Below are positions 1 through 64,000 of a stretch of 64,000 nt of DNA, in pieces. A program made the translations under genes and the position numbers. Every line of letters begins with the position of its first letter. Position 1 is the stretch's first letter. The notes below the pieces were generated by a model. The model was given only the letters and a program-made list of their open reading frames with translations, was not told the DNA's origin and ran no database searches. Where the stretch lies: positions 211,599 through 275,598 of the forward strand of contig JAUIFF010000001.1 in assembly GCA_030429545.1 (NCBI GenBank), given 5' to 3'. This DNA comes from Polyangia bacterium. GTDB taxonomy: Bacteria > Myxococcota_A > Polyangia > Nannocystales > Nannocystaceae.

Positions 1-966
1 TGCACCAAACTCGTCGACCAACAGGCCGAGGTATGTGTGAAGCTCGTCGACAAGCCCGTGGTCGACCAATAGTGAAAACAGCACATGGCTGACGGGTGTG
101 ATGTAGACGACAAATCGCGAAGTTGGGTGCGAGGCGTGGAGGTGATGGAGCGCGCGCACGTTTCGCGGATCGAGTTGGTAGTTGCCATAGGCTTCGCGGT
201 AATAGCCCTGGTGTTTGAACTCTTCGGGGAAAACGGCGGGGCCGATGGTTTGTGCCGGGTAGACACGTTGTTCGAGGCATACGTCGTGTAGTTTTCGTAC
301 TCGAACTCGCCGCTTTGTTTGCCGGCGTTGGCGTTTTTCGCGTTTTTTTGCCTGTTTTTCGGAGGGGTAGAGCGAAGCTTTGACCTGGTCCCAACGAAAG
401 TGCTTGCGGGTTTTTGGGTCCTGCCAAAACGCGAGGGTTTCGCGGGTCTGGTCGACCGATAGCGCATCGTAGAGGCCGAGTTGGTAGGTTGGGTTTTTTG
501 CCTTGTCGATGTAGTAACTCGGAGGATTGGGGACGCTCACCCGATGCGTACTCGACCCGTAAAAGTCGAGGGCGACCGCGATGGTTTGGGGTTCGCGGCC
601 GCAGGCCTCGACGAAGTAGTCGACATAGGCGGGAAATTCCACCGGTGCCATGTCGTCGCAGGCGAGATTTAAAAATCGGTTGTCTCCAACATGGATGTCG
701 GCCAGCGCCTTGGTGCGACTACTGCCTAGAAGCACCGCGTTGGCGGTACACAGCGCGGGCTCATCGCGCAGGGCGTCGACCATGATTTGGCGACAGTCGC
801 GTTGGGCTTGCTCGCGTGGGAACAGATCAGGTTGTACCTGCACATGAAAATTGAAGGTAGCGATGACCGCAGCCAACCCTAGGCTGGCGACGATCAGGGT
901 GCCGACAAACAGGGCCGCCCGCCACCGCGGTGGCTCGGGTGCAGGGGTGTTGGGGGGGTCGGTCAC
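1..966 (-). CDS. Hypothetical membrane-anchored protein, partial (runs off the left edge). Possible DltD-like/SGNH-type partner of the adjacent MBOAT acyltransferase.
   Basis: Minus-strand frame is stop-free from ~966 to position 1; I translated it manually and it is not in the ORF track because no stop lies in the window. N-terminal hydrophobic anchor AALFVGTLIVASLGLAAVIATF, a lysine/arginine-rich linker, then a globular part. The partner call rests only on position downstream of the MBOAT gene. Start codon uncertain because the 5' end lies inside a tandem repeat. Confidence 0.35.
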   Translation of the reverse strand, partial: MTDPPNTPAPEPPRWRAALFVGTLIVASLGLAAVIATFNFHVQVQPDLFPREQAQRDCRQIMVDALRDEPALCTANAVLLGSSRTKALADIHVGDNRFLNLACDDMAPVEFPAYVDYFVEACGREPQTIAVALDFYGSSTHRVSVPNPPSYYIDKAKNPTYQLGLYDALSVDQTRETLAFWQDPKTRKHFRWDQVKASLYPSEKQAKKREKRQRRQTKRRVRVRKLHDVCLEQRVYPAQTIGPAVFPEEFKHQGYYREAYGNYQLDPRNVRALHHLHASHPTSRFVVYITPVSHVLFSLLVDHGLVDELHTYLGLLVDEFGA

Positions 967-1335
967 GGGCGGACAGTCTCCTGTCGATAGGGGAGCAGGG
1001 TGCCGACAAACAGGGGTGTCGGTCACGGGCGGACAGTCTCCTGTCGATAGGGGAGCGGGGTGCCGAGAAATAGCCCGGGTGCGGGGGTGTTGGGAGTGTC
1101 GGTCACGGGCGGACAGTCTCCTGTCGATAGGGGAGCAGGGTGCCGACAAACAGGGCCGCCCGCCACCGCGGTGGCTCGGGTGCGGGGGTGTTGTGGGTGT
1201 CGGTCACGGGCGGACAGTCTCCTGTCGATAGGGGAGCGGGGTGCCGAGAAACAGGGCCCGCAACCGCGGTGGCTCGGGTGCGGGGGTGTTGGGGTCGGTC
1301 ACGGGCGGACAGTCTCCTGTCGATAGGGGAGCAGA
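955..1335. repeat. Tandem direct repeat, 5 copies of a ~40-nt core (cggtcacgggcggacagtctcctgtcgataggggagc) with variable 60-100 nt spacing
   Basis: Core copies begin near 961, 1021, 1101, 1201 and 1291. The repeat overlaps the 5' end of the partial minus-strand CDS and, in that frame, encodes repeated ...TPAPEPPRWRAALFVGT... peptides. Confidence 0.8.
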
Positions 1336-1485
1336 CCTCCAGGTGGGGGCACCTGCGCAATGCCCCTGTGATGGTGCAGCCTCCACCGCGCCGGCGTCGG
1401 TGCGACCGTGCGTCTGCGAACACACGGCCCGCGGTCGCCAGGTCAGCTGCACAGTCCGATTTTGATGCATGTACATAGGTTTCGA

Positions 1486-2913
1486 CTAGAATTGAAAGTA
1501 GATGAACTCGCTGACACGGTTGAGGTGCAACAGTGCAAACGCGGCTGCGACGGCAAAGATGAGGCCAAAAGCGATCGGGTGGCGCAGGCCAGGGCCGTGC
1601 CCCGATGGGCCAATGAGTTTGTCGGTCATGGTTTGACTGTTGGGGAGCAGCAGCACGCACAGGAGGCCGGCAGCGAGCCAGCCCCACATCCAGGTGTCTT
1701 CGATCAGGGGAAAGCCGCCTAGGTTGCCGACCAGGGCCAGCGCACCGTGGAGCGTGGTAGCGCGAAAGAAGATCCAGCCGATGATCACAGCAAACAGGGT
1801 GATGGCGATCCCAAGCGGGTCGAACAGCGGGTGCGGCGTGTCGGCCGAGGTCCCCGTCGTGCGTTGCCACAGGGCCCGCGCGGCGTGGTTGATAATCAGG
1901 TAGCTGCCGTGCAGTCCACCCCAAATCAAAAAATTCCAGCCTGCGCCGTGCCACATCCCGCCGAGCAGCATCGTCAGCATGAGGTTGACGTAGCGGCGTG
2001 TGGGGCCGCGCCGGTTCCCTCCTAGTGGGATATACAAGTAGTCGCGTAAAAACCGGCTCAGGGTCATGTGCCAGCGCCGCCAAAACTCGATGATATTTTT
2101 GGACTTGTAGGGGGAGTTGAAGTTGAGCGGTAGCTCGATGCCAAACACCCGGCCGAGACCTATCGCCATGTCGGCGTAGCCTGAAAAGTCGAAGTACAAT
2201 TGAAGTGTATAGGCAAGAGAACCCTGCCACGCCAGCGAGGGTGAGAGCTCTCCTCCCGCGTCTGCCAGGGCAAACGGAGCGTCGACCCAGGTGGCGAGGT
2301 TGTCGGCGATCACGACTTTTTTAAACAGGCCGATCACGATCATCATCGCCCCGCCGGCGAGTTGGGTTGTACGCAGCCGTCGGTTGGCACGAAACTGCGG
2401 GATCACGTCCGCGTGGTGAACAATCGGGCCGGCGATCAGCTGGGGAAAAAACGTGACGAACACACAGTAGGAAAGGAAGTCACGCTCGCCTCCTTTGCCA
2501 CGGTGGGCGTCGACGAGGTAGGCGATTTGCTGAAAGGTAAAAAACGAAATCGCCAGGGGTAGGACGATGGTGTCGACCTGCCACGAGCTGCCGGTGATTG
2601 CCTCGAGGTTGGCCAGCAAAAAGTGGGTGTACTTGTAGTAGACGAGCAGCGCGAGGTTGAGGCCGATGCCGAGTTTGAGCAGGCCTGGGCGCTTGGTCGG
2701 CGCGGCGAGGAGGTTGCCGAGCGTGTAGTTGACCAGTACCGAGCCAAGTAGCAGCGGCAGGTAGCTCAGGTCCCACCACGCGTAAAACCAAAACGAGGCG
2801 AGCGCCAGCAGTCCCAGCGCGAGTTTGCGGGCTCCCCATGCGTTGAGCAGTGTGTAGGCCAGCCACGTAAGCGGCAGGAACACAAACAAGAACTCGAACG
2901 AGTTAAACAGCAT
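1486..2913 (-). CDS. MBOAT-family membrane-bound O-acyltransferase (AlgI/DltB-like)
   Basis: 475-aa polytopic membrane protein with the typical MBOAT N-terminus (MLFNSFEFLFVFLP...) and the conserved His-containing block WRRWHMTLSRFLRDYLYIPLGGNRRG. Confidence 0.9.
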   Translation of the reverse strand: MLFNSFEFLFVFLPLTWLAYTLLNAWGARKLALGLLALASFWFYAWWDLSYLPLLLGSVLVNYTLGNLLAAPTKRPGLLKLGIGLNLALLVYYKYTHFLLANLEAITGSSWQVDTIVLPLAISFFTFQQIAYLVDAHRGKGGERDFLSYCVFVTFFPQLIAGPIVHHADVIPQFRANRRLRTTQLAGGAMMIVIGLFKKVVIADNLATWVDAPFALADAGGELSPSLAWQGSLAYTLQLYFDFSGYADMAIGLGRVFGIELPLNFNSPYKSKNIIEFWRRWHMTLSRFLRDYLYIPLGGNRRGPTRRYVNLMLTMLLGGMWHGAGWNFLIWGGLHGSYLIINHAARALWQRTTGTSADTPHPLFDPLGIAITLFAVIIGWIFFRATTLHGALALVGNLGGFPLIEDTWMWGWLAAGLLCVLLLPNSQTMTDKLIGPSGHGPGLRHPIAFGLIFAVAAAFALLHLNRVSEFIYFQF

Positions 2914-3477
2914 GGGCGAGCCGGCTGGTTATCGACGGGACGTCGCACGCTGTCAAGCACAGGTGAGCACTTGCGCCCTCAGCTCGGCAATACTTGTATT
3001 ATCAAGAGGAAAGGGACTACAGGTTGAACGGGAAAAAAGCTAAACAGAAACAAATCGTTGTACGAGCGCAGACGGGGCGGTTCGGGTTTGGCTGCTCAAT
3101 GTCCCCTGGGGATTGGACGAGCGCTGTACCATCTCGCCCGGCGATCGACTCGCGGGGATCTGCCTACTTGGACTTGTTGGGCACGACTGCTTGCTGCAGT
3201 GCGTTTGGCCGGAATGCTCCCTCCCCGAGGTACTGGCTGGTCAAAGCGGGACAAGCAACCGGCTCCCACTCCCGTGGATTTGCTCGACACGCCGCCGCCT
3301 CACTTGTCGATTTCGACGAGGACGCGCCTCGCAAAACTTGAACTACCACCAGTACAACTGCGTTTCACGAAACGCGTCCTCGACAAACGCTTCTGCGCGA
3401 GACGCCGTGCGAGAAAAACCACGGGTTGCTAGGAGCCGTTTGAGCAACGAATATTATTGTTTATACAAATGATCTTC

Positions 3478-4803
3478 CTAAAGGTTTTCTTGGGGCCGGT
3501 CATACCGAAACGGGTAATGCTCGGGAAACGCTCCGCTGCCGTAGTCAATCGGACCGGTCGCTCGCAGGTTGGGGCGCAGGAGCAGCCTCCTGAGAATCTC
3601 CGGCACGAGAACCCTCGCAATTTGATCGCCGAGACAACGGTGATGACCGTGACCGAGGTGTAGGGCATGTACATGGTAGGGGCGGTCGGCTCGAAACGTC
3701 TCGGGCTCATCAACCAGATGGTGGTCGAACATCGCCGACTGGGTCAGTGCCAATACCGTGGAACCTGCGGGGATAAAAGTCTCGTGGGCTGTGCCCCGGG
3801 CCAACACGTGATCGGTTGCACTTACACGAAATAGATATGGCAAGAAGGGATGGAAACGTAGGGCTTCCCACACATAGCCGCAAAATTCGTCAAAGTCGCC
3901 CCGGTTGGCGACCTCTCGCGCGTTTGCGAAAATTGCCGGTCGTGCCAGCAGTTGTTCGAGGGCATGGGCTGTGACCTTGGCGGAGGTCTCGACGGTGCCG
4001 ATCAGTAGGCCTCCGATGTTTGTCACCAACGCCAGGATGTCAAACCCGAGCTCCGGAGGAAGTTGCATCTTCAACATTCGCGCGACGATGTCATCTGCTG
4101 TCGGGTCGACCTTGAGCTCGGCGCCGCGGCGTTTCAGGAGTGCTCCGAGGGCCGCCCCGAGTTCTTGGTAGGCCACGCGGGAAGCCTGAAACACGGCCTC
4201 GGCATCCGCAAGTTGGTCGAACGGTTGATTAAAAAACGCATCGTACTGGATTGCCCGAGACCATCGCGCCATCGCTTCGACGCCGATCCCTGTGAGGCCA
4301 AAGTAGTCCTCGACCATTCGCAGTGGCACCCAACGGGTGAGCTTGGGTACGAGGTCGATCACACCGTCAGCGGCGTCGAGGGCTTGGTCCGTCAGCGTGC
4401 CGACGAGCGTGCGAAGTTTTGGCAAGTCGTCGCGGTTGAGAACCGCATGCATGATGCCCTTATCGCGCTGGTTGAGCGTGGTCTCGTCAAACGCGAGCAT
4501 GTGGTTGTCCATCTTCGCTTTATTGAGGTCGACGGTGAAAACCGCGGGTAAGCTCAGTACCTCATGGACGTCGTTGCTGTTCGCCACAAGGACGGCCTGG
4601 TCGGTGGTGAGTATCGGCATATGTCGCCGAAGCTCCGCAAAGAACTGCCGTGGCTTGTCTCGCATCAATCGACGAACGAGCGCAAAACGTGAGTCGGGCT
4701 CGGCCTTTGCGACCTGTCGCAGTAGTCTGCGACCCCGACGACCCCGACGACCCATATGACGACGAAAACGACCACTACATTTCATAGTGGAAGTATCCTG
4801 CAA
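3478..4803 (-). CDS. Cytochrome P450 monooxygenase
   Basis: Heme-binding signature LGHGHHRCLG (FxxGxHxCxG), the ETLR-like EALRFHP block and a PxRW-like segment. The true start is probably an internal Met, since the first 40 aa of the ORF are Arg-rich. Confidence 0.85.
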   Translation of the reverse strand: MQDTSTMKCSGRFRRHMGRRGRRGRRLLRQVAKAEPDSRFALVRRLMRDKPRQFFAELRRHMPILTTDQAVLVANSNDVHEVLSLPAVFTVDLNKAKMDNHMLAFDETTLNQRDKGIMHAVLNRDDLPKLRTLVGTLTDQALDAADGVIDLVPKLTRWVPLRMVEDYFGLTGIGVEAMARWSRAIQYDAFFNQPFDQLADAEAVFQASRVAYQELGAALGALLKRRGAELKVDPTADDIVARMLKMQLPPELGFDILALVTNIGGLLIGTVETSAKVTAHALEQLLARPAIFANAREVANRGDFDEFCGYVWEALRFHPFLPYLFRVSATDHVLARGTAHETFIPAGSTVLALTQSAMFDHHLVDEPETFRADRPYHVHALHLGHGHHRCLGDQIARVLVPEILRRLLLRPNLRATGPIDYGSGAFPEHYPFRYDRPQENL

Positions 4804-4939
4804 TTGAAAATACCTTGCAACTACAACGAAATCGAGCCCGCCTGCTCGCAGGTGAACACTTCGGCTCGCGGGCTGCCACTATTTCGCGCGTGCGGTTTGG
4901 CTGGTGCCTGCTGTGAGTGCCGTGTGGACGCGACCTCGA

Positions 4940-6229
4940 CTATGTCTTGGGCAAAGTGTCGTGCAAGACCTCTAAGATCACGCCGGTGCCGGCCGTGCCC
5001 GACCACTGGGGTGGCCCGCCGGTTTCCCGGGCAAAGCCGTCGCAGCCGTCGCGAAAACCGAGAGTCATGCCTTCTTGTAGATACACGTGACGTTTGAGTA
5101 CGACCTCGGCGATGACCTCGGTTCCCGGCATGGCACCGAGGCTGTCGGGGATCATCGTCACGGTGCCGACGGCTGTTGCTGAACCGAGAAACACGAGGAC
5201 CTCGTCGCCGCTAAACATGGGGGTGTGGCGACCACCTTGGTAGGGGTGGAGCAGGTGCAGGCGGGCGCGGAAGCGGTGGCGCAGTTGCCTGGCGTTTTCG
5301 GTGATCAACAGGTCGCCCTTGCGCAGGCGGTTGCGGTTGAAACGTTTGGACAGGCCCTCGAGGACTAGCCCAATGTGTTCGCCAGCACCGGCATCTTCGT
5401 GGCGGACATGAAATGACTCGATGCTGCGGACGGCGACAGGCGCTTCAAACCGCGAGCCGAGCAGGGTCAGGTGTTGCCCACGACTGACAGTTCCGTGGCG
5501 CACGATCCCCTCCACAAGGACTTTTTTGGGCTCACCGAGTGGGTGACGGCGGTGCAGGATATCGAGGGCGACAACTGTCGGCGGGGTCGCGTCGTAGGGG
5601 GTGAGCTGGAGTTCGCGGTCGAGCACATCGATGAGGGTGTTGACCGGTAGTTGCCAGTTGCGATCGCCAGTTAGAGCCTGGCCCGCAGCTCCGCGCAGGA
5701 CGACCATGTCATCGCCGTCGGCCCCGACATCGCTGACGACCTCGCGCAGTTCGGTTTCGATGACATCGAGCAGCTCCGGGTCTTCGGCTATGTCGCACTT
5801 GTTGATGAAGGTGACAAACTGGCGGACACCGGCAGCAGCAGCCAGGCGAATCAGCTCAAATGTTTGGGCACGCGGGCCTACGCTCGCGTCGACGACAATG
5901 ATCGCGCTGTCGACCGAGGCCAGCAAAGTTGCACTCGAGCGGACCCGCTTGCGCCGTCCTGAAACATCAAAGTGGGCGACCCGACGGCTCAGGGTTTCGT
6001 AGCTGAGTTTGGTGGGGAGGACCGTACCCGAGGGATAGGCTTGGTAGTGGGCGACAAATCCGGGGTCGTCGCGGCGGTCGAGTTGTTCGACGGTTTTGGC
6101 CTCGGCGTGGCAGCCCGGCCGTTGGTCAAGCGCCGCTAGCAGGGCGGCAACCAGCGTGGTTTTGCCGTCGCCGTGATGGCCGATGGTGGCGACCGAAAGC
6201 AGCGGTTTTTCACGGGAAGTAGTCGACAT
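4940..6229 (-). CDS. EF-Tu-like translational-GTPase paralog, divergent (catalytic His replaced by Arg)
   Basis: Collinear with EF-Tu over domains 1-3: P-loop GHHGDGKTTL (EF-Tu GHVDHGKTTL), NKCD G4 box, GGRHTPMF (EF-Tu GGRHTPFF). The DCPGH box reads DVSGR and the SALK G5 box reads GAAG. Confidence 0.75.
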   Translation of the reverse strand: MSTTSREKPLLSVATIGHHGDGKTTLVAALLAALDQRPGCHAEAKTVEQLDRRDDPGFVAHYQAYPSGTVLPTKLSYETLSRRVAHFDVSGRRKRVRSSATLLASVDSAIIVVDASVGPRAQTFELIRLAAAAGVRQFVTFINKCDIAEDPELLDVIETELREVVSDVGADGDDMVVLRGAAGQALTGDRNWQLPVNTLIDVLDRELQLTPYDATPPTVVALDILHRRHPLGEPKKVLVEGIVRHGTVSRGQHLTLLGSRFEAPVAVRSIESFHVRHEDAGAGEHIGLVLEGLSKRFNRNRLRKGDLLITENARQLRHRFRARLHLLHPYQGGRHTPMFSGDEVLVFLGSATAVGTVTMIPDSLGAMPGTEVIAEVVLKRHVYLQEGMTLGFRDGCDGFARETGGPPQWSGTAGTGVILEVLHDTLPKT

Positions 6230-6300
6230 CGGCGGGTCCGACTATCGCATGCAATCCCGGTCGTGGGCATGGAAAATCGCCAGGCAATCAGGTGGTCGAT

Positions 6301-6317
6301 GTGCATTGTAAATGCAC
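6301..6317. promoter_or_regulatory. Inverted repeat GTGCATT-gta-AATGCAC upstream of the EF-Tu-like gene; candidate operator
   Basis: Perfect 7-3-7 palindrome in the 250-bp intergenic region ahead of the minus-strand EF-Tu-like/P450 gene pair. Confidence 0.25.
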
Positions 6318-6477
6318 CTGATGTCGGGCGAAAACCGCCCGCGCTGGGCGGGTACTGCCTACGGGCGGGAAAAGTGTGTATGCATCATTTTTGCGAGGTC
6401 ACGGCTTCCTCGCGGTTGTGACGACACAAAAATACCCGTGGTGCACGTGCCCGCGGGTATTGTTGAGCGGGTGGGGG

Positions 6478-7146
6478 TTAGGCAGCCGAGCCAGCCCCAA
6501 TCACCGGCAGATCGTCGGCCACAATGACCTTACACTCAGTCTTTTGCCGGACTTCGTCCACGGTTACGCCCGGGGCGATTTCGGCGAGGAGCAGGCCTTC
6601 GGGGGTGATCCTAAAGTAGCCGAGGTCGGTGGCGACCTCGTGGACGACGGCCTTACCAGTCAGCGGCAGGGTGCACTGCTCGAGTAACTTGGCACCACCT
6701 TTGCGAGTGCAGTGCTCCATTGCCACAATCACGCGTTTGGCCCCGGCGACGAGGTCCATGGCACCGCCCATACCTTTGACCTTTTTGCCGGGGATCATCC
6801 AGTTGGCGAGGTCGCCGTGTTGGCTAACCTGCATGGCCCCGAGGACACATAGATCGAGGTGGCCGCCGCGGATCATGGCAAAGCTGTCGTGCGAGCCAAA
6901 AAACGAGGCTCCCGGCACGGCGGTCACGGTTTGTTTGCCGGCGTTGATAAGGTCGGCGTCGACATCGGCATCGGTGGGGAAGGGGCCAATGCCCAGCAGC
7001 CCGTTTTCGCTGTGGAGAATGACTTCCATGCCTGCGGGGATGTGGTTGGCGACCAGCGTTGGCATGCCGATCCCCAAGTTGACGTAGTAGCCGTCACGCA
7101 GCTCCCGGGCCACGCGCTGGACGATTTGTTCGCGGGTCAGTCCCAT
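6478..7146 (-). CDS. scoB: 3-oxoacid CoA-transferase subunit B
   Basis: 222 aa; conserved blocks [20 protein letters not shown] and GAMQVS, characteristic of the CoA-transferase family I B subunit. Confidence 0.9.
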
Positions 7147-7170
7147 CTCTGTACTCCTTCTTGGCGCGGG

Positions 7171-7866
7171 TTAGGCGTCGCGGGTGGTCCGAAATTCGAT
7201 TGGTTTGTCGTAGTGCTCGCCGCGGATGATCCGCTGGACAAAGATCCCCGAGGTGTGGACGTGGTCGGGGTCGAGCTCGCCGGCTGGCACGAGTTCTTCG
7301 ACCTCGGCGATCGTCACCTTGGCGGCGGTCGCCATCACCTGGTTGAAGTTGTTGGCCGTGCGGCGAAAGATCAGGTTGCCGTGGGTGTCGCCCTTCCAGG
7401 CCTTGATGAAGGCGAAGTCGGCGGGCAGGGGTTTTTCGAGCACGTAAAACCGGCCGTCGATCTCGCGGACTTCCTTGCCCTCGGCCACCGGGGTGCCGTA
7501 GCCGGTCGGGGTGTAAAACCCACCGATACCCGCGCCTGCGGCCCGGATCCGTTCGGCCAGGGTGCCCTGGGGCACGAGCGTTACTTTTAGTTCGCCCGAC
7601 AAAAACAGCCGCTCAAAGGTCTTGTTTTCGCCGACATACGACGAGGTCATGCTACGGACCTGGCCGTTGTCGAGAAGCAGGCCTAGGCCCACACCGTCGA
7701 TACCGCAGTTGTTGGAGATGATGTCGAGGTCTTTGGTGCCCTTGCGGTGGAGCGCCTTGATCAGGTTTTCCGGGTTGCCGCACAGGCCAAAGCCCCCGCT
7801 CATGAGCGTGACACCATCGTTGATGTCGGAGATGGCCGCATCGGCGCTGGGGTAGGTTTTATCCAT
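7171..7866 (-). CDS. scoA: 3-oxoacid CoA-transferase subunit A
   Basis: 231 aa; DGVTLMSGGFGLCGNPENLI A-subunit N-terminus. Lies immediately upstream of subunit B on the same strand. Confidence 0.9.
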   Translation of the reverse strand: MDKTYPSADAAISDINDGVTLMSGGFGLCGNPENLIKALHRKGTKDLDIISNNCGIDGVGLGLLLDNGQVRSMTSSYVGENKTFERLFLSGELKVTLVPQGTLAERIRAAGAGIGGFYTPTGYGTPVAEGKEVREIDGRFYVLEKPLPADFAFIKAWKGDTHGNLIFRRTANNFNQVMATAAKVTIAEVEELVPAGELDPDHVHTSGIFVQRIIRGEHYDKPIEFRTTRDA

Positions 7867-8035
7867 GGCGCCCGGATTGTGACCGGTGGTTGCGAGCGAT
7901 TCAAGCGGCGTCTGCCGGCGACATGGTCGAACCGGCGAAATCCCCCAGCTCGGCCAAGGGAAGGCTCTTGGCGTTATCTGAGAGCGGCGCGCGAGTTGCC
8001 CGTCCCGGTTGCCAGCAATCCGTTAGGATGCGCCG

Positions 8036-8749
8036 GTGACCGTGGCCAAGCAACCGATCGTCATCTCGCCCTCGATCCTCAGTGCCAACTTCTCGCGCCT
8101 CGGCGAAGAAGTGATAGCCCTCGACCGCGGTGGCGCCGAATGGATCCATGTCGATGTCATGGACGGGCACTTTGTCCCAAATCTGACCATCGGTCCGCTT
8201 GTGGTTTCGGCCCTGCGACCGTTGACCAAGCGCGTGCTCGACTGTCACCTGATGATCGAAAAGCCCGAGCGCTATGTCGAGGCGTTTGCCAAGGCGGGTG
8301 CCGATGTGATCACCGTACATGTTGAGGCTTGCCCCCACTTGCATCGCAATCTCCAGCAGATTCGCAACTTGCCACACCACGCGGGGGGGCGCGTACTCGC
8401 CGGGGTGAGTCTCAATCCACACACACCGGTGGCTGCGATCGAAGCCGTGCTCGACCTGTGCGACCTCGTGCTGGTGATGAGTGTGAATCCCGGGTTCGGT
8501 GGTCAAAGTTTCATTGAGTCAGTTCGCCCCAAGATTCGCGAATTGCGACAACAGATCGATGCGCGCGGATTGGCCACGCGCATTGAAGTTGATGGTGGCG
8601 TCAATACCAAGACGATTGCAGCGGTGGCCTCCGACGGCGCGGACACGATTGTGGCTGGCAGTGGGATTTTGAAACATCCCGTGCATGGCAAGAATTATGC
8701 GGGCGCAATTGCGGAACTTCGCGACATGGCGGAGCGGGCACGTCAATAA
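8036..8749 (+). CDS. rpe: Ribulose-phosphate 3-epimerase
   Basis: 237 aa; ISPSILSANF N-terminus, VDVMDGHFVPNLT and VMSVNPGFGGQ motifs. Confidence 0.9.
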   Translation: MTVAKQPIVISPSILSANFSRLGEEVIALDRGGAEWIHVDVMDGHFVPNLTIGPLVVSALRPLTKRVLDCHLMIEKPERYVEAFAKAGADVITVHVEACPHLHRNLQQIRNLPHHAGGRVLAGVSLNPHTPVAAIEAVLDLCDLVLVMSVNPGFGGQSFIESVRPKIRELRQQIDARGLATRIEVDGGVNTKTIAAVASDGADTIVAGSGILKHPVHGKNYAGAIAELRDMAERARQ

Positions 8750-8870
8750 ACATCGTTGTAGTAGTTCGCCGCAGATGTGCGTGTTGGTTGCATAGGCAAG
8801 ATCGAGCCTACAATCAACGCGGCAGGTTTGTGTTGTTGAAACCGCGGGATTTGCGTAGCGTATAGATCAC

Positions 8871-9521
8871 GTGTTGATCGCTTTAGCAGACGGTGCGTTT
8901 TGGCCGTGGTGGCTCGGTGGCCTCGCCTTGGCGAGTGTCGCCATCGGTTTTTTGTTGTTGCTGCGTCGCCAGTTTGGCGTGTCGTCGGGATACACGCGGC
9001 TGGTCTCGGTGCTCGAGAACCCCGAGGAGGAAAAGGCGAGCAAGGCATTTGCCTCGATGGACATGGGGGACCTCGAAGCACTGTTGTTGGCCGCGACTGC
9101 CGAGGCCAGTGGGCGCAGTGTCGATGAGCTTCAGGCCCAGGACGATGCCTCGGATCCGGGGATGTTTGTCGAAGCGCCGCGGGTCGTCGAGCGCGTGTCT
9201 GCATCGGCCTATGCCATGCTGTTTGGCGGTATCTTGATCGGGGCGGCGATTGCTGCGGTCACCCATGGCGAGTTTGCGATTCACACCGGCATGGGCGCTG
9301 ACTACGAAGCACTGTTTGGCGACGGATGGGTTTCGTACCTGCCACTGATCATCGGCGGTATTTGTGTCGGGGCCGGAACCCGGATGGGCGGCGGCTGTAC
9401 CAGCGGACATGGCCTCAGCGGCTGCTCGCGGTTCCAAGTTCCGAGCCTTGTCAATACAACGTTATTTTTTGGGACCGGCGTGGTTGTCTCGCTGTTACTC
9501 GATTGGATGGTAGGGGCATGA
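8871..9521 (+). CDS. YeeE/YedE family sulfur-transport-like membrane protein, N-terminal half
   Basis: Membrane protein with the GGCTSGHG motif typical of YeeE/YedE (DUF395). Confidence 0.75.
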   Translation: MLIALADGAFWPWWLGGLALASVAIGFLLLLRRQFGVSSGYTRLVSVLENPEEEKASKAFASMDMGDLEALLLAATAEASGRSVDELQAQDDASDPGMFVEAPRVVERVSASAYAMLFGGILIGAAIAAVTHGEFAIHTGMGADYEALFGDGWVSYLPLIIGGICVGAGTRMGGGCTSGHGLSGCSRFQVPSLVNTTLFFGTGVVVSLLLDWMVGA

Positions 9522-9940
9522 ACGGGAAGGGCACACACCTCAAGTTCGCCGGGCTCGGGATCCTCCTCGGTTACTCGCTGTCACGGATCGGTTTTGCCGA
9601 CTACGGTGAAGTCCACCGGATGTTTACGTTCGCGGACACGCGCCTGTTTTTCACTTTCTGCGCGGCGGTTGTCGCCTCGGCACTCGGTTTCTTCGTGTTT
9701 CGCCGGATGACCGAGGGGTGGGGCAAAAAGCGGTTTCATCCGGGGATTATTCCCGGCGGCGCCATTTTTGGACTCGGGTGGGCGCTGTCGGGCGCATGCC
9801 CGGCAATCGTGTTGGTACAACTAGGCGAAGGCAAGATACTCGCGCTCACCACACTGCTTGCCATCATGCTCGGCAACTGGTTATACGGTCGGATACACCG
9901 GCGATTTTTCCGATGGGAGACAGGTTCCTGTGGGATCTGA
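9518..9940 (+). CDS. YeeE/YedE family membrane protein, second half
   Basis: Membrane protein with a GWALSGACP motif. Its ATG overlaps the preceding stop (ATGA), consistent with a split two-gene YeeE/YedE arrangement. Confidence 0.7.
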   Translation: MNGKGTHLKFAGLGILLGYSLSRIGFADYGEVHRMFTFADTRLFFTFCAAVVASALGFFVFRRMTEGWGKKRFHPGIIPGGAIFGLGWALSGACPAIVLVQLGEGKILALTTLLAIMLGNWLYGRIHRRFFRWETGSCGI

Positions 9941-10216
9941 GCTCCACTTTTTACGAAGGGCCAAGCCCGTGGCGAAGTCAAATACCTGTCCCAACAAGGA
10001 AAGCTGCCAGTTGTTTCCCCTCTTTCGCCTGCGCTCGAGCCTGCAGTACTGGATGGAGGTCTACTGCGACGCGGATTACCGCCGGTGCGTGCGTTACCAA
10101 CGGGCCTGCGAAGGCAGCATGCCGCCGCCGAATATCTTGCCCAACGGCAAGGATATCCACAAGCTGACGCGTTAGGCGACCTTGCTGCCCCAGTCGGTGC
10201 TGGGGCGTCGACCTAC

Positions 10217-11251
10217 TCACTCGCCAATCGTAATTGTCCGACGAATCTCATCGGTCTTAAACCCCAGCGCCATTGGCCGCGTAACCCCCGGCAATACGGC
10301 GACATCGTAGAGCTCCTTCACCAGCCCCTCAAACCGCAACCAGTGGACCACATCCCCCGTCCGCAGGTCGACGATTTGCAGGCCGCACCGCGCCGTAGCT
10401 TGCTTTTCGGCCAGGCGCTCACCGAGTTCTAAGTCGCCAAAGGTCCGATCGCGGCGCAGCCCGGACACGCCGATCAATGCATAGTCACCGACAAACGTAA
10501 GCCCGCGGGCAAAGCCCGGCAAAAACGTCACGCGCTCGAAGTTGCCGTTGTTGTCGATAAAACCCAAGTGCCCAGAACCGGCTTCTAGCAGCCACAGGCG
10601 GCCGTTGTGATAGCGCGGGGAGTGGGGCATCGACAGCCCCGCGGCCAGTACGTCGCCGCTTGGGACCGAAAGTACGACCCCTCCTCCGCGCCGAAAATCT
10701 CGCCAGCCGTCTGCCACATCGCTGCGGCTCACGGCTGTCACGGCGGCTGGCTTGCCGTCTTTCATGGCCATGCCGTTGAGGTGGCAGCGATCCTCGGCCG
10801 CGAGCCGGCTGATAAACGGAGGTTGCCACACCGGGACAAAGCTGTGGGTTTCGCTGGTGGTCGCCAGGCAGCTAAAAAGTGTATTGACAAATATCAGGCG
10901 GCCGTCGCTGTCGAGGCCGATGTCATGGACATCGAGGTCGCCGGTGATGTAGCTCAGCCGCGGCACGTATAGGCGGTCGTAACCCTGGTGCACACGACCG
11001 CTGGGCAGCGCATTTTCAAAGCGCCAAAGTTGGTAAAGCGAGCTCATCCACAGGGTTTGGTCGGTCGCACACAGGCCCATGCAGCGGTTAAACGTGCGCT
11101 CAAATACCGACAACCGGCCGTCGGGTTGCAGCCCGAGCAGGAACAACTTGCCTGCCTGATAGGTCGTACATGCGAGGCTGAGGTTGTGCTCAGCCATCCA
11201 CGAGGGGAGTTGGCGCGAACCGGTGATCGTCAGCGGGGCAGCGGCGGACAC
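10217..11251 (-). CDS. Conserved hypothetical beta-propeller-like protein (TIGR03032/DUF4915-like, tentative)
   Basis: 344 aa with repeated DG/GRL blades (DSDGRLIFVNT, HNGRLWLLEAGSGHLGFIDNNGN). The family assignment is from memory. Confidence 0.45.
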   Translation of the reverse strand: MSAAAPLTITGSRQLPSWMAEHNLSLACTTYQAGKLFLLGLQPDGRLSVFERTFNRCMGLCATDQTLWMSSLYQLWRFENALPSGRVHQGYDRLYVPRLSYITGDLDVHDIGLDSDGRLIFVNTLFSCLATTSETHSFVPVWQPPFISRLAAEDRCHLNGMAMKDGKPAAVTAVSRSDVADGWRDFRRGGGVVLSVPSGDVLAAGLSMPHSPRYHNGRLWLLEAGSGHLGFIDNNGNFERVTFLPGFARGLTFVGDYALIGVSGLRRDRTFGDLELGERLAEKQATARCGLQIVDLRTGDVVHWLRFEGLVKELYDVAVLPGVTRPMALGFKTDEIRRTITIGE

Positions 11252-11310
11252 CGGGGGAGGGTAACGTGAAAATTCGGGCTTGTGCGAATGGATGGGCTAC
11301 CGTAGGTCCG

Positions 11311-12246
11311 ATGCCCCGCGCACAACGCCCGAGTTTGACAGCAGTCAAGGTCGCTCGCGTCCTTGTCCATCTCGGTCACCGCCGAGCCTACGCCCCGCTG
11401 TTACCCGCAGGCGCTGCTGAGCGGACCCAGCAGTTGTTGTTGCAAGCCGGACTGCTGAAACCGTGGATGGTCCGGTGGATGCAACGGCCCGCCTACAACC
11501 GGGCGCTCGAGCAGATCGGCGACTGGTTTAGCCCCGGTCAGGCCGTGCGGATCGGGCTGCGCAAGCGGTTGATCGACGATGAAGTCCGGGACGCTCTCAA
11601 CCGGGGCGCGACTCAGGTATTGGTGGTTGGGGCCGGGTTTGACACGCTGTGTTCCCGGCTTGCTGGCGAATATCCGGCTTGCCGGTTTGTCGAGATTGAC
11701 CACCCGGCAACCCATGGCGTGAAGCGAAACGCGATGCAAGCACTCGGATGGGTCCGCCCAAACCTCGAGTTACTCGGTGTCGACCTTTCACAGGTCGCGC
11801 TGTCCGAAGCCCTGTTGCGCCACATCCCTGCGTGGGACCGGAGTCGACAAACTGTGGTCGTCGCCGAGGGATTATTGATGTACTTACATAGACATCATGT
11901 CGCGCGTTTTTTTGGGGAGGTTCACACACTCACCCGGGCCGGCTCGCTCGTCGTGTTTTCCTATCTCAAAAGTGATGCGAACGGCCGGCCCTACACCGGG
12001 CGTGTTGGCTGGTTGACGCGTGCGTCACTGGCCTTGATGGGTGAGGGTTTACACTGGTCCGTCGCCTCGACCGAGGCATTGGCAACATTTGTGGAAACAT
12101 CCGGGTTTGCCCTCGAGTCCGAACCGGCCCGGTTTGACCTGGGCGTACGCTACCTCGTACCAGCTGGGATCGAGCAGGCTGGCGCGGCACCGTTTGAGTT
12201 TTTGGCGGTTGCCCGGCACAGGACCGAGTCATCACGGCCGATCTAG
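11311..12246 (+). CDS. Class I SAM-dependent methyltransferase (leucine carboxyl methyltransferase / TIGR00027-like)
   Basis: SAM-binding VVVGAGFDT block and a family-typical N-terminus (SLTAVKVARV...). Start placed at an internal ATG because the longer ORF would nearly abut the divergent upstream gene. Confidence 0.75.
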   Translation: MPRAQRPSLTAVKVARVLVHLGHRRAYAPLLPAGAAERTQQLLLQAGLLKPWMVRWMQRPAYNRALEQIGDWFSPGQAVRIGLRKRLIDDEVRDALNRGATQVLVVGAGFDTLCSRLAGEYPACRFVEIDHPATHGVKRNAMQALGWVRPNLELLGVDLSQVALSEALLRHIPAWDRSRQTVVVAEGLLMYLHRHHVARFFGEVHTLTRAGSLVVFSYLKSDANGRPYTGRVGWLTRASLALMGEGLHWSVASTEALATFVETSGFALESEPARFDLGVRYLVPAGIEQAGAAPFEFLAVARHRTESSRPI

Positions 12247-13007
12247 CGCCGGACCCGAATACACTTTGTCCAGCCATTGGGGCCCCGGCTGCAGGCTGAA
12301 TCGACACAGCAAATATCGACGCATACGTTTCCATTGCATGTACATCCACTGTCGAGCCTCGCGCCGTCGGTACAGGCGTTGCTCGGTTTTTTGGCCTCGG
12401 TGGTCACCGGTTCAGCGATCGGATCGATTTGCAGCAACTCGTAGCGCTTGCCCGGCTCTTTTTTGAATGGGTCGACAAGTGCACCCGAGCGCCGTAGCCC
12501 GGCGCTGCGCAGTTTGAGTGTGTAGGTCACCCCCTCGGTCCAGCGAAACCCGCGGGTTTTCGTGGGTGGCATCTCTGGGCAACTCACGCCCACGTAGAGT
12601 TCTGAGTCGTCCAAATGCCCGGTGATGACCTCCTCGACCTCAAACTTCATGACCAGCTTGATGTGGAGGACACCGCAGTGGGGAACCGAGTGCCCCCGGT
12701 CGACAAGGCGCGCTCGCACGCTAAAGGTTGGGCCGGTGGTTTGTTTGGGTCCGAACAGGTCCCCGGCCAGCTGCGTCGTTTCGCTTGCATCTACATCAGT
12801 TGCATCGCCAACTGTCGTTGTCGGGCTCGAGTCGGATAACCCGGCTGTGGTTGATGAGGTGGGCTCGTCCCCAGTATCAGACGATGGCGCGGGTTCGGTT
12901 ATGTTGCCAGCCGGCGGGATATCGGGAGCTGGGTTCGACGATGGCGGGGTAGCAGGGGAGCAGGCGAGGGCGCCCACCACAAATCCGGCGATAAGCTTTG
13001 GGGACAT
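12243..13007 (-). CDS. Hypothetical lipoprotein with Ser/Thr/Pro-rich linker and Cys-rich C-terminus
   Basis: Start placed at MSPKLIAGFVVGALACSP (lipobox ALAC). The longer ORF overlaps the neighbouring gene. C-terminal CTCNGNVCVDICCVDSAC. Confidence 0.55.
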   Translation of the reverse strand: MSPKLIAGFVVGALACSPATPPSSNPAPDIPPAGNITEPAPSSDTGDEPTSSTTAGLSDSSPTTTVGDATDVDASETTQLAGDLFGPKQTTGPTFSVRARLVDRGHSVPHCGVLHIKLVMKFEVEEVITGHLDDSELYVGVSCPEMPPTKTRGFRWTEGVTYTLKLRSAGLRRSGALVDPFKKEPGKRYELLQIDPIAEPVTTEAKKPSNACTDGARLDSGCTCNGNVCVDICCVDSACSRGPNGWTKCIRVRR

Positions 13008-13087
13008 GCTGTCGAGCAGGCCTCGCCTCACGATGTTGAGGGTACACCCTCCCAACCGCTGATTGCGTGGGGTCGCTTGAGGCAAAG

Positions 13088-13942
13088 TTATCGACGCCAC
13101 GGCCGTGGCAGCAGCCGCGGTGTCGACTGCTGGTAGTCGGCGTACTCGGGGTACTTGCCCAGCGAGATCGATTCGGTGAATGCTGTCGACCCCTGAAACA
13201 GCGCGGTGAGGAGCACCGGGCCGAGCAGCGACAGGTTTTGCCAACCCGCCCCGGCGGCGACCGAGAACAGAAAAAAGCTCCACCAAATCGAAATCTCGCA
13301 GACAAAGTTGGGATGGCGAACAATGCCGAACAGCCCGGTTGTGCAAAACTGCGGACCGCTTTCGCCACGTTGTTTTCGCGCCGCCTTTTGCCGATGAAAC
13401 CGCCACTGTTGTTCGTCGGCGACCGTCTCGCCCACCAAGAACAACACAAACAAGACCGTGGCGATGGTGTCCAGTGGGCCCCACGGCGTGGCCTGCCCGA
13501 GCCACGCGTAGTAGGCCGGCGCCGCGATCAAAAACAGCAGCACATTTTGAAACGCGGCGATGAACACCAGGTTAAACAGGCGAAATTGCCAGGGCGACAT
13601 GCGTTGGCGCAGCACAGCCCAGCGATAATCCTCGCCACCGCTGGCGTAGCCACCCTTGCGGGCAAAGTTGTAGGTCAGGCGACCGCCCCAAAGCGCAGCT
13701 AGGAGCGCCATCGTCAGCAGTCGGGGATCGGTAAAACCTGTCTGGGCGGCAAACCAGGTGACATAGGCCGGTGGTAGCAACGACCACAGGCGATCGACCC
13801 ACGAGTGCTCGCCGGTAACCTCGGCGACGATCCAACAAAAGGCTGCGGCGACACAGACCCCGGCGATGGCAACTTCGAGCGGAGACACGGCGGATCTATA
13901 AACCATTTTCCGCGGGTGCGTCAGCGCTCCAGGCCCGGTCAT
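13088..13942 (-). CDS. DUF1295 family membrane protein (steroid 5-alpha-reductase/ICMT-like fold)
   Basis: Polytopic membrane protein with the GLFGIVRHPNF motif characteristic of DUF1295. Start ambiguous; an alternative Met lies at 13906. Confidence 0.7.
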   Translation of the reverse strand: MTGPGALTHPRKMVYRSAVSPLEVAIAGVCVAAAFCWIVAEVTGEHSWVDRLWSLLPPAYVTWFAAQTGFTDPRLLTMALLAALWGGRLTYNFARKGGYASGGEDYRWAVLRQRMSPWQFRLFNLVFIAAFQNVLLFLIAAPAYYAWLGQATPWGPLDTIATVLFVLFLVGETVADEQQWRFHRQKAARKQRGESGPQFCTTGLFGIVRHPNFVCEISIWWSFFLFSVAAGAGWQNLSLLGPVLLTALFQGSTAFTESISLGKYPEYADYQQSTPRLLPRPWRR

Positions 13943-13943
13943 C

Positions 13944-14525
13944 GTGTCTTCGCAAAAACTACCCGGCCCGGATCTTGCTTTGGTGACGGGTATGCACCAC
14001 ACCCAACCCTACCGGTTTGCGACCCGACTCCCCGATACACCGGTTGTTTGCCCCTATTGTCGGCGGGCGTTTGCGATCGAGTTGCCAAACCGCGATGTCA
14101 GCCTGACAACCTGTCCACACGGTGCGTGCCAAGCTGTCGCCCTGATCTGCCAGCGCTGGGCTGCCGGGGGAGCGCGTCAGGGTTGTCTTGCGACCTCGCT
14201 CGCCACGTTTACCCGCGACTTCGGGCCCCGGTGTCCACGGCTCGACGGTTGGATGGTGTTCTTTGGCATGTTCCTCGGTGCGCCGCTGTTTTTTAGCTGG
14301 CGCGCATTTTCTTTGCATAGTCAAGATCCATGCCTGCCGTTTTTGTTGGTGGCGTTCGTGCCAGCCCTGCTCCTCGGAACCATAGGCCTAGGCGCTGTTG
14401 CCTTGGATACGCGTGAACTGTGGAAAAACCGGCGTAGGGTTCGACGGGCGAGGGCCTGCGGATTTGCCCGGGCAAAGTGGGTGGCGAGCAGCGTCGAGCT
14501 CCCCGAGTCCACACCGGTGGCGTGA
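13944..14525 (+). CDS. Hypothetical Cys-rich membrane protein
   Basis: 193-aa ORF with CPYC...CPHGAC (zinc-ribbon-like) followed by two hydrophobic segments. No family recognised. Confidence 0.35.
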   Translation: MSSQKLPGPDLALVTGMHHTQPYRFATRLPDTPVVCPYCRRAFAIELPNRDVSLTTCPHGACQAVALICQRWAAGGARQGCLATSLATFTRDFGPRCPRLDGWMVFFGMFLGAPLFFSWRAFSLHSQDPCLPFLLVAFVPALLLGTIGLGAVALDTRELWKNRRRVRRARACGFARAKWVASSVELPESTPVA

Positions 14526-14694
14526 GTACGAACCCCACTTTGGGTCGCTAACCCCCGTGGTCTGTGCAAGCTTATGCACCTACATGCAATTGGCGCGGCT
14601 TCGCGGTTGATGTGCCGAACTGCCTAGTCTGCGAACCAACTCAGCCCAAGTCCGCTAGTCGTGAATGTGCTACGCTCGCGCGCAGCCCAACCGT

Positions 14695-15279
14695 ATGCCC
14701 GCCTCACGCAAGAACATCGTCTCCTGTTTTCTGTTTGCCTGGTTTTGTGCAGCGACAATCGGCCCGATTGGCGACCACTACCACGTGGCGACCGGCGTGA
14801 CCGAGTACTTTACCGACTTTGGCCCGATCTGGTTTGGCAACAGCCCGTTGTGGTTTGTGCTGCTGGTGACAGGTTTGATGGCTCCACTGGCGGTTTTTCA
14901 GGGGCTACTTGGGGTATCAAAACGGCGCGCCGCAGACGTCGTGGTGTTCTCCTCGCCGGTGGTCGTGTTGGCGGCCTACCTGCTGACTAGTTTTTACCCG
15001 TGGCGCGAGGGAGGGTCGCTTGAGGCCATCATGGTCGTGATTGCGGTGGTGACCTATCGTGCACTCGACCGCACCCGGTTTGGTCTTGTTGTCGGTGCTG
15101 TTGTGGCGATTGGCGCCTCGATGTTTGAATGGATGCTTGTACAAGCACACGTTTTTCGCTACCTGCCGGAGTCCGATGAGATGTTCGGGGTAGCGCCCTG
15201 GCTTTTGCCGCTGTACTTCACCGCTTCGGTCGCTGTGGGGGCCGTCGGTCGGCGGTGGCTCGGTGGCCGTGATGCGTAG
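14695..15279 (+). CDS. Hypothetical integral membrane protein
   Basis: ORF with 5-6 hydrophobic helices; no recognisable family. Confidence 0.45.
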   Translation: MPASRKNIVSCFLFAWFCAATIGPIGDHYHVATGVTEYFTDFGPIWFGNSPLWFVLLVTGLMAPLAVFQGLLGVSKRRAADVVVFSSPVVVLAAYLLTSFYPWREGGSLEAIMVVIAVVTYRALDRTRFGLVVGAVVAIGASMFEWMLVQAHVFRYLPESDEMFGVAPWLLPLYFTASVAVGAVGRRWLGGRDA

Positions 15280-15284
15280 CCTGT

Positions 15285-15659
15285 TTAGGCAGCATCCCAC
15301 AAGCCGTAGATCGCCGGGATCGCGACAATGACAAACAGCAGCCACTGGGGCATGGCAGACGTCGGTTGTCGTTTCCACACGATAAGCAACAAGCCCCAGC
15401 CGGCAAACCCGAGGATCAACGCGGTGACCAACACCGCAACATCGTAGCCGCCGGGCGAAAGCGCGGCGTAAAGGAAACCGGCTGCGCAGGCACCAAGCGT
15501 CAGTGTCACCACGTGCCAACAGTAATAATTGGTCAGCTTTGCGACCTCGTCCATGTTGGCTGCTAGCAGCGGGCGGGCAACCGTCGGACCTCCGAGAAAG
15601 GTGTGGATCGCCCAAACCAAAGCGGTGAGGACCGAGGCAAGCAAAAACCCGATGTTCAT
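15285..15659 (-). CDS. Hypothetical small membrane protein
   Basis: Start placed at MNIGFLLASVL to avoid overlap with the upstream gene; 3-4 transmembrane helices. Confidence 0.4.
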   Translation of the reverse strand: MNIGFLLASVLTALVWAIHTFLGGPTVARPLLAANMDEVAKLTNYYCWHVVTLTLGACAAGFLYAALSPGGYDVAVLVTALILGFAGWGLLLIVWKRQPTSAMPQWLLFVIVAIPAIYGLWDAA

Positions 15660-15669
15660 CAAGCCGACT

Positions 15670-17328
15670 CTACCGCACCCAAATCGCATAGGTGCCGGTA
15701 TTTTGCTGTGCAGTACTGCCCATGTCGCCACATTCGGCGGTAAAGCCAACACTCCAACCATCGGGCCCGTAGGAGGTCCCAAACGCGACCGAGACGATCG
15801 AGTCTCCCTGGGTCAGGTTGTTGGGGTTATTGAGGAAGTCGGTGTAACAAAAGCCGAACTGCGCGCCCGCACTGTTGCCCTCTGAATAGTCGCAAAGGTA
15901 GTGGCCACTGTTGTGGGTGTCGGGCTCATTGTCATGCCAAATGGTCGCCTGCGAGAATGAGTTGGACGTGTCGTCCACCGTATAGGACGTCCCATTGACC
16001 GTGCTTCCGTGGAGCGCGTCGGATCCATTTTGTGATGCATATGCATTTACCTGGGCAAAGTTCTCCCATGCAATATCACTGTTGGCGAGTGCACAGGTCA
16101 TGCGAATATCGTCCCAGGCCCCGCTGAGTTGGGCCATATCAACCGCTCCCTGGTGCCCTAGCAAGGTCAGGCCCGCGGTTTCGGCGGTGATGTTGTTGTC
16201 AATAATGTCGTAGGTCCAGTTTTCGGTGGTCCAGGTATTGTGGCCAAACAGGTTGATAAACTGGCTTTCGTTGAGGCCATTGGGGCTACCACCCATATCG
16301 AACACGTGGAAGACAAGGGTCCAGCCGCCGCCGTCGGTTTCCATGTCGCAGGTGAAGGGGAGTGGGTCTAGGCCGCCTTCGCCATCGATGTCGAGCGGGT
16401 AGTCGCCTGAGGGCAGTTGCGGGTCTAGGTCGAGTAGCTCCGCACAGGTGCGTGTGATGGTACAAGTATCTCCGGCACAGATGCCCTCGGCGCAGTCATC
16501 ATCGCTGGCACACGCCCCTCCCAAATCACAGGCTTCACAGCTACCGCCACAGTCGAGGTCGGATTCGTCGCCGCTTAGCAGGCCATCATCACAGGCCGGG
16601 GCAGCACAGACTTCGGTACAGGTGTCGGTATTGTCGGCGTTGCCATCGTCACAGCTCTCAACACCTTCTTGGACAAAGCCGTCGCCACAGGCCGCGGCGG
16701 CACACGTATCGAGGCAGGCGTCGGTATTGTCGGTGTTGCCATCGTCGCAGGCTTCACCCTCTTGGACCACGCCATCGCCACATGAGGCGAGCGCACAGGC
16801 ATTCGTACAGGCGTCGTCGTCGACATCGTTGCCATCGTCGCAACCTTCACCCGGTCCGACGTGTCCGTCTCCGCATGTTGCAGCGAGGCATGTGTCGATG
16901 CAGGCATCGGAGTTGTCGTCGTTGGCGTCGTCGCACTCTTCGACGCCCGCTTGCACGAACCCGTCGCCACATTGCGCAGCCACGCACCCTTCGACGCATG
17001 CGTCCTCATTGTTGTCGTTGCCGTCGTCGCATGCCTCACCGTCATCGAGATTGCCATCACCGCACACGGGGGGCGCCTCGGTAGTCGCCTCGGTCGGGTC
17101 ATCGGTCGGATCGTCGGTGGTTTCGCTGTCGCTGTTGCTGTCGCTCCCAGGGCCAGCTGTGTCGTCGGTGGTACTTGTGGTCGGTGCTTCGGTCGTCCCG
17201 GGATCGGTGGTTTCTTCACCCGTTGTTGAGCCGGTTTCGCTGTCACTCGAGGTTTCCTCCCCACCTCCGCAGGCCCCGGCCCAGATGAGGATGGTGGACA
17301 ACAACAGTTCTCGAGTTGGCAGGTGCAT
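15670..17328 (-). CDS. Secreted lipoprotein with Myxococcus-type cysteine-rich repeats and a C-terminal fibrinogen-like domain
   Basis: Signal/lipobox [10 protein letters not shown] and an acidic Thr-rich linker. Seven or more CGDGxxDxGExCDDGNxxNxDxC repeats (TIGR02232-type). Then [15 protein letters not shown] and a globular domain typical of fibrinogen C-terminal domains. Confidence 0.8.
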
Positions 17329-17440
17329 GCCGCGAGTGTGCAGAGCTCGGCCCGAGCTGTAAATGGATATGTCCCATTGGACATGTTAAATGTCCGACAC
17401 GTCGGGTCGGATACGCAGGCCCGCAGGCCGCTACGATGTG

Positions 17441-17722
17441 GTTGTCGTCGTCGCCTGGCAAACTTGCGTGCTGCAACGACGGTTTGATAGGGTCGTGTTG
17501 CTTCGCACCAAAGTGTATAGGCATCTAGTATGAAAGCGCGTTGGCTTGGCCCCGTCCTACTCGCCGAACACCGGAATCAGCTGTCGTCGTCGCTCGGCAA
17601 ACTTGCGCGCTGCAACGGCGGTAAAACACGGTCGTGCTGCTTCGCGCCAAAGTGAAGGCATCTAGTATGAAGGCGCGTTGGCTTGGCCCCGGCCTACTCG
17701 CCGAACACCCGAATCAGCTCGA
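17441..17722. repeat. Tandem duplication of a ~140-bp unit in the intergenic region upstream of the cysteine-rich-repeat lipoprotein gene
   Basis: Two ~85%-identical copies (tcgtcgtcgc..ggcaaacttgcg.gctgcaacg...catctagtatgaa.gcgcgttggcttggcccc...). Each carries a short ORF starting MKARWLGP. Confidence 0.7.
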
Positions 17723-17871
17723 GACCCTGCGGTGTTTTTCGCAGCAAACACGAGAAATTTGCCCCAGGACATCAACTTCATCGGGTGCAGCGTTGGTCGA
17801 CACGTCGGTTGCTCAGATATAGCGCAGATTTTCGATTTCGGGTGATTGGCCTGCTCACGTGTTCGCTGGCG

Positions 17872-19599
17872 TCATTGCTTGACCACGAGGACAACAAGCA
17901 CCAAGAAACCCTTTTGCTCGCCGCTGGCAATCGGGGCGATGCCAATACCCACGGTGTCTCCGAGGTCTTCGCGCCACAGGTCGAGGGTTTGGAGGCTGTC
18001 AAACCGCCCGCCGATGACCATGTGCTGGCTGACTTCGCGGTACTTGATGGTGGGCAACTTGCTCTCGAACGTTTTTGTTGCTTCTGCAAGTTTTCCGGCG
18101 GCCCGACCCTCGGCCAAAATCTGGGCGAGGGTATCGGCCTCGTCGAGCCAGGTCGCGGGCGCAACCCCGGCCTGCTTTCGCAACCCGTCGACCTGCTGTC
18201 GCAGCGCCTTGACCGGGTCTTTGGGGATATCCGCTCCCGGGGCGAGGTAGTAGTTTTGGGTGACATAAAGCGGCCGCGGGGCATCGGCTACCGGTGAGAT
18301 CGGGTCGCCAATGACCACGCCAATTCCCACGTGGCTGATATCGTCGGCGACAATGTTGACCCGGTGGCCAGGGCTGCGCATCAACCCTTCGTGGATCCCA
18401 CGTGGACCTGTTCCAAGGGCAATGTTTTCGCGGATCACCGGGTAGCTCAAACCCGCGGCTTCAAATCGATTGTCGACCTCTCCGGTACTGGGTGAGCGAT
18501 GCCCAACAAATCCGGTCGCAAACATGTCGCGGCTGTGGGCCCTGGCAACCTCGGCAACCCTGGCGTCCCACTGCAACGGCGCAAGCCCACGTTGTGCCCG
18601 GGTAGCGTTGATGTACTCGAGGCCAGCCCGCTCTAGGTCGGCCACCGAAACCCCGGGCGAGACCCGTTCGATCACCATGTCAATCGAGTCGGGGAGGGGT
18701 TCACTGCAGTACACTGGAAAGTTGGCGACGACCTCCGGCCCGGTTTTGCCGTCACCAAACACTTCGATTTGGTAACGGCCTTTACGCGCACACAGGACCT
18801 GGGCCGCAAACGCCTCGCCGGTCCCCTGGGTTGGAATCGATGTCCATACACCTTTTGGATCGATCACATCGATCCGCGGCTGTGTCCGCCCGCCGAGCAG
18901 CGAACCTCGAACGTTGACCGTATCGCCGCGTTGGTGGCTGACATCGATAGGGTCGAGCTTGATCCCGTCGAGCGCCATCAGACCGACGAGCAGGGTGCTG
19001 CCGTCTGGGCGCCGGGCCGCGCCAGCGCCGATCTGCGACCACTCGGCGTCGTAGACCCGCATCGCCTCTTTGATGAGTGTGGCCACGCCATCGGCACAGG
19101 CTCCAGCCCGTTCGTCTGCGACACAGTCGCCGGCTCCGGCCGGAATCTCGAGCGACACGACCTTGGGCGAGGGGCCTGTGAGGCCGGCCCACGAAAGTAA
19201 CCCCTCGACCAACGAGGCGGGGATTGTTAAGCGGTCGGGGGCGTGGGCGGCCAACACCCGGGCGGCCCTAGACAGGCGAGGATCGTGGCGGCCCCCCTTG
19301 CGCGAAAGCTTTTTGACGATGGTTTGCTCGACCGCCAGGAGCTCGTAGTCTGAGCTCCCGTCGGGGGCATAGACGGACGCATGCACTCCCGGCAGGGCGA
19401 TGGTGGTCTCACTGACTTCGATACCCTTGACCGGCCTCGGTGCGCGAACTTTTGCCGAAGGGCCCTTGCCCGTGGGACCGCAGCTGCCCAGGATAAGTGC
19501 TGATACAACAGTAACGAGGCCAAGCCTTGGGACCCGGCGCGTGTGCACGTTCGGTTGGTGCCGGTCGGCTTTCTTGTTGTGCGGCGTAGGGTGTTTCAT
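17872..19599 (-). CDS. CAP-domain (SCP/PR-1-like) lipoprotein
   Basis: Start placed at MKHPTPHNK..., with lipobox LILGSCG. C-terminal third carries CAP-superfamily blocks (GHRSPSTGEVDNRFEAAGLSY...ENIALG, HRVNIV). Confidence 0.7.
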   Translation of the reverse strand: MKHPTPHNKKADRHQPNVHTRRVPRLGLVTVVSALILGSCGPTGKGPSAKVRAPRPVKGIEVSETTIALPGVHASVYAPDGSSDYELLAVEQTIVKKLSRKGGRHDPRLSRAARVLAAHAPDRLTIPASLVEGLLSWAGLTGPSPKVVSLEIPAGAGDCVADERAGACADGVATLIKEAMRVYDAEWSQIGAGAARRPDGSTLLVGLMALDGIKLDPIDVSHQRGDTVNVRGSLLGGRTQPRIDVIDPKGVWTSIPTQGTGEAFAAQVLCARKGRYQIEVFGDGKTGPEVVANFPVYCSEPLPDSIDMVIERVSPGVSVADLERAGLEYINATRAQRGLAPLQWDARVAEVARAHSRDMFATGFVGHRSPSTGEVDNRFEAAGLSYPVIRENIALGTGPRGIHEGLMRSPGHRVNIVADDISHVGIGVVIGDPISPVADAPRPLYVTQNYYLAPGADIPKDPVKALRQQVDGLRKQAGVAPATWLDEADTLAQILAEGRAAGKLAEATKTFESKLPTIKYREVSQHMVIGGRFDSLQTLDLWREDLGDTVGIGIAPIASGEQKGFLVLVVLVVKQ

Positions 19600-20783
19600 G
19601 GCATCAACTCCAGGGTCGCCGCATGTTCCCAGGCATGAAAGTCGGGCTTGCGTGTGGGCGTGAGGGCAAGCCCCTTGGTGCCGCGCCGTCCGGGCCGATC
19701 GAGGCGAAAAATATTGGCCCGGAGTGTGGTCCCCGCCTGTGGTGGGCACGTGATTGTTGTGTGTTCACATATTTCAGACCAGGCGATAGCAACCTCGGCC
19801 GACCATCCGCGGTCCCGATCGACCGGGCCGTCGAGGGTTCCGTCGACCTGTACGGCCGTTTGCCAGCTCGAGTCCCAGGCCTCGTCGCCCTTGCGGTAGC
19901 GGGGAAAGGCCGCATCAAACGTCACGCCCCGGGCAGAAATTTGATATTCGAGGTAGTTGTTGCCCGAGTTGTCACCGGCGATAAACACCTCAAAAACATC
20001 TTGTTTATACAACGGGTCGTCGTGCTGGCGATACTCGCTAAAAATGTCGATGTCGGGAATATCGCCAGCGAAGTAGAGGTGTTGGTCATCCCAAGCGGTC
20101 CAGACTCGGGTCGGCGTGTCGGGGTCGGGCTCGCCGTCTAGGCTCGTCACCAGCTGATGCCCGGGGGCCTGCCACGCGGCTTCGTCGAGCACCCCGTCGA
20201 TATTGGGTGATTGTGCAAGTTTTTTGACGGCGAGGTGGGTTGGCACCGCGGCGACCGGCACCTGGGCCAACAGTGCCCGACCGTCGTCGGTCCGTGGACC
20301 GGCAAGCGCGGGGTCGTTGTCGCAGCGGACCTCAATGACAGCGAGGGGCGGGTGCCAAGGAGCTGGCAACTCGACTTCTACGCTGTCAGCCAGCGAAACC
20401 CAGCGCGCACGTGGATCCTCCGGAGGTGGCGCCTCGTCGCCGCGCGGAACGATTTGCCGAGCGGAGGTCCGGGGGGGGCGTAGCCCTAGCTGGCAGTGCC
20501 CGGTGTCGCCGGTGGTGCTCAGCGAAACCGCAACGACCTGACCAGGTTGCAAAGGGGTGGGGGAGGCGACCCGTATGGCATCGATCGTCATTGCACTGGC
20601 AAAACGGATCGTACCCGAGAACGATCCGGCGTGCTCGGGATTTACCGGCGTCAATGTGCGGGTTGGCTCCGGTGGAGATTGTGCGCGTTCACGTGCGGTT
20701 CGCGGATCGCCGCAGCCGGCGACTGCCGCGAGTAGCACGAGTTTTATGTATGCGCATCGAAGTCTGGGGGCTGCAGTTCGCAC
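19596..20783 (-). CDS. Secreted protein with CBM9-like carbohydrate-binding domain (putative lipoprotein)
   Basis: Probable GTG start giving MRTAAPRLRCAYIKLVLLAAVAGCG. Central DGVLDEAAWQ...WTAWDDQHLYFAG block as in family-9-like carbohydrate-binding modules. Its stop abuts the start of the CAP gene. Confidence 0.55.
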   Translation of the reverse strand: MRTAAPRLRCAYIKLVLLAAVAGCGDPRTARERAQSPPEPTRTLTPVNPEHAGSFSGTIRFASAMTIDAIRVASPTPLQPGQVVAVSLSTTGDTGHCQLGLRPPRTSARQIVPRGDEAPPPEDPRARWVSLADSVEVELPAPWHPPLAVIEVRCDNDPALAGPRTDDGRALLAQVPVAAVPTHLAVKKLAQSPNIDGVLDEAAWQAPGHQLVTSLDGEPDPDTPTRVWTAWDDQHLYFAGDIPDIDIFSEYRQHDDPLYKQDVFEVFIAGDNSGNNYLEYQISARGVTFDAAFPRYRKGDEAWDSSWQTAVQVDGTLDGPVDRDRGWSAEVAIAWSEICEHTTITCPPQAGTTLRANIFRLDRPGRRGTKGLALTPTRKPDFHAWEHAATLELMP

Positions 20784-20847
20784 CCCGTTGCGATTTGAGC
20801 AAGCCAATTTTTTGAGCGGGCCGCAGCAGACCGTGCCTCCGCCGCTG

Positions 20848-21561
20848 CTAAAACCGAAACCCGAGGCCATGTCGCGGAGGTGGCAGACGGCCGGCTGTCG
20901 CCCGCGCATCGAGGTCGTCTTCGGAGTTGGAGGTGGCGGCCTTGATCGCAATCCCGGTGATTGCGGCCGCCGAGGCTACGATTGCGCCCAGCGTGACCCA
21001 AAAATACCATTTGCGATGGATCTTGACCGGCTCGGGCGGGGGCGGTGTGTCGTCGACGACCGGCGCTGGTTTGGGGGCCAAGGCCGCGAGTTTTGCCGCC
21101 CGTTGTTTGTCGAACTCGGCGCGATGGGTCGACGCAGGCTCATCCGAAACAGTTCCCCGAGACATGTCCTCGAGGTCGGATATTGTCGCCTCGATCTCCG
21201 TGCGCTCGGGCGAGTTTGGCGGGAGGTCGGCGAGTACTTGCTGCCAGGCTGCGAGCGCACAGGCGTAGTCTCCGGCCTGCTCACAGACCCGGGCACGGGC
21301 GCGGGTGTTCTCGGGGTCTTCGCCCTCCTGCGCAGCTGTCAGCTCGCGGGCGGTGCTCAAATCACCTTCGGCGAGGGCATCGTCGACGGTTTGCTCGGCC
21401 GCCGGTTGCTGGGGTGCGGGCTTGGGTCCTTCAACCGCGCGGTGTGCCAGCGCTGATTGGGGGACCATTGCGACCACAAGCGCCACGCAGACGAGTGGTC
21501 GCCACCAGCCGACGCGGGGACGTTGACGGTCAGTCATAGGTGCTGCGCGATGCCGCTTCAT
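20848..21561 (-). CDS. Hypothetical secreted/membrane-anchored protein
   Basis: Signal-like N-terminus (WWRPLVCVALVVAMVPQSALA), Ala/Glu-rich helical middle and a C-terminal TM helix (KWYFWVTLGAIVASAAAITGIAI). Confidence 0.4.
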   Translation of the reverse strand: MKRHRAAPMTDRQRPRVGWWRPLVCVALVVAMVPQSALAHRAVEGPKPAPQQPAAEQTVDDALAEGDLSTARELTAAQEGEDPENTRARARVCEQAGDYACALAAWQQVLADLPPNSPERTEIEATISDLEDMSRGTVSDEPASTHRAEFDKQRAAKLAALAPKPAPVVDDTPPPPEPVKIHRKWYFWVTLGAIVASAAAITGIAIKAATSNSEDDLDARATAGRLPPPRHGLGFRF

Positions 21562-21583
21562 GAAGTCTGCGGAGCATACCAGC

Positions 21584-23542
21584 TCAGTCGCCAAAGTGGC
21601 GCTCGAGCAGGCGACGCGCAACTTCCATAAAGTCGCCACCGGTGATCAGGCCCACGAGTTTGCCCTCGGACAGCACCGGCAGGCTGCTGGTGCGGTGCTT
21701 CCGCATCAGGGCAATCGCTTCGAGCGTGGGTGTAGATGGTTGCACGACCGCCGGTGGATCGCTCATGACGTCCTCGACCAACAGCGGGTCCTCGTTTTCG
21801 CGACGCGTCCCCTTGGCGATCACGTTGAGCAGTTCGCGGTGCGAGATGATGCCCTTAAACACACCGTCCTTGTCTTCGACCGGGATGTGACGGATGTGTT
21901 CCCAGGTCATGAGGTTGACGGCGAGGTCGACGATGTCGTCCGGCCGCACGGTCAACAGGTCGGTGGTCATAAACTGGCGAACCGTCCGAAAGCTCTCCCG
22001 CCAGTCGCGGGAGTCCTCGTCGGGGAGGCTGGCCAGGTCCCACTCGTGGACTGGTGCGCCGGTTAGTTGATTCTGCAACATTGCCGAGGCGACGGCGCGG
22101 CAACGGAGATCACGCGTGGTATCGGTTTCTCGCAGGGAGGCCAGCGAGCTCAGGACCCAGCGTGAGCCGGTGCGTTGAGCCCGTACACGCGACTCGATCA
22201 CCTCGAGGTAGGTGTCGCTGTCCTTTTGGTTGATACCCGCGATTTTTAGACCCTCGCGCGCCTGTGGCAGCAGGTCGTTGAGGATGAGGTCGGCGGCGGT
22301 CCAGGTTTTGCCGCCGAGCCACGTGAACTGGGCCTGCAAGCCGTGGCGCGCGGCTGCAAAGAAGTTGCCCTTGGCGTCGTCAAAGGCCATCTCCTCGTGA
22401 ATTCGCGGGTGCTCGTCGGCGTAGGTTGCCATCAGGCCAAAGAAGAATGCCGCGTTGGCGATCTCGTCGCGGATGCTGGGGCCCGCCGGGAGCACCCGGT
22501 TTTCGATGCGAAGGTGTGGCTTGCCGTCTGAGATCCCATAACAGGCACGGTTCCACCGGTAGATGGTGCCGGCGTGCAGGCGCAGGGCCGAAAGCTTGGG
22601 GACATCGCCGCGCTCGAGCACCGACATTGGATCTTCGTCGCGGGTACCTGCGATCAACAGCCGAAACCGGGCGATGTCTTCGCGGAAAATTTCGAGAACA
22701 GACTCGCTGACCCAGCGATCGCCAAAGTGGACGCGCGGGCGATGGCCGCGGACGTGCTCGGCAAACGAGCGGGTGTCGAGCGAGCGCTGAAACAACGCGA
22801 CCCGGGTCTCTTGCCACAGGCGTTGGCCGAGCAGCACCGGCGAGTTGACGGCGGCGGCCAGTACCGGCGCAGTGACGGCCTGGGCGAGGTTGTAGAGCTT
22901 GGCAAACTCTTCGGGGCGCACCTGAAAGTGGATTTGAAAGCTGGTGTTGCAGGCCTCGAGCATGACGTTGTCATGCTCCATCTCCAGCTCATCGACCCCC
23001 TTGATCACCACGTGAAACGCCCCGCGCCGGAGGTTACACATGATGCGGTTGAGCTCGTGGTAACGTGGCTTTGGGGTCATGTTGCTGATGGCGAGGTCCT
23101 CCTTCGACAGGGTTGGGAGGGTGCCGCACAGCAACACATTGGCGCCGAATTTACGGGCGCCTTCGCGGGTTCGTTCGACGCAGTAGCTCAGCTCCTCTTC
23201 CATCTCGCGTAGGCAGTGCTCACCAAACACCCGCGGCTCGAGGTTGGCCTCGAGGTTAAACCGGGCCAGCTCGGTGGTGAGAAACGGCTCGTTGAGTGTC
23301 TCTAAAATCTCGGTTGCCAGCGGGGCCGGGCCCATGCCGCTGTCGACCAAAAACATTTCCTGCTCGGCGCCGATCCGGCGGATGCCCGCCTCAAAGCGAT
23401 CGTGCTCGAGCATGAATTCTAGGGCCCGCATGTCGGCGAGCAACGCCCGCATAAACTCGGTCAGCCGGCGCTTGTCATTTTGCTTGGGGATATTGACTTC
23501 ACCCATAGCTGCGAAACTATCTCGAATCATCACACCCGTCAC
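21584..23542 (-). CDS. Glutamate-cysteine ligase family 2 (GCS2/YbdK-like carboxylate-amine ligase) fused to tandem CBS domains
   Basis: 652 aa; the N-terminal ~450 aa match the GCS2 fold, and the C-terminal ~130 aa are two CBS-like repeats. Confidence 0.75.
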   Translation of the reverse strand: MTGVMIRDSFAAMGEVNIPKQNDKRRLTEFMRALLADMRALEFMLEHDRFEAGIRRIGAEQEMFLVDSGMGPAPLATEILETLNEPFLTTELARFNLEANLEPRVFGEHCLREMEEELSYCVERTREGARKFGANVLLCGTLPTLSKEDLAISNMTPKPRYHELNRIMCNLRRGAFHVVIKGVDELEMEHDNVMLEACNTSFQIHFQVRPEEFAKLYNLAQAVTAPVLAAAVNSPVLLGQRLWQETRVALFQRSLDTRSFAEHVRGHRPRVHFGDRWVSESVLEIFREDIARFRLLIAGTRDEDPMSVLERGDVPKLSALRLHAGTIYRWNRACYGISDGKPHLRIENRVLPAGPSIRDEIANAAFFFGLMATYADEHPRIHEEMAFDDAKGNFFAAARHGLQAQFTWLGGKTWTAADLILNDLLPQAREGLKIAGINQKDSDTYLEVIESRVRAQRTGSRWVLSSLASLRETDTTRDLRCRAVASAMLQNQLTGAPVHEWDLASLPDEDSRDWRESFRTVRQFMTTDLLTVRPDDIVDLAVNLMTWEHIRHIPVEDKDGVFKGIISHRELLNVIAKGTRRENEDPLLVEDVMSDPPAVVQPSTPTLEAIALMRKHRTSSLPVLSEGKLVGLITGGDFMEVARRLLERHFGD

Positions 23543-23585
23543 CCGAGGTGCCCGCTTTCTCAGTCCGTTGTGAGCTGAACAAAAG

Positions 23586-24404
23586 TTGAGTAAATCGTGG
23601 GCCGCGGAGTGCTATACGCCGGGCGTGACAGCGGACAAGGTGCGCAGCAAAGGCCTCAAAAAGATCGATGAACTCGCGGCGATTCTCGAGAAGTCGGGTG
23701 GCGACGCCCAGCGTCTCGAAGTTCTCAAGCGCACGCAAAAGTTCAAGCGTTCGTGGGTCGACTTAGCCGAGGTGCTGGCCAAGGTACGGAAGTCGGGGGC
23801 CTACAAGCGCTGGGGTTTTAACGACTTCTACGCCTATGCAAGTGAGGAGCTCGCGCTTAAAAAACCGACCGTCGACAAGCTCGTTCTCAGCTACAGCACC
23901 CTGCGAAGCCATGCCCCTGAGGTCCTCAAATGGGACGGCGTAGCCAAGGTGATCCCGAGTTACGAAGCCGTCAACTACTACTCACAGGTGTTGCCGCCGG
24001 GTGACGACGAAGAGACGCAACAATTACCGAGGCAGCGGCGAAAAGTTGAACTGGTGCCGCCAGCCCCGGATGTCCTGGCCGAGATGAAGACCGCCGTGTT
24101 CGACGAGGGTAAGCCGGTGACCGAGTTGCGCAAGCGGTTTGACAAGGTGCTGTACCCCAAGCCCAAGGGCGCAGAAAAACTCGAGGTCATCAAAAAAGCG
24201 AACAACGCCGCCCGGCGGCTCGCGGAGTTGTTGCCGGATATCGACGGGCTCTCGGACAAGCTCGCGCGCAACCTCGAGCGCGAACTCGGAGCGCTGCGCA
24301 ACGAGCTCAATGAACTTGCCGCCCCGCTTGAGGAAAAACTTGGTCGTACAAGTAAAAAGGCGCGGCCCAAGGCGCCCAAGCTGCGAGCGGTCAATCCCCA
24401 GTAG
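23586..24404 (+). CDS. Hypothetical protein
   Basis: 272-aa charged, helical ORF; no family recognised. Confidence 0.45.
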   Translation: MSKSWAAECYTPGVTADKVRSKGLKKIDELAAILEKSGGDAQRLEVLKRTQKFKRSWVDLAEVLAKVRKSGAYKRWGFNDFYAYASEELALKKPTVDKLVLSYSTLRSHAPEVLKWDGVAKVIPSYEAVNYYSQVLPPGDDEETQQLPRQRRKVELVPPAPDVLAEMKTAVFDEGKPVTELRKRFDKVLYPKPKGAEKLEVIKKANNAARRLAELLPDIDGLSDKLARNLERELGALRNELNELAAPLEEKLGRTSKKARPKAPKLRAVNPQ

Positions 24405-24505
24405 CGGCAGCGATGTCCGACCGTAGGCGCCAGCGCGCCGACATGTGACCGGAATCTCAAGAAATCACGCGGAGTCACGCCGGTCCGGGTGGCGGATTTC
24501 GAGGT

Positions 24506-25261
24506 TTGGGTCAGGTTGTCGCCATGACCTTTCGACCTCGCTTCTCCAAAACCCGTTCGCTGGCCGTTATTTCGCTCGCCACCGTCGTGGCAGGCATAAC
24601 CCACCTGAGCTCCGGTAAGTTGCTCGCGCGAAATCGTGTGGAGGAGCCCAAGTATACGGTCGTCGCCAAACACACGGCTGCGGACTTCGACTATGAAGTA
24701 CGTGCATATGCACCTCAAGTCGTGGCACAAACGGTCGTCAAGGCTAAAACCCGTCGCGCCGCGAGCAATGCCGGGTTTCGGATTTTGGCCAAGTACATCT
24801 TTGGCGGCAACCACCAACGCTCTGAGATCGCAATGACGGCCCCGGTTCAGGTCAACCAGGGGCAAAACATCGAGATGACGACGCCTGTACAAGTCGCCGG
24901 CAAGGGGCAGTCGATCGAAATGACGGCTCCGGTCGGGCAAACCGAAACCGCAGATGGATGGGTCATCACGTTCACCATGCCGAGCGAGTGGACGCTCGAA
25001 AGCTTGCCGGTGCCCAATGACGCCCGTGTCGAGCTGCGCGAGGTGCCCGAACGGCAGGTTGCCGTGCGCTCGTTTTCTGGCGCACCCGGGCCCAAAACCG
25101 TGCAGACGCGGATGGACGAGTTTGTCGCCGAACTCACAGCTCGAGGCTTTCGCGTGCGGGAGGGGGTTGAGCCGGTGTACGCCCGCTACGACCCTCCATG
25201 GACCCCCTGGTTTTTGCGTCGCAACGAGATCCATGTCGAGCTCGCCGCGGTCCCCGGGTGA
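24506..25261 (+). CDS. SOUL/HBP heme-binding-family protein
   Basis: N-terminal signal/anchor, then EPKYTVVAKHTAADFDYEVRAYAP...FRILAKYIFGGN, matching the SOUL family. The 442-aa antisense ORF over this region is a high-GC artefact. Confidence 0.7.
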   Translation: MGQVVAMTFRPRFSKTRSLAVISLATVVAGITHLSSGKLLARNRVEEPKYTVVAKHTAADFDYEVRAYAPQVVAQTVVKAKTRRAASNAGFRILAKYIFGGNHQRSEIAMTAPVQVNQGQNIEMTTPVQVAGKGQSIEMTAPVGQTETADGWVITFTMPSEWTLESLPVPNDARVELREVPERQVAVRSFSGAPGPKTVQTRMDEFVAELTARGFRVREGVEPVYARYDPPWTPWFLRRNEIHVELAAVPG

Positions 25262-25315
25262 CCGGTTGCAGGTGGCTAAATTCGCCGTCGCCAGTTCGTA
25301 TGGCAAGATAGCCGG

Positions 25316-26716
25316 GTGGAGCCCGAGCCCAGCCTCGAAAAGCCGTCGGCCTCGATGGCAGAGCTGCCGCTACGCGTGGCTCGGACCGCACTCACGGGTT
25401 TACAGCCCGAAGAAGTGAGCCGGGCCCGCGCCTATCTTTTTCCCGACATTCCCCAGCACGGCGTCAGTCGGGGGCGAAAAATTTGGTTGTTGGTCGCCTA
25501 CACCCTGCGCCGGTGGTTACAGGTCGACCGGGCCACGAGCCTGGCTTCAACGCTATCCCTGCAAACCCTACTCTCGGTCGTGCCCGTCGCCGGGTTGTTG
25601 CTCACCGGTGTCGGCCTGCTCGGGCGCGAGAGCGGGGGAAAGTTGCTGCAGCAAATAGCGATCGTACTGATCCCCGAAACCGACCGGGCAGCACGGATCG
25701 CCGATGCGGTGTTTGACCTCGCCAACAACATCACCGTGGAACGGCTCGGGCTCTCGGGGTTTTTGAGTGCGCTGATCGTCGCCTCGTTGTTGTTTTTGAC
25801 CCTCGAGAAGACCACCAACCGGATTTGGGGGGTCACGCGCAAGCGCAGTCCAATCAACAAATTCACAATGTTTTGGACGCTGGCAACCCTCGCGCCATTG
25901 ATTATTATCTATAGTTTGGCGCAGCCGGTGTTCTCAGAAATATCGGAACAGTCATTTATCCCCACACCGATTTTGACAACCGCGGTCGGGCTTGTGTTGC
26001 TCAATCGGTTTATGCCGAACAACGCGGTTAAATGGCCTGCGGCGCTGTGTGGCGGGGTATTGTCAGCACTTTTGTTTGAAGTTGGGAAGTGGGGTTTTGG
26101 CGGCTATCTCGCGGTCGTTTCCCACTACGAAAGTGTCTACGGTTCGCTGTCGGTGCTGCCGGTCTTTACCCTGTGGACATACGTCTCGTGGATGCTCGTA
26201 CTCCTCGGGGTTGAAGTGTCATTTGTGTTGCAACACCTCGACGTCGTCGAAAAAGAGGGGTTTGTCAATCCGAGCCTGCGCCGGGACCTGTTGCGCCCAG
26301 CCCCGACCGGGCGAATGGCCCTGCGCTTGATGCTGGCGATTTGCGACCACTACGATCTGCGCAACACCGGGCTGACGATCGCCGAACTCGAAGACCGCTA
26401 CCAACTCGGGATCGAGCAGACCAACGCCATCATCCAACGTCTAGGCGAGGCGGGGTTTGTGCTCGAGATGGCGGCGGAGGAGTCTTGCTATGTCCCGGGC
26501 CGTCCGCTCGACCAGATTTTGGTGCGCGACATCCTGGTGCTGTTCGACGCTCCCGACTTGGCGAGAGTTCGCCGCGACGACACCCTGGCGAAGTTGTTTC
26601 ACAAACTCGACTCCGACCAGGAGCGGGTGTTCGGCCGGTTGACCTACCAGCAGTTGATCGAGCAGTCCCGGAGTCGGCGTTCGTCGACCCGGGCCCGCGA
26701 TATCGAACACTCCTAG
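25316..26716 (+). CDS. YihY/BrkB family membrane protein with C-terminal cytoplasmic extension
   Basis: 6-TM core with YihY-like blocks (SLQTLLSVVPVAGLL, YGSLSVLPVFTLW) plus a ~140-aa soluble tail. Confidence 0.7.
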   Translation: MEPEPSLEKPSASMAELPLRVARTALTGLQPEEVSRARAYLFPDIPQHGVSRGRKIWLLVAYTLRRWLQVDRATSLASTLSLQTLLSVVPVAGLLLTGVGLLGRESGGKLLQQIAIVLIPETDRAARIADAVFDLANNITVERLGLSGFLSALIVASLLFLTLEKTTNRIWGVTRKRSPINKFTMFWTLATLAPLIIIYSLAQPVFSEISEQSFIPTPILTTAVGLVLLNRFMPNNAVKWPAALCGGVLSALLFEVGKWGFGGYLAVVSHYESVYGSLSVLPVFTLWTYVSWMLVLLGVEVSFVLQHLDVVEKEGFVNPSLRRDLLRPAPTGRMALRLMLAICDHYDLRNTGLTIAELEDRYQLGIEQTNAIIQRLGEAGFVLEMAAEESCYVPGRPLDQILVRDILVLFDAPDLARVRRDDTLAKLFHKLDSDQERVFGRLTYQQLIEQSRSRRSSTRARDIEHS

Positions 26717-26860
26717 CGAACGGGTGGTGCGATCCGCATTGGCGACTTGGTGAGGATGCAACTTAAACGTTGTACGTACTTGCTTTTTTGGCCGCAAAAG
26801 TTTCGCAGACAAGCTGGTTTTTCGTTGACGACATGTGTGAGAGGCGCCTACCGTCCCGGT

Positions 26861-28066
26861 ATGCCTTACGGTTCCTTGGGTCGGTGCACATGTCTCGGAT
26901 TGTTGATTGCGCTTGCATCGGGTTGTGGCGATGGCGGCGGGCGTGAGGACGAGTCTGCCTCGAATGCCAGCTTACCCACAGGCATCACAACGCTGACGAC
27001 GGCCGGACCGGGCGGCAGCGAGTCGGATGCAGATACATCGAATGCGAGTGAGGCAGGCAGTGACTCGGCGAGTGAGACCGGCGACACCACGACGTCGGGC
27101 TCTGAGTCCGAGTCTGACGCGAGTACGAGCCCGTTTACGACCAGCGACAGTGATACCAGCACCAGCGATAGCGATAGCGATCCGTCGACCTCGACCACGG
27201 GGTTTGGTTGCGGCGATGGGGGCGAGTACGGCTGCGACAAGGTCGACTTTTTGTTTGTCATCGACAACTCGGGCTCGATGGGCGACAACCAAGACAACCT
27301 GATCGCCAGCTTTCCCGGGTTTATTTCGACGATTCAAAACACCCTGCCCGACAACGATTACCACATCATGGTGGTCGATACCGATGCCGGCAAGGGGGTT
27401 GAGCTACAGCTGTGTATCAACCAGTGTATGAACAACCCCGGGCTGCAGACCTGTTTCCCGTTTGGCTACCCGTGCAATCCGCTGCCCGATGAGTGCGACG
27501 AAACGCTCGGCGCTGGGGTGGTGTACCCAATCGGTGGTGATGCAACAAATGAGTATTGCAATCTCTTTGGCGGAAACCGCTACATCCTCCACGACGATCC
27601 GAACATCGCCGATTCGTTTGCCTGTGTTGCCAAGGTTGGCGACGACGGTGATGGCAGCGAGCGCCCGGCCGAGGCCATGGTGAGTGCCCTGAGTTTCCAG
27701 CAAAACCAGCCCGGTGCCTGCAACGAAGGGTTTTTGCGGGACGATGCCCTGTTGGTGATCACGATTATCACCGACGAGCCTGATACCAACTCCCAGGGGA
27801 TTCCCGCCGGTTGGGCGGCAAACGTGATCGCCGCGAAAAAGGGCGACCAATCCCGCGTGGTGGTGTTGGGCCTGTTTACCGACCCTGAACAGCCAAACCC
27901 CGTGTGCAGCATGGAGCACGCCCCGGCGCCGCAGTTGCGGGAATTTGCCCAGTCGTTTAGCAACAACATTATCGCCAGTGTGTGCGAGCCCAACTACGCC
28001 AGCTTCTTTGGCCAGGCAGTCAGCCTGATCGACAACGCCTGTTGCGAGTTTGAGCCGCCGCAGTAG
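26861..28066 (+). CDS. von Willebrand factor A domain lipoprotein
   Basis: Start at MPYGSLGRCTCLGLLIALASGCG (lipobox). Acidic Ser/Thr/Asp linker, then the MIDAS motif DFLFVIDNSGSM and a vWA-like fold. Confidence 0.7.
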   Translation: MPYGSLGRCTCLGLLIALASGCGDGGGREDESASNASLPTGITTLTTAGPGGSESDADTSNASEAGSDSASETGDTTTSGSESESDASTSPFTTSDSDTSTSDSDSDPSTSTTGFGCGDGGEYGCDKVDFLFVIDNSGSMGDNQDNLIASFPGFISTIQNTLPDNDYHIMVVDTDAGKGVELQLCINQCMNNPGLQTCFPFGYPCNPLPDECDETLGAGVVYPIGGDATNEYCNLFGGNRYILHDDPNIADSFACVAKVGDDGDGSERPAEAMVSALSFQQNQPGACNEGFLRDDALLVITIITDEPDTNSQGIPAGWAANVIAAKKGDQSRVVVLGLFTDPEQPNPVCSMEHAPAPQLREFAQSFSNNIIASVCEPNYASFFGQAVSLIDNACCEFEPPQ

Positions 28067-28069
28067 CGA

Positions 28070-30754
28070 CTACAGCGGGTGCTCAGTTTCCCACTCGGCA
28101 AGCGCCGACATCATGTTCTTGGCCGCAGGGTCGTTGGCCAACAGCGCACGAGCCTGGGCAATGATTGTATAAGCATGCTGTTTGCGGCCCTCTGCCCAGT
28201 GGACGTCGGCCAGGCGCAGCAGGGTGGAGGCGATGTAGCGCTCTTGGACCTCGAGTTCACGTTGCCGCGCAGCAAGGTTTTCCAATCGCGTGGCCGTGCC
28301 CTCGAGCGTGCCAAAGTGGATGTCGAGTTGCGAGCGTGTGCCCTCGAGCTTGGCGTAAAACCGGATATTGTCAGCAGCCATGTGCGGCTGCGGGAGGGCT
28401 GCGAGGCCCTTCATAATCTCTTCGAGAGCTGCCACGTGGTTGTCCTCGCGGATAAACAACCGTGCGATCTGAACCTGGGCATCGGCGATAAACGGGCCAT
28501 GCTCCGCAGCTCCGAGCTGTACGCGTAGCTCGATCTCACGGGTGTAGGCACCCCGGGCAGCGGGGTAGTTTTGTTGGCGGGCGTAGATCGAGCCCAGGTT
28601 GCGGTAGCCCATCGCCAGGATCGGCTGGATACTCGCCAGTGAAATCCGCTCCCAAATGGCAACCGCCTCGGTTTGTGCCGCGAGGGCGGTACCGAGGTCC
28701 TGGGCCTCACGCGCGACGATCGCGAGATTGTTGAGAGCCCCCGCAAGCTCCGGGTGGTCCGCCCCCACGAGCATGCGTTTTTGGGCGACCACAGACTGTG
28801 CATAGTCAACAGCTTTTTGAAAGTTCTTGTCGGCCATCTCCAAAATCGCGAGGTTGCCGACCGCCCGGGTTACAAGTGGGTGCTCGGCCGGATAGATCGA
28901 TTTCAGAAGCGCGTAGGATTGCTCGAGTGGGCCCCTGGCAAGGTTTGTTTGCCGCGTGCGTTCGAGCGCAAACCCGAGGTTGAGGAGGTGGCGGGCACGC
29001 AGTTCGCCGGGCGGGTCGTCGTAGCCGAGCCGCTTAATGAGTGCATCTGCATCTTTTAGCTCAGGAAACACCCGGTCATAGGACGACGCTCGGGCGGCAT
29101 TTACCCGGGTCAGGGCCAGCCGAGCCTCGAGCGCAAGGAGGTCGCGGCCACTGGCCATCGCGCCGTAGTAGACCTCATCCAAAATCTCGGTGGTCGCCTC
29201 GTATTGCTTGGTTTTCCCTAAAATTCGGCCGCGTGTCAGGCTGGCTTGGAGTTTGAGGTAGGGGTCGCCGAGAGCTTGAATTTCCTGATCGGTTTGATCC
29301 AAGACCTCGAGTGCACGCTCGAGTTTCGACGCCTGCCACAGCGCTTGGACCTCGGCCATCGACCCGCGCAGGCGAATGACCTCGGCCGCAAGTTCGGGGT
29401 CGTCCGGGACTTCGGCAGCGGCAGAGGCACGGCGCGGGTCGAGGCATGTGTCGGGCGGGACGAGCAGGGCCACCGCATTTGTTGCATGTTCAATCGTTTT
29501 GGTGTCTGGCTGGCGCAACACATCGATCGTGGCCGCAAACTCCCTGCGGCGTTGCTCGAGGCAGGCCACCCGGGCAAGTCGTGCGGCGTTCAGCGAGTCG
29601 GCCGCGAGTTCCGAGCAACTTTGCTGGTACATGTTTTCCCACGACACCCCGTACTGGGCGAGCTGGCGGACCACATGGTCCGTGGTCGCGCCGGAATACA
29701 CGGTACCCGAAGCCCGCAGCGCCTGTTCGAGTTGCTGTTTGACCTCGGGGTTCCAGATGGTCGCCAGCGGTGCCTGTTTATCCGGACAGATGTTGGGTTC
29801 AGTCGAGCTCGTCAGGGTTGTGCCAAGGCCGACTGCACCGGTCAAAACCGCGGCCAAGGTCAAAACCCGCCGTGCCCGTCGCCACGGGGAACCACGCTCG
29901 AGTTGGCGCAGGAGTTCGTCCATGGATGGCCAGCGATGTTCAGGAGCAATCGACAGGCCCCGGGCAATCGCCTTGGTGAGCCATCGGGGTCGTGAGCGAC
30001 CCTCCGAAAATCCCCGGTGTTGACCCTCCAACACATTGGCAGCGAGTACCGCAAACGTATCCCCGGCAAAGGGTCGTTGATGATACAACATCTCGTAGAG
30101 GACGATGCAAAACGCAAACTGGTCGGTGCGGGCATCGGCCGCCAATCCCGAAAATTGCTCGGGAGCCATATATGCCGGCGTACCCATGACCGCACCCGTG
30201 GTCGTCAAATCGAGTGGCTGTGCGCCCGGTTGCTCGCGGTCTGCAGCTTCGCGGTAGGCTACCAAGCCGAAGTCGAGGACCCGCGGCCGGCCATCTTCTC
30301 CCACGAGTACGTTGTCGGGCTTAAAGTCGCGGTGGACAAGGGACTGGGCATGGGCGGCAGCGAGGCCACGCCCGACCTCAATCATCATCCCGAGCCGGCG
30401 TAGCAACGGAGCCCCGCGGTGTTCGACCAACCACGATGTCAGGGTTTGGCCACGGACAAACTCCATGGCCATAAACACCTTGCCGCCGTGGTGGCCGACG
30501 TCGTGGACCGCAACAATATTTGGATGTGCAACTTTTGCGAGGGCCTGGGCCTCGCGCAGCAACCGTTCGCCCGCCAGTGGGTCATGTTGTTGTGGGTGCA
30601 ACAATTTGAGGGCAATACGGCGGTCGAGCTCCGGGTCGTAGGCGGCATAGACCGCCCCCATCGCACCGGCACCGATCTTCTCAATCACCACATAGCGGCC
30701 GATCCGACGCGGCACCGGCCCGGACGGTTGCAGGGGCACCTCCCGCGAGATCAT
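28070..30754 (-). CDS. Ser/Thr protein kinase with C-terminal TPR repeats
   Basis: Canonical Hanks kinase (IGAGAMGAVY, IALKLL, HRDFKPDNVL, DFGLV, YMAPEQ), a TM segment, then ~500 aa of TPR-like repeats. Confidence 0.85.
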   Translation of the reverse strand: MISREVPLQPSGPVPRRIGRYVVIEKIGAGAMGAVYAAYDPELDRRIALKLLHPQQHDPLAGERLLREAQALAKVAHPNIVAVHDVGHHGGKVFMAMEFVRGQTLTSWLVEHRGAPLLRRLGMMIEVGRGLAAAHAQSLVHRDFKPDNVLVGEDGRPRVLDFGLVAYREAADREQPGAQPLDLTTTGAVMGTPAYMAPEQFSGLAADARTDQFAFCIVLYEMLYHQRPFAGDTFAVLAANVLEGQHRGFSEGRSRPRWLTKAIARGLSIAPEHRWPSMDELLRQLERGSPWRRARRVLTLAAVLTGAVGLGTTLTSSTEPNICPDKQAPLATIWNPEVKQQLEQALRASGTVYSGATTDHVVRQLAQYGVSWENMYQQSCSELAADSLNAARLARVACLEQRRREFAATIDVLRQPDTKTIEHATNAVALLVPPDTCLDPRRASAAAEVPDDPELAAEVIRLRGSMAEVQALWQASKLERALEVLDQTDQEIQALGDPYLKLQASLTRGRILGKTKQYEATTEILDEVYYGAMASGRDLLALEARLALTRVNAARASSYDRVFPELKDADALIKRLGYDDPPGELRARHLLNLGFALERTRQTNLARGPLEQSYALLKSIYPAEHPLVTRAVGNLAILEMADKNFQKAVDYAQSVVAQKRMLVGADHPELAGALNNLAIVAREAQDLGTALAAQTEAVAIWERISLASIQPILAMGYRNLGSIYARQQNYPAARGAYTREIELRVQLGAAEHGPFIADAQVQIARLFIREDNHVAALEEIMKGLAALPQPHMAADNIRFYAKLEGTRSQLDIHFGTLEGTATRLENLAARQRELEVQERYIASTLLRLADVHWAEGRKQHAYTIIAQARALLANDPAAKNMMSALAEWETEHPL

Positions 30755-30979
30755 GGTGTCGGCGAGTGAGGCTTGCCGGGGGGAGGGAGCGGCAACATAG
30801 GCCGTTGCCTCGAGCCCACAAACCGCGAGGTTTTGATCGTTGTCCGTGCTACCTGTTGGCAAAGACACCAGCACAAGCAGTGTATCAGCCGTAATTTGGC
30901 ACAGGTCCGAAGTGACATGCACCCGAGCGCTGGTCGAGTTGTCAGCGCTCGCAAACGGACGATCGCGAGCACGGCATTG

Positions 30980-31777
30980 CTAGCGCCTATGTGTCGATTC
31001 AAATAACTTGTCGGCCGAGTCGGTCACGAACCCTGAAAACAGCTCGCCAGCGACGTGGTGACGCTCGGCAAACTCGTAGTAGCAACCGGGAATGACAAGC
31101 TCACCATCGGCAAACTGCGTTGTCACGGGGGCCGCCAGGGTCGAGGCCTGTTGCAGACCAACCGCCGCGTCGCCCTTGATGAGCTCTCCTCCGCTGCGGT
31201 TGAGCTCAAACCCGTGGCTGACCAGAAGTTGACAAAGTTCGCCGAGGTTTGCGAGCGAACGCAGGGCGTTGACGGACACCGTAAAGTGGTTGGCCCGAAA
31301 CCCAAACGCAGCCATCCACCCGGCGTACTCACTTTCACCAGCGAGGGCTCGGTAGGCGGCGCAGGTGAGCGGTTGCCACAGCCGACCGGTACTCAGCAAT
31401 TTCGTTGTGCCAACAACATCTGTGGGGATCTGCCCCACGAGGTTTGCAATGGTTGTGCGCGCACCTTGTGAGAGCTCGGCGAGTAGTAACTCGCTGATAA
31501 ACACTTTGGGCAACCCGGGCCGCGGTGGTTCGTAGTGATGGGCCCGCAGTCGTTTGCGGACAAACCGGTACGTTCCCGCCTGGCGATAGCCCCGGTCGAG
31601 AAATGGCTTGGCAAGCACTTCGAGGCCAAACGGCCCGGCAAAGCTCCGCAGCGCGATGTGGTCGTTGACGACGGTGTCGCCGCGTTGTCGCAACAGTCGA
31701 TGAATCGCCTCGGCTTGAGGGTTGAGTGCGGTGTAGTCGCACCACAGTTCGTCAAACACGCGGTCGAGGTCAGCCAT
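30980..31777 (-). CDS. DUF1338 family protein (2-oxoadipate dioxygenase/decarboxylase HglS-like)
   Basis: VNDHIALRS and CYYEFAERH blocks characteristic of DUF1338. Start set at MADLDRVF. Confidence 0.65.
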   Translation of the reverse strand: MADLDRVFDELWCDYTALNPQAEAIHRLLRQRGDTVVNDHIALRSFAGPFGLEVLAKPFLDRGYRQAGTYRFVRKRLRAHHYEPPRPGLPKVFISELLLAELSQGARTTIANLVGQIPTDVVGTTKLLSTGRLWQPLTCAAYRALAGESEYAGWMAAFGFRANHFTVSVNALRSLANLGELCQLLVSHGFELNRSGGELIKGDAAVGLQQASTLAAPVTTQFADGELVIPGCYYEFAERHHVAGELFSGFVTDSADKLFESTHRR

Positions 31778-31950
31778 GGGGGAGGGGTATCGCGGATCGC
31801 GTGGGGAGCCAACCAGAGGTCGCGGGGTGCGGCCTGCAGACCGCACCTACAACACAGCCAAGTTCGCCGAACGATGGATGTTTTCGCCGGATAGTGAGAT
31901 ACTCGAGGTCGCGCATCGGCCGTTTTCGGTGACGATGTCGAGGAGTCCCT

Positions 31951-33948
31951 ATGAAAACCCCTCAATTGCCCTTCGAGTTTTCGGCTTTCAAATTTTCGGC
32001 TTGCAAGTTTTTACCCACTGCACTGCTCGCGGTTTGTGTCGGGTGCGGCACGCCAACCACGTCGACCGGTAGCGAAACCGATTCCGATAGCGAGACCACC
32101 ACCGGTGACATGACCGAGACCGATGGCGAGACTGGGAGCGACAGCGATACCGGGCTGCCCGAGCCGTCCGAGCTCGACGGTTTCAACCGCTTTGTCCTGC
32201 GGGTCGACGACACGCCCCCGCCCCCGCTGACATTGGTGATGGACCACCAGGACGCCATCGACTTTTTTGGTGCCCAGGCCAAGGACCTCAAGCTCGTCGA
32301 TATCGACCCCACGCCGATGCTAGAAAATGCCCTGTTGGCCATCCAGGGTGCCTGTGGCGACAAGTGGACGCTCGACAACAAAAACCCAAATCACAACTGT
32401 CAGGTTACCGATTTGGGCAAGACGTTTGGTGCCAACTGGCAACACACACCTGAGTACTCGATGGTGCGCTTGCTGTCGATGACGCCGTCCAATGCCGATA
32501 TGCGGGGGACGGCGTTTGAAAAACTCGAAGACGTGATGAACTCCGACCTGATCGTCGAGGACTTTGCCTGGGCGCTCACCCAGATCCTCGAGATCGAGCG
32601 GACCGACCCGCTGCTGCCAATGGGAGCACTGGTGGCCGCGGTCAAAGACACGCTGTTGCAGCACCCCGCTGTCAACGAAGACGGGACGCTTGGGGTCACC
32701 CTCGATGATGCCCTAAAAGACATGCGCCCGTTGGCGGCCAAGTTCGGTCCGGTCGAAGATCACCCGGGGATTTTGTTGCCCGACGACGTCGACAACCCCA
32801 ATGGATTTGAGACCAAAAGCGATGCTATCGACCACCAAAAATTCCAGATGAAGGTCGTCGCCGGCAGTAACCTGCGGTTTGTCGACGGCGTCGACTTGTC
32901 CGGTGGCGGCGGCGATATGTTTTTGCTGCGCGACGATGCCGAGAACGTCTTAGAGCTCAAGTTCACCGGGGCCCACGAGGCCAACCTCGAGATTTCTGGG
33001 ATCAACGACCCGCCGACCATGGATATGCGGATGCGGATCAACGAGTTTATCGGCGACGCCGAACCGTGTCTCGATCCGGTCGAGGGCTGCCAAACCAACC
33101 AACCGAGCGAAGTCTACGAAGGCGCACCCGAGACCAACGTGTGGCGGTTGCCGCTGTGGTCGATGGAACGTTTGGTCGGGCAGTCGGGCTACCGCGCGTA
33201 CAAAGACGATCCCGAGGATTTCTCCAAGGATATCTCCAAGGACATCTGCCTGTTTATGGGCCAAAACAACTGCTACATCCGCCTCAAGTTGGGTGCCGAT
33301 GGTGCGCCCGAGGGGTGGATGAAGATGGAGCTCGACAACCTCTTCAACGAGGAGGAGTTTCCCGAGCCGCAGTTCTTCTGGGAGATGTTTGTCGACATCG
33401 CGGAAATCTCATTTCACGACGTCGACCCCGACACCCCGGGCCAGGAAGTCGAAGAGGGGGCGACCCCGACGTTTGCCCTCACCAAACTCAACATCGGGCT
33501 CACAGCCGACGACCTGATCGCCCAGATCCGGCAGTCACTCGAAGACCAAGAGGACGTGATGAGTGACCTGATTTTGGGTCGCTACTGGAAAAACAACCAC
33601 GCCCTCGACTTCTATTACCGGCGGGCCGACGACGGCAACCTCTACCTGTTTTTCGCCAACAACGAGGACCTGCGCCCCGACCCGCAAAACCCCAACGCCC
33701 CGCTAGAGCCCGCCTACCAAAACCCGGGCTTCTTCTCGTGTGTCGAGGTCAACGAGGGGTGCAAAGAGTCTCGCCTCAACATTTCTGGGGTCAGCGATAC
33801 GACCCACGAAAAACTCGCACTCAAGCGTGGCTGGAACAATCTGTATATGCAAGATGATCTCAACGGCATCTACGAGGTTCGCATCTATGTGCCGGAAAAC
33901 CGCGATGCCACCAAAATCTGGGCCTACGTTCGTTCGGCCGGCGCCTAA
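31951..33948 (+). CDS. Uncharacterised lipoprotein, paralog 1 of a tandem three-gene family
   Basis: Lipobox LLAVCVGCG and acidic Thr/Asp linker. Shares FFWEMFVDIAE, DFYYRR, YQNPGFF and HEKLALKRGWNNLYMQDD blocks with the next two genes. Confidence 0.7.
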   Translation: MKTPQLPFEFSAFKFSACKFLPTALLAVCVGCGTPTTSTGSETDSDSETTTGDMTETDGETGSDSDTGLPEPSELDGFNRFVLRVDDTPPPPLTLVMDHQDAIDFFGAQAKDLKLVDIDPTPMLENALLAIQGACGDKWTLDNKNPNHNCQVTDLGKTFGANWQHTPEYSMVRLLSMTPSNADMRGTAFEKLEDVMNSDLIVEDFAWALTQILEIERTDPLLPMGALVAAVKDTLLQHPAVNEDGTLGVTLDDALKDMRPLAAKFGPVEDHPGILLPDDVDNPNGFETKSDAIDHQKFQMKVVAGSNLRFVDGVDLSGGGGDMFLLRDDAENVLELKFTGAHEANLEISGINDPPTMDMRMRINEFIGDAEPCLDPVEGCQTNQPSEVYEGAPETNVWRLPLWSMERLVGQSGYRAYKDDPEDFSKDISKDICLFMGQNNCYIRLKLGADGAPEGWMKMELDNLFNEEEFPEPQFFWEMFVDIAEISFHDVDPDTPGQEVEEGATPTFALTKLNIGLTADDLIAQIRQSLEDQEDVMSDLILGRYWKNNHALDFYYRRADDGNLYLFFANNEDLRPDPQNPNAPLEPAYQNPGFFSCVEVNEGCKESRLNISGVSDTTHEKLALKRGWNNLYMQDDLNGIYEVRIYVPENRDATKIWAYVRSAGA

Positions 33949-33967
33949 GTTTCGGAGCAACACATCC

Positions 33968-35764
33968 ATGACAAATCGATTTGGCAAACTCCGCCCCCTC
34001 GGTCTCGCACTCAGCTGTGCTGCCCTCGGCCTGTGCTTGAGTTCATGTGTTCAAGAGGTCACCCTCGAAGAAAAACCCGATCCCACCGAAGTGGCGGTTG
34101 GCGAAGTCCGCACGGTCGAGATGCGCCACTGGCGGTTCGACGTCAAAAAATTCGAGATGACACTCGACCTAGAGGCGCTCAAGGGCATGCCCGAAAAGGT
34201 CCTGCGCGAGACCTGGATGGTCGACCTCGACGTTCGCCCGCTGATCATCAACTCGCTCGACAAGTTGCTCAACATGAATCCGGAGGAGGTCGATGGCCTG
34301 CCGGATGCCGAGTACAACATGTACCACCTGCTGACGATGACGGCCGATTCGGCCGATCTACGTGGGACCAGCCTGGAGGCGCTGCTCGAGATCGGCGAAG
34401 GCGTGGGCCTGGCCCCAAGCCGGGTACTCGCCGACTTGGTGGAAGTTGATGAGGACGAGCCGATTATTCCGCTCGAGATGATTGCCGATGCGGTGATCGA
34501 AAACCTCATTCAAACCCATCCGAGTGCCCAGTTTCGACGTGGCCCGGTGACCGATGAGCACCCCGACGGGCTCTACCCGGTGACGCCTGGAACCTTGCCC
34601 GTGAGCATGTGGGACGTGGTGACCGACTTTGCCGAGCTACCGATTCAGTTTGGCCCGGCAAATGTGGCGACCGAATACGGCTACCACCCGGGGTTCATTG
34701 CAGATACATCGGGTCTCAAGGCCACCACCGACGACTTCCAGATGGCGGTCCAGGTGGACCTCAACGCGTTTTCGTTTGAGGCCCTCGACCTGTCGACGAC
34801 CTCGATCGGCGCGGTCAACAGTACCGCCAGCCAGATCCGCGATGTCTTTGACTTCAACAACCCCGACTGGCTCAAGCTCGAAGGTCTCAAACAGGACCTG
34901 GTGATCGACGAGCTGACGATGTCGATTTTTGAGAGCCCAACATTTATTTCGGGGGGCACCTCAAAAGAGCCCGCACCACTTGGTAACTCGGCTGTTTGGG
35001 AACGGGCTCCATGGGAGTTTGAGCGACTGTTGGCCGATGTTGCAGTGCTGCGGGCCAGCGGCGTCTCCGAGCACTGTTCGGTGTACCAACCCGAGGGCAC
35101 CCTCGAAGAGCCATTTGATGCCGTCCAAGCCTGTTTTGGTGCCGATGCCTGGGTTTCAATTGCGGTCGATCAAAAGGTTGAACTCGACCAGCCGCCACCA
35201 CCCCCATCTTACTTTTGGGACATGTTGTTAGAAATCGCGCAATCGCTACTCCACAATGGTGGAATCGCCGAAGGAGCGGGGAGCGTGGCCCTGACCTTGC
35301 GGGATATCCCGACGGGCGTAGACACGGAGGAATTGGTCAACGAAATCAAGGGTAACATCATGACAAATCCCGAGGCGATGGCGGATTTTGCCGCCCTCCT
35401 CAACGACAGTCATATCGGCGACCCTGACTTCTACTACTATGTCCCACGGGTCGAGAACTCGGATGACATTAAGGGTGACTACCTCTACTTCATTACCCCG
35501 CGGGACCTCCGTACCGACGATAACGGTTTTGCGGTGCGACCCTACGGTTATCAAAACCCGGGCTTTTTCTCCGATCGCGCGCTCTTGCAAAAGGTTTCGA
35601 GCAAGGACCTCAATGTCGATGGCGACGTCGTTCACGAGAAGGTCAAAATCTCACCCGGAGATGTCTTGTACATGCAAGATGATGCGGCGCGCGTGTTCAA
35701 GCTCTCGGTCAACGAAAAACCGAGCAAGTACAAAATCTCGATCGACATCGAGCGCGTCGAATAG
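33968..35764 (+). CDS. Uncharacterised lipoprotein, paralog 2
   Basis: Lipobox LCLSSC. Blocks PPPPPSYFWDMLLEIAQ, DPDFYYY, YQNPGFF, HEKVKISPGDVLYMQDD. Confidence 0.7.
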   Translation: MTNRFGKLRPLGLALSCAALGLCLSSCVQEVTLEEKPDPTEVAVGEVRTVEMRHWRFDVKKFEMTLDLEALKGMPEKVLRETWMVDLDVRPLIINSLDKLLNMNPEEVDGLPDAEYNMYHLLTMTADSADLRGTSLEALLEIGEGVGLAPSRVLADLVEVDEDEPIIPLEMIADAVIENLIQTHPSAQFRRGPVTDEHPDGLYPVTPGTLPVSMWDVVTDFAELPIQFGPANVATEYGYHPGFIADTSGLKATTDDFQMAVQVDLNAFSFEALDLSTTSIGAVNSTASQIRDVFDFNNPDWLKLEGLKQDLVIDELTMSIFESPTFISGGTSKEPAPLGNSAVWERAPWEFERLLADVAVLRASGVSEHCSVYQPEGTLEEPFDAVQACFGADAWVSIAVDQKVELDQPPPPPSYFWDMLLEIAQSLLHNGGIAEGAGSVALTLRDIPTGVDTEELVNEIKGNIMTNPEAMADFAALLNDSHIGDPDFYYYVPRVENSDDIKGDYLYFITPRDLRTDDNGFAVRPYGYQNPGFFSDRALLQKVSSKDLNVDGDVVHEKVKISPGDVLYMQDDAARVFKLSVNEKPSKYKISIDIERVE

Positions 35765-35781
35765 ACAGGAGTTTACCTAAC

Positions 35782-37596
35782 ATGACCGCCCCCCGCAGTT
35801 ACTGGCCTGGTGTTCGCGCGGTAGCTGCCGCTTGTTTGGTTGCTGCTACAAGTTCATCTTGTATCGTCAAAGAAGTCACCTACGAGCCGCCGCCAGAGCA
35901 GGCCGAGATGGCGCCGGGGGAGACCCGCAGTGTCGTGCTGCTGTACAGCCGGTTCGATGTCGAAGACTTTGAACAGGTCATGACCATCGACGACCTCAGC
36001 CGGCTTCCGCTGACGACGCTCGAGAAGGTCTGGCTCCTCGACTACGACCCGTCGCTGCTGATGAATGCAGTGCTCGACGACCTCAAAAACCTGTCGCCGT
36101 CGGAGGCCGACGAACTGTCGGTGCCGGCCCAAAACATGCGCAAGCTGTTGAAGATGACCCCGGACACCGCCGACCTCACGGGGACCAACTTGGAGGAGGC
36201 CATCGCCCTCGCGCAGGCGGTCAACATTCCGCCCGGGCGGGTGCTCGCCGACCTGTTGGCGAAGGGCGTGACCGAAGAAGTCCTAACCTCCGATGTGGCC
36301 ACACAGGTGATTCGCCAGTCGCTAATCGCCAGTCACCCCAACGGCCAAACCCGCCGTGGGGCCGTGACTGCAGACCATCCCGACGGGATCTACGACGTGA
36401 CCCCAGGGACGATTCCGGTGACGCTCGCCGATGTCGTGACCGAGTTTCGAGCCCTGCCCGAACGCTTTGGGCCAATGCCGCTCGACCCCGAAGACCCCAA
36501 CAGCCTCGTTCATCCCGGGTTTATCACCGACGCCAGCGGGATTCCGTGGGAGACGACGATGACGGTCAAGGCCAACATCAATGCGTTGCCCTACGAGGGC
36601 GTTGACCCGACCTATTCGCGGATGGAGTACGTCAACAGCGTGCCCTCGCAGATCGATACGATGTTCGACTTCAGCGACCCCGAGTGGATGAAGGTCGAAG
36701 GCCTAGGCGGCACCATCGTGATCGATACGATCACCATGGGGATCATCGAAAACGACAGCTTCATTCCCGGTGGAATTTCGCAAGATCCCGTAGGGCAGGG
36801 TGACTCGCCAGTGTGGGAGCTGCCACCATGGGAGTTCGAACAAATGATCGCCGAGATGGCGAAAGTCAAGACCGACGACATCCCGGCCCATTGCGACGAA
36901 TACAAGTTTGGTACCGGGACCGTGGCGTTTCGTGCCTGCATCAGCCAAAGCGCAGAGGATGAGCCCGCGCCCGAGGTGCCGTGGGGATGGACCGAGCTCA
37001 GGTCGTTTGGCGATATCGGCGACCCGCCACCACCGGCCTATTTGTGGGACGTGTTGCTCGAGGTCGTGCAAGTCCGGCTGCACGACGGTGGTTTGGCCGA
37101 GGGCCAAGCTGACGTTGAGTTCACATTAAAAAACGTCGAGATCGATGTCGACGAGGCCGAAGAAAAGAAGCTGGTCGACGAGATCAAAGCCAACTTCCAA
37201 GAAGACCCAGGAGCATTTGTCGAGGTCGCCAAAACCCTAGTCGACAGCGCCACCGGAGATCCGGATTTTTACTACTACCGGCCCGACCTCGATAACTCCG
37301 TCGACATCCAGGGGGACTACCTCTACTTCGTCGAGCCAGCCGATCTGCGAGTCGACGACGAGGGAGAGCTCGTGCGCCCCTACGCCTACGAAAAGCCCGG
37401 GTTTTTCCGCGACGAAGGTCTCAACGACAAGGTCTCCTCAACCATGGAGATCGATGGCGACACCACCCGCGAGAAAGTTAAGATTCAGCCGGGTGATGTG
37501 TTGTTCATACAAGATGATCGCGGCGTCCGATTCCGGATCAATGTTGGCGAGAAGCCGAGTAAGTTTAGAGTTGCACTAGACATCACTCGCCTTTAA
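35782..37596 (+). CDS. Uncharacterised lipoprotein, paralog 3
   Basis: Lipobox ATSSSC. Blocks PPPPAYLWDVLLEVVQ, DPDFYYY, EKPGFF, REKVKIQPGDVLFIQDD. Closely collinear with paralog 2. Confidence 0.7.
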   Translation: MTAPRSYWPGVRAVAAACLVAATSSSCIVKEVTYEPPPEQAEMAPGETRSVVLLYSRFDVEDFEQVMTIDDLSRLPLTTLEKVWLLDYDPSLLMNAVLDDLKNLSPSEADELSVPAQNMRKLLKMTPDTADLTGTNLEEAIALAQAVNIPPGRVLADLLAKGVTEEVLTSDVATQVIRQSLIASHPNGQTRRGAVTADHPDGIYDVTPGTIPVTLADVVTEFRALPERFGPMPLDPEDPNSLVHPGFITDASGIPWETTMTVKANINALPYEGVDPTYSRMEYVNSVPSQIDTMFDFSDPEWMKVEGLGGTIVIDTITMGIIENDSFIPGGISQDPVGQGDSPVWELPPWEFEQMIAEMAKVKTDDIPAHCDEYKFGTGTVAFRACISQSAEDEPAPEVPWGWTELRSFGDIGDPPPPAYLWDVLLEVVQVRLHDGGLAEGQADVEFTLKNVEIDVDEAEEKKLVDEIKANFQEDPGAFVEVAKTLVDSATGDPDFYYYRPDLDNSVDIQGDYLYFVEPADLRVDDEGELVRPYAYEKPGFFRDEGLNDKVSSTMEIDGDTTREKVKIQPGDVLFIQDDRGVRFRINVGEKPSKFRVALDITRL

Positions 37597-37604
37597 CAGC
37601 CTTC

Positions 37605-38110
37605 GGGGGGCGCGCGGGCCTTTTTGGCCGTGAGAGCGGTCGGGAGAGGCTTGCGGTAGGTCGACTACAGCGTCGCCTCGCACGACTCGCTTCACGGCCA
37701 AAAATTCTCCGCGAATCGTGGTGTGGGGCAGGGTTTTGGTTCTGGGAAGCGCGCGGGCGTTTTGGGGAGCGCGGGCAGAGAGACGGTCGGGAGAGGCTTG
37801 CGGTAGGTCGACTACAGCGTCGCCTCGCACGACTCGCTTCACGGCCAAAAATTCTCCGCGACTCGTGGTGTGGGGCAGGGTTTTGGTTCTGGGAAGCGCG
37901 CGGGCGTTTTGGGGAGCGCGGGGGGCAGAGAGAGCGGTCGGGAGAGGCTTGCGGTAGGTCGACTACCGCGTCGCCTCGTGCGACTCGCTTCACGGCCAAA
38001 AATTCTCCGCGACTCGTGGTGTGGGGCGGGGTTTTGGTTCTGGGAAGCGCGCGGGCGTTTTGGCTGTGAGAGCGGTCGGGAGAGGAGGCCGGCTTGAGTC
38101 GTCCGGGACT
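37605..38110. repeat. Tandem array, ~3.5 copies of a ~135-bp intergenic repeat (family also present at 38900-39575)
   Basis: Unit ...gagcggtcgggagaggcttgcggtaggtcgactacagcgtcgcctcgcacgactcgcttcacggccaaaaattctccgcgaatcgtggtgtggggcagggttttggttctgggaagcgcgcgggcgttttgg. Contains an imperfect hairpin CACGACTCGC-(20 nt)-GCGAATCGTG. Confidence 0.8.
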
Positions 38111-38191
38111 CTTCGGTAAGAACCCAGGCTGTGGGTGCCACCGTCGCTATCGGCGGCATCCGTGCATCGCCGGACCAAGGAGTTCACCCCC

Positions 38192-38773
38192 ATGCAGAAA
38201 CTGGTCTACTACGTCGCAACTACGGCGGACGGCTATATCGCTGGACCGAATGGCCAGATCGACTTCTTTCCCTTCGACGGCGACCACCTCCGCGGTCTGT
38301 ACCAGGACTATCCCGAGACATTTCCTGTGCACGCCCGCGAGGCGCTCGGCTTCGTCTTCGACAACCCCAAGCGCTTCCGCACCGTCGTGATGGGGCGCCG
38401 CACCTACCAGCCTGCACTAGATATCGGGGTGACTGACCCGTACGCTCCTCTGGAGACGATTGTGTTCTCGAGAACCCTGCCCGCAGGTGTGAACGGAGCA
38501 GTCAAGATCACCGACGAGGATCCGATATGCCTCGTCCGGGCGCTCAAGCAGCGCAACGACGGAGCAATCTGGCTGTGCGGTGGTGCGCAACTGGCGGGCG
38601 AGCTTGCGGGGGAGATCGACGAGCTGATCTTGAAGGTCAATCCCGTTGTCGTAGGGGACGGAGTCCCCGCGATTACCGGAGCATTCCGTCCGCGAGCGCT
38701 TCGTTTGAAAAGGCAACGAGTGTTCGACAGTGGGGTGATTGTTCTCTACTACGACATCGTGCGGGATGAGTAG
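38192..38773 (+). CDS. Dihydrofolate-reductase-family protein (RibD C-terminal domain-like)
   Basis: 193 aa; LVYYVATTADGYIAGPNG...VMGRRTY...LWLCGGAQLAGELA, typical of the bacterial DHFR-like/RibD_C family. Confidence 0.7.
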   Translation: MQKLVYYVATTADGYIAGPNGQIDFFPFDGDHLRGLYQDYPETFPVHAREALGFVFDNPKRFRTVVMGRRTYQPALDIGVTDPYAPLETIVFSRTLPAGVNGAVKITDEDPICLVRALKQRNDGAIWLCGGAQLAGELAGEIDELILKVNPVVVGDGVPAITGAFRPRALRLKRQRVFDSGVIVLYYDIVRDE

Positions 38774-38899
38774 ATGGGTTCCCGCAAAATGGGGTGCGCA
38801 AGAGTCGGATCGTCGGCCCAGACAAGGGGGCGGCCTTCGAGTTGGTAGAAAGCATCGGCAGCTGACTTGTGGCCGATCGCCCTGAGCTGCCGAGATGCA

Positions 38900-39575
38900 T
38901 TCTCGGTAGAGTTAACTTCGCTCTCAAATCAGTTTCAGCAGCGAGTTCGGTCGGGAGAGGCTCGCACAAGGTCGACGACAGCTTCGCCACAACCGGCTTC
39001 ACGCGAGTCGTAGAGGCTTGGTTTTGGTTGGGCGCGGGGGCAGTCGGTCGGGAGAGGCTCGACGACAGCTTCGCCTCACAACCAGCTTCACGCGAGTCGT
39101 AGTGTGAGGCTTGGTCTTGGTTGTGGTGGCAGCGAGTTCGGTCGGGGGAGGCTCGACGACAGCTTCGCCTGTCACGACTCGCTTCACGGCCAAAACATGT
39201 TCGTGAATCGTGGTGTGAGGCTTGGTCTTCGTTCTGGCGCCGTGAGGGACCTGTTTGGTCGTGAGAGTCGGGAGGGACTGGTGGCAGTGAGAGCGGTCGG
39301 TAGGCCGACGATCGCTTCGCCTGTCACGCGACTCGCTTCACGGCCGAAAATCTTCGTGGATCGTGGGGCGCGGGGCCGCCAGTGTGTCGGTGGTCGACTA
39401 TACGACTCGCGTTACGGCCGGAAATCCGCGAAACGCGGTGTGGGGTTGGTCTGGGCACTGGCGGGTGTACGAGTTCGCCTGGGCAGGCGGGTGTGGGGTC
39501 AGAGCGGTCGCGGGAGAGGCTCGCAGTCGGTTGACGACGACTTCGCCTCTCACGACCGAGAAGTCGCTACGACAC
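38900..39575. repeat. Second block of the same intergenic repeat family, ~5 degenerate copies
   Basis: Recurring ...ggtcgggagaggctcgacgacagcttcgcct..cacgactcgcttcacggccaaaa..tt.gtg.atcgtggtgtg.gg.ttggt.t.g... units, related to the 37605-38110 block. Together they flank the DHFR-like gene. Confidence 0.75.
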
Positions 39576-39765
39576 GACGTCCAAGGCTTCGGCTACTTGC
39601 CTCGACTGTGTCGTTGGCCTTGCAAGCTTCGGTGGCCGACTGTGGTTCACAGACCACGGTCTTCGCTTGTATATAAACGGGCCTGTTTTGCACAACAGGT
39701 GACAAACCGGCGGGTTGCGGCCTACACTGCCCGCTGCTGCGCCCGAGCCGAAAGCACCTTCAACT

Positions 39766-41262
39766 ATGCCGACTTCTCGCTCCCCGAATCTGCGCTCACG
39801 TTTTTTGCTCAGCACACTCGCCTGTGCCGGATTGTGTTTGACGCCCTCTGTTGTTCACGCGTCCGGCCTCGATGCCCCGGTGCTTGGTGGTGCGCAGTCG
39901 GGCCCGAACGCCCGTGACGCTGCCGGTGTGTTTTACAACCCCGGTCAGCTCGGGTTTATGAAGCGTGGCGAAGTCTATTTCGGCGGTGCGTTGTTGGTGG
40001 GTGACATTCGCTACACGCGTAATCGGACGGGGCGCTACCAGTACTCAGAGCTGCATAACTTCTCGCACAACGACGGCAGCCCGATTTCCGACGAGTACAT
40101 CGACGCCAGCAAGACCGGGCAGTCCGACGGGGTTAAGACCAATCCGTTTGGCGCGGTGCCGAGTATGTTTATCGCGGTGCCTGTCCTCAAGGATAGACTT
40201 GTGCTCGGTGGTGGTGTCTACGTGCCGAATGCGGCCATCCTCAACCTTCCGTCCGACGGTGCCCAGCGGTGGCAGGTGCAGCAGGCGATGATCCTGATCA
40301 CCAACGTCACGGCCTCGCTCGGTGTGCGGATCAACGACTACATCTCGGTCGGTGGTGGTATCTCCTACGTGCTGGGGTTTGCCGAACTTTCCAAGGTTCA
40401 GGATTTTGGTGCTGTTCCGTTACTTGCAGATGCACTTTCTGAGCCGCCGATCAGCCAGGCCAACGACCTCGGCGACGATGCTCCCCCCGAGGTGCGCGAG
40501 CTCGACTCGCTGTCACGACCGCTTTCACTCAAGCGTGCCTTCTCCCATGGCGTGACGTTTAACGTGGGTATTGCCGCCCGTCCGACCAAAAAGTTTGGGC
40601 TCAACCTGACCTACCAACACAGCTCAGCGATGAAGTTTAAAGGCGACTTCTCGCTGCTGATGGACGACCCGTTTTTTACCGAGAAGCTCGCTGGCGTCGA
40701 GCTACCCGAGGGCAATATCTCGTTTAAACCGCTGATTCAGGGCGACGCGGTTTTGCGGTTTAAAACCCCCAAACGGATCACCCTGGGGATGTCGTATGAC
40801 ATCAACAACAAGTACCGGATCGACGGTTTTGTTGCATATTCACTGTACCGCGAGCTCAAGGCGTTTGATGTCGAGGTCAGCTCGCCCGACCTAGCCCAGC
40901 CCGCCCTCGGCATTGGTGAGTCGACATCCCTGGCGCTGGTCCGCAACTGGAAAGACACCGTCTGGGTCGAGATGAGTGGCCGTTTCCGCCTCACCGATCG
41001 CCTGCTTGGTTCGGCGACACTCGGCTATCAGTCGCCAGCTTCGCCCGATAGCACCATCGACATGGCCTCACCCGACGGCCACCGTCCGCTCGGTGGTATG
41101 GGGCTTGCCTTCGACGTCAACGAGAAGTGGCGACTTCAGGGCGATGCTCGGTTTCAGGGGATCATCCCGCGGACCGTGACCGAGTCAGACTACGACTTGG
41201 GTAATGGTACGTACAAGTTGTTTATCGCGACCTTTGGTCTGCACGCCCAGGCCCGGTTCTAG
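39766..41262 (+). CDS. Outer-membrane transport protein, OMPP1/FadL/TodX family
   Basis: Signal peptide; N-terminal SGLDAPVLGGAQSGPNARDAAGVFYNPGQLG block typical of FadL-like proteins; beta-barrel-like alternating pattern; C-terminal aromatic residue (...AQARF). Confidence 0.7.
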   Translation: MPTSRSPNLRSRFLLSTLACAGLCLTPSVVHASGLDAPVLGGAQSGPNARDAAGVFYNPGQLGFMKRGEVYFGGALLVGDIRYTRNRTGRYQYSELHNFSHNDGSPISDEYIDASKTGQSDGVKTNPFGAVPSMFIAVPVLKDRLVLGGGVYVPNAAILNLPSDGAQRWQVQQAMILITNVTASLGVRINDYISVGGGISYVLGFAELSKVQDFGAVPLLADALSEPPISQANDLGDDAPPEVRELDSLSRPLSLKRAFSHGVTFNVGIAARPTKKFGLNLTYQHSSAMKFKGDFSLLMDDPFFTEKLAGVELPEGNISFKPLIQGDAVLRFKTPKRITLGMSYDINNKYRIDGFVAYSLYRELKAFDVEVSSPDLAQPALGIGESTSLALVRNWKDTVWVEMSGRFRLTDRLLGSATLGYQSPASPDSTIDMASPDGHRPLGGMGLAFDVNEKWRLQGDARFQGIIPRTVTESDYDLGNGTYKLFIATFGLHAQARF

Positions 41263-41280
41263 TTTCCTGGTTGAGCGCCG

Positions 41281-41682
41281 ATGGAGCACCGCGGATCATG
41301 TTTGTGCGGACAGGTGACGTACACCGTCACCGGTGCATTTGAGCACTTTATGTTTTGCCACTGCACGCGCTGCCAAAAGGGCAGCGGCAGTGTCCATGGG
41401 GCGAACCTGTTTGCCCCGGGTGCACACCTCGAGTGGACTGGTGAGGGGGAGGTGCGCACCTATCAGGTTCCCAACACGCGCCACTCCCGGAGCTTTTGCG
41501 TGCGCTGTGGCTCCGCGGTGCCGACGTTGGCGATGGCTGGCAAGCTTGTGGTCGTGCCCGCGGGTTCACTCGACACTCGCCTCGATAAAGCCCCAGATGC
41601 CCACATTTTTTGCGGTGACCAGGCGAGCTGGGAGGGGTTGCTTACCGACTTGCCGCGGTTTGATACCCTGCCAAAGATGTAG
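41281..41682 (+). CDS. GFA-family protein (glutathione-dependent formaldehyde-activating enzyme / CENP-V-like Zn-binding domain)
   Basis: 133 aa; GSCLCGQVTY...CHCTRCQK...CVRCGS cysteine pattern of the GFA domain. Confidence 0.8.
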   Translation: MEHRGSCLCGQVTYTVTGAFEHFMFCHCTRCQKGSGSVHGANLFAPGAHLEWTGEGEVRTYQVPNTRHSRSFCVRCGSAVPTLAMAGKLVVVPAGSLDTRLDKAPDAHIFCGDQASWEGLLTDLPRFDTLPKM

Positions 41683-41699
41683 CTACATTAACCTGTGCG

Positions 41700-42095
41700 G
41701 GGTGGCGAGCAGCCCGTGGGTTTAACCCACGCAGTTGCCGAGCCGGACGATGTTGGTCCTTGCGAGTTTTTTCGACGAAACCGACAAAAACCTGTCCAGA
41801 GCGGCTAGCAGCTGTGGTTTTTGTCGTGGCACCCACGCAGTTGCCGAGCCGATGTTGGTCCAAAAATGTAGCTACATTTAACTCGTCCGGAGCAGCTGGC
41901 AGTTTGGGGTTTTTGTCGTGGCACCCCCACGCAGTTGCCGAGCCGGCTGATGTTGGTCCTAGCGAGTTTTGCCAACGAACCCGACAAAAACCGCAGTCCA
42001 GAGTAGCTAGTAAGCCTGTAGATTTTATTGTTGCACCCGAGCTAGTGGTCCTGGCGAGTTTTGCCGACTAACCCGACAAAAACCGCAGCTTGAGG
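41700..42095. repeat. Intergenic tandem repeat, ~4 degenerate copies of a ~95-bp unit with palindromic TGTAGCTACA motifs
   Basis: Units share cacgcagttgccgagccgg.tgatgttggtcct.gcgagtttt.c.a.gaa.ccgacaaaaacc... The palindrome atgtagctacatt sits at ~41683 and ~41868. Confidence 0.75.
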
Positions 42096-43363
42096 TAGTA
42101 CAGGGCGAAGGCCGCCAGGCAGGCGATACTCACCCAGCTGTAGGCTTGCATGCCGCGGCCGGGACGGGCGGCCTCGGGGACCTCGCTGCCGAGGATGGCC
42201 CGGTGGTTCATCCACGCGAGGATTGGCGCAGTCAAAAACGAAAGCACGGTGGCGAGGTCAACCATGCCCTTGAGGTTTTTGATGAACTGGCCAAGGACAA
42301 GCAACGAGCCGACCCCGAGGATGACGAGTGCTCCCCAGTAGCTCTTGCTCGACTTGTGCTGGTCGCCAGCTTCGGGTTGCTCGGGGCTTTGGAAACGGGC
42401 GACGAGGCCACTGAGGGCCCGGGGAAATCCGTCGATCACGGTCAGGACGGTCGAGCACATCACGGTGAGGGCACAAAAGCCAATGACGGGGCGGCTCCAC
42501 TCGCCGAGGTTTTGTGTGTAGAGGTCGATGACCTGGTTGGCAAATCCGCCGGCCGTCGTTGCCAGCTGCTGGCCGCTGCCGAACATCACACCTGCCCCTA
42601 AGAGCACGTAACACAGGGCGAGCAGGGCGGTGCCGATGTAGCCGATGTTGAAGTCGACAAGGACTTCTCGAACACTTGGCCGGTGGCCGGTGCTGTCGCG
42701 GCGGGCGAGTGTCCAAAGTGAGTGCCACACCGCGATGTCGAGCGCAGTCGGCATCCACCCGACCAAAGCCGCGGCAAAGAAGACGGTCTTCGGGTCCCAG
42801 TCGCTGGCGCCGAGGATCCACGGTGAGCTCCAGTCGATCTGCCCAAGTGCCAGTGTGGTCGCCGCCAGGGTGGCGATTGTCAGCGTGACGACGATTACCT
42901 TGATCACGCGGTCGAGCAGGCGAAACTGACCCATCCCGTTGATCCCTGCGCCGAGCACGGTGATGACCAGGGCATACATCATGAGTGAGAGCCCGTTGCC
43001 AAACAGCGCGAGGGCCAAACCCGCGGTGACGATCGTGACCGCCGCCTGGACCGCGAACATGGTGCCGACCGTGAGGACGCCGTAGAGAATCAACGCCCAC
43101 TTACCCTGGCGGCGGTAGGCTTCGAGCAGGCTTGTGCCGGTCGCGGCCGCGTAGCGCGGGCCGAAGTTAAACCCTGGGTACTTGAGGACGTTGGCCACAA
43201 CCACCAAGCCCAGCATCGCCAGCCCGTACATGGCACCTGCGCGCGTCGACTGGACGAGGTGGGAAACGCCGACAGCTGTGCCCGCAAATAAAAACCCCGG
43301 TCCGAGTGCCTTGAGCAGGTTGGGGCGTGGGGACGCGGTCGACGGAGAGGTCATAACCGGCAT
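42068..43363 (-). CDS. NRAMP-family divalent metal cation transporter (MntH-like)
   Basis: 431-aa, 11-TM protein with NRAMP blocks (GPGFLFAGTAVGVSHLVQST, MPTALDIAVWHS). Confidence 0.85.
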   Translation of the reverse strand: MPVMTSPSTASPRPNLLKALGPGFLFAGTAVGVSHLVQSTRAGAMYGLAMLGLVVVANVLKYPGFNFGPRYAAATGTSLLEAYRRQGKWALILYGVLTVGTMFAVQAAVTIVTAGLALALFGNGLSLMMYALVITVLGAGINGMGQFRLLDRVIKVIVVTLTIATLAATTLALGQIDWSSPWILGASDWDPKTVFFAAALVGWMPTALDIAVWHSLWTLARRDSTGHRPSVREVLVDFNIGYIGTALLALCYVLLGAGVMFGSGQQLATTAGGFANQVIDLYTQNLGEWSRPVIGFCALTVMCSTVLTVIDGFPRALSGLVARFQSPEQPEAGDQHKSSKSYWGALVILGVGSLLVLGQFIKNLKGMVDLATVLSFLTAPILAWMNHRAILGSEVPEAARPGRGMQAYSWVSIACLAAFALYYLKLRFLSG

Positions 43364-43496
43364 GACACTACCGCATCCAGCGACGTTTTAGCTGCACAGA
43401 TGCAACTGCACCGACCTTTGCTCGGCATATCGGGCCTGTTTAGATTTTGCCAACTTGACACGTGTTCACGGCCCGCCGTAACGTCGCCATAGATCG

Positions 43497-45359
<1,863 letters not shown>

Positions 45360-45372
45360 CCACTGGGGCGGG

Positions 45373-46437
45373 CTAGTTCGGCGGCGCCGATTGGGCTCCG
45401 GCTGTATCCGGAATATGGCTGGGAGCCGGCAAGAAGTCGGTCGAAAACGCGGCACTCGGATCGACCGATTTGGCTTCGAGCATGCCGGCCTCAACTAGTT
45501 GGTCATACAACGAAGACCAGCGCTCGAGTGTCATGGCCCCGGTCCCGAGTTTGGGCGCATCGCCGCCGGTGACAAGCGGGGTCAGGGCCGAGGCCCCGTA
45601 GTCGAGGACATCGATGGCCATCTCAGGGTTGAGCTGATGAATCTTCTTGTGGGTTGGTGCCGGGTCGGCGAGGTAGTGCTCCCAGCCGCGGACACTTGCA
45701 CGCACCATCTTGGCCACAGTCTCGCGATTGTCTTTGATCATGGCCTCTGAGGTAATCAACAAGCTGGCGTAGGGGTTGAAGCCGAGTTCCGAAACCATCA
45801 GGCAGCGGACCTTGGCACCCTTTGCCCGGGCGACAAACGGCTCGCTAAACACATAGGCCTGTTGGGCCATTTTGGTATCGACCAAAAATGCTGCGAGGTT
45901 GCCGGAGTAGGGGACAACCTTCACGCCCGTGAGTGGGGCGCGTCGCCGGAGAATTTGCGAAAACGGCTCCTTGGCGCCCATAGCTAGGGTCATGTCGGTG
46001 AGGTCACCAAGTTGCTCGACCCCGCTTTGCTCATGCACGAGGATACACCGCGGGCTTTCCTGGACAGGTGCCATCACAGCCACGAGCGGAGCCTGTTGAC
46101 CGCGGGCGAGCAAAACTTCGGCGGCTTCGGAGATACCAAAAGCGACGCGCCCGGTGGCAACCTGGGGCCCAACGGGGGCATCGGGACGACCGGGGATGAT
46201 CTCGACGTCGAGCCCTTCCTTGGCGTAGTAGCCATGGACGGCCGCGGCATAAAACCCACCGTGTTCAGCCTCGGGAAACCAGTTGAGCACCAACTTGACG
46301 GTCGACGATTTCGCCGTTTGTCCGCCGGCGTTCTCGGCCGACTTCTGGCAACCTGCGGACACAGCAAAAGTGCAGATACATGCAATCCCGAGAGCAGCTA
46401 CGAGCTTGCGATTGTTGTCCCGATTGGGTTGGCGCAC
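45373..46437 (-). CDS. NMT1/SsuA/TauA-like ABC-transporter substrate-binding lipoprotein
   Basis: Lipobox AVSAGC; LVLNWFPEAEHGGFYAA block typical of the NMT1/THI5 (nitrate/sulfonate/bicarbonate) substrate-binding family. Confidence 0.7.
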   Translation of the reverse strand: MRQPNRDNNRKLVAALGIACICTFAVSAGCQKSAENAGGQTAKSSTVKLVLNWFPEAEHGGFYAAAVHGYYAKEGLDVEIIPGRPDAPVGPQVATGRVAFGISEAAEVLLARGQQAPLVAVMAPVQESPRCILVHEQSGVEQLGDLTDMTLAMGAKEPFSQILRRRAPLTGVKVVPYSGNLAAFLVDTKMAQQAYVFSEPFVARAKGAKVRCLMVSELGFNPYASLLITSEAMIKDNRETVAKMVRASVRGWEHYLADPAPTHKKIHQLNPEMAIDVLDYGASALTPLVTGGDAPKLGTGAMTLERWSSLYDQLVEAGMLEAKSVDPSAAFSTDFLPAPSHIPDTAGAQSAPPN

Positions 46438-46458
46438 GGGGACGGTCTAACAGGCCGT

Positions 46459-47712
46459 CTAGGTCTCTCCAAGTAAAAAGACGGCGACGACTGTGAGGAG
46501 GAGCAACCCGACCAGGAGCAGCAGGCGCAACAGGTGGGAATTGGCGGACTCCTCCGGTCCTGAGTCTTCGTCGGGCAAAAACTGGAGGGTACTGGTGACC
46601 TCGGGATAGGGGTCGGTGGCCGGGTGTGGCGTGGGCAAGCGAGCGCCCGGGAGCATGTGCCGGCGTGTCGTCAACCTCCGGTAGGAGCGCCGCGAAGTCG
46701 AGCCTGCACTGTCTGACGAAAATATCGAGCCCTTGGTCAGGCTGTCCTCGGCGGCCCGAAGTTCCTGCGGGGAGTTGCCCGCGAGTTGGGTCGCCGACAG
46801 CAGCGCGCGTTCACTGGCGATCAGGGCCTCCGTCAGGGCGCGGGTGGTTTGGAAGCGTAGTTGCGGGTCCTTGTGTAGGGCCCGCAGCACAAGTGCCTCG
46901 AGTGGGGCAGGGATTCCGGCCGCGGGGGCGGCGTCTGAAAACGGAGGTGGTTGTTTGGTCAGGTGGCCGGCAACAATCTCGACCTCGTGTGAGCCCAAAA
47001 ACGGCAGGCGACCCGTGAGCATCTGGTACATCACCACGCCTAGGGCGTAGACATCGCTACGGGAGTCGGGTGGGTGCCCCTGGCAAAGCTCGGGCGCACG
47101 GTAGTGGGGATCGCTATTGTCTGTCCCCGAGGTCATGTGCGAAGACGACGAATTGGCGAGCACAAGCTTGGTGTCGTGCGACGTGCCAGTGAGCCCGAAG
47201 TTGACGATCTTGACAAGGTCGCGCGGGCCGTCTGTATCTACAACAATACAGTTGCGCGCGGTCAGGTTGCGGTGGATCAGTCCGTGCCGGTGAGCTGCGT
47301 GCAGGCCCCGGCAGATTTGCAGTGCCAGCCGGGTGGCGCGGACCCACGGCAATGGTCGCGAAGATTGCTGCAGCAACAACTCCAACGATGTGCCCTCGAT
47401 CCACTCTCCGACGAGGTAGTAGGAGCCATCCTCGGTTTGACCCCAGCCATGGACGGTTGCGATGTGTTCATGGGCGAGCATGGTCGCCTTGTTGGCAACG
47501 CCGGCCAAGCGCTGGGCAAATGCCTCATCCCCGCGTTGCGACTCGAACACTCGCAATGCGAAGGTTTCCCGATCGGGTGCACGTGTTGCCTCGTAGACAT
47601 CACTGAGATTGTCCTGGTCGATCCGCGGACCCAACGTCAGCGACGAGCCGACGACCTGGCCTGTGCGGGGCCCGGAGGTCTCATTGATTTGCGAGATAGC
47701 TTGCATGACCAA
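46459..47712 (-). CDS. Ser/Thr kinase-like protein, predicted pseudokinase, with C-terminal TM anchor
   Basis: Hanks-type fold with degenerate catalytic positions: HRNLTARN instead of HRDLKPxN, NFG instead of DFG, ALRV instead of VAIK, and a degenerate Gly loop. The APE box is retained. Confidence 0.65.
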   Translation of the reverse strand: MVMQAISQINETSGPRTGQVVGSSLTLGPRIDQDNLSDVYEATRAPDRETFALRVFESQRGDEAFAQRLAGVANKATMLAHEHIATVHGWGQTEDGSYYLVGEWIEGTSLELLLQQSSRPLPWVRATRLALQICRGLHAAHRHGLIHRNLTARNCIVVDTDGPRDLVKIVNFGLTGTSHDTKLVLANSSSSHMTSGTDNSDPHYRAPELCQGHPPDSRSDVYALGVVMYQMLTGRLPFLGSHEVEIVAGHLTKQPPPFSDAAPAAGIPAPLEALVLRALHKDPQLRFQTTRALTEALIASERALLSATQLAGNSPQELRAAEDSLTKGSIFSSDSAGSTSRRSYRRLTTRRHMLPGARLPTPHPATDPYPEVTSTLQFLPDEDSGPEESANSHLLRLLLLVGLLLLTVVAVFLLGET

Positions 47713-48072
47713 CGACGCTTCACCACGTATCCACAGTTTTGAGCCAGAATTCTAGCACCCAAACACTAGATTTGCTGGCAAACGACGTTCGTTTGTGAAA
47801 ATGGGTGATGCCCTGTCGGTTTCTCTCGGAGGTAGTGGCAGACGGTTAAGTTCCATTGCGCAAACTTTGCTGACACTGTTGTGGATTGATCGAAGGTTCA
47901 CTTCTCCGTTTGTATAGACTTTATGTGGCAACTGTGGTCAGCGTTTGCTGAGTACGCTTTCGCGCACATGTGCAACTCCCGCAGGTCAATGATCTCGAGC
48001 GGATCAAGCACGCCCCAAGGGGCTAAACAACCCTTGCGCTCGCGGCGGCCAGCGGCGTAGAAACAAGTCCTC

Positions 48073-51000
48073 GTGAAGCTTGTTCGTCGCGCCACCCTGA
48101 GCCACAAAGTCGGATCGACCGAAAAGGTCTACGAAGTCGAACTGTGTCGGGTCGCCAGCGGCAAGTTTCTCGTCAACTTCCGGTACGGGCACAAGGGCAG
48201 TGTCCTCAAGGAAGGGACCAAAACCCATCGCTCTGTCGCAGAAGCCAAGGCTCGCTCCATTTTTGCTCGACTCGTCGACGACAAAAAACGCAAGGGCTAT
48301 GTCGAGGCTGGGCAACCCCAACGGGTGGCGAAGAAGTCGAACAAAGGGTCGGGGTCGGCATTGCCGGCTTCGCCCGGGGATCGGATCAAGGGGATCATCG
48401 CCCGGGTCGAGAACCAAAATACGACGTCGTGGGCACTGTCCCGCGCGGTTTGGCGGGCTGGCGAGCTCAAGCTCAAAGAGGCCGTGCCCCACATGGTCAA
48501 GCTCGTTGGCTCGGGCTCATGGATGCTCCAGTACTGCTTAGCCTGGGCACTTGGTCGATGCGGTGACGCGACAACCTTTGAAGCCTTGCTGCGCACCCAG
48601 GGCAACGAGGTCGCGCTACTCAAGTGCGATAGTTGCCACAAGAAAAATCGGATTCCGTGGTCACGGTTTCCCACCTACGCTGCCAGCTGTGGCCATTGTG
48701 GGCAAAAGCTTCGCCGTGTCGATCGGCCGTTGAGCCTGGCGGCCGACTCGATTCAGGTGTTGTTTCCGGCGGCCTCCAAACATCCCGCAGTTGCGAGGAT
48801 GGCACTCGAAGCCGTGCGCGCCTGGGGTGGCGAGGCGGCCGAAAGTGTAGCTACATCGGTTTACGATTCGCTCCCGGGAGTCTTTCAACAGGCGCTCGAC
48901 AAAGAAGACGAAGACGCGTTTGCAGCTGCCCTCGAAGCCGAGTTGGCAGCACCCGGGCGTGATACCTGGACCATTTTAGAGCGGATCTACATGCTCGAGG
49001 ACCCGTGCATTCGCCCGGGCCTCCTCAAAGCACTGCGTACCCTCGACCTCAAACCCGGGGCGTTTCGGGCGATGCGACACATCTTTAAGCTCGCCGAAGG
49101 TCGGGGCGACGGCGAGGTGTTTGGTCTGCTCGCCTACCGGTTTGAGCGCGCGCGCGGGAACTTCCGCAACTCCCGTGTCTATACAAGTGTCCATGGGCGG
49201 TGGACCCGTGCCAGCACCGAGTTGGCCAAGGACGATTCGCGCCTGTGCTTTTCCAACACCACCCGCGAGTACATGCGCCGTCGCACCTGGCGGACGGTCC
49301 AGCGCTTGGGTGAGCTCGGCGAGGCCGAACAGTACGTGCGGATGGCGGTTGGTGTGTTGCTACCATTTACCGACACCGACGGCGGCAACGTCCGAAGCCG
49401 TCGCAGATACAACTACCGCACGCGGGGTTACACGACCGACTACTGGGATAAATTTTGCCAGTACGAGGCGTTTAACCGAGTCCTGTTTGACAACAGCCAT
49501 CGCTACGAGCGGCAGCATCGGGCCAAGTTGTGGCGTTGCACCGGCGGGTTTACGCCCGGTGATGCACTCCCGCAAAACCGCGAAGAGGCGTTTGCCGAGC
49601 TTTGGGACAAGGTCCCGGTCGGGCTGCTGCACTTGCTAGCCGAGAGCCGTTGCGAGCAGGTGCACGACTTTGCTTCGCGGGCGTTGCGGGCCAACAAAAA
49701 ATTCTGCGAGGGTCTCGATGTCGAAACCCTCACCATGTTGTTGGGTCGCGGGTACAAGCGCACGGTCCGGCTCGCGTTTGAGTTGGCAGTCGAGCGTTAC
49801 GACCCGCGCAACCCCGACATCGACTTGGTCGCAGCCATGGTCAACTGTTCGGTTGAGGAGGCACGGCTGCAAGCCCAGCGCTGGATCCATCAGGACCGTC
49901 AGCGGTTTTTGCAAGACCGTGGCCTCGTCGCCGACATGATCCTCTCGCAGCAACAGGACACCCGCAAGTTCACCGAGCGGTTGTTGGCGTCGGCCTCGCT
50001 CGATCCACTCGCCGCCGAGGCCTTGATCGCCACCGTGATTTCACGGCTGTTGGTCCTGTCGCCCGGCTTCAACGAGAACACGGCATTGGCCAAGGATGCC
50101 GGCGAGTTGTTGCTCAAGGTGTTTGCTCGGCCGCTGCGCTCGATCGGTTTGGGTGTTGTCGAGGACCTCGCCAAGCACAAGCTGGTGGCGCTGCAGCAGT
50201 TTGCCGCGCAAATCCTCGTGGCCCACGACACGCGCCCCCGCGACCTCCCCGAGGACTTGCTGGCGGCGGTCATGAACTCGATTCACCCAGACGTCCGCGG
50301 AATTGGCATCCGCCTGTTCGGTGAGTTGCCCGACCGCGAGTTGCTCGACCGCAAGGCCCTGATCCTCGCATTGGTGACCTCGAGGCAAGAAGATGTCCGT
50401 GAGGCCATCCGCCCGGTCATTCAACGGTTGGTCGGGACCTACCGCGAGTTTGCCGATGAGCTCTCGTCGCTTTTGCTCGCCAGCCTGCTGCGCAAGGAGT
50501 CCCACAAGGGGCTGCACAACTACCTCCTGCGGCTGTTTAAAGACGAGCTGTTGCCCTCGCTTCGGCACGTTCGTAAGCCGTTGGTGTTGCGACTTTTAAG
50601 GGCCCCATCGTCGGCTGCCCAGGAACTCGGTGGCTTGCTGCTCGCCCGCAACATCGACCCAGCCGAACTCACTGTGCGCGAGGTTGTACGGTTGGCCAGC
50701 CACGAGATTCGTTCGGTCCGCGAGGCCGCGTGGAAGTTTTACACCGACAACCCCGAGCGGATCCGTGACGAAATCGAAGAGGGGATCCGCCTGCTCGACG
50801 CCACCTGGGACGACTCGCGTGCATTTGCATTTGAGTGGTTTGGCACTGTGCTCGACAAGCACGACTTCGACCCGGATATTCTCGTGTCGATTTGCGATAG
50901 CGTGCGCGAAGATGTCCAGCAGTTTGGGCGCCGGTTGGTCACCCGCTACTTTACCGAACAAGACGGTCACGAGTACCTGTTGCGACTGTCGGAGCATCCG

Positions 51001-51378
51001 TCGTCGGAGCTGCAGATTTTTGCCAGCAACTACCTCGAAGACCACGCCAGCGGCTCGCTCGAGCGCTTGCGTGAGCTCGAGCCGTACTTTTGTAGTGTGC
51101 TGTCTCGGGTCAACCGCGGACGTGTGGCCAAAGCCCGTGTATTTGCATTTTTAGCTGCCGAAGCGCGCAAGTCCGACGAGGCGGCGGCGATGATTTCCAA
51201 GCTACTCACCCGGCAGTCGCTGACCATGGCGATCGGCGATCGGGCCAACTGCATCACCGGGATGTTGGAGCTCCATCACGAGCATCCTGACTTTGACATC
51301 CCGCTGCGGGTGGTGGCGGTGGAGCAGCGCACGGGCAAGTTCAGCAACTCAGCAGGGGAGGGGCAGCGTGGAGTTTAA
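48073..51378 (+). CDS. Large WGR-domain protein with extended alpha-helical (HEAT/ARM-like) repeat region; candidate retron accessory protein
   Basis: 1101 aa; N-terminal WGR-like domain (KVYEVELCRVASGKFLVNFRYGHKGS) followed by ~950 aa of predominantly alpha-helical repeats. Probable GTG start. Confidence 0.7.
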   Translation: MKLVRRATLSHKVGSTEKVYEVELCRVASGKFLVNFRYGHKGSVLKEGTKTHRSVAEAKARSIFARLVDDKKRKGYVEAGQPQRVAKKSNKGSGSALPASPGDRIKGIIARVENQNTTSWALSRAVWRAGELKLKEAVPHMVKLVGSGSWMLQYCLAWALGRCGDATTFEALLRTQGNEVALLKCDSCHKKNRIPWSRFPTYAASCGHCGQKLRRVDRPLSLAADSIQVLFPAASKHPAVARMALEAVRAWGGEAAESVATSVYDSLPGVFQQALDKEDEDAFAAALEAELAAPGRDTWTILERIYMLEDPCIRPGLLKALRTLDLKPGAFRAMRHIFKLAEGRGDGEVFGLLAYRFERARGNFRNSRVYTSVHGRWTRASTELAKDDSRLCFSNTTREYMRRRTWRTVQRLGELGEAEQYVRMAVGVLLPFTDTDGGNVRSRRRYNYRTRGYTTDYWDKFCQYEAFNRVLFDNSHRYERQHRAKLWRCTGGFTPGDALPQNREEAFAELWDKVPVGLLHLLAESRCEQVHDFASRALRANKKFCEGLDVETLTMLLGRGYKRTVRLAFELAVERYDPRNPDIDLVAAMVNCSVEEARLQAQRWIHQDRQRFLQDRGLVADMILSQQQDTRKFTERLLASASLDPLAAEALIATVISRLLVLSPGFNENTALAKDAGELLLKVFARPLRSIGLGVVEDLAKHKLVALQQFAAQILVAHDTRPRDLPEDLLAAVMNSIHPDVRGIGIRLFGELPDRELLDRKALILALVTSRQEDVREAIRPVIQRLVGTYREFADELSSLLLASLLRKESHKGLHNYLLRLFKDELLPSLRHVRKPLVLRLLRAPSSAAQELGGLLLARNIDPAELTVREVVRLASHEIRSVREAAWKFYTDNPERIRDEIEEGIRLLDATWDDSRAFAFEWFGTVLDKHDFDPDILVSICDSVREDVQQFGRRLVTRYFTEQDGHEYLLRLSEHPSSELQIFASNYLEDHASGSLERLRELEPYFCSVLSRVNRGRVAKARVFAFLAAEARKSDEAAAMISKLLTRQSLTMAIGDRANCITGMLELHHEHPDFDIPLRVVAVEQRTGKFSNSAGEGQRGV

Positions 51379-52999
51379 CTACCGCTACGCCGGTTCGACC
51401 GCGGTCGACTCGGGCGCCCGTTCGACGGACATGTCGTTTGCCCCCGATACCCATCGGGAGCCGACCTACTTCACGGGAGAGTTGCATAAGCAACTAGAGT
51501 TCCGAGAGGCGATTTCTGCCCTCCACGACGTTGTGGTTTCGGACCTGCGGTTCAAGCCCAAGGACAAAACGGCCTACAAAGAGTGGCTCGCCACCCAGGA
51601 GCAGGTCGACTGGCAACAGGTCGCCCAAAACCGCAGCCAGGTGCAGGCCGAAATCACGAGCACGCAACGCGAACTCAACGACCTGCAAACCCGCTTTCGC
51701 AACCGGATGTCGAGCTTTTACAAGGCCCGGCAAAAGTACTTCGACTACCTCTACAAAAAAGACCGCGACGCCTGGTTTGTTTTAGACCCGGTGATCACCG
51801 TCCACCCAGACCAGGTCTTTTTTGAGTGCTTTAGCCAGGACGAGTCGAGCTACGGCCGCCTAGGCTGCAACTACGAGGTGTTCAAGAACATCGGCGAGTT
51901 CGCCTGCGGGACCACCAACATCGACTACAGCGACGCGCTGTACAACGAGTTCCAAAAGATCCGTCGCTACAAAACCACCACGTTTCAGATCGACCCCGGT
52001 GGGTTTGATGTCGAAACCACCGGCGAAGACGGCTACCGCGAATGCAAGATCGACCTGCCCGACAGTTGGGTCCGCGGGTTTTTGCAAGTCAGCTCGGCCA
52101 TGACGCTGCCGGCAGTCCGCTTCGATTTGGAGCCGATGGACATTCACAACTTGTGCTTTGTCCTGCGTCGCAACCGCGAGCGTCACGGGCCACGCAGCAT
52201 GCGTTACAAGCTCAACCCCGGGCATCCCGTGCGGGTGGTGTTTGAGCCGTGGAATATCGAGGTTGTCTGCCCGCGTTCGATCTACAAGGGCGACTCCCAG
52301 CAGGAAATCCGCGTGTGGGGCCGTCGGCGGATCCACATCTTGGAGCGCCTGATCCCGGTCGCAAAAAAGTTTACAGTACATCTTTTAGGCCGTGGACTGC
52401 CCTCGTTTTACGTCGCCGATCTAGGCGATATGAACTTCACCCTCGGGCTTTCCGGATGGACCGCCAACGACTGGTCCAAGGCCGGCAACTTCGACCTGAT
52501 GGCCCCTCGGGCTAAGGTCGACACCCTCACCAAACGCCGTGTGTTTGACGCTCTCAAGCAAAACTGGCGCGAGACCCCGCAGAGCTTGGCCAGTCGGCTC
52601 AACCTCGACCGCAAACTCGTGTTGGGTGCGCTCGGTGCGTATACCCAGGCAGGACGTGCGATCTACGACCTCGACCAAGAAGTCTATCGCGTCCGCGAAC
52701 TCAGCCGCGACCCGCTGCCGATGGACAAACTGCGGTTTGCCAACGAACGCGAGCAACAGGCCAACCAGATCTGCGATCGTGGGCAGGTCAACGTCACGAG
52801 TGCCGACACGCGCATGAACGGAACCGTGACGGTGCGCGGACGCGTGTTGCGGTTCACCCCCGAACTTGTGATCGATCGCGACGAGCGGATGATCGACGCC
52901 CGCTGTAGTTGCAACTTTTTCTTTCAAAACAAGCTGCACAAGGGTCCGTGTGAACATATACTGGCCCTACGCATCGCCCACCGAAAGTCGCAAAAGTAG
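51368..52999 (+). CDS. SWIM zinc-finger protein; candidate retron accessory protein
   Basis: C-terminal CSCNFFFQNKLHKGPCEH matches the SWIM CxCx(n)CxH signature. The putative GTG start overlaps the upstream stop (GTGGAGTTTAA); an alternative ATG lies at ~51431. Confidence 0.65.
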   Translation: MEFNYRYAGSTAVDSGARSTDMSFAPDTHREPTYFTGELHKQLEFREAISALHDVVVSDLRFKPKDKTAYKEWLATQEQVDWQQVAQNRSQVQAEITSTQRELNDLQTRFRNRMSSFYKARQKYFDYLYKKDRDAWFVLDPVITVHPDQVFFECFSQDESSYGRLGCNYEVFKNIGEFACGTTNIDYSDALYNEFQKIRRYKTTTFQIDPGGFDVETTGEDGYRECKIDLPDSWVRGFLQVSSAMTLPAVRFDLEPMDIHNLCFVLRRNRERHGPRSMRYKLNPGHPVRVVFEPWNIEVVCPRSIYKGDSQQEIRVWGRRRIHILERLIPVAKKFTVHLLGRGLPSFYVADLGDMNFTLGLSGWTANDWSKAGNFDLMAPRAKVDTLTKRRVFDALKQNWRETPQSLASRLNLDRKLVLGALGAYTQAGRAIYDLDQEVYRVRELSRDPLPMDKLRFANEREQQANQICDRGQVNVTSADTRMNGTVTVRGRVLRFTPELVIDRDERMIDARCSCNFFFQNKLHKGPCEHILALRIAHRKSQK

Positions 53000-53047
53000 G
53001 GCGGCTTCAGGATTTACACCGGAGGAAGATCCAAGCATTTCAAGTTT

Positions 53048-53286
53048 TGTCATGACAGTGGCGGGGTAGGACCAGCCTTGCAGGAACGGGCGGCGGATCG
53101 CCGTCCATGCGATTTGCTCAATCATGCATCACTGGTTCGCTCTTTACTGTGCGGTACATCGGGGTAGCGGGACCATTCCAGTTCGGCTCCCGAGAAGCGA
53201 ATGTGTCCCGCTACCCCAAGTACCGCTGGAGTTGAGCGACCCAGTACTGAGAGCCTTCGAAGGCCCGACTCGCCACTGTCGTGACA
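53048..53286 (+). ncRNA. Candidate retron non-coding RNA (msr-msd) between the SWIM gene and the RT gene
   Basis: Bounded by a 14-bp inverted repeat (TGTCATGACAGTGG at ~53048-53061; CCACTGTCGTGACA at ~53273-53286, one G-U pair) followed by a G-run. It contains a small GC stem (GGGCGGC-ggatc-GCCGTCC) and a long hairpin GCGGTAC-atc-GGGGTAGCGGGAC...GTCCCGCTACCCC-aa-GTACCGC (~53151-53227). Confidence 0.5.
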
Positions 53287-53329
53287 CCTTTTTCCCGCTC
53301 GCATCCTGCGAGCACCTGTCCGGTTAGCC

Positions 53330-54886
53330 ATGTCTCAGCCCCGTACCCGCCAAGAGCTCTACGAACGGATCCGCGAATCCTCCAAAGATGAAGTCATCTT
53401 GGAGGAAATGATCCGCCTCGGGTTTTGGCCGTCCGGTGGCACCCTGCCCAACGACCCGGCCGACGAGATTCGCCGCCGCGGACAGCTGCAAAAAAAGCTC
53501 AACGACCTGCGGGCCCGTGTTCAGCGGATGTACAACGAGCGTCAGCTACTGGCCGATGCTCGCAAAAAACGCATGGCCGATGCCCGGCGGCGGCGGGTAG
53601 AGACCAAACAAAGGCGCGAGCAGGTACGGGCCGAGAAAGCCGCGGCTTGGGCCGAGCGCAAGAAACGTGAGCTGCTGTATTTGGGCGAAGAGGTTTCGGG
53701 TGCCCTGCAACATCGGTTGGCCAATCGCGACAAGCTCGCCGCCAACAAACTGCCGGTGTTTACCAGCCCCGAGGCACTCGCCAGCGCGATGCGTATACAA
53801 CTAAGCGAGCTGCGATTTTTAGCCTACGATCGCCAAGTTGCCAGGAGCCATCACTACCGCCGCTTTGAAGTGCCCAAAAAGACAGGTGGTGTCCGGCGGA
53901 TTTCAGCCCCGATGCCGCGGCTGAAGGCTGCGCAAACCTGGATTTTAAACCACATCCTCAAGCAAGTCCCGGTCCACGAAGCTGCCCACGGTTTTCGTCA
54001 CCACCGGAGTATCGCCTCCAATGCCCGACCACACTTGGGTGCGGACATTGTCATCAACATGGACTTGGAGGACTTCTTTCCCACGGTCACGTACCCCCGG
54101 GTAAAGGGCCTGTTCGTCTCACTCGGCTACAGCGAGTCGGTTGCGACCGTCCTGACACTGCTGTGCAGTGAGCCCGACGTCGAAGAGGTTGAACTCGACG
54201 GCAACCGCTACTTTGTCGCAGTCGGTCCTCGCCGTCTGCCCCAAGGGTCACCTGCAAGTCCCGCCCTCACCAACGTATTGTGTCGCAACCTCGACAAGCG
54301 ACTGGCCGGGTTGGCCGAGTCGATGGGCTTTACCTACACCCGCTACGCCGACGACCTGACGTTTTCTGGCGGTCGTGATGTGTCGCGGACCAGCTTGGTC
54401 GGGCGCCTGATTCGCGCAGTCGAAGACATCGTCGACCACGAGGGGTTCAAGGTGCATCCCAAAAAGACACGAGTGATGCGGCGGACAAAGAAGCTCGAGG
54501 TCACCGGTGTGACCGTCAACGACAAGCTCGGTGTCGATCGCAAAACCCTGCGTCGGTTTCGGGCCACGCTCTACCAAATCGAAAAAGACGGGCCCCAGGG
54601 CAAGCACTGGAATCACAGCGCCAATGTCTTGAGCTCGATGAACGGCTACGCAAACTTTGTGGCGATGATCGACCCCGAAAAGGGCCGAGAACTTCAGCGA
54701 CGCACACGAGCGTTGTTGGTCAAATATGGGCAAAAGCCAGTGGCTCCCCCCCCGCAGGCCGCAGCGCCCAAGGCGAGCCAGCCTCCTCCGCCCCCGCCCG
54801 CGGCGGCACCCAGCCCGTCAACGAGTCAGCCCGAGCCTGAGCCCGAGCCCAAGAAGAAAAAGAAGAAGCGCTGGAAGCTTTGGTAG
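53330..54886 (+). CDS. Reverse transcriptase, retron-type
   Basis: RT motifs IVINMDLEDFFPTV, LPQGSPASPALTN and YTRYADDLTF (YADD). Retron-associated NAxxH (SNARPH) and VTG (LEVTGVTVN) motifs. Unusual ~170-aa charged coiled-coil N-terminal extension and a Pro/Lys-rich C-terminus. Confidence 0.8.
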   Translation: MSQPRTRQELYERIRESSKDEVILEEMIRLGFWPSGGTLPNDPADEIRRRGQLQKKLNDLRARVQRMYNERQLLADARKKRMADARRRRVETKQRREQVRAEKAAAWAERKKRELLYLGEEVSGALQHRLANRDKLAANKLPVFTSPEALASAMRIQLSELRFLAYDRQVARSHHYRRFEVPKKTGGVRRISAPMPRLKAAQTWILNHILKQVPVHEAAHGFRHHRSIASNARPHLGADIVINMDLEDFFPTVTYPRVKGLFVSLGYSESVATVLTLLCSEPDVEEVELDGNRYFVAVGPRRLPQGSPASPALTNVLCRNLDKRLAGLAESMGFTYTRYADDLTFSGGRDVSRTSLVGRLIRAVEDIVDHEGFKVHPKKTRVMRRTKKLEVTGVTVNDKLGVDRKTLRRFRATLYQIEKDGPQGKHWNHSANVLSSMNGYANFVAMIDPEKGRELQRRTRALLVKYGQKPVAPPPQAAAPKASQPPPPPPAAAPSPSTSQPEPEPEPKKKKKKRWKLW

Positions 54887-55145
54887 TGCATTCGGCCCAA
54901 GCAGCAACGCTAGCCAGCTCGGCATTATCGCGGCGAACGAGCCGGAGAAGCCCTAGAAACTTAGTGCGTCCGGCCCCAAGTTGCTTAACTCGTTATCGCG
55001 GGCCGAGCCGGAGCCGGAGAAGAAGCTTTAGAAACTTTAGGTAGTGCGTCCGGCCCCAACTAACTCGTAATCGCCGGCGCCGAAGAAGATGCGCTAGAAC
55101 TTTGGTAGTGCGTCCGGCCCAGGGAGCGAGCCGGAGCCGAGGAAG
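54850..55145. repeat. Four degenerate ~70-bp direct repeats beginning at the 3' end of the RT gene
   Basis: Recurring gagccggag(aag)aagcgct.gaa.ctttggtagtgcgtccggcccca... units. The first copy includes the RT stop codon. Confidence 0.7.
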
Positions 55146-55372
55146 AAGCGCTGCAGTGGGTATCCGCAGTCACGCACCAACACGAATGGATCGTCCCCCA
55201 ATGGCACCGGGTCGCCTTCGATTTTGACCTCGGCTGTGACGACCCCGTTTCGAGACCCCCGAGGGCGACCGGTTTTTTGGCCGACAGAGCCAACCGTTTG
55301 GGCGTTGTCGCCAACTAAAAAAATATAATTGCCACCGATCGATCATCGCGGGCTCGTTACTTCACCCGTGTC

Positions 55373-58300
55373 ATGAGACCGAACCCCCGATGCTCCTGGT
55401 TGGCTGTAGTTCCACTTATCGCCCTTTCGCTTGCCTGTTGTTCACCTGCCTCAGACCTGCACTCACCGGTCACAGCAGCCGAGCCCATTGTCCAGCCCCG
55501 GGCGTTTTCGCTGCAGTTCGACACGGCCTCAGCTAGGTCTCAGCAGGCGCCGGCGTACCAGCTAACCACCAGTGATGGCACCGGACTTCGGCTCGTTTCG
55601 CTCAACGCTCGGGTCGCTATCGAAGACCCGTTGGCGCTGACCGAGTTGCACTTTGTGTTTGAAAATCCGCAGCCACGAACAATCGAAGGGCGGTTTGAAC
55701 TCGAGATGCCCAAGGGCGCCGCGATTTCGCGGTTTGCCATGAAGATCAACGACAGCTGGCAAGAGGGTGAAGTTGTTGAGCGTCAGCGGGCGCGTCGGGT
55801 GTTTGAGGACTTCTTGCACCGTCGCCAGGACCCGGCGCTGTTGGAGCACGACGCAGGCAACCGGTTTCGTGCGCGGGTGTTTCCGATTCCGGCAAATGGG
55901 CGCAAGGAGCTCATCGTGACCTATTCGCAGGAGTTGGGAACTGCGCCCGACCTCTACCGCTTGCCGCTTGTCGGCCTCCCGCAGCTCGATGAGTTGCAGG
56001 TGACCCTGGTGCAGGCGACGCGGGGCACATCGAACAAAAGTGTGTATACAAATGAAACAGCGATTGTGCATGCACCTACGGTCGGGGCGAGCAACTCGAT
56101 CCGCCGGCGTGCTTTTACGCCAACAGCCGATGTCGTGATCCACGAGCAGACTGGCGCACGCGAGCTCGGGATACGCCGCGGCGCGATGGCCATGGCTCGC
56201 GTCGAGCTGACCGCGGCGCCAGGAAAGACCTTCGAGGCTGCTCCCGTAGAGAGGGTGGTGGTGCTACTCGACACCAGCGCCTCGCAGACGCTCCGGCTCG
56301 CCGACACGCTCGCGCGTTTGCAGCAGCTTGTTGACCACTTGCAAAACAAGCGTCCGTTCGAGCTCCATGTACTTGCATTTGACCAGGAAGTTGTCGACAT
56401 CTATTCGGGGCCGAGTGGCGGGTTTGGTCTCGAGCAGCATCAGCGGGTGTTGCAGCGAGGTGCGTTTGGAGCGACGGACCTGGCCAAGGCGATGCAGACC
56501 GTGCGTGCCCGTAACCTCGAAGGCGCGCGGATTATCGTCGTTTCCGATGGGGTAGCGACTGCCGGTGTGGACGCGCCAGGTCGCCTCGGGGAGGTTGCTG
56601 CTGAGCTGCGGGCAGCCGGTGCGCACCGAGTTGATGCCATGGTGCCAGGTTCCAATAGCGATCGGGCAACCCTACGGGCGCTCACCGTGCCGACCAAGCC
56701 CGAAGGGGCCAGCGCCCGTGCCGGGATGACGCTCGACGCCCAATGGCCGACTGCGAAAGTTGCAAACTCCTTGCAGGCACAAGCTTTTACCAACGTTGCT
56801 ATTGATGTTCCAGGGAGTCGCTGGCTGTGGCCCCGAAGCCTAGATGGCGCACAGCCAGGCGATACGGTTACGATCTACGCCGAGATGGCCAACGCCAAAA
56901 ACATGCATGTGCATTTTCAGGGGGCAGCGCTCGCAGACAAGCAAATCAACCTGGCCTCGACACCCGGGCCGCTGCTCGAGCGCGCGTGGTTTGGCGCGCG
57001 AGTTGAGCACCTACTCGCCCAGTACGGTCACCTGCGAGACCGCGACCACCACGAGCAACGCCAGGCGCTCAAGCAGCATATCGTTGAGCTTTCCACCCAC
57101 TATCGCGTACTCACTCCGTTTACGGCCCTGCTGGTGCTCGAGTCCGAGTGGGACTACGAGCGCTATGGGATTGAGCGCCAAGCCCTAACCGACATCTTGA
57201 GTGTGGGGCCAAACGGTGTGGATGTGCTTGCTCGTACAAACACTTCTACCGCGGGCAGTTCACGAAGGTCGCAGGAGCCCACCCTTTCTGATGCATGGGA
57301 CAGCCCGGTGACCGAGCGCTTAGCTGGGCAAGACACCGATGGCGACGGCATTGCCGACAGCCACGACAGTTGCCCGAGTGCACCCGAGGCGCTCAATGGT
57401 TTCGAGGACGAAGACGGTTGCCCCGATGCAATCCCGATGCAAGTTGCCAGGTTTACCGGAACGATCAGGGGCATCCACTTCCCGCAAAACTCGGCCAAGA
57501 TCCAAAAGAAGTCTGCACCGGTACTCGACCGTGCGGCATCTGTACTCCAGGAATTCCCCGGGATTGTCGTCGAGGTTTCGGGGCATGCAAGCGCGGGAGA
57601 GCGGCAACCCGACAAGCTGGCAAAACGCCGGGCACAGGCGGTTGCCCGCTACCTGCGTGCCCACGGGATCGACAGCAAACAGGTTGTGGTGCGGGGTGCG
57701 GGGGTCAGCGAGCCGATCGACACCAACGAAACCAAAAAGGGTCGAGCGAACAACCGTAGGATCGAGTTTTCGTTGCGTTCGGGCGAATGGGTGCGCCGCA
57801 ACAATGCGGTGACACAGACCTGGGCACCAGCCCACTCAGGTAAGTACCAGGCGTTTCGCACATTGCTTGCACAGGAGCCCAACAAGTCACTTGTGCATGC
57901 AAAAACATGGCAAGCGAGCGAGCCCGGAAATGTAATTGCCCTGATCGCGCTCGCCGAGGCCCTCGAAGCTTCGGGGCAAACTGGCGAGGCGGCACGGGCC
58001 TACGGCTCGATCATCGATCTTTACCCGTCGCGTGCAGATTTGCGGCGACACGCCGGCCAGCGACTCGAGTCACTCGGCGTCGCAGGCCTAGAACTCGCGG
58101 CCGATACCTACAAAAAAGCGGTTGCCCAACGCCCAGACCATCCTTCGAGCCACAGGCTATATGCCTATACACTAGTACGTCTCGGTCGCCTCGAGGAGGC
58201 GTTTGAGGCGATCGTCGAGGGGCACAAACAGGAATATCCGCAGGGACGGTTTCGCGGGGTCAAACGCATCTTGAGCGAAGATATCGGATTGATCGCAGCC

Positions 58301-58771
58301 GCCTGGGCGAAGGCCGAACCCACGCGGCGAGCAGAGATCGAAACAAGGGCCCATCAGTGGGGACAGGCCCTGGCGAGTGAGCCCTCACTACGGTTTGTGC
58401 TGAGTTGGGAGACCGATGCCAACGACGTCGACTTCCATATCCGTGACGGCGCAGGCGGCCACGCGAGTTTCCGCCAACCCGCGCTTGAATCAGGCGGGGA
58501 GCTCTATGCCGACGTCACCACCGGCTACGGCCCCGAGTGCTTTGCCATCGATGGCGAGGCCACGGCGTTTCCGTACACACTCAACGCCCACTATTACCGC
58601 AAGGGCCCCATGGGCTTTGGTATGGGAACGGTGCAGGTACAAGCATATGATGGCAAGGGCAACCTCAGGTTTGCCGACCATCCATTTGTGATCATGAACG
58701 ACAACGCGGCGGTCGACCTGGGAACGATCGCCGAGCCGTTGTTTGAGGATGACACCACGGGCCGAAAGTGA
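55373..58771 (+). CDS. Large multidomain lipoprotein: VIT domain + vWA domain + thrombospondin-type-3 repeats/OmpA-like domain + TPR-like region
   Basis: Lipobox LSLACCS; VIT-like block (FENPQPRTIEGRFELEMPKGAAISRFAM); MIDAS VVLLDTSASQ; DTDGDGIADSHDSCP...EDEDGCPD calcium-binding repeats; OmpA-like ending NRRIEF. Confidence 0.75.
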   Translation: MRPNPRCSWLAVVPLIALSLACCSPASDLHSPVTAAEPIVQPRAFSLQFDTASARSQQAPAYQLTTSDGTGLRLVSLNARVAIEDPLALTELHFVFENPQPRTIEGRFELEMPKGAAISRFAMKINDSWQEGEVVERQRARRVFEDFLHRRQDPALLEHDAGNRFRARVFPIPANGRKELIVTYSQELGTAPDLYRLPLVGLPQLDELQVTLVQATRGTSNKSVYTNETAIVHAPTVGASNSIRRRAFTPTADVVIHEQTGARELGIRRGAMAMARVELTAAPGKTFEAAPVERVVVLLDTSASQTLRLADTLARLQQLVDHLQNKRPFELHVLAFDQEVVDIYSGPSGGFGLEQHQRVLQRGAFGATDLAKAMQTVRARNLEGARIIVVSDGVATAGVDAPGRLGEVAAELRAAGAHRVDAMVPGSNSDRATLRALTVPTKPEGASARAGMTLDAQWPTAKVANSLQAQAFTNVAIDVPGSRWLWPRSLDGAQPGDTVTIYAEMANAKNMHVHFQGAALADKQINLASTPGPLLERAWFGARVEHLLAQYGHLRDRDHHEQRQALKQHIVELSTHYRVLTPFTALLVLESEWDYERYGIERQALTDILSVGPNGVDVLARTNTSTAGSSRRSQEPTLSDAWDSPVTERLAGQDTDGDGIADSHDSCPSAPEALNGFEDEDGCPDAIPMQVARFTGTIRGIHFPQNSAKIQKKSAPVLDRAASVLQEFPGIVVEVSGHASAGERQPDKLAKRRAQAVARYLRAHGIDSKQVVVRGAGVSEPIDTNETKKGRANNRRIEFSLRSGEWVRRNNAVTQTWAPAHSGKYQAFRTLLAQEPNKSLVHAKTWQASEPGNVIALIALAEALEASGQTGEAARAYGSIIDLYPSRADLRRHAGQRLESLGVAGLELAADTYKKAVAQRPDHPSSHRLYAYTLVRLGRLEEAFEAIVEGHKQEYPQGRFRGVKRILSEDIGLIAAAWAKAEPTRRAEIETRAHQWGQALASEPSLRFVLSWETDANDVDFHIRDGAGGHASFRQPALESGGELYADVTTGYGPECFAIDGEATAFPYTLNAHYYRKGPMGFGMGTVQVQAYDGKGNLRFADHPFVIMNDNAAVDLGTIAEPLFEDDTTGRK

Positions 58772-58774
58772 ATA

Positions 58775-59730
58775 TTTCCTGCACGAAGAGTGAGGCAGGC
58801 TTCGATGGCGATTGGTCGCGCGAACATATTCCTGCACGAGGAGTGAGGCAGGCTTCGATTGAGATGGGTCGAGCGAGCATACTTTCAGCACGAAGAGTGA
58901 GGCAGGCAGGCTTCGATGGAACAACACGGGTCCTGCCGCGTACCCCACTTCGAGCCTCCGGGAGCACGGCAGTTGTGACGCATGTCTATGCAAGTGGTTT
59001 GGCGGGGCGCCGGCGATAGGGTGGAGCAGGACGTCGGTGCGGCCTCCGTTCGAAGTCGGGGACCCCCCGCGTCACCCGTTCGTCGGAGTTCGACGGTAGC
59101 CCGCATCTCGGGCAACCGTGAAACGGTGATGGCACCGCCTTGTTGACCCGCGTCAGGTTTCGGGTAGGCGCCGCTTGATGACCACGTTACTCGTTCGTTG
59201 GACCTTGGTGATGGCACTAACTGAGCGATGGAGACTGGTCGAGCGAGCATATTTTCAGCACGAAGAGTGAGGCAGGCAGGCTTCGATGGAACACCACGGG
59301 TCCTGCCGCGTACCCCACTTCGACCCTCCGGGAGCACGGCAGTTGTGACGCATGTCTATGCAAGTGGTTTGGCGGGCGTCGGTGAAACGGTGATGGCACC
59401 GCCTTGTTGACCCGCGTCAGGTTTCGGGTAGGCACCGCTTGATGACCACGTTACTCGTTCGTTGGACCTTGGTGATGGCACTGACTGAGCGATGGAGACT
59501 GGTCGAGCGAGCATATTTTCAGCACGAAGAGTGAGGCAGGCTTCGATGGAACACCACGGGTCCTGCCGCGTACCCCACTTCGAGCCTCCGGGAGCACGGC
59601 AGTTGTGACGCATGTCTATGCAAGTGGTTTGGCGGGGCGCCGGCGATAGGGCGGAGCAGGACGTCGGTGCGGCCTCCGGTCGAAGTCGGGGACCCCCCGC
59701 GTCACCCGTTCGTCGGACTTCGGATCCATT
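58775..59730. repeat. Compound tandem-repeat array (~950 bp) built from three sub-units; not CRISPR
   Basis: Unit A (~140 bp, ...ggtcgagcgagcatattttcagcacgaagagtgaggcagg...ggcagttgtgacgcatgtctatgcaagtggtttggcggg) occurs 3 times plus two truncated copies. Units B (gcgccggcgataggg...cgttcgtcgga) and C (gtgaaacggtgatggcaccgcc...gagcgatggagact) occur twice each, in order a'a'ABCACAB. Confidence 0.8.
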
Positions 59731-60130
59731 GCGTCTCGATTTCGTGATAGGCGGCGCGTAGGCGGTTCAGTACTCCAGCCCGGAACCACTGCCCGACGTC
59801 CGTACTTGATCGGAAGTTGAGGGGTTGGTGAAGAAAGCCGACGAGGTCTTCGAGTAACTGGTAAACAGCCCAGACCTGCTGTCGCTCGACGTTCAGTTTC
59901 GGCGCGGTGGTTGGTGCCTGACTTGGAGCCCCAAGCTCGCCATCTGGCTGGACGGGAAACCACTTGTGGCCGATGTTGTAGTAGGCGGCGTGGAGGCGCT
60001 TGTACATTCCTGCCGCCACCCACCTGTCGAGGCCTTCCGCCGTATGATCGTTCTTCGGGGTGGAAAAGAAGGCAACGAGTTCCGCGAACAACCGCGAAAC
60101 GGTTGTGACATCTCGTTGCTCGACGTCCAT
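59702..60130 (-). CDS. Hypothetical small protein with internal duplication
   Basis: 142 aa, two ~60-aa halves sharing ...GQWFRAGVLNRLRAAYHEIETQWI... and ...DRWVAAGMYKRLHAAYYNIGHKWF.... Its 3' end abuts the repeat array. Weak coding support. Confidence 0.35.
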   Translation of the reverse strand: MDVEQRDVTTVSRLFAELVAFFSTPKNDHTAEGLDRWVAAGMYKRLHAAYYNIGHKWFPVQPDGELGAPSQAPTTAPKLNVERQQVWAVYQLLEDLVGFLHQPLNFRSSTDVGQWFRAGVLNRLRAAYHEIETQWIRSPTNG

Positions 60131-60136
60131 GCTGGC

Positions 60137-61297
60137 CTACGAAACTACCGGCAGTGAACCTGGCAGTGAACCCGGCTTTGGCCCGCCCTTGAGTGCCAGC
60201 TGCCCGCAGGCGGCATCGATGTCGTCACCCCTCGGTGTACGTACAAATGCCCGGAGTCCGAGTTTGCGGCACAGATCGGTAAAGCGTTTGACCCGGGTTT
60301 TCGACGGGCGCTTAAACGGTGCCTGCGGGTGGGGGTTGAACGGGATGACGTTGATCTGGCAGCGCATCTTGGCGACCAACTGGTGCAGGCGGCGGGCATC
60401 GTCGTCGCTGTCGTTGACGCCGGCGAGTAGGACGTACTCAAAGGTGACCCAGCGGCGGCGGTGCAGCGGAACTTCGGCTACGGTTTTGAGCAGCGTGGCG
60501 ATGTTCCAGCGGGTGTTGATCGGCATCACCACGTCGCGGACCTTGTCGGTTGTGGCGTTGAGGCTGATGGCGAGGCCTACTTCGTTGCCGAGACCTTCGC
60601 GGCCAAACCGGGCGATCGCAGGGACGAGGCCCGCAGAGGAAATCGTGATCCGGCGCCCGGCAAAGTCGGCGCCCATGTCATCGGTGAGGACTTCGACTGC
60701 GCGCTTGACCTGGTTGTAGTTGTGCAGAGGTTCGCCCATCCCCATAAACACCAGGTTTTGCACGCGCTCGGGCCATTTTTGCCCGGTTTTCTCGGCCTCG
60801 GCTGCGAGTAGGTCCTGGGCTTGGTAGACCTGATCGACAATTTCCCAGGTGGCGAGGTTACGCGAAAATCCGAGGGTTTGGGTAGCACAAAAGGCGCAGG
60901 TGAGGGCGCAGCCGACCTGCGAGGAAATGCACTGGGTGTACCCGCGGTCGTCGTTGGGGATCAGCACACTTTCGAGGGCAAAACCCTCGGCCGTGAGCAG
61001 GCGAAACTTGCGGGTGCCGTCTTTGGCCCGGTGAACCTGGTCGACGGTGAGGTGCCCCAAACTTGTTGCTTGTGCAAGCTTTTCGCGATCGCTGGCCTTG
61101 ATGTTGGTCATGGCCTGCAGGTCGCGGGCGCGATGTTTGTGTAGCCAACTAAAAATTTGGTCGCCGCGAAACCGGGGCATACCGAGTTTGCGCGTGAGGA
61201 AGGCCGAAAGCTCGGTCCGACTCATTTCGCGCAAATCGATGGCCCCACCGCGGTGCAGTGGAGCCTTCGGGCCGCGGATCGCGACGACTTGGGACAT
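60137..61297 (-). CDS. rlmN: 23S rRNA (adenine2503-C2)-methyltransferase RlmN, radical SAM
   Basis: Radical-SAM cluster GCALTCAFCAT, an MGMGEPL block and a conserved C-terminal Cys. An alternative start lies 24 codons in. Confidence 0.85.
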   Translation of the reverse strand: MSQVVAIRGPKAPLHRGGAIDLREMSRTELSAFLTRKLGMPRFRGDQIFSWLHKHRARDLQAMTNIKASDREKLAQATSLGHLTVDQVHRAKDGTRKFRLLTAEGFALESVLIPNDDRGYTQCISSQVGCALTCAFCATQTLGFSRNLATWEIVDQVYQAQDLLAAEAEKTGQKWPERVQNLVFMGMGEPLHNYNQVKRAVEVLTDDMGADFAGRRITISSAGLVPAIARFGREGLGNEVGLAISLNATTDKVRDVVMPINTRWNIATLLKTVAEVPLHRRRWVTFEYVLLAGVNDSDDDARRLHQLVAKMRCQINVIPFNPHPQAPFKRPSKTRVKRFTDLCRKLGLRAFVRTPRGDDIDAACGQLALKGGPKPGSLPGSLPVVS

Positions 61298-61315
61298 CGG
61301 CTGGCTACCTGGTTG

Positions 61316-61738
61316 TTAGCCGAGGTCGGCGAGCTCAAGGCCGCTAAAGAAGAAGCCGAGCTCGTAGGCGGCGGTTTCGGGGGCGTCGGAGCCGTGGGTG
61401 GCGTTGCGCTCGATGCTGGTGCCGAACTGTCCACGCAGGGTGTCTTTGGGGGCTTCGCTTGCGTTGGTCGGTCCCATGAGGTCGCGCCAGCGTTTGATCG
61501 CGTTTTCACCTTCGAGGCAAAGGGCAACCACGGGGCCTTCGGTCATAAAGGTGACCAGCGATCCAAAAAACGGGCGCTCGCGGTGGACGGCGTAAAAACC
61601 CTCGGCTTGGGCCTTGGTCAGGCGCAGGCTCTTGAGGGCGACAATGCGAAGGCCGGCCTCTTGGATCTTGGCCAAAATGGCTCCTTGGTGGCCAGCGGCG
61701 ACGGCATCGGGTTTGATGATGGCAAACGTGCGTTGCAT
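61316..61738 (-). CDS. ndk: Nucleoside diphosphate kinase
   Basis: 140 aa; ERTFAIIKPD-type N-terminus (QRTFAIIKPD) and the NATHGSD active-site His block. Confidence 0.9.
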   Translation of the reverse strand: MQRTFAIIKPDAVAAGHQGAILAKIQEAGLRIVALKSLRLTKAQAEGFYAVHRERPFFGSLVTFMTEGPVVALCLEGENAIKRWRDLMGPTNASEAPKDTLRGQFGTSIERNATHGSDAPETAAYELGFFFSGLELADLG

Positions 61739-61856
61739 GATTTCTCGTAGTCGGTGGGTGAAAATGGGTTGCCTGCAGCAGGCAAAATCGGGCGGAAGTT
61801 AACAGACGGCGGTTTGATGGGGTAGGGCTACACCCCGCACACGCGCGCCGATACGC

Positions 61857-62948
61857 ATGTGGATCCCCACGGTCGCGGTTCCCTATACTCCGGCAATGGA
61901 CCCGCAGCCGGACACAGGCCCGTCGGAAGCCCCGCACATTGGCTACCGCACACTCATGACCCTCGCCGCCTTGGTGGTGGTGGTCGCCGGCCTCAGGGCT
62001 TCGGGCCCGCTACTGCTCCCGTTTTTGGTCGCGGTGTTCTTCTCGATTTTGAGTGCGCCGCCGGTGCTGTGGCTCGAGCGAAAAGGCTGGCCGGATTGGT
62101 GTGCGGTGTCGGTGGTGATGCTCGGTGTGTTCGGGTTGTTGACGACCTTCGCCGGGCTGGTCGGCACCTCGCTGCGTGGATTTTCGGCCGCACTGCCGAC
62201 CTATCGCCAACGCCTGAGCGAGCAGACCACCGGGGTGATGGACTACCTCCAAAGCTATGGCGTTGAGTTCAAGTCGAAGGACTTGCTCGGGATGATCGAG
62301 CCCGGCGCGCTCATGGATATGTTTGGTAGTACAATCAATGGTTTGTTGACCGCCCTCGGCAACACCTCATTAGTTGTACTAACAATGGTTTTTATTCTAT
62401 TCGAGGCCGCCGGGTTTCCCCGCAAGTTGGCCAAGGCGGTTGAGAACCCCGATGCCAGCCTCGAAAGTGGCGGGCGGATCATGTTGGAGATCCAGCGCTA
62501 CTTGGCCCTCAAGACGGTCGTCTCGATCGCCACCGGAATCTTGGTGATCATCACAGCCATGCTGCTAGGCGTCGATTTCCCGGTGTTATGGGGAGCCCTG
62601 GCATTTTTGTTTAACTTCATTCCCAACGTCGGCTCGGTACTCGCCGCGATTCCGGCTGTGCTCGTCGCACTCATCCAGTTGGGCCCGGAATCGGCGATTT
62701 ATCTGGGGCTGAGCTACGTGGCGATCAACATGGTCATCGGCAACGCAGTCGAGCCCAAACTCATGGGTGACCAACTCGGGCTGTCGCCGCTGGTGGTGTT
62801 TTTGTCGTTGGTGTTTTGGGGCTGGGTCTGGGGCCCGGTGGGAATGTTGCTATCGGTACCGCTGACGATGGTGGTCAAGATTTTGTTTGAACAAAGCGAT
62901 GATGGTCAGTGGGTCGCGGTGCTGTTGGGTGCGTCGCCGAAGGAGTAG
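61857..62948 (+). CDS. AI-2E family transporter (PerM/YhhT-like)
   Basis: 363-aa, 8-TM protein with family blocks (FLFNFIPNVGSVLAAIP, VFWGWVWGPVGMLLSVPLT). Confidence 0.8.
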   Translation: MWIPTVAVPYTPAMDPQPDTGPSEAPHIGYRTLMTLAALVVVVAGLRASGPLLLPFLVAVFFSILSAPPVLWLERKGWPDWCAVSVVMLGVFGLLTTFAGLVGTSLRGFSAALPTYRQRLSEQTTGVMDYLQSYGVEFKSKDLLGMIEPGALMDMFGSTINGLLTALGNTSLVVLTMVFILFEAAGFPRKLAKAVENPDASLESGGRIMLEIQRYLALKTVVSIATGILVIITAMLLGVDFPVLWGALAFLFNFIPNVGSVLAAIPAVLVALIQLGPESAIYLGLSYVAINMVIGNAVEPKLMGDQLGLSPLVVFLSLVFWGWVWGPVGMLLSVPLTMVVKILFEQSDDGQWVAVLLGASPKE

Positions 62949-63056
62949 TCAAGCTGTTGTTGATACACTCAGTTTGCGGGCCTGGCACGACTTCGCAGCA
63001 TGGCCAGTGCATGGTCAGCACATGGCCAGTCGCACGGGAGCTGCGGCCGTTGCCAT

Positions 63057-64000
63057 TCACCCGCCCACATCTGGCAAGTAGAGCGTAAACCGGCTGCCCT
63101 TGCCATGTACACTCGAGACCTCGATGCGCCCGCCCATCATTGTTGCGTATACACGGCTGATGGCGAGGCCCAAGCCGGTGCCGCCGTAGCGCCTGGAGGC
63201 TGAGTTGTCGCCCTGGTGAAAGGCCTCAAACAGGTTCTCGAGCTGCGACGGGGTCATGCCGATCCCGGTGTCTTCGACCTCAAAGGCGATCCAATGTCGG
63301 TGCCAACGTTCGACCGCAAACACCCGCAAATCGACGCGCCCTTCGTGGGTAAACTTGGCGGCATTGCGCAGCAGGTTGAGCAGAATTTGGCGGATTTTGG
63401 GCATGTCTGCCCGGACCTGGCGGATCCCCTCGACCCGCCTTCGCAGGCGGTTTTTGTTGGCCTCCATCGCCGGGGTGACCATCGCTACAACTTCGTCGAG
63501 GACCTCGGTGAGGGGAAAATGATCGAGGTGCAGTTCCATGCGTCCGGCCTCGATCTTTGATAATGCAAGAATGTCGCTGATGAGGTCGAGCAGGTGTACG
63601 CCGGCTTCCTGGATGTGGCGCAGGTCCTGGATCACATCGTCGTCGAGACCGTTTTCGATGGCGTCGTCCTGCAGCAGTTCGCTGTAGCCGATGATGGCGT
63701 TGAGCGGGGTACGCAGCTCGTGGCTCATATTGGCTAAAAACCGACCCTTTGCCAGGGTTGCCTCTTCGGCCAGTTGTTTGGCCTCGCGAATCCTGGCCTC
63801 GGCGAGTTTGCGGTCGCTGATATCGCTGGCGACACAGACAATGTCAAAACCCCCGCGGGTGGTGTCGCGGACGACTGAACTTGAAAACAGGACCGGGAAG
63901 GTCGAGCCGTTGGCGGCGGCAAAAATCCGCTCGCCGTGGAGGACATCGCGGGTGCGTAGCGATTCGATTTGTTCCTCGGCGGTCACGCCCGGTGGCGGTT
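63057..64000 (-). CDS. Sensor histidine kinase, partial (N-terminus beyond the right edge)
   Basis: PAS-like segment, then H-box [19 protein letters not shown] and HATPase boxes ([22 protein letters not shown]). The ORF is open to the window end. Confidence 0.8.

Follow-up and report, generated by a model that had tools for sequence, protein, structure and literature searches.

The 64,000-nt window examined here, a stretch of contig JAUIFF010000001.1 from a Polyangia bacterium (Nannocystaceae), contains at 48073–54886 what is very likely one complete, co-directional type XIII retron (Mx162/Sa163-like, RT clade 10), with four of four parts present in the order WGR-HEAT/ARM protein, SWIM protein, msr-msd RNA and reverse transcriptase (RT). 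On sequence grounds its assignment to type XIII of the Mestre 2020 classification is close to certain, because the PADLOC models WGR_XIII, SWIM_XIII and RT_XIII all match, at E=0, 4e-245 and 5e-190, respectively. The class is already catalogued and the locus is a further example of it, annotatable by PADLOC automatically. Its features are as follows.

48073–51378, forward strand: ORF1, WGR-HEAT/ARM protein, 1101 aa, type XIII cluster 216; GTG start (PADLOC WGR_XIII, E=0, 1134.6 bits)
48073–48312, forward strand: WGR-like domain of ORF1 (aa 1–80), followed by a disordered linker and the HEAT/ARM solenoid
48625–48699, forward strand: CxxC...CxxC zinc-ribbon insert of ORF1 (aa 185–209), from its motif and a weak Pfam Zn_ribbon_Thio2 match
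51368–51378, forward strand: 11-nt overlap GTGGAGTTTAA holding the GTG start of ORF2 and the TAA stop of ORF1, with GGGGAGGGG upstream
51368–52999, forward strand: ORF2, SWIM protein, 543 aa, type XIII cluster 114; GTG start (PADLOC SWIM_XIII, 4e-245)
52904–52957, forward strand: SWIM zinc-finger motif CSCx12CEH of ORF2 (aa 513–530)
53047–53287, forward strand: msr-msd ncRNA, 241 nt, with a1/a2 arms, msr stem-loops and a long msd hairpin, from repeats, fold and covariation
53048–53065, forward strand: a1 arm, 18 nt, TGTCATGACAGTGGCGGG, inverted repeat
53075, forward strand: candidate priming (branching) G in CAGC (53073–53076), by analogy with Mx162 and Sa163
53131–53245, forward strand: long msd hairpin within the msr-msd RNA
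53269–53286, forward strand: a2 arm, 18 nt, CTCGCCACTGTCGTGACA, inverted repeat
53330–54886, forward strand: retron RT, 518 aa, clade 10/type XIII (RVT_1 5.9e-24; PADLOC RT_XIII 5e-190)
54020–54034, 54344–54355 and 54500–54508, forward strand: RT motifs NARPH, YADD and VTG
54851–54883, forward strand: extreme C-terminal RT motif KKKKKKRWKLW, after a Pro-rich low-complexity linker

Type XIII retrons are defined by the combination of a WGR and a SWIM protein (clusters 216 and 114; Mestre 2020, PMC7736814), and the domain make-up of both accessory proteins agrees with the descriptions given there: a protein with a WGR-like domain and HEAT/ARM repeats, and a protein with a DEDE motif, a winged helix and a SWIM finger (CxCx12CxH). 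ORF1 has the WGR-like N-terminus and HEAT/ARM repeats of cluster 216 and lies just upstream of the SWIM gene, and ORF2 combines a DEDE motif, a winged helix and a C-terminal SWIM CxCx12CxH, as in cluster 114. The preliminary description considered this composition unusual, which it is not, the pair being the standard type XIII accessory module (PADLOC, Mestre 2020). The proposed tie between the accessory pair and the RT, as opposed to chance adjacency, is borne out by these retron-specific models and by co-occurrence across 80 loci encoding close SWIM homologues. The retron RNA directly follows the SWIM gene in 72 of the 80, a WGR-HEAT gene is present in 60/64 loci with enough upstream sequence, and an RT lies within 8 kb in 39/57 with enough downstream sequence; cyanobacterial relatives often have their RT at a distance of several kb or beyond the flanking sequence. 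At least six phyla have loci in which the retron parts occur together. The family itself is large: a representative search, which carries no genomic context, gave 1525 clusters at E<=0.001, 407 of them also at E<=1e-30.

ORF1 homologues align from residue 1 (MKL...), backing its GTG start. Pfam WGR scores 19.0 bits on the full-length protein, under the cut-off of 22, and 24.9 bits on the isolated N-terminus, over it; PF05406 matches the N-termini of 57/57 homologues (best E 1.3e-12), the family profile matches the PARP2 WGR domain and PDB 2ra8, and residues 1–76 are modelled by AF2 as four strands and a helix. The eponymous W-G-R reads Y-G-H here. The remainder, described earlier as almost entirely alpha-helical repeat, is modelled as a HEAT solenoid (pLDDT 89.3), the exceptions being the zinc-ribbon insert and two small beta inserts. 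The zinc ribbon is lineage-specific, occurring in only 4/79 homologues. A Foldseek search with the WGR-HEAT model was uninformative, returning only generic HEAT solenoids (SF3B1, CAND1, karyopherins, mTOR), PDB sequence searches with ORF1 and the SWIM family profile gave nothing beyond noise or designed alpha-repeat proteins, and NCBIfam holds no model for either accessory protein.

The start of ORF2 was set at the GTG at 51368 because homologues begin there (MEFNY), the mechanical call having been 51293–52999. The overlap of this codon with the ORF1 stop, already noted in the preliminary description, thus measures 11 nt, and the GGAGG-containing GGGGAGGGG occupies the positions 5–13 nt before the GTG. 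Of 66 related loci, 24 repeat this −11 geometry ([AG]TG GAG TTT AA), nearly all of them preceded by a GGAGG-like motif; they belong to Myxococcota, Acidobacteriota, Planctomycetota and a gammaproteobacterium. The two genes overlap in some form in 27/66; cyanobacterial loci have gaps. Judged from the sequence, the overlap and its conserved geometry imply translational coupling of ORF1 and ORF2.

The msr-msd RNA, which the preliminary description did not mention, lies in the 330-nt gap between the SWIM gene and the RT. It has a1/a2 inverted repeats and a conserved structure and adjoins the protein genes. The sequence folds with an MFE of −135 kcal/mol (z = −10), and the conserved structure was derived from 22 and then 90 homologous copies. 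RNAalifold finds 38/53 pairs compensatory, and across the 90 copies covariation is seen in 43/53 pairs, with 95.6% of cells paired versus 32–43% in slid controls. The covariance model (R1) scores 208.6 bits here and is what detects the RNA in the 72/80 loci given above. Rfam (E<=1) over 46000–56000 yielded nothing relevant, the retron RNA having no matching Rfam family. The length of 241 nt equals that reported for the Mx162 primary transcript (PMC6868368). For Mx162 and Sa163 the priming G is reported to sit within a CAGC where the a1/a2 stem ends on its inner side (Simon et al. 2019, PMC6868368), and solely by analogy with them G53075 is preferred as the probable priming nucleotide over the other candidates, G53066 and G53080 (the invariant G of CCUUGCA). 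Among relatives, tandem msr-msd arrays with diversified stems and variable msd hairpins occur.

The RT that had been noticed after the accessory pair is supported by RVT_1 and by NAxxH (here NARPH), YADD and VTG motifs, and PADLOC separates it clearly (RT_XIII 630 bits, next model 315 bits); it falls under the cut-off of every NCBIfam retron model. The RVT_1 match begins at aa 181, leaving an N-terminal extension of ~170 aa, typical of Mx162-group RTs (PMC6868368). A group II intron or DGR RT is not indicated: group_II_RT_mat reaches 72.7 bits where 300 is the cut-off, and no group II intron RNA was found with Rfam over 46000–56000. In 21/46 full-length RTs, all non-cyanobacterial, the protein ends in KK-x-W-[KQ]-[LIVF]-[WF]-COOH after a variable linker.

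ORF2 is predicted to comprise a conserved disordered N-terminus, a beta-alpha unit (aa 34–57), a long helical-hairpin insert (67–131), a PCNA-like two-domain clamp (aa ~140–361; 51785–52450), a winged helix (aa ~386–442) and a SWIM finger (aa 474–541). The finger said to end this protein is present: C513, C515, C528 and H530 are invariant in 71 homologous sequences, and many homologues carry PF04434, the Pfam SWIM score on ORF2 itself being 18.4 bits (cut-off 19.6). Both domain calls in the preliminary description, WGR and SWIM, therefore hold at family level. The DEDE motif (D140-x7-D148-x4-E153-x32-D186-x38-E225) is likewise invariant in the 71 sequences. According to the AF2 model, a PCNA-like DNA clamp would form the core of the SWIM protein, and this fold was recovered by two independent programs. 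It is one model of moderate confidence (pLDDT 71; first clamp domain 56–84) from an alignment of low diversity, all sequences being at least 67% identical. Invariant basic residues (R46, K197, R199, R267, R268, R319–321) and the conserved K202 lie in or beside four predicted clamp helices. At the sequence level there is no support for a clamp: comparing the SWIM family with human PCNA (approximate query sequence) by hhalign gave a probability of 1.3%.

In PARP1–3 the WGR domain serves to read DNA ends and breaks. From the predicted structures we infer that the accessory proteins bind nucleic acid and are scaffolds rather than obvious enzymes. Neither has a recognisable toxin or enzyme domain, and therefore the scheme of msDNA as antitoxin to a toxic effector is not simply transferable. 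By extension from known retrons, the RT would bind the folded msr-msd RNA, use the 2′-OH of a G (probably G53075, at the inner end of the a1/a2 stem) as primer and copy the msd hairpin; the predicted product is a branched RNA-DNA msDNA of roughly 130–140 nt with a long duplex stem. In the working model RT, msDNA, a clamp-like SWIM protein and the HEAT scaffold would form one ribonucleoprotein complex, the ratio of the two accessory proteins being set by coupled translation. That such a complex is built on the msDNA is somewhat favoured. It would sense what state the msDNA is in and, as in other retrons, answer phage interference by acting on DNA, although for an anti-phage role of the type XIII retron the balance is about even. 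Open-access papers and bioRxiv yielded no experimental test of any type XIII retron, no mechanism or phenotype for the accessory proteins, and no link between retrons and clamps.

A tentative elaboration makes the SWIM protein a PCNA/9-1-1-type clamp on the long msDNA duplex, with the RT tail tethered and the WGR domain reading the msDNA end. The SWIM clamp would ride on or cap the duplex, and the RT tail (KK-x-W-K-L-W/F after a flexible linker), which resembles a clamp-binding peptide, would dock on the SWIM clamp, the host beta clamp or the HEAT scaffold. The system might then mimic a primer-template/clamp/polymerase assembly and sense or disturb phage or host replication. If so, the oldest known retron class would use a DNA-clamp-like accessory protein, not a conventional toxin.

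PCNA/9-1-1 and WGR, the folds predicted here, are known from proteins of DNA replication and checkpoints, and they also fit a different role, in which the locus is a domesticated, vertically inherited module whose msDNA serves cellular DNA metabolism (replication, repair, maintenance) and not anti-phage abortive infection. Between phyla (Myxococcota, Cyanobacteria, Acidobacteriota, Planctomycetota, Bacteroidota and Gammaproteobacteria) the SWIM protein is 64–77% identical, unusually conserved for a defence gene, with 50–62% for the RT and 33–56% for the WGR-HEAT protein; the nearest relatives are Nannocystaceae (77%, 62% and 56%, respectively, to locus L003). The surrounding genes are housekeeping and signalling genes, there is no shift in GC content, and type XIII is reported to follow 16S phylogeny (correlation 0.78), with domestication suggested in the same paper (Mestre 2020, PMC7736814). 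However, going by general knowledge and published abstracts, every retron type tested to date defends against phage, the family figures among PADLOC's defence candidates, and the variable msd hairpins and tandem arrays with diversified stems look like arms-race diversification. Domestication in place of defence appears doubtful.

The invariance of D140, D148, E153, D186 and E225 bears on a further alternative, proposed by Mestre et al. 2020 (PMC7736814), in which the SWIM protein derives from a transposase and acts as a DEDE nuclease and toxic effector, the acidic residues forming a metal-dependent site and the clamp model being wrong or irrelevant. These residues lie in the first clamp domain, the less confident part of the model. 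We regard this as unlikely; DEDE nuclease activity could coexist with a clamp fold.

That the WGR-SWIM pair is instead a stand-alone MoxR/vWA-type module adjoining the RT by chance, as the vWA-domain gene downstream of the RT (55373–58771) and the WGR/SWIM/MoxR/vWA clusters mentioned in the preliminary description might suggest, is highly improbable and refuted for the type XIII SWIM family, since retron-specific models fit each protein along its whole length, the RNA (72/80) and RT (39/57 within 8 kb) accompany the family, no MoxR-type ATPase is found among the annotated neighbours, and the vWA gene also has VIT, OmpA and TPR regions. This gene begins 487 nt after the RT, and the earlier statement that neither an ATPase nor a vWA partner is present stands for the ATPase and for partnership, although a vWA gene does exist. 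As a partner it was rejected, its sole match in the 80 loci being a short TPR-region segment (L006). Two other neighbours were rejected likewise: the upstream Ser/Thr kinase, whose only matches in the 80 related loci are short, of low identity and confined to the kinase domain, and the NMT1 gene, which is not conserved in them.

In E. coli MolR/YehQ-type neighbourhoods WGR-domain and SWIM-finger genes also stand side by side, clustered with a MoxR ATPase and vWA; the locus described here differs in having no MoxR ATPase and no cognate vWA gene, its partners being the RT and the msr-msd RNA. Its gene set is that of the known type XIII retrons (Mxa1/Mx162, Mxa2/Mx65, Sau1/Sa163, Nex2/Ne144). Mx162, the first retron ever found (1984), belongs to this type. 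With Mx162-type retrons the locus shares an RNA of ~241 nt, the CAGC context, a myxobacterial host and seemingly vertical inheritance. It differs from Mx162 in its own msd hairpin sequence and in a predicted msDNA of ~130–140 nt versus 162, and from other type XIII retrons in representing its own lineage, with the zinc-ribbon insert and Y-G-H in place of W-G-R. Type XIII ranked third in abundance among retrons in a recent metagenome survey, and the predicted PCNA-like SWIM core, the conserved C-terminal RT tail and the tandem msr-msd arrays with diversified hairpins offer leads on its mechanism. The SWIM protein resembles PCNA, 9-1-1 and beta clamps and herpesvirus processivity factors in modelled fold only, and membership is not claimed: it differs from DNA clamps in lacking detectable sequence similarity, in its long helical-hairpin insert and in its fusion to a winged helix and a SWIM finger. 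As in Eco1/Ec86 (II-A), Ec78 (I-A), Eco8 and Eco2, RT, msr-msd RNA and accessory protein(s) share an operon. The effectors of those retrons, scaffolded and restrained by the msDNA, are recognisable enzymes (N-glycosidase/NADase, PtuAB ATPase-HNH, OLD nuclease, Toprim), whereas no catalytic domain is recognisable in the accessory proteins of type XIII.

Four components, a WGR-HEAT protein gene (ORF1), a SWIM protein gene (ORF2, 543 aa), an msr-msd non-coding RNA and a retron reverse transcriptase (RT), are linked across phyla, with a conserved coupling overlap between the two protein genes and a conserved RNA structure. The RNA, the fourth retron component, lies within the 330 nt that separate the SWIM gene from the RT.

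Main features of the retron locus and its downstream neighbour (window coordinates)
48073-51378, + strand: ORF1, GTG start, 1101 aa
48625-48699 (aa 185-209), + strand: CxxC...CxxC zinc ribbon motif between HEAT repeats of ORF1
52904-52957, + strand: SWIM motif CSCx12CEH of ORF2, Cys and His invariant in 71 homologues
53047-53287, + strand: msr-msd copy, covariance model, 208.6 bits
53048-53065, + strand: a1 arm, 18-nt inverted repeat
53131-53245, + strand: long imperfect hairpin between a1 and a2
53269-53286, + strand: a2 arm, 18-nt inverted repeat
53330-54886, + strand: RT, with retron motifs NARPH, YADD and VTG
54851-54883 (RT aa 508-518), + strand: RT tail motif KKKKKKRWKLW
55373-58771: VIT+vWA+OmpA+TPR gene, 1132 aa, 487 nt downstream of the RT

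A scan for the SWIM family in one genome per species, from which the best 80 loci were kept (numbered with the prefix L), recovered members from Myxococcota, Cyanobacteria, Acidobacteriota, Planctomycetota, Bacteroidota, a gammaproteobacterium and two MAGs labelled Clostridia. Where the upstream flank reaches at least 4 kb (64 loci), a WGR-HEAT gene is present in 60; where the downstream flank does so (57 loci), 39 have an RT within it; and the msr-msd RNA was found in 72/80. With these counts, the case in which the pair is widespread without an RT, raised in the preliminary description, does not hold for the SWIM family. Neither RNA nor RT is found within the available flank of L025, L068 and L079 (8 kb downstream) or of L027, L035, L044 and L081, which may be decayed or split systems.

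Between a1 and a2, the RNA contains a short GC-rich stem-loop in addition to the long hairpin, and folds at -135 kcal/mol (z = -10 versus shuffles). The stretch 5' of the RT in related loci holds arms that differ in sequence but have the same span (~220-265 nt). In a 22-sequence alignment, 38 of 53 consensus pairs show compensatory changes, and a covariance model built from it identified 90 RNA copies in the 72 loci. Over these copies, pairing is seen in 95.6% of cells and covariation in 43/53 pairs; in a control with partners slid by 1-3 columns, just 32-43% of cells are paired. No Rfam family matches the RNA. Simon et al. 2019 (PMC6868368) locate the priming G of Mx162 and Sa163 within a CAGC that sits at the a1/a2 stem's inner end; the window RNA has CAGC at 53073-53076, making G53075 the candidate priming residue, with G53066 and G53080 also possible. 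Extrapolation from Mx162, where 57 nt of msr follow the G and the overlap is 8 nt, predicts that the msDNA, the branched RNA-DNA product, would be ~130-140 nt. A sigma-70-like promoter match (TGCACA-16-TATACT; 52935-52962), a match to consensus only, falls within the 3' end of the SWIM gene, ~85 nt ahead of a1; it might act as an internal promoter driving msr-msd and RT.

The window has a single msr-msd copy. Elsewhere, tandem arrays of 2-4 complete cassettes are found between SWIM gene and RT (L037:9712-10720 and L051:9702-10725), with further arrays in L036, L072, L077, L080, L028, L040, L043 and L061. Cassettes of the same array share a conserved msr core and msd base, while their a1/a2 arms and msd hairpin stems vary with compensatory changes; several different msDNAs are therefore expected from one RT. 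These arrays are a lead and not yet a result.

A mechanical call starts ORF2 at a TTG (51293), but its homologues all start MEFNY..., corresponding to the GTG at 51368. This GTG lies inside GTGGAGTTTAA (51368-51378), giving an 11-nt overlap with the end of ORF1 (TAA), and GGGGAGGGG is found directly 5' of it; the positions and features set out in the preliminary description proved correct, this overlapping GTG start among them. Not a local accident, the identical -11 overlap ([AG]TG GAG TTT AA) recurs in several phyla, in 24/66 related loci, and a GGAGG-like motif precedes it in nearly all of them. Some overlap of ORF1 and ORF2 is seen in 27/66 loci; cyanobacterial loci instead have a gap of 20 nt to 4 kb.

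Full-length ORF1 scores 19.0 against the Pfam WGR gathering score of 22, a weakness due to replacement of the name-giving W-G-R motif by Y-G-H, and its N-terminus alone reaches 24.9 bits. All 57 homologous N-termini examined match PF05406 (best E 1.3e-12), and a PDB search with the family profile hits the WGR domain of PARP2 and 2ra8, a bacterial WGR protein. In the AF2 model of ORF1 (pLDDT 89), residues 1-76 form four strands plus a helix. The WGR-like domain proposed from the sequence, below cut-off in the full-length protein, is thus upheld at family level. The α-helical remainder is borne out too, being modelled as an all-α solenoid matching only generic HEAT proteins and broken by the zinc ribbon. 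The ribbon itself is found in only 4/79 homologues, from the window's lineage and a Nannocystaceae MAG.

The statement that no vWA gene lies nearby is contradicted by the VIT+vWA+OmpA+TPR gene. As a retron partner this gene was rejected, its single match in the 80 loci being a short TPR-region segment in L006, and it probably encodes an unrelated envelope protein. A Ser/Thr kinase and an NMT1 gene are likewise not conserved, with just short, low-identity kinase-domain segments matched in the 80 loci. The wider neighbourhood encodes FadL, histidine kinases, RlmN and an AI-2E transporter; G+C content is flat, no tRNA genes are found around the locus, and it is not an obvious island.

By analogy with known retrons, the RT would prime from the 2'-OH of a G beside the a1/a2 stem and copy the msd hairpin into msDNA. 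The structural models suggest that both accessory proteins could bind nucleic acid, serve as scaffolds and assemble with the RT and msDNA. No recognisable toxin domain was identified in either protein. The preferred reading is a surveillance complex that is centred on msDNA and acts on DNA, with an anti-phage role about as likely as not. A domesticated role in DNA metabolism seems unlikely, yet is a serious rival because of the conservation, vertical inheritance and neighbourhood of the locus.

Full-length ORF2 falls just under the Pfam SWIM cut-off (18.4; gathering score 19.6), but the invariant Cys and His bear out the SWIM finger at family level. The SWIM protein is strikingly conserved, with cross-phylum identity of 64-77%, compared with 50-62% for the RT and 33-56% for WGR-HEAT. 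Its N-terminus (MEFNYxYxG...; 51368-51460, aa 1-30) is nearly invariant across phyla, cyanobacteria included, where no gene overlap constrains the sequence. This segment is nevertheless predicted to be disordered (pLDDT <40), and it may serve to dock a partner. Sequence searches gave no fold for the first 470 residues. In the predicted structure, from an alignment shallow in diversity, residues 250-361 have the order beta-alpha-beta(4)-alpha-beta(3), the topology of a PCNA/9-1-1-like clamp domain, and the first domain follows this order too, provided that strand and helix 34-57 are counted and the long helical hairpin 67-131 is taken as an insert. Four helices at predicted channel-lining positions carry or adjoin invariant basic residues (R46; K197 and R199, with K202 conserved; R267 and R268; R319-R321). 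However, hhalign of the family against PCNA gave no signal, and the clamp-like fold is a lead rather than a result. The conserved acidic DEDE residues have been read as the mark of a transposase-derived nuclease (Mestre et al. 2020, PMC7736814), an idea that gains no support from the fold search and seems unlikely; in its favour, these residues are invariant and fall within the first domain, which is modelled with less confidence.

Many polymerases and nucleases tether to sliding clamps via a flexible linker and a short aromatic/hydrophobic motif, such as PIP boxes or the bacterial QL[SD]LF motif. Of 46 full-length RTs, 21, all non-cyanobacterial, end in KK-x-W-[KQ]-[LIVF]-[WF]-COOH after a Pro/Ala/Gly-rich linker that is variable and 40-60 aa long (the window, L003-L007, L013, L016, L019, L021, L022, L029, L036, L037, L048, L051, L063, L070, L072, L076 and L077). 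Resemblance of this tail to clamp-binding peptides is suggestive because the partner appears clamp-like; it too is only a lead, and a clamp-based retron is a tentative, rather doubtful model. An RNase III gene lies immediately 5' of the RT in five loci from cyanobacteria (L008:8847-9533, L009:12479-13252, L011:11121-11840, L026:12757-13404, L073:13278-13949), preceded in L009 by an NYN-domain gene. Here the RT is 2-4.5 kb from the RNA, which remains beside the SWIM gene; RNase III could be a dedicated RNA-processing partner or reflect chance relocation next to rnc.

The window sequence is identical to two public Logan contigs, and its nearest relative is a Nannocystaceae MAG (identity 77% SWIM, 62% RT, 56% WGR-HEAT). 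For type XIII accessory proteins the searchable literature (open-access and bioRxiv) yielded no structure, phenotype or mechanism, nor did it connect retrons with clamps. Three components define type XIII retrons, whose members include Mx162, Mx65, Sa163 and Ne144 (Mestre et al. 2020, PMC7736814): an RT of clade 10; a protein of cluster 114, which combines a DEDE motif and a winged helix with a C-terminal SWIM CxCx12CxH; and, encoded ahead of it, a protein of cluster 216 carrying HEAT/ARM repeats behind a WGR-like domain. PADLOC models match all three window proteins (WGR_XIII with ORF1, E = 0, 1134.6 bits; SWIM_XIII with ORF2, E = 4.1e-245; RT_XIII with the RT, E = 5e-190), and the locus is a regular member of this class, which dates from 2020 and has its own PADLOC models. 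Its RT is extended at the N-terminus, as is typical of the Mx162 group, and its RNA, at 241 nt, is the same length as the primary transcript reported for Mx162.

Follow-up and report, generated by a model that had tools for sequence, protein, structure and literature searches.

The founding retrons Mx162, Mx65, Sa163 and Ne144 belong to type XIII, which combines a reverse transcriptase (RT) of clade 10 with a SWIM protein and a WGR/HEAT-ARM protein (Mestre 2020, PMC7736814). Retrons of this type share a distinctive ncRNA structure and pass mainly by vertical inheritance, and their SWIM protein contains a transposase-like DEDE motif and has been suggested to originate from Mutator/IS256-like transposases (Mestre 2020, PMC7736814). 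The RTs of the Mx162 group carry an N-terminal extension, and the 241-nt transcript of Mx162 gives rise to an msDNA of 162 nt in which RNA and DNA overlap by 8 nt (Simon 2019, PMC6868368). The priming guanosine of retrons is usually found in the motif TAGC, with CAGC in its place in Mx162 and Sa163 and GAGC in Mx65 (Simon 2019, PMC6868368), and "two opposing G residues" are a described retron feature (Mestre 2020, PMC7736814). Our literature search found no paper establishing the function of type XIII, whether in phage defence or otherwise, and a retron census preprint makes no mention of this type.

We analysed a stretch of 64,000 nucleotides (the window), in which positions 53048–53286 of the + strand had been read in the initial annotation as a retron msr-msd region. 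This reading was supported by the type of the RT, the accessory genes, homology of the RNA and covariation, and we are highly confident that the region encodes the msr-msd RNA of a type XIII retron of the Mx162/Mx65/Sa163/Ne144 family; the host genome is probably that of a member of the Nannocystaceae (Myxococcota). The computed basis for this assignment consists of the gene set, the homology to the spacer of an Ne144-orthologous retron and a conserved, covarying secondary structure. Transcription, msDNA and a 2′-5′ branch would be expected at this locus by analogy with established retron biochemistry. The region sits within a 330-nt gap between two + strand ORFs, 51293–52999 upstream and 53330–54886 downstream, and the order at the locus is WGR/HEAT, SWIM, ncRNA, RT. 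As in retrons generally, a structured ncRNA closed by a1/a2 repeats lies beside the RT gene and on the same strand.

The RT gene (53330–54886, + strand) encodes a protein of 518 aa which was identified as a retron RT by Pfam, PADLOC and its motifs. The Pfam RVT_1 domain covers residues 181–396 (5.9e−24); it is preceded by an N-terminal extension of ~130–180 aa and followed by a Pro-rich tail which ends in KKRWKLW. Among the PADLOC profiles the best match was RT_XIII (5e−190), the next profile reached 2e−94 and all top matches were retron RT profiles. Both the RT_XIII match and the start of RVT_1 at residue 181 agree with the clade 10 RT and extended N-terminus which define type XIII. The retron motifs NARPH (NAXXH, N231–H235), YADD (339–342) and VTG (391–393) are all present, and NAXXH, YADD and VTG were invariant across 15 aligned relatives. 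Models for other kinds of RT were matched below their cut-offs: group_II_RT_mat scored 72.7 bits against a cut-off of 300, giving no group II intron assignment, and the DRT models scored 36 against 390 (Drt2) and 18.8 against 200 (Drt3a). The NCBIfam models for the Ec67, St85 and TIR retrons also gave matches below cut-off only. The best matches of the RT were proteins from Nannocystaceae and from Myxococcales MAGs, with identities of up to 90%. Its identity to two RTs of N. exedens, P0037 and P0040 (Q8VRM1, the published Ne144 RT), was 59%.

The C-terminus of the RT (window 54790–54886, residues ~470–518) consists of a Pro/Ala-rich low-complexity linker followed by KKKKKKRWKLW, and the terminal K-x-x-W-K-L was invariant in 15 of 15 aligned RTs. 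This terminal motif looks like a short docking peptide.

Two accessory genes precede the ncRNA on the + strand. The first (48073–51378) encodes a protein of 1101 aa with a WGR-like domain and HEAT/ARM repeats, which matched the PADLOC profiles WGR_XIII (E = 0, 1134 bits) and HEAT-ARM_XIII (4e−41); Pfam gave WGR and HEAT_2 matches, both weak. A WGR/HEAT gene is also the first gene in the N. exedens locus L081. The second (51368–52999) encodes a SWIM zinc-finger protein. Its maximal ORF starts at TTG 51293, and its start codon is likely to be GTG 51368, which would produce an 11-nt overlap with the WGR stop: the window contains AGGGGAGGGG followed by GTG at 51368, and the SWIM and WGR genes of N. 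exedens have an identical 11-nt overlap. The match of this gene to SWIM_XIII (1.8e−244) begins at residue 27 of the maximal ORF, and the Pfam SWIM domain lies C-terminally, at residues 532–559. PADLOC assigned the three genes flanking the ncRNA to one system (WGR_XIII, SWIM_XIII and RT_XIII), and the locus contains both of the linked genes by which type XIII is recognised, encoding the SWIM protein (cluster 114) and the WGR-like/HEAT-ARM protein (cluster 216). Directly downstream of the RT gene, positions 55373–58771 encode a VIT/VWA/OmpA-like/TPR protein of 1132 aa. As this gene is not kept beside related retrons we treated it as unrelated to the retron, which it probably is.

The 14-bp inverted repeat which had been noted as bracketing the region is indeed present, with TGTCATGACAGTGG (53048–53061) pairing with CCACTGTCGTGACA (53273–53286), and it belongs to a longer helix of 18 bp without gaps (53048–53065/53269–53286), of which it is the outer part and which contains two G-U pairs. 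It was the best gapless inverted repeat with a span of 205–270 nt in the 64-kb window (score 17). However, inverted repeats of at least 14 nt are common, with 37 pairs in the window, so the repeat alone is unconvincing and it is the covariation across species which carries the statistical weight. The fold of 53040–53295, which the initial annotation had proposed as a check, gave −135.1 kcal/mol compared to −88.3 ± 4.7 for dinucleotide-shuffled sequences (z = −10.0), and 0 of 200 shuffles were as good.

Several other repeats were observed in the window. An intergenic tandem array at 37632–38063 has 2.9 copies of a 147-nt unit (96% matching), and a 30-nt sequence in each of these units also forms inverted repeats with 37621–37650; a second array, at 38972–39170, has 2.2 copies of a 94-nt unit. 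At 953–1334, a 101-nt unit is repeated 2.6 times after two copies of a 60-nt unit, and the palindrome GCCACCGCGGTGGC occurs three times; among the long-range inverted repeats of the window, those that arise from this array rank second. Further tandem repeats were found at 17443–17719 (139-nt unit, 2.0 copies) and at 58772–58907 (53-nt unit, 2.5 copies), the latter beginning immediately past the stop codon of the VIT/VWA/OmpA gene.

We compared the RNA between species using a covariance model, R1, which was built from seven close sequences and has 245 positions and 70 pairs. R1 had one match in the 64-kb window, at 53046–53290 on the + strand (266 bits), with a − strand mirror of 53 bits. In a set of 86 related loci covering many phyla, at least 57 gave a + strand match located upstream of the RT, with scores of 61–280 bits. 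In the resulting 68-sequence alignment, 94.3% of cells were paired, compared to 65.3% in shuffled alignments and 37–42% when partners were slid. Compensatory changes on both sides were found in 59 of the 70 pairs, including all 14 of the modelled a1/a2 pairs, and there were 1302 double-change cells against 351 in the shuffled alignments; homologous loci thus keep compensatory pairing in both a1/a2 and the long stem. The window sequence has canonical bases at 68 of the 70 consensus pairs. It should be noted that these covariation counts are somewhat inflated by the fitting of the 68 sequences to the model structure, but the effect is far above the controls and agrees with two analyses which are independent of the model fit. 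The first of these, an alignment-free scan, identified 36 loci with a 12–25-bp inverted repeat of unrelated sequence spanning ~220–245 nt; these repeats end 1–80 nt before the RT start, and the individual MFE folds show one architecture. The second, MAFFT with RNAalifold, found compensatory changes in 28 of 37 pairs. RNAalifold missed the a1/a2 helix because arm lengths vary, so that an alignment of the a1–a2 spans by MAFFT only misaligns the arms; this is resolved by the covariance-model alignment. The strand is fixed by conserved G-U pairs (helix 4), and the scores of 266 versus 53 bits also favour the + strand.

A scan of 52000–56000 against Rfam with E values of up to 10 returned three chance-level miRNA/snoRNA matches only (E ≥ 0.48), two of which came from hairpin models of miRNAs and lay on the − strand, opposite the msd stem. 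A scan for promoters and terminators found no sigma-70-like promoter beside a1 and no terminator; its only sigma-70-like match was at 52935–52962, inside the SWIM gene. About 20 nt upstream of a1, the sequence CC(G/A)GGAGGA (window 53020–53030) is common to 6 of 7 close spacers despite the divergence of this flank, the N. exedens spacer being without it. The motif could be part of a promoter or processing site.

The a1/a2 stem of the RNA is composite, with an internal loop separating a variable outer helix from a conserved inner one. On the a1 side, which is ~32 nt long and comparable to the ~34-nt repeat of Mx162, the 18-nt outer helix (53048–53065) pairs with 53269–53286 and the inner 4-bp helix CCUU (53076–53079) pairs with AAGG (53260–53263). 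The a2 side (53260–53286) comprises the inner AAGG(C) at 53260–53264, CC at 53265–53266 and the outer helix at 53269–53286. Following a1, msr hairpin 1 (53088–53106) has the form GGGCGGCG-GAU-CGCCGUCC. A short GC stem-loop had previously been described here with 7 bp and a 5-nt loop; it is present, but with 8 bp (53088–53095/53099–53106) and a 3-nt loop. In this hairpin (helix 4) 99.8% of cells were paired, and 5 of the 8 pairs had changes on both sides. The next segment, 53108–53129, is a variable part of the msr with a weak second hairpin: a small hairpin forms in the MFE fold, and the consensus holds only 2 pairs which are 73.5% paired (helix 5). The RT termination zone and the msr/msd overlap likely fall within this segment, with termination being placed by analogy with the 144-nt length of Ne144.

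The msd stem-loop is 115 nt long (53131–53245; helices 6–12, 88–98% paired). Its base is formed by three helices (53131–53148/53230–53245) whose sequence is conserved across phyla, while the distal hairpin (53151–53226) is hypervariable in sequence with its pairing kept. This distal hairpin has a 7-bp stem (53151–53157/53220–53226), a 3×2 internal loop, a 13-bp stem (53161–53173/53205–53217) and a structured 31-nt loop. The stems and loop are as they had been described for the long msd hairpin, but they make up only the distal part of the msd. All 21 pairs of helices 8–10 were changed on both sides, most with four pair types; between the window and locus L082, for example, G-C is replaced by U-A. 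A single-stranded stretch in which the template would start (53246–53259) follows the msd and ends at the conserved "opposing" G53259 in a CG|AAGG motif. The element therefore contains both the short msr hairpin (53088–53106) and the long, stable msd stem-loop (53131–53245) which characterise retrons. As initially annotated, the RT start codon (ATG 53330) lies 43 nt past the 3′ repeat.

The priming (branching) guanosine is most likely G53080, to judge from conservation. The initial annotation had instead placed it in the G-run immediately after the 14-nt repeat; however, C53062–G53065 are base-paired inside the a1/a2 helix, and G53080 lies 15 nt further in, where the extended, imperfect a1/a2 stem ends on its inner side. 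G53080 was invariant in 41 of 41 MAFFT-aligned elements and lies in TTGC, a variant of the retron TAGC motif. T[T/A]GC occurred at this position in 65 of 68 model matches, as counted by pattern (near the branch motif, the window sequence is displaced by one column in the model alignment), with TAGC in the Ne144-ortholog locus of N. exedens. Immediately 5′ of G53080, the CCUU (53076–53079)/AAGG (53260–53263) helix was paired in 55–61 of 64 loci, with exchanges of UA to AU (3 loci) and CG to UA (9 loci). Its paired cells numbered 259, against 240 ± 3.4 after shuffling, and 0 of 1000 shuffles were as high. The sequence CG, 10–16 nt past the msd stem and followed by AAGG, was found in 64 of the 65 loci having T[T/A]GC. 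As CCUU directly 5′ of G53080 pairs with AAGG, G53080 faces the conserved G53259. At the level of sequence the context of G53080 thus fits both the TAGC rule and the opposing-G feature of retrons. On the other hand, the branch motif reported for Mx162 and Sa163, CAGC, differs from the T[T/A]GC of this family set. A local CCU/AGG hairpin was also considered as the sole fate of AAGG and rejected: it is possible in the window, but impossible in many of the relatives which keep the long-range CCUU/AAGG pairing.

When one genome per species was scanned, 80 further loci were identified, belonging to Myxococcota, Acidobacteriota, Planctomycetota, Cyanobacteria, Bacteroidota, Verrucomicrobiota and Proteobacteria. 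When seven close spacers were aligned, conservation extended from a1 to ~10 nt past a2 and both flanks diverged. Outside the window the sequence of a1/a2 differs between loci, while its position and span are kept. The gene order of the window was also found in the N. exedens locus L081 and in four other close loci. Compared locus by locus, the RNA was similar in sequence and structure to the Ne144-ortholog spacer and to those of at least 60 other type XIII loci.

Of the described retrons, Retron-Nex2 (Ne144) of N. exedens, a type XIII retron, has the same gene order and an RT which is 59% identical to that of the window. This comparison was made with L081 (WGR/HEAT–SWIM–gap–RT), from an isolate which is not the original strain and whose RT, P0037, is 88% identical to the published Ne144 RT, Q8VRM1. 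The ncRNA of L081 aligns end to end with that of the window; the msr hairpin and the msd base helices are identical, and the branch motifs, TAGC in N. exedens and TTGC in the window, align with each other. In contrast, compensatory changes separate the two loci in a1/a2 and in the distal msd stem, and the downstream neighbours of the two loci are different. Retron-Mxa1 (Mx162) of M. xanthus, the first retron described, shares RT clade 10, type XIII and the N-terminal RT extension. According to its published description, it also resembles our element in its long a1/a2 stem and in the length of its transcript (241 nt, compared to 239 nt for the element here), but differs in its 162-nt msDNA and in having CAGC at the branch. 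M. xanthus was absent among the 120 best matches of both RT queries, the second of which was seeded with an Archangium RT, and it therefore probably represents a more distant branch. Retron-Eco1 (Ec86) and the enterobacterial retrons have in common with this locus an a1/a2 stem, msr hairpin(s), an msd stem-loop and a priming G which lies in a TAGC-like motif and faces a second G; their RTs likewise contain NAXXH, VTG and YADD. They differ in belonging to another RT clade with other effectors, in their RTs of ~300–400 aa without an N-terminal extension and in their shorter ncRNAs.

Readings other than a retron were also weighed. A structured 5′ leader or cis-regulatory element of the RT mRNA, such as an attenuator, thermosensor or protein-binding site, which is never reverse transcribed, would account for strong structure 43 nt upstream of the RT start codon, and as no adjacent promoter was found the element is likely to be part of a longer operon transcript. 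Such a leader would, however, have to resemble a retron msr-msd throughout, with a1/a2, a TAGC-like G and its opposing G, an msr hairpin and a long msd stem, and to be homologous to the spacer of the Ne144-orthologous retron. No Rfam cis-regulatory family was matched, and in relatives from Cyanobacteria the RNA is found next to the SWIM gene, 1–2.3 kb from the RT start, which is unexpected for a translational leader. We therefore consider this explanation very improbable.

Even less credence can be given to the idea that the 18-bp repeat marks the ends of a MITE-like non-autonomous transposable element related to the transposase-derived SWIM/DEDE protein. Terminal inverted repeats around a ~240-bp segment and the suggested derivation of the SWIM protein from Mutator/IS256-like transposases (Mestre 2020, PMC7736814) would suit it, but the element is present in a single copy in 64 kb and its position relative to the SWIM and RT genes is fixed in loci of many phyla. 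The arms of the repeat change by compensatory substitution, instead of being conserved as a transposase binding site would be, and the G-U pairs show selection on one strand, at the level of RNA. We regard it as just as far-fetched that the region is an ordinary spacer with a chance repeat and GC-rich hairpins, or a short unannotated coding gene (e.g. ORF 53124–53327). Inverted repeats of at least 14 nt are frequent in the window, with 37 pairs, and mechanical ORFs of 67–69 aa overlap the region on both strands; but chance is opposed by the fold z score of −10 against shuffles and by covariation over 68 sequences. A coding reading of the spacer was ruled out, as stops occur in every + frame in 7 of 7 close relatives, where indels are not multiples of three; these stops likewise speak against translation within an extended RT or SWIM ORF, which the initial annotation had named as a refutation of its reading.

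Read as a type XIII msr-msd, the locus would be expected to work as other retrons do. Transcription of the RNA would run along the + strand and probably include the RT gene, and a1 (53048–53079) would pair with a2 (53260–53286) and so present G53080. The RT would bind the msr hairpin(s) and use the 2′-OH of G53080 as primer, copying the template leftwards from ~G53259/C53258 through the msd stem-loop (53245 to 53131) and stopping at ~53116–53125. The copied template would then be removed by RNase H, and the product would be a branched msDNA in which a hairpin DNA of ~137–145 nt is joined 2′-5′ to the remaining msr RNA. The msDNA–RT complex presumably acts with the SWIM and WGR/HEAT proteins as its presumed partners or effectors. 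The predicted msDNA is the reverse complement of ~53116–53259, its 3′ end being extrapolated only from the length in the name of Ne144 (144 nt), and folded as DNA it gave −43.6 kcal/mol (z = −8.4).

Some relatives are organised differently. Six type XIII relatives have two or three tandem ncRNA copies before a single RT (L008:5055–5565, L001:1006–1544, L018:5330–5917, L023:2920–3430, L028:2237–3080 and L021:5204–5964). The copies were aligned for L008, L001 and L028. Within each of these loci their core (branch motif, msr hairpin and msd stem base) is near-identical, and compensatory changes distinguish their a1/a2 arms and distal msd hairpins, so that several different msDNAs may be produced by one RT. 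In the cyanobacterial loci L020 (3423–7389) and L012 (4787–7410), the ncRNA directly follows the SWIM gene and extra genes precede the RT: an NYN-domain protein (4264–5052) and an RNase III + dsRBD protein (5241–5954) in L020, and an unassigned 302-aa ORF in L012. The a1/a2 duplex of retrons is known to be trimmed, and from its genomic position the RNase III gene beside the L020 retron is suggestive in this respect.

This locus adds to the first retron family ever described a further copy, which is intact and probably functional; it comes from an uncultured Nannocystaceae-like genome and yields predictions at the nucleotide level: a branch at G53080, a template start at ~53259 and an msDNA of ~140 nt. 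The locus would already be called type XIII by standard defence-system annotation, so nothing changes conceptually, and the question of what type XIII and its SWIM and WGR/HEAT proteins do belongs to the whole family and not to this locus. The most interesting material comes from the relatives, namely the tandem ncRNA cassettes and the NYN and RNase III genes between ncRNA and RT. Because the distal msd hairpin (53151–53226) is hypervariable yet always paired, and the tandem copies of the three aligned loci differ in a1/a2 and this same hairpin, it could be speculated that its sequence carries specificity and is not a passive stem; we consider this unlikely, and the window itself does not demand such a reading. 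If it were true, the msDNA stem would be a module for recognition, or a decoy, which can be exchanged and which the SWIM and WGR/HEAT proteins read, and the mostly vertical inheritance of type XIII could reflect a role other than abortive-infection defence.
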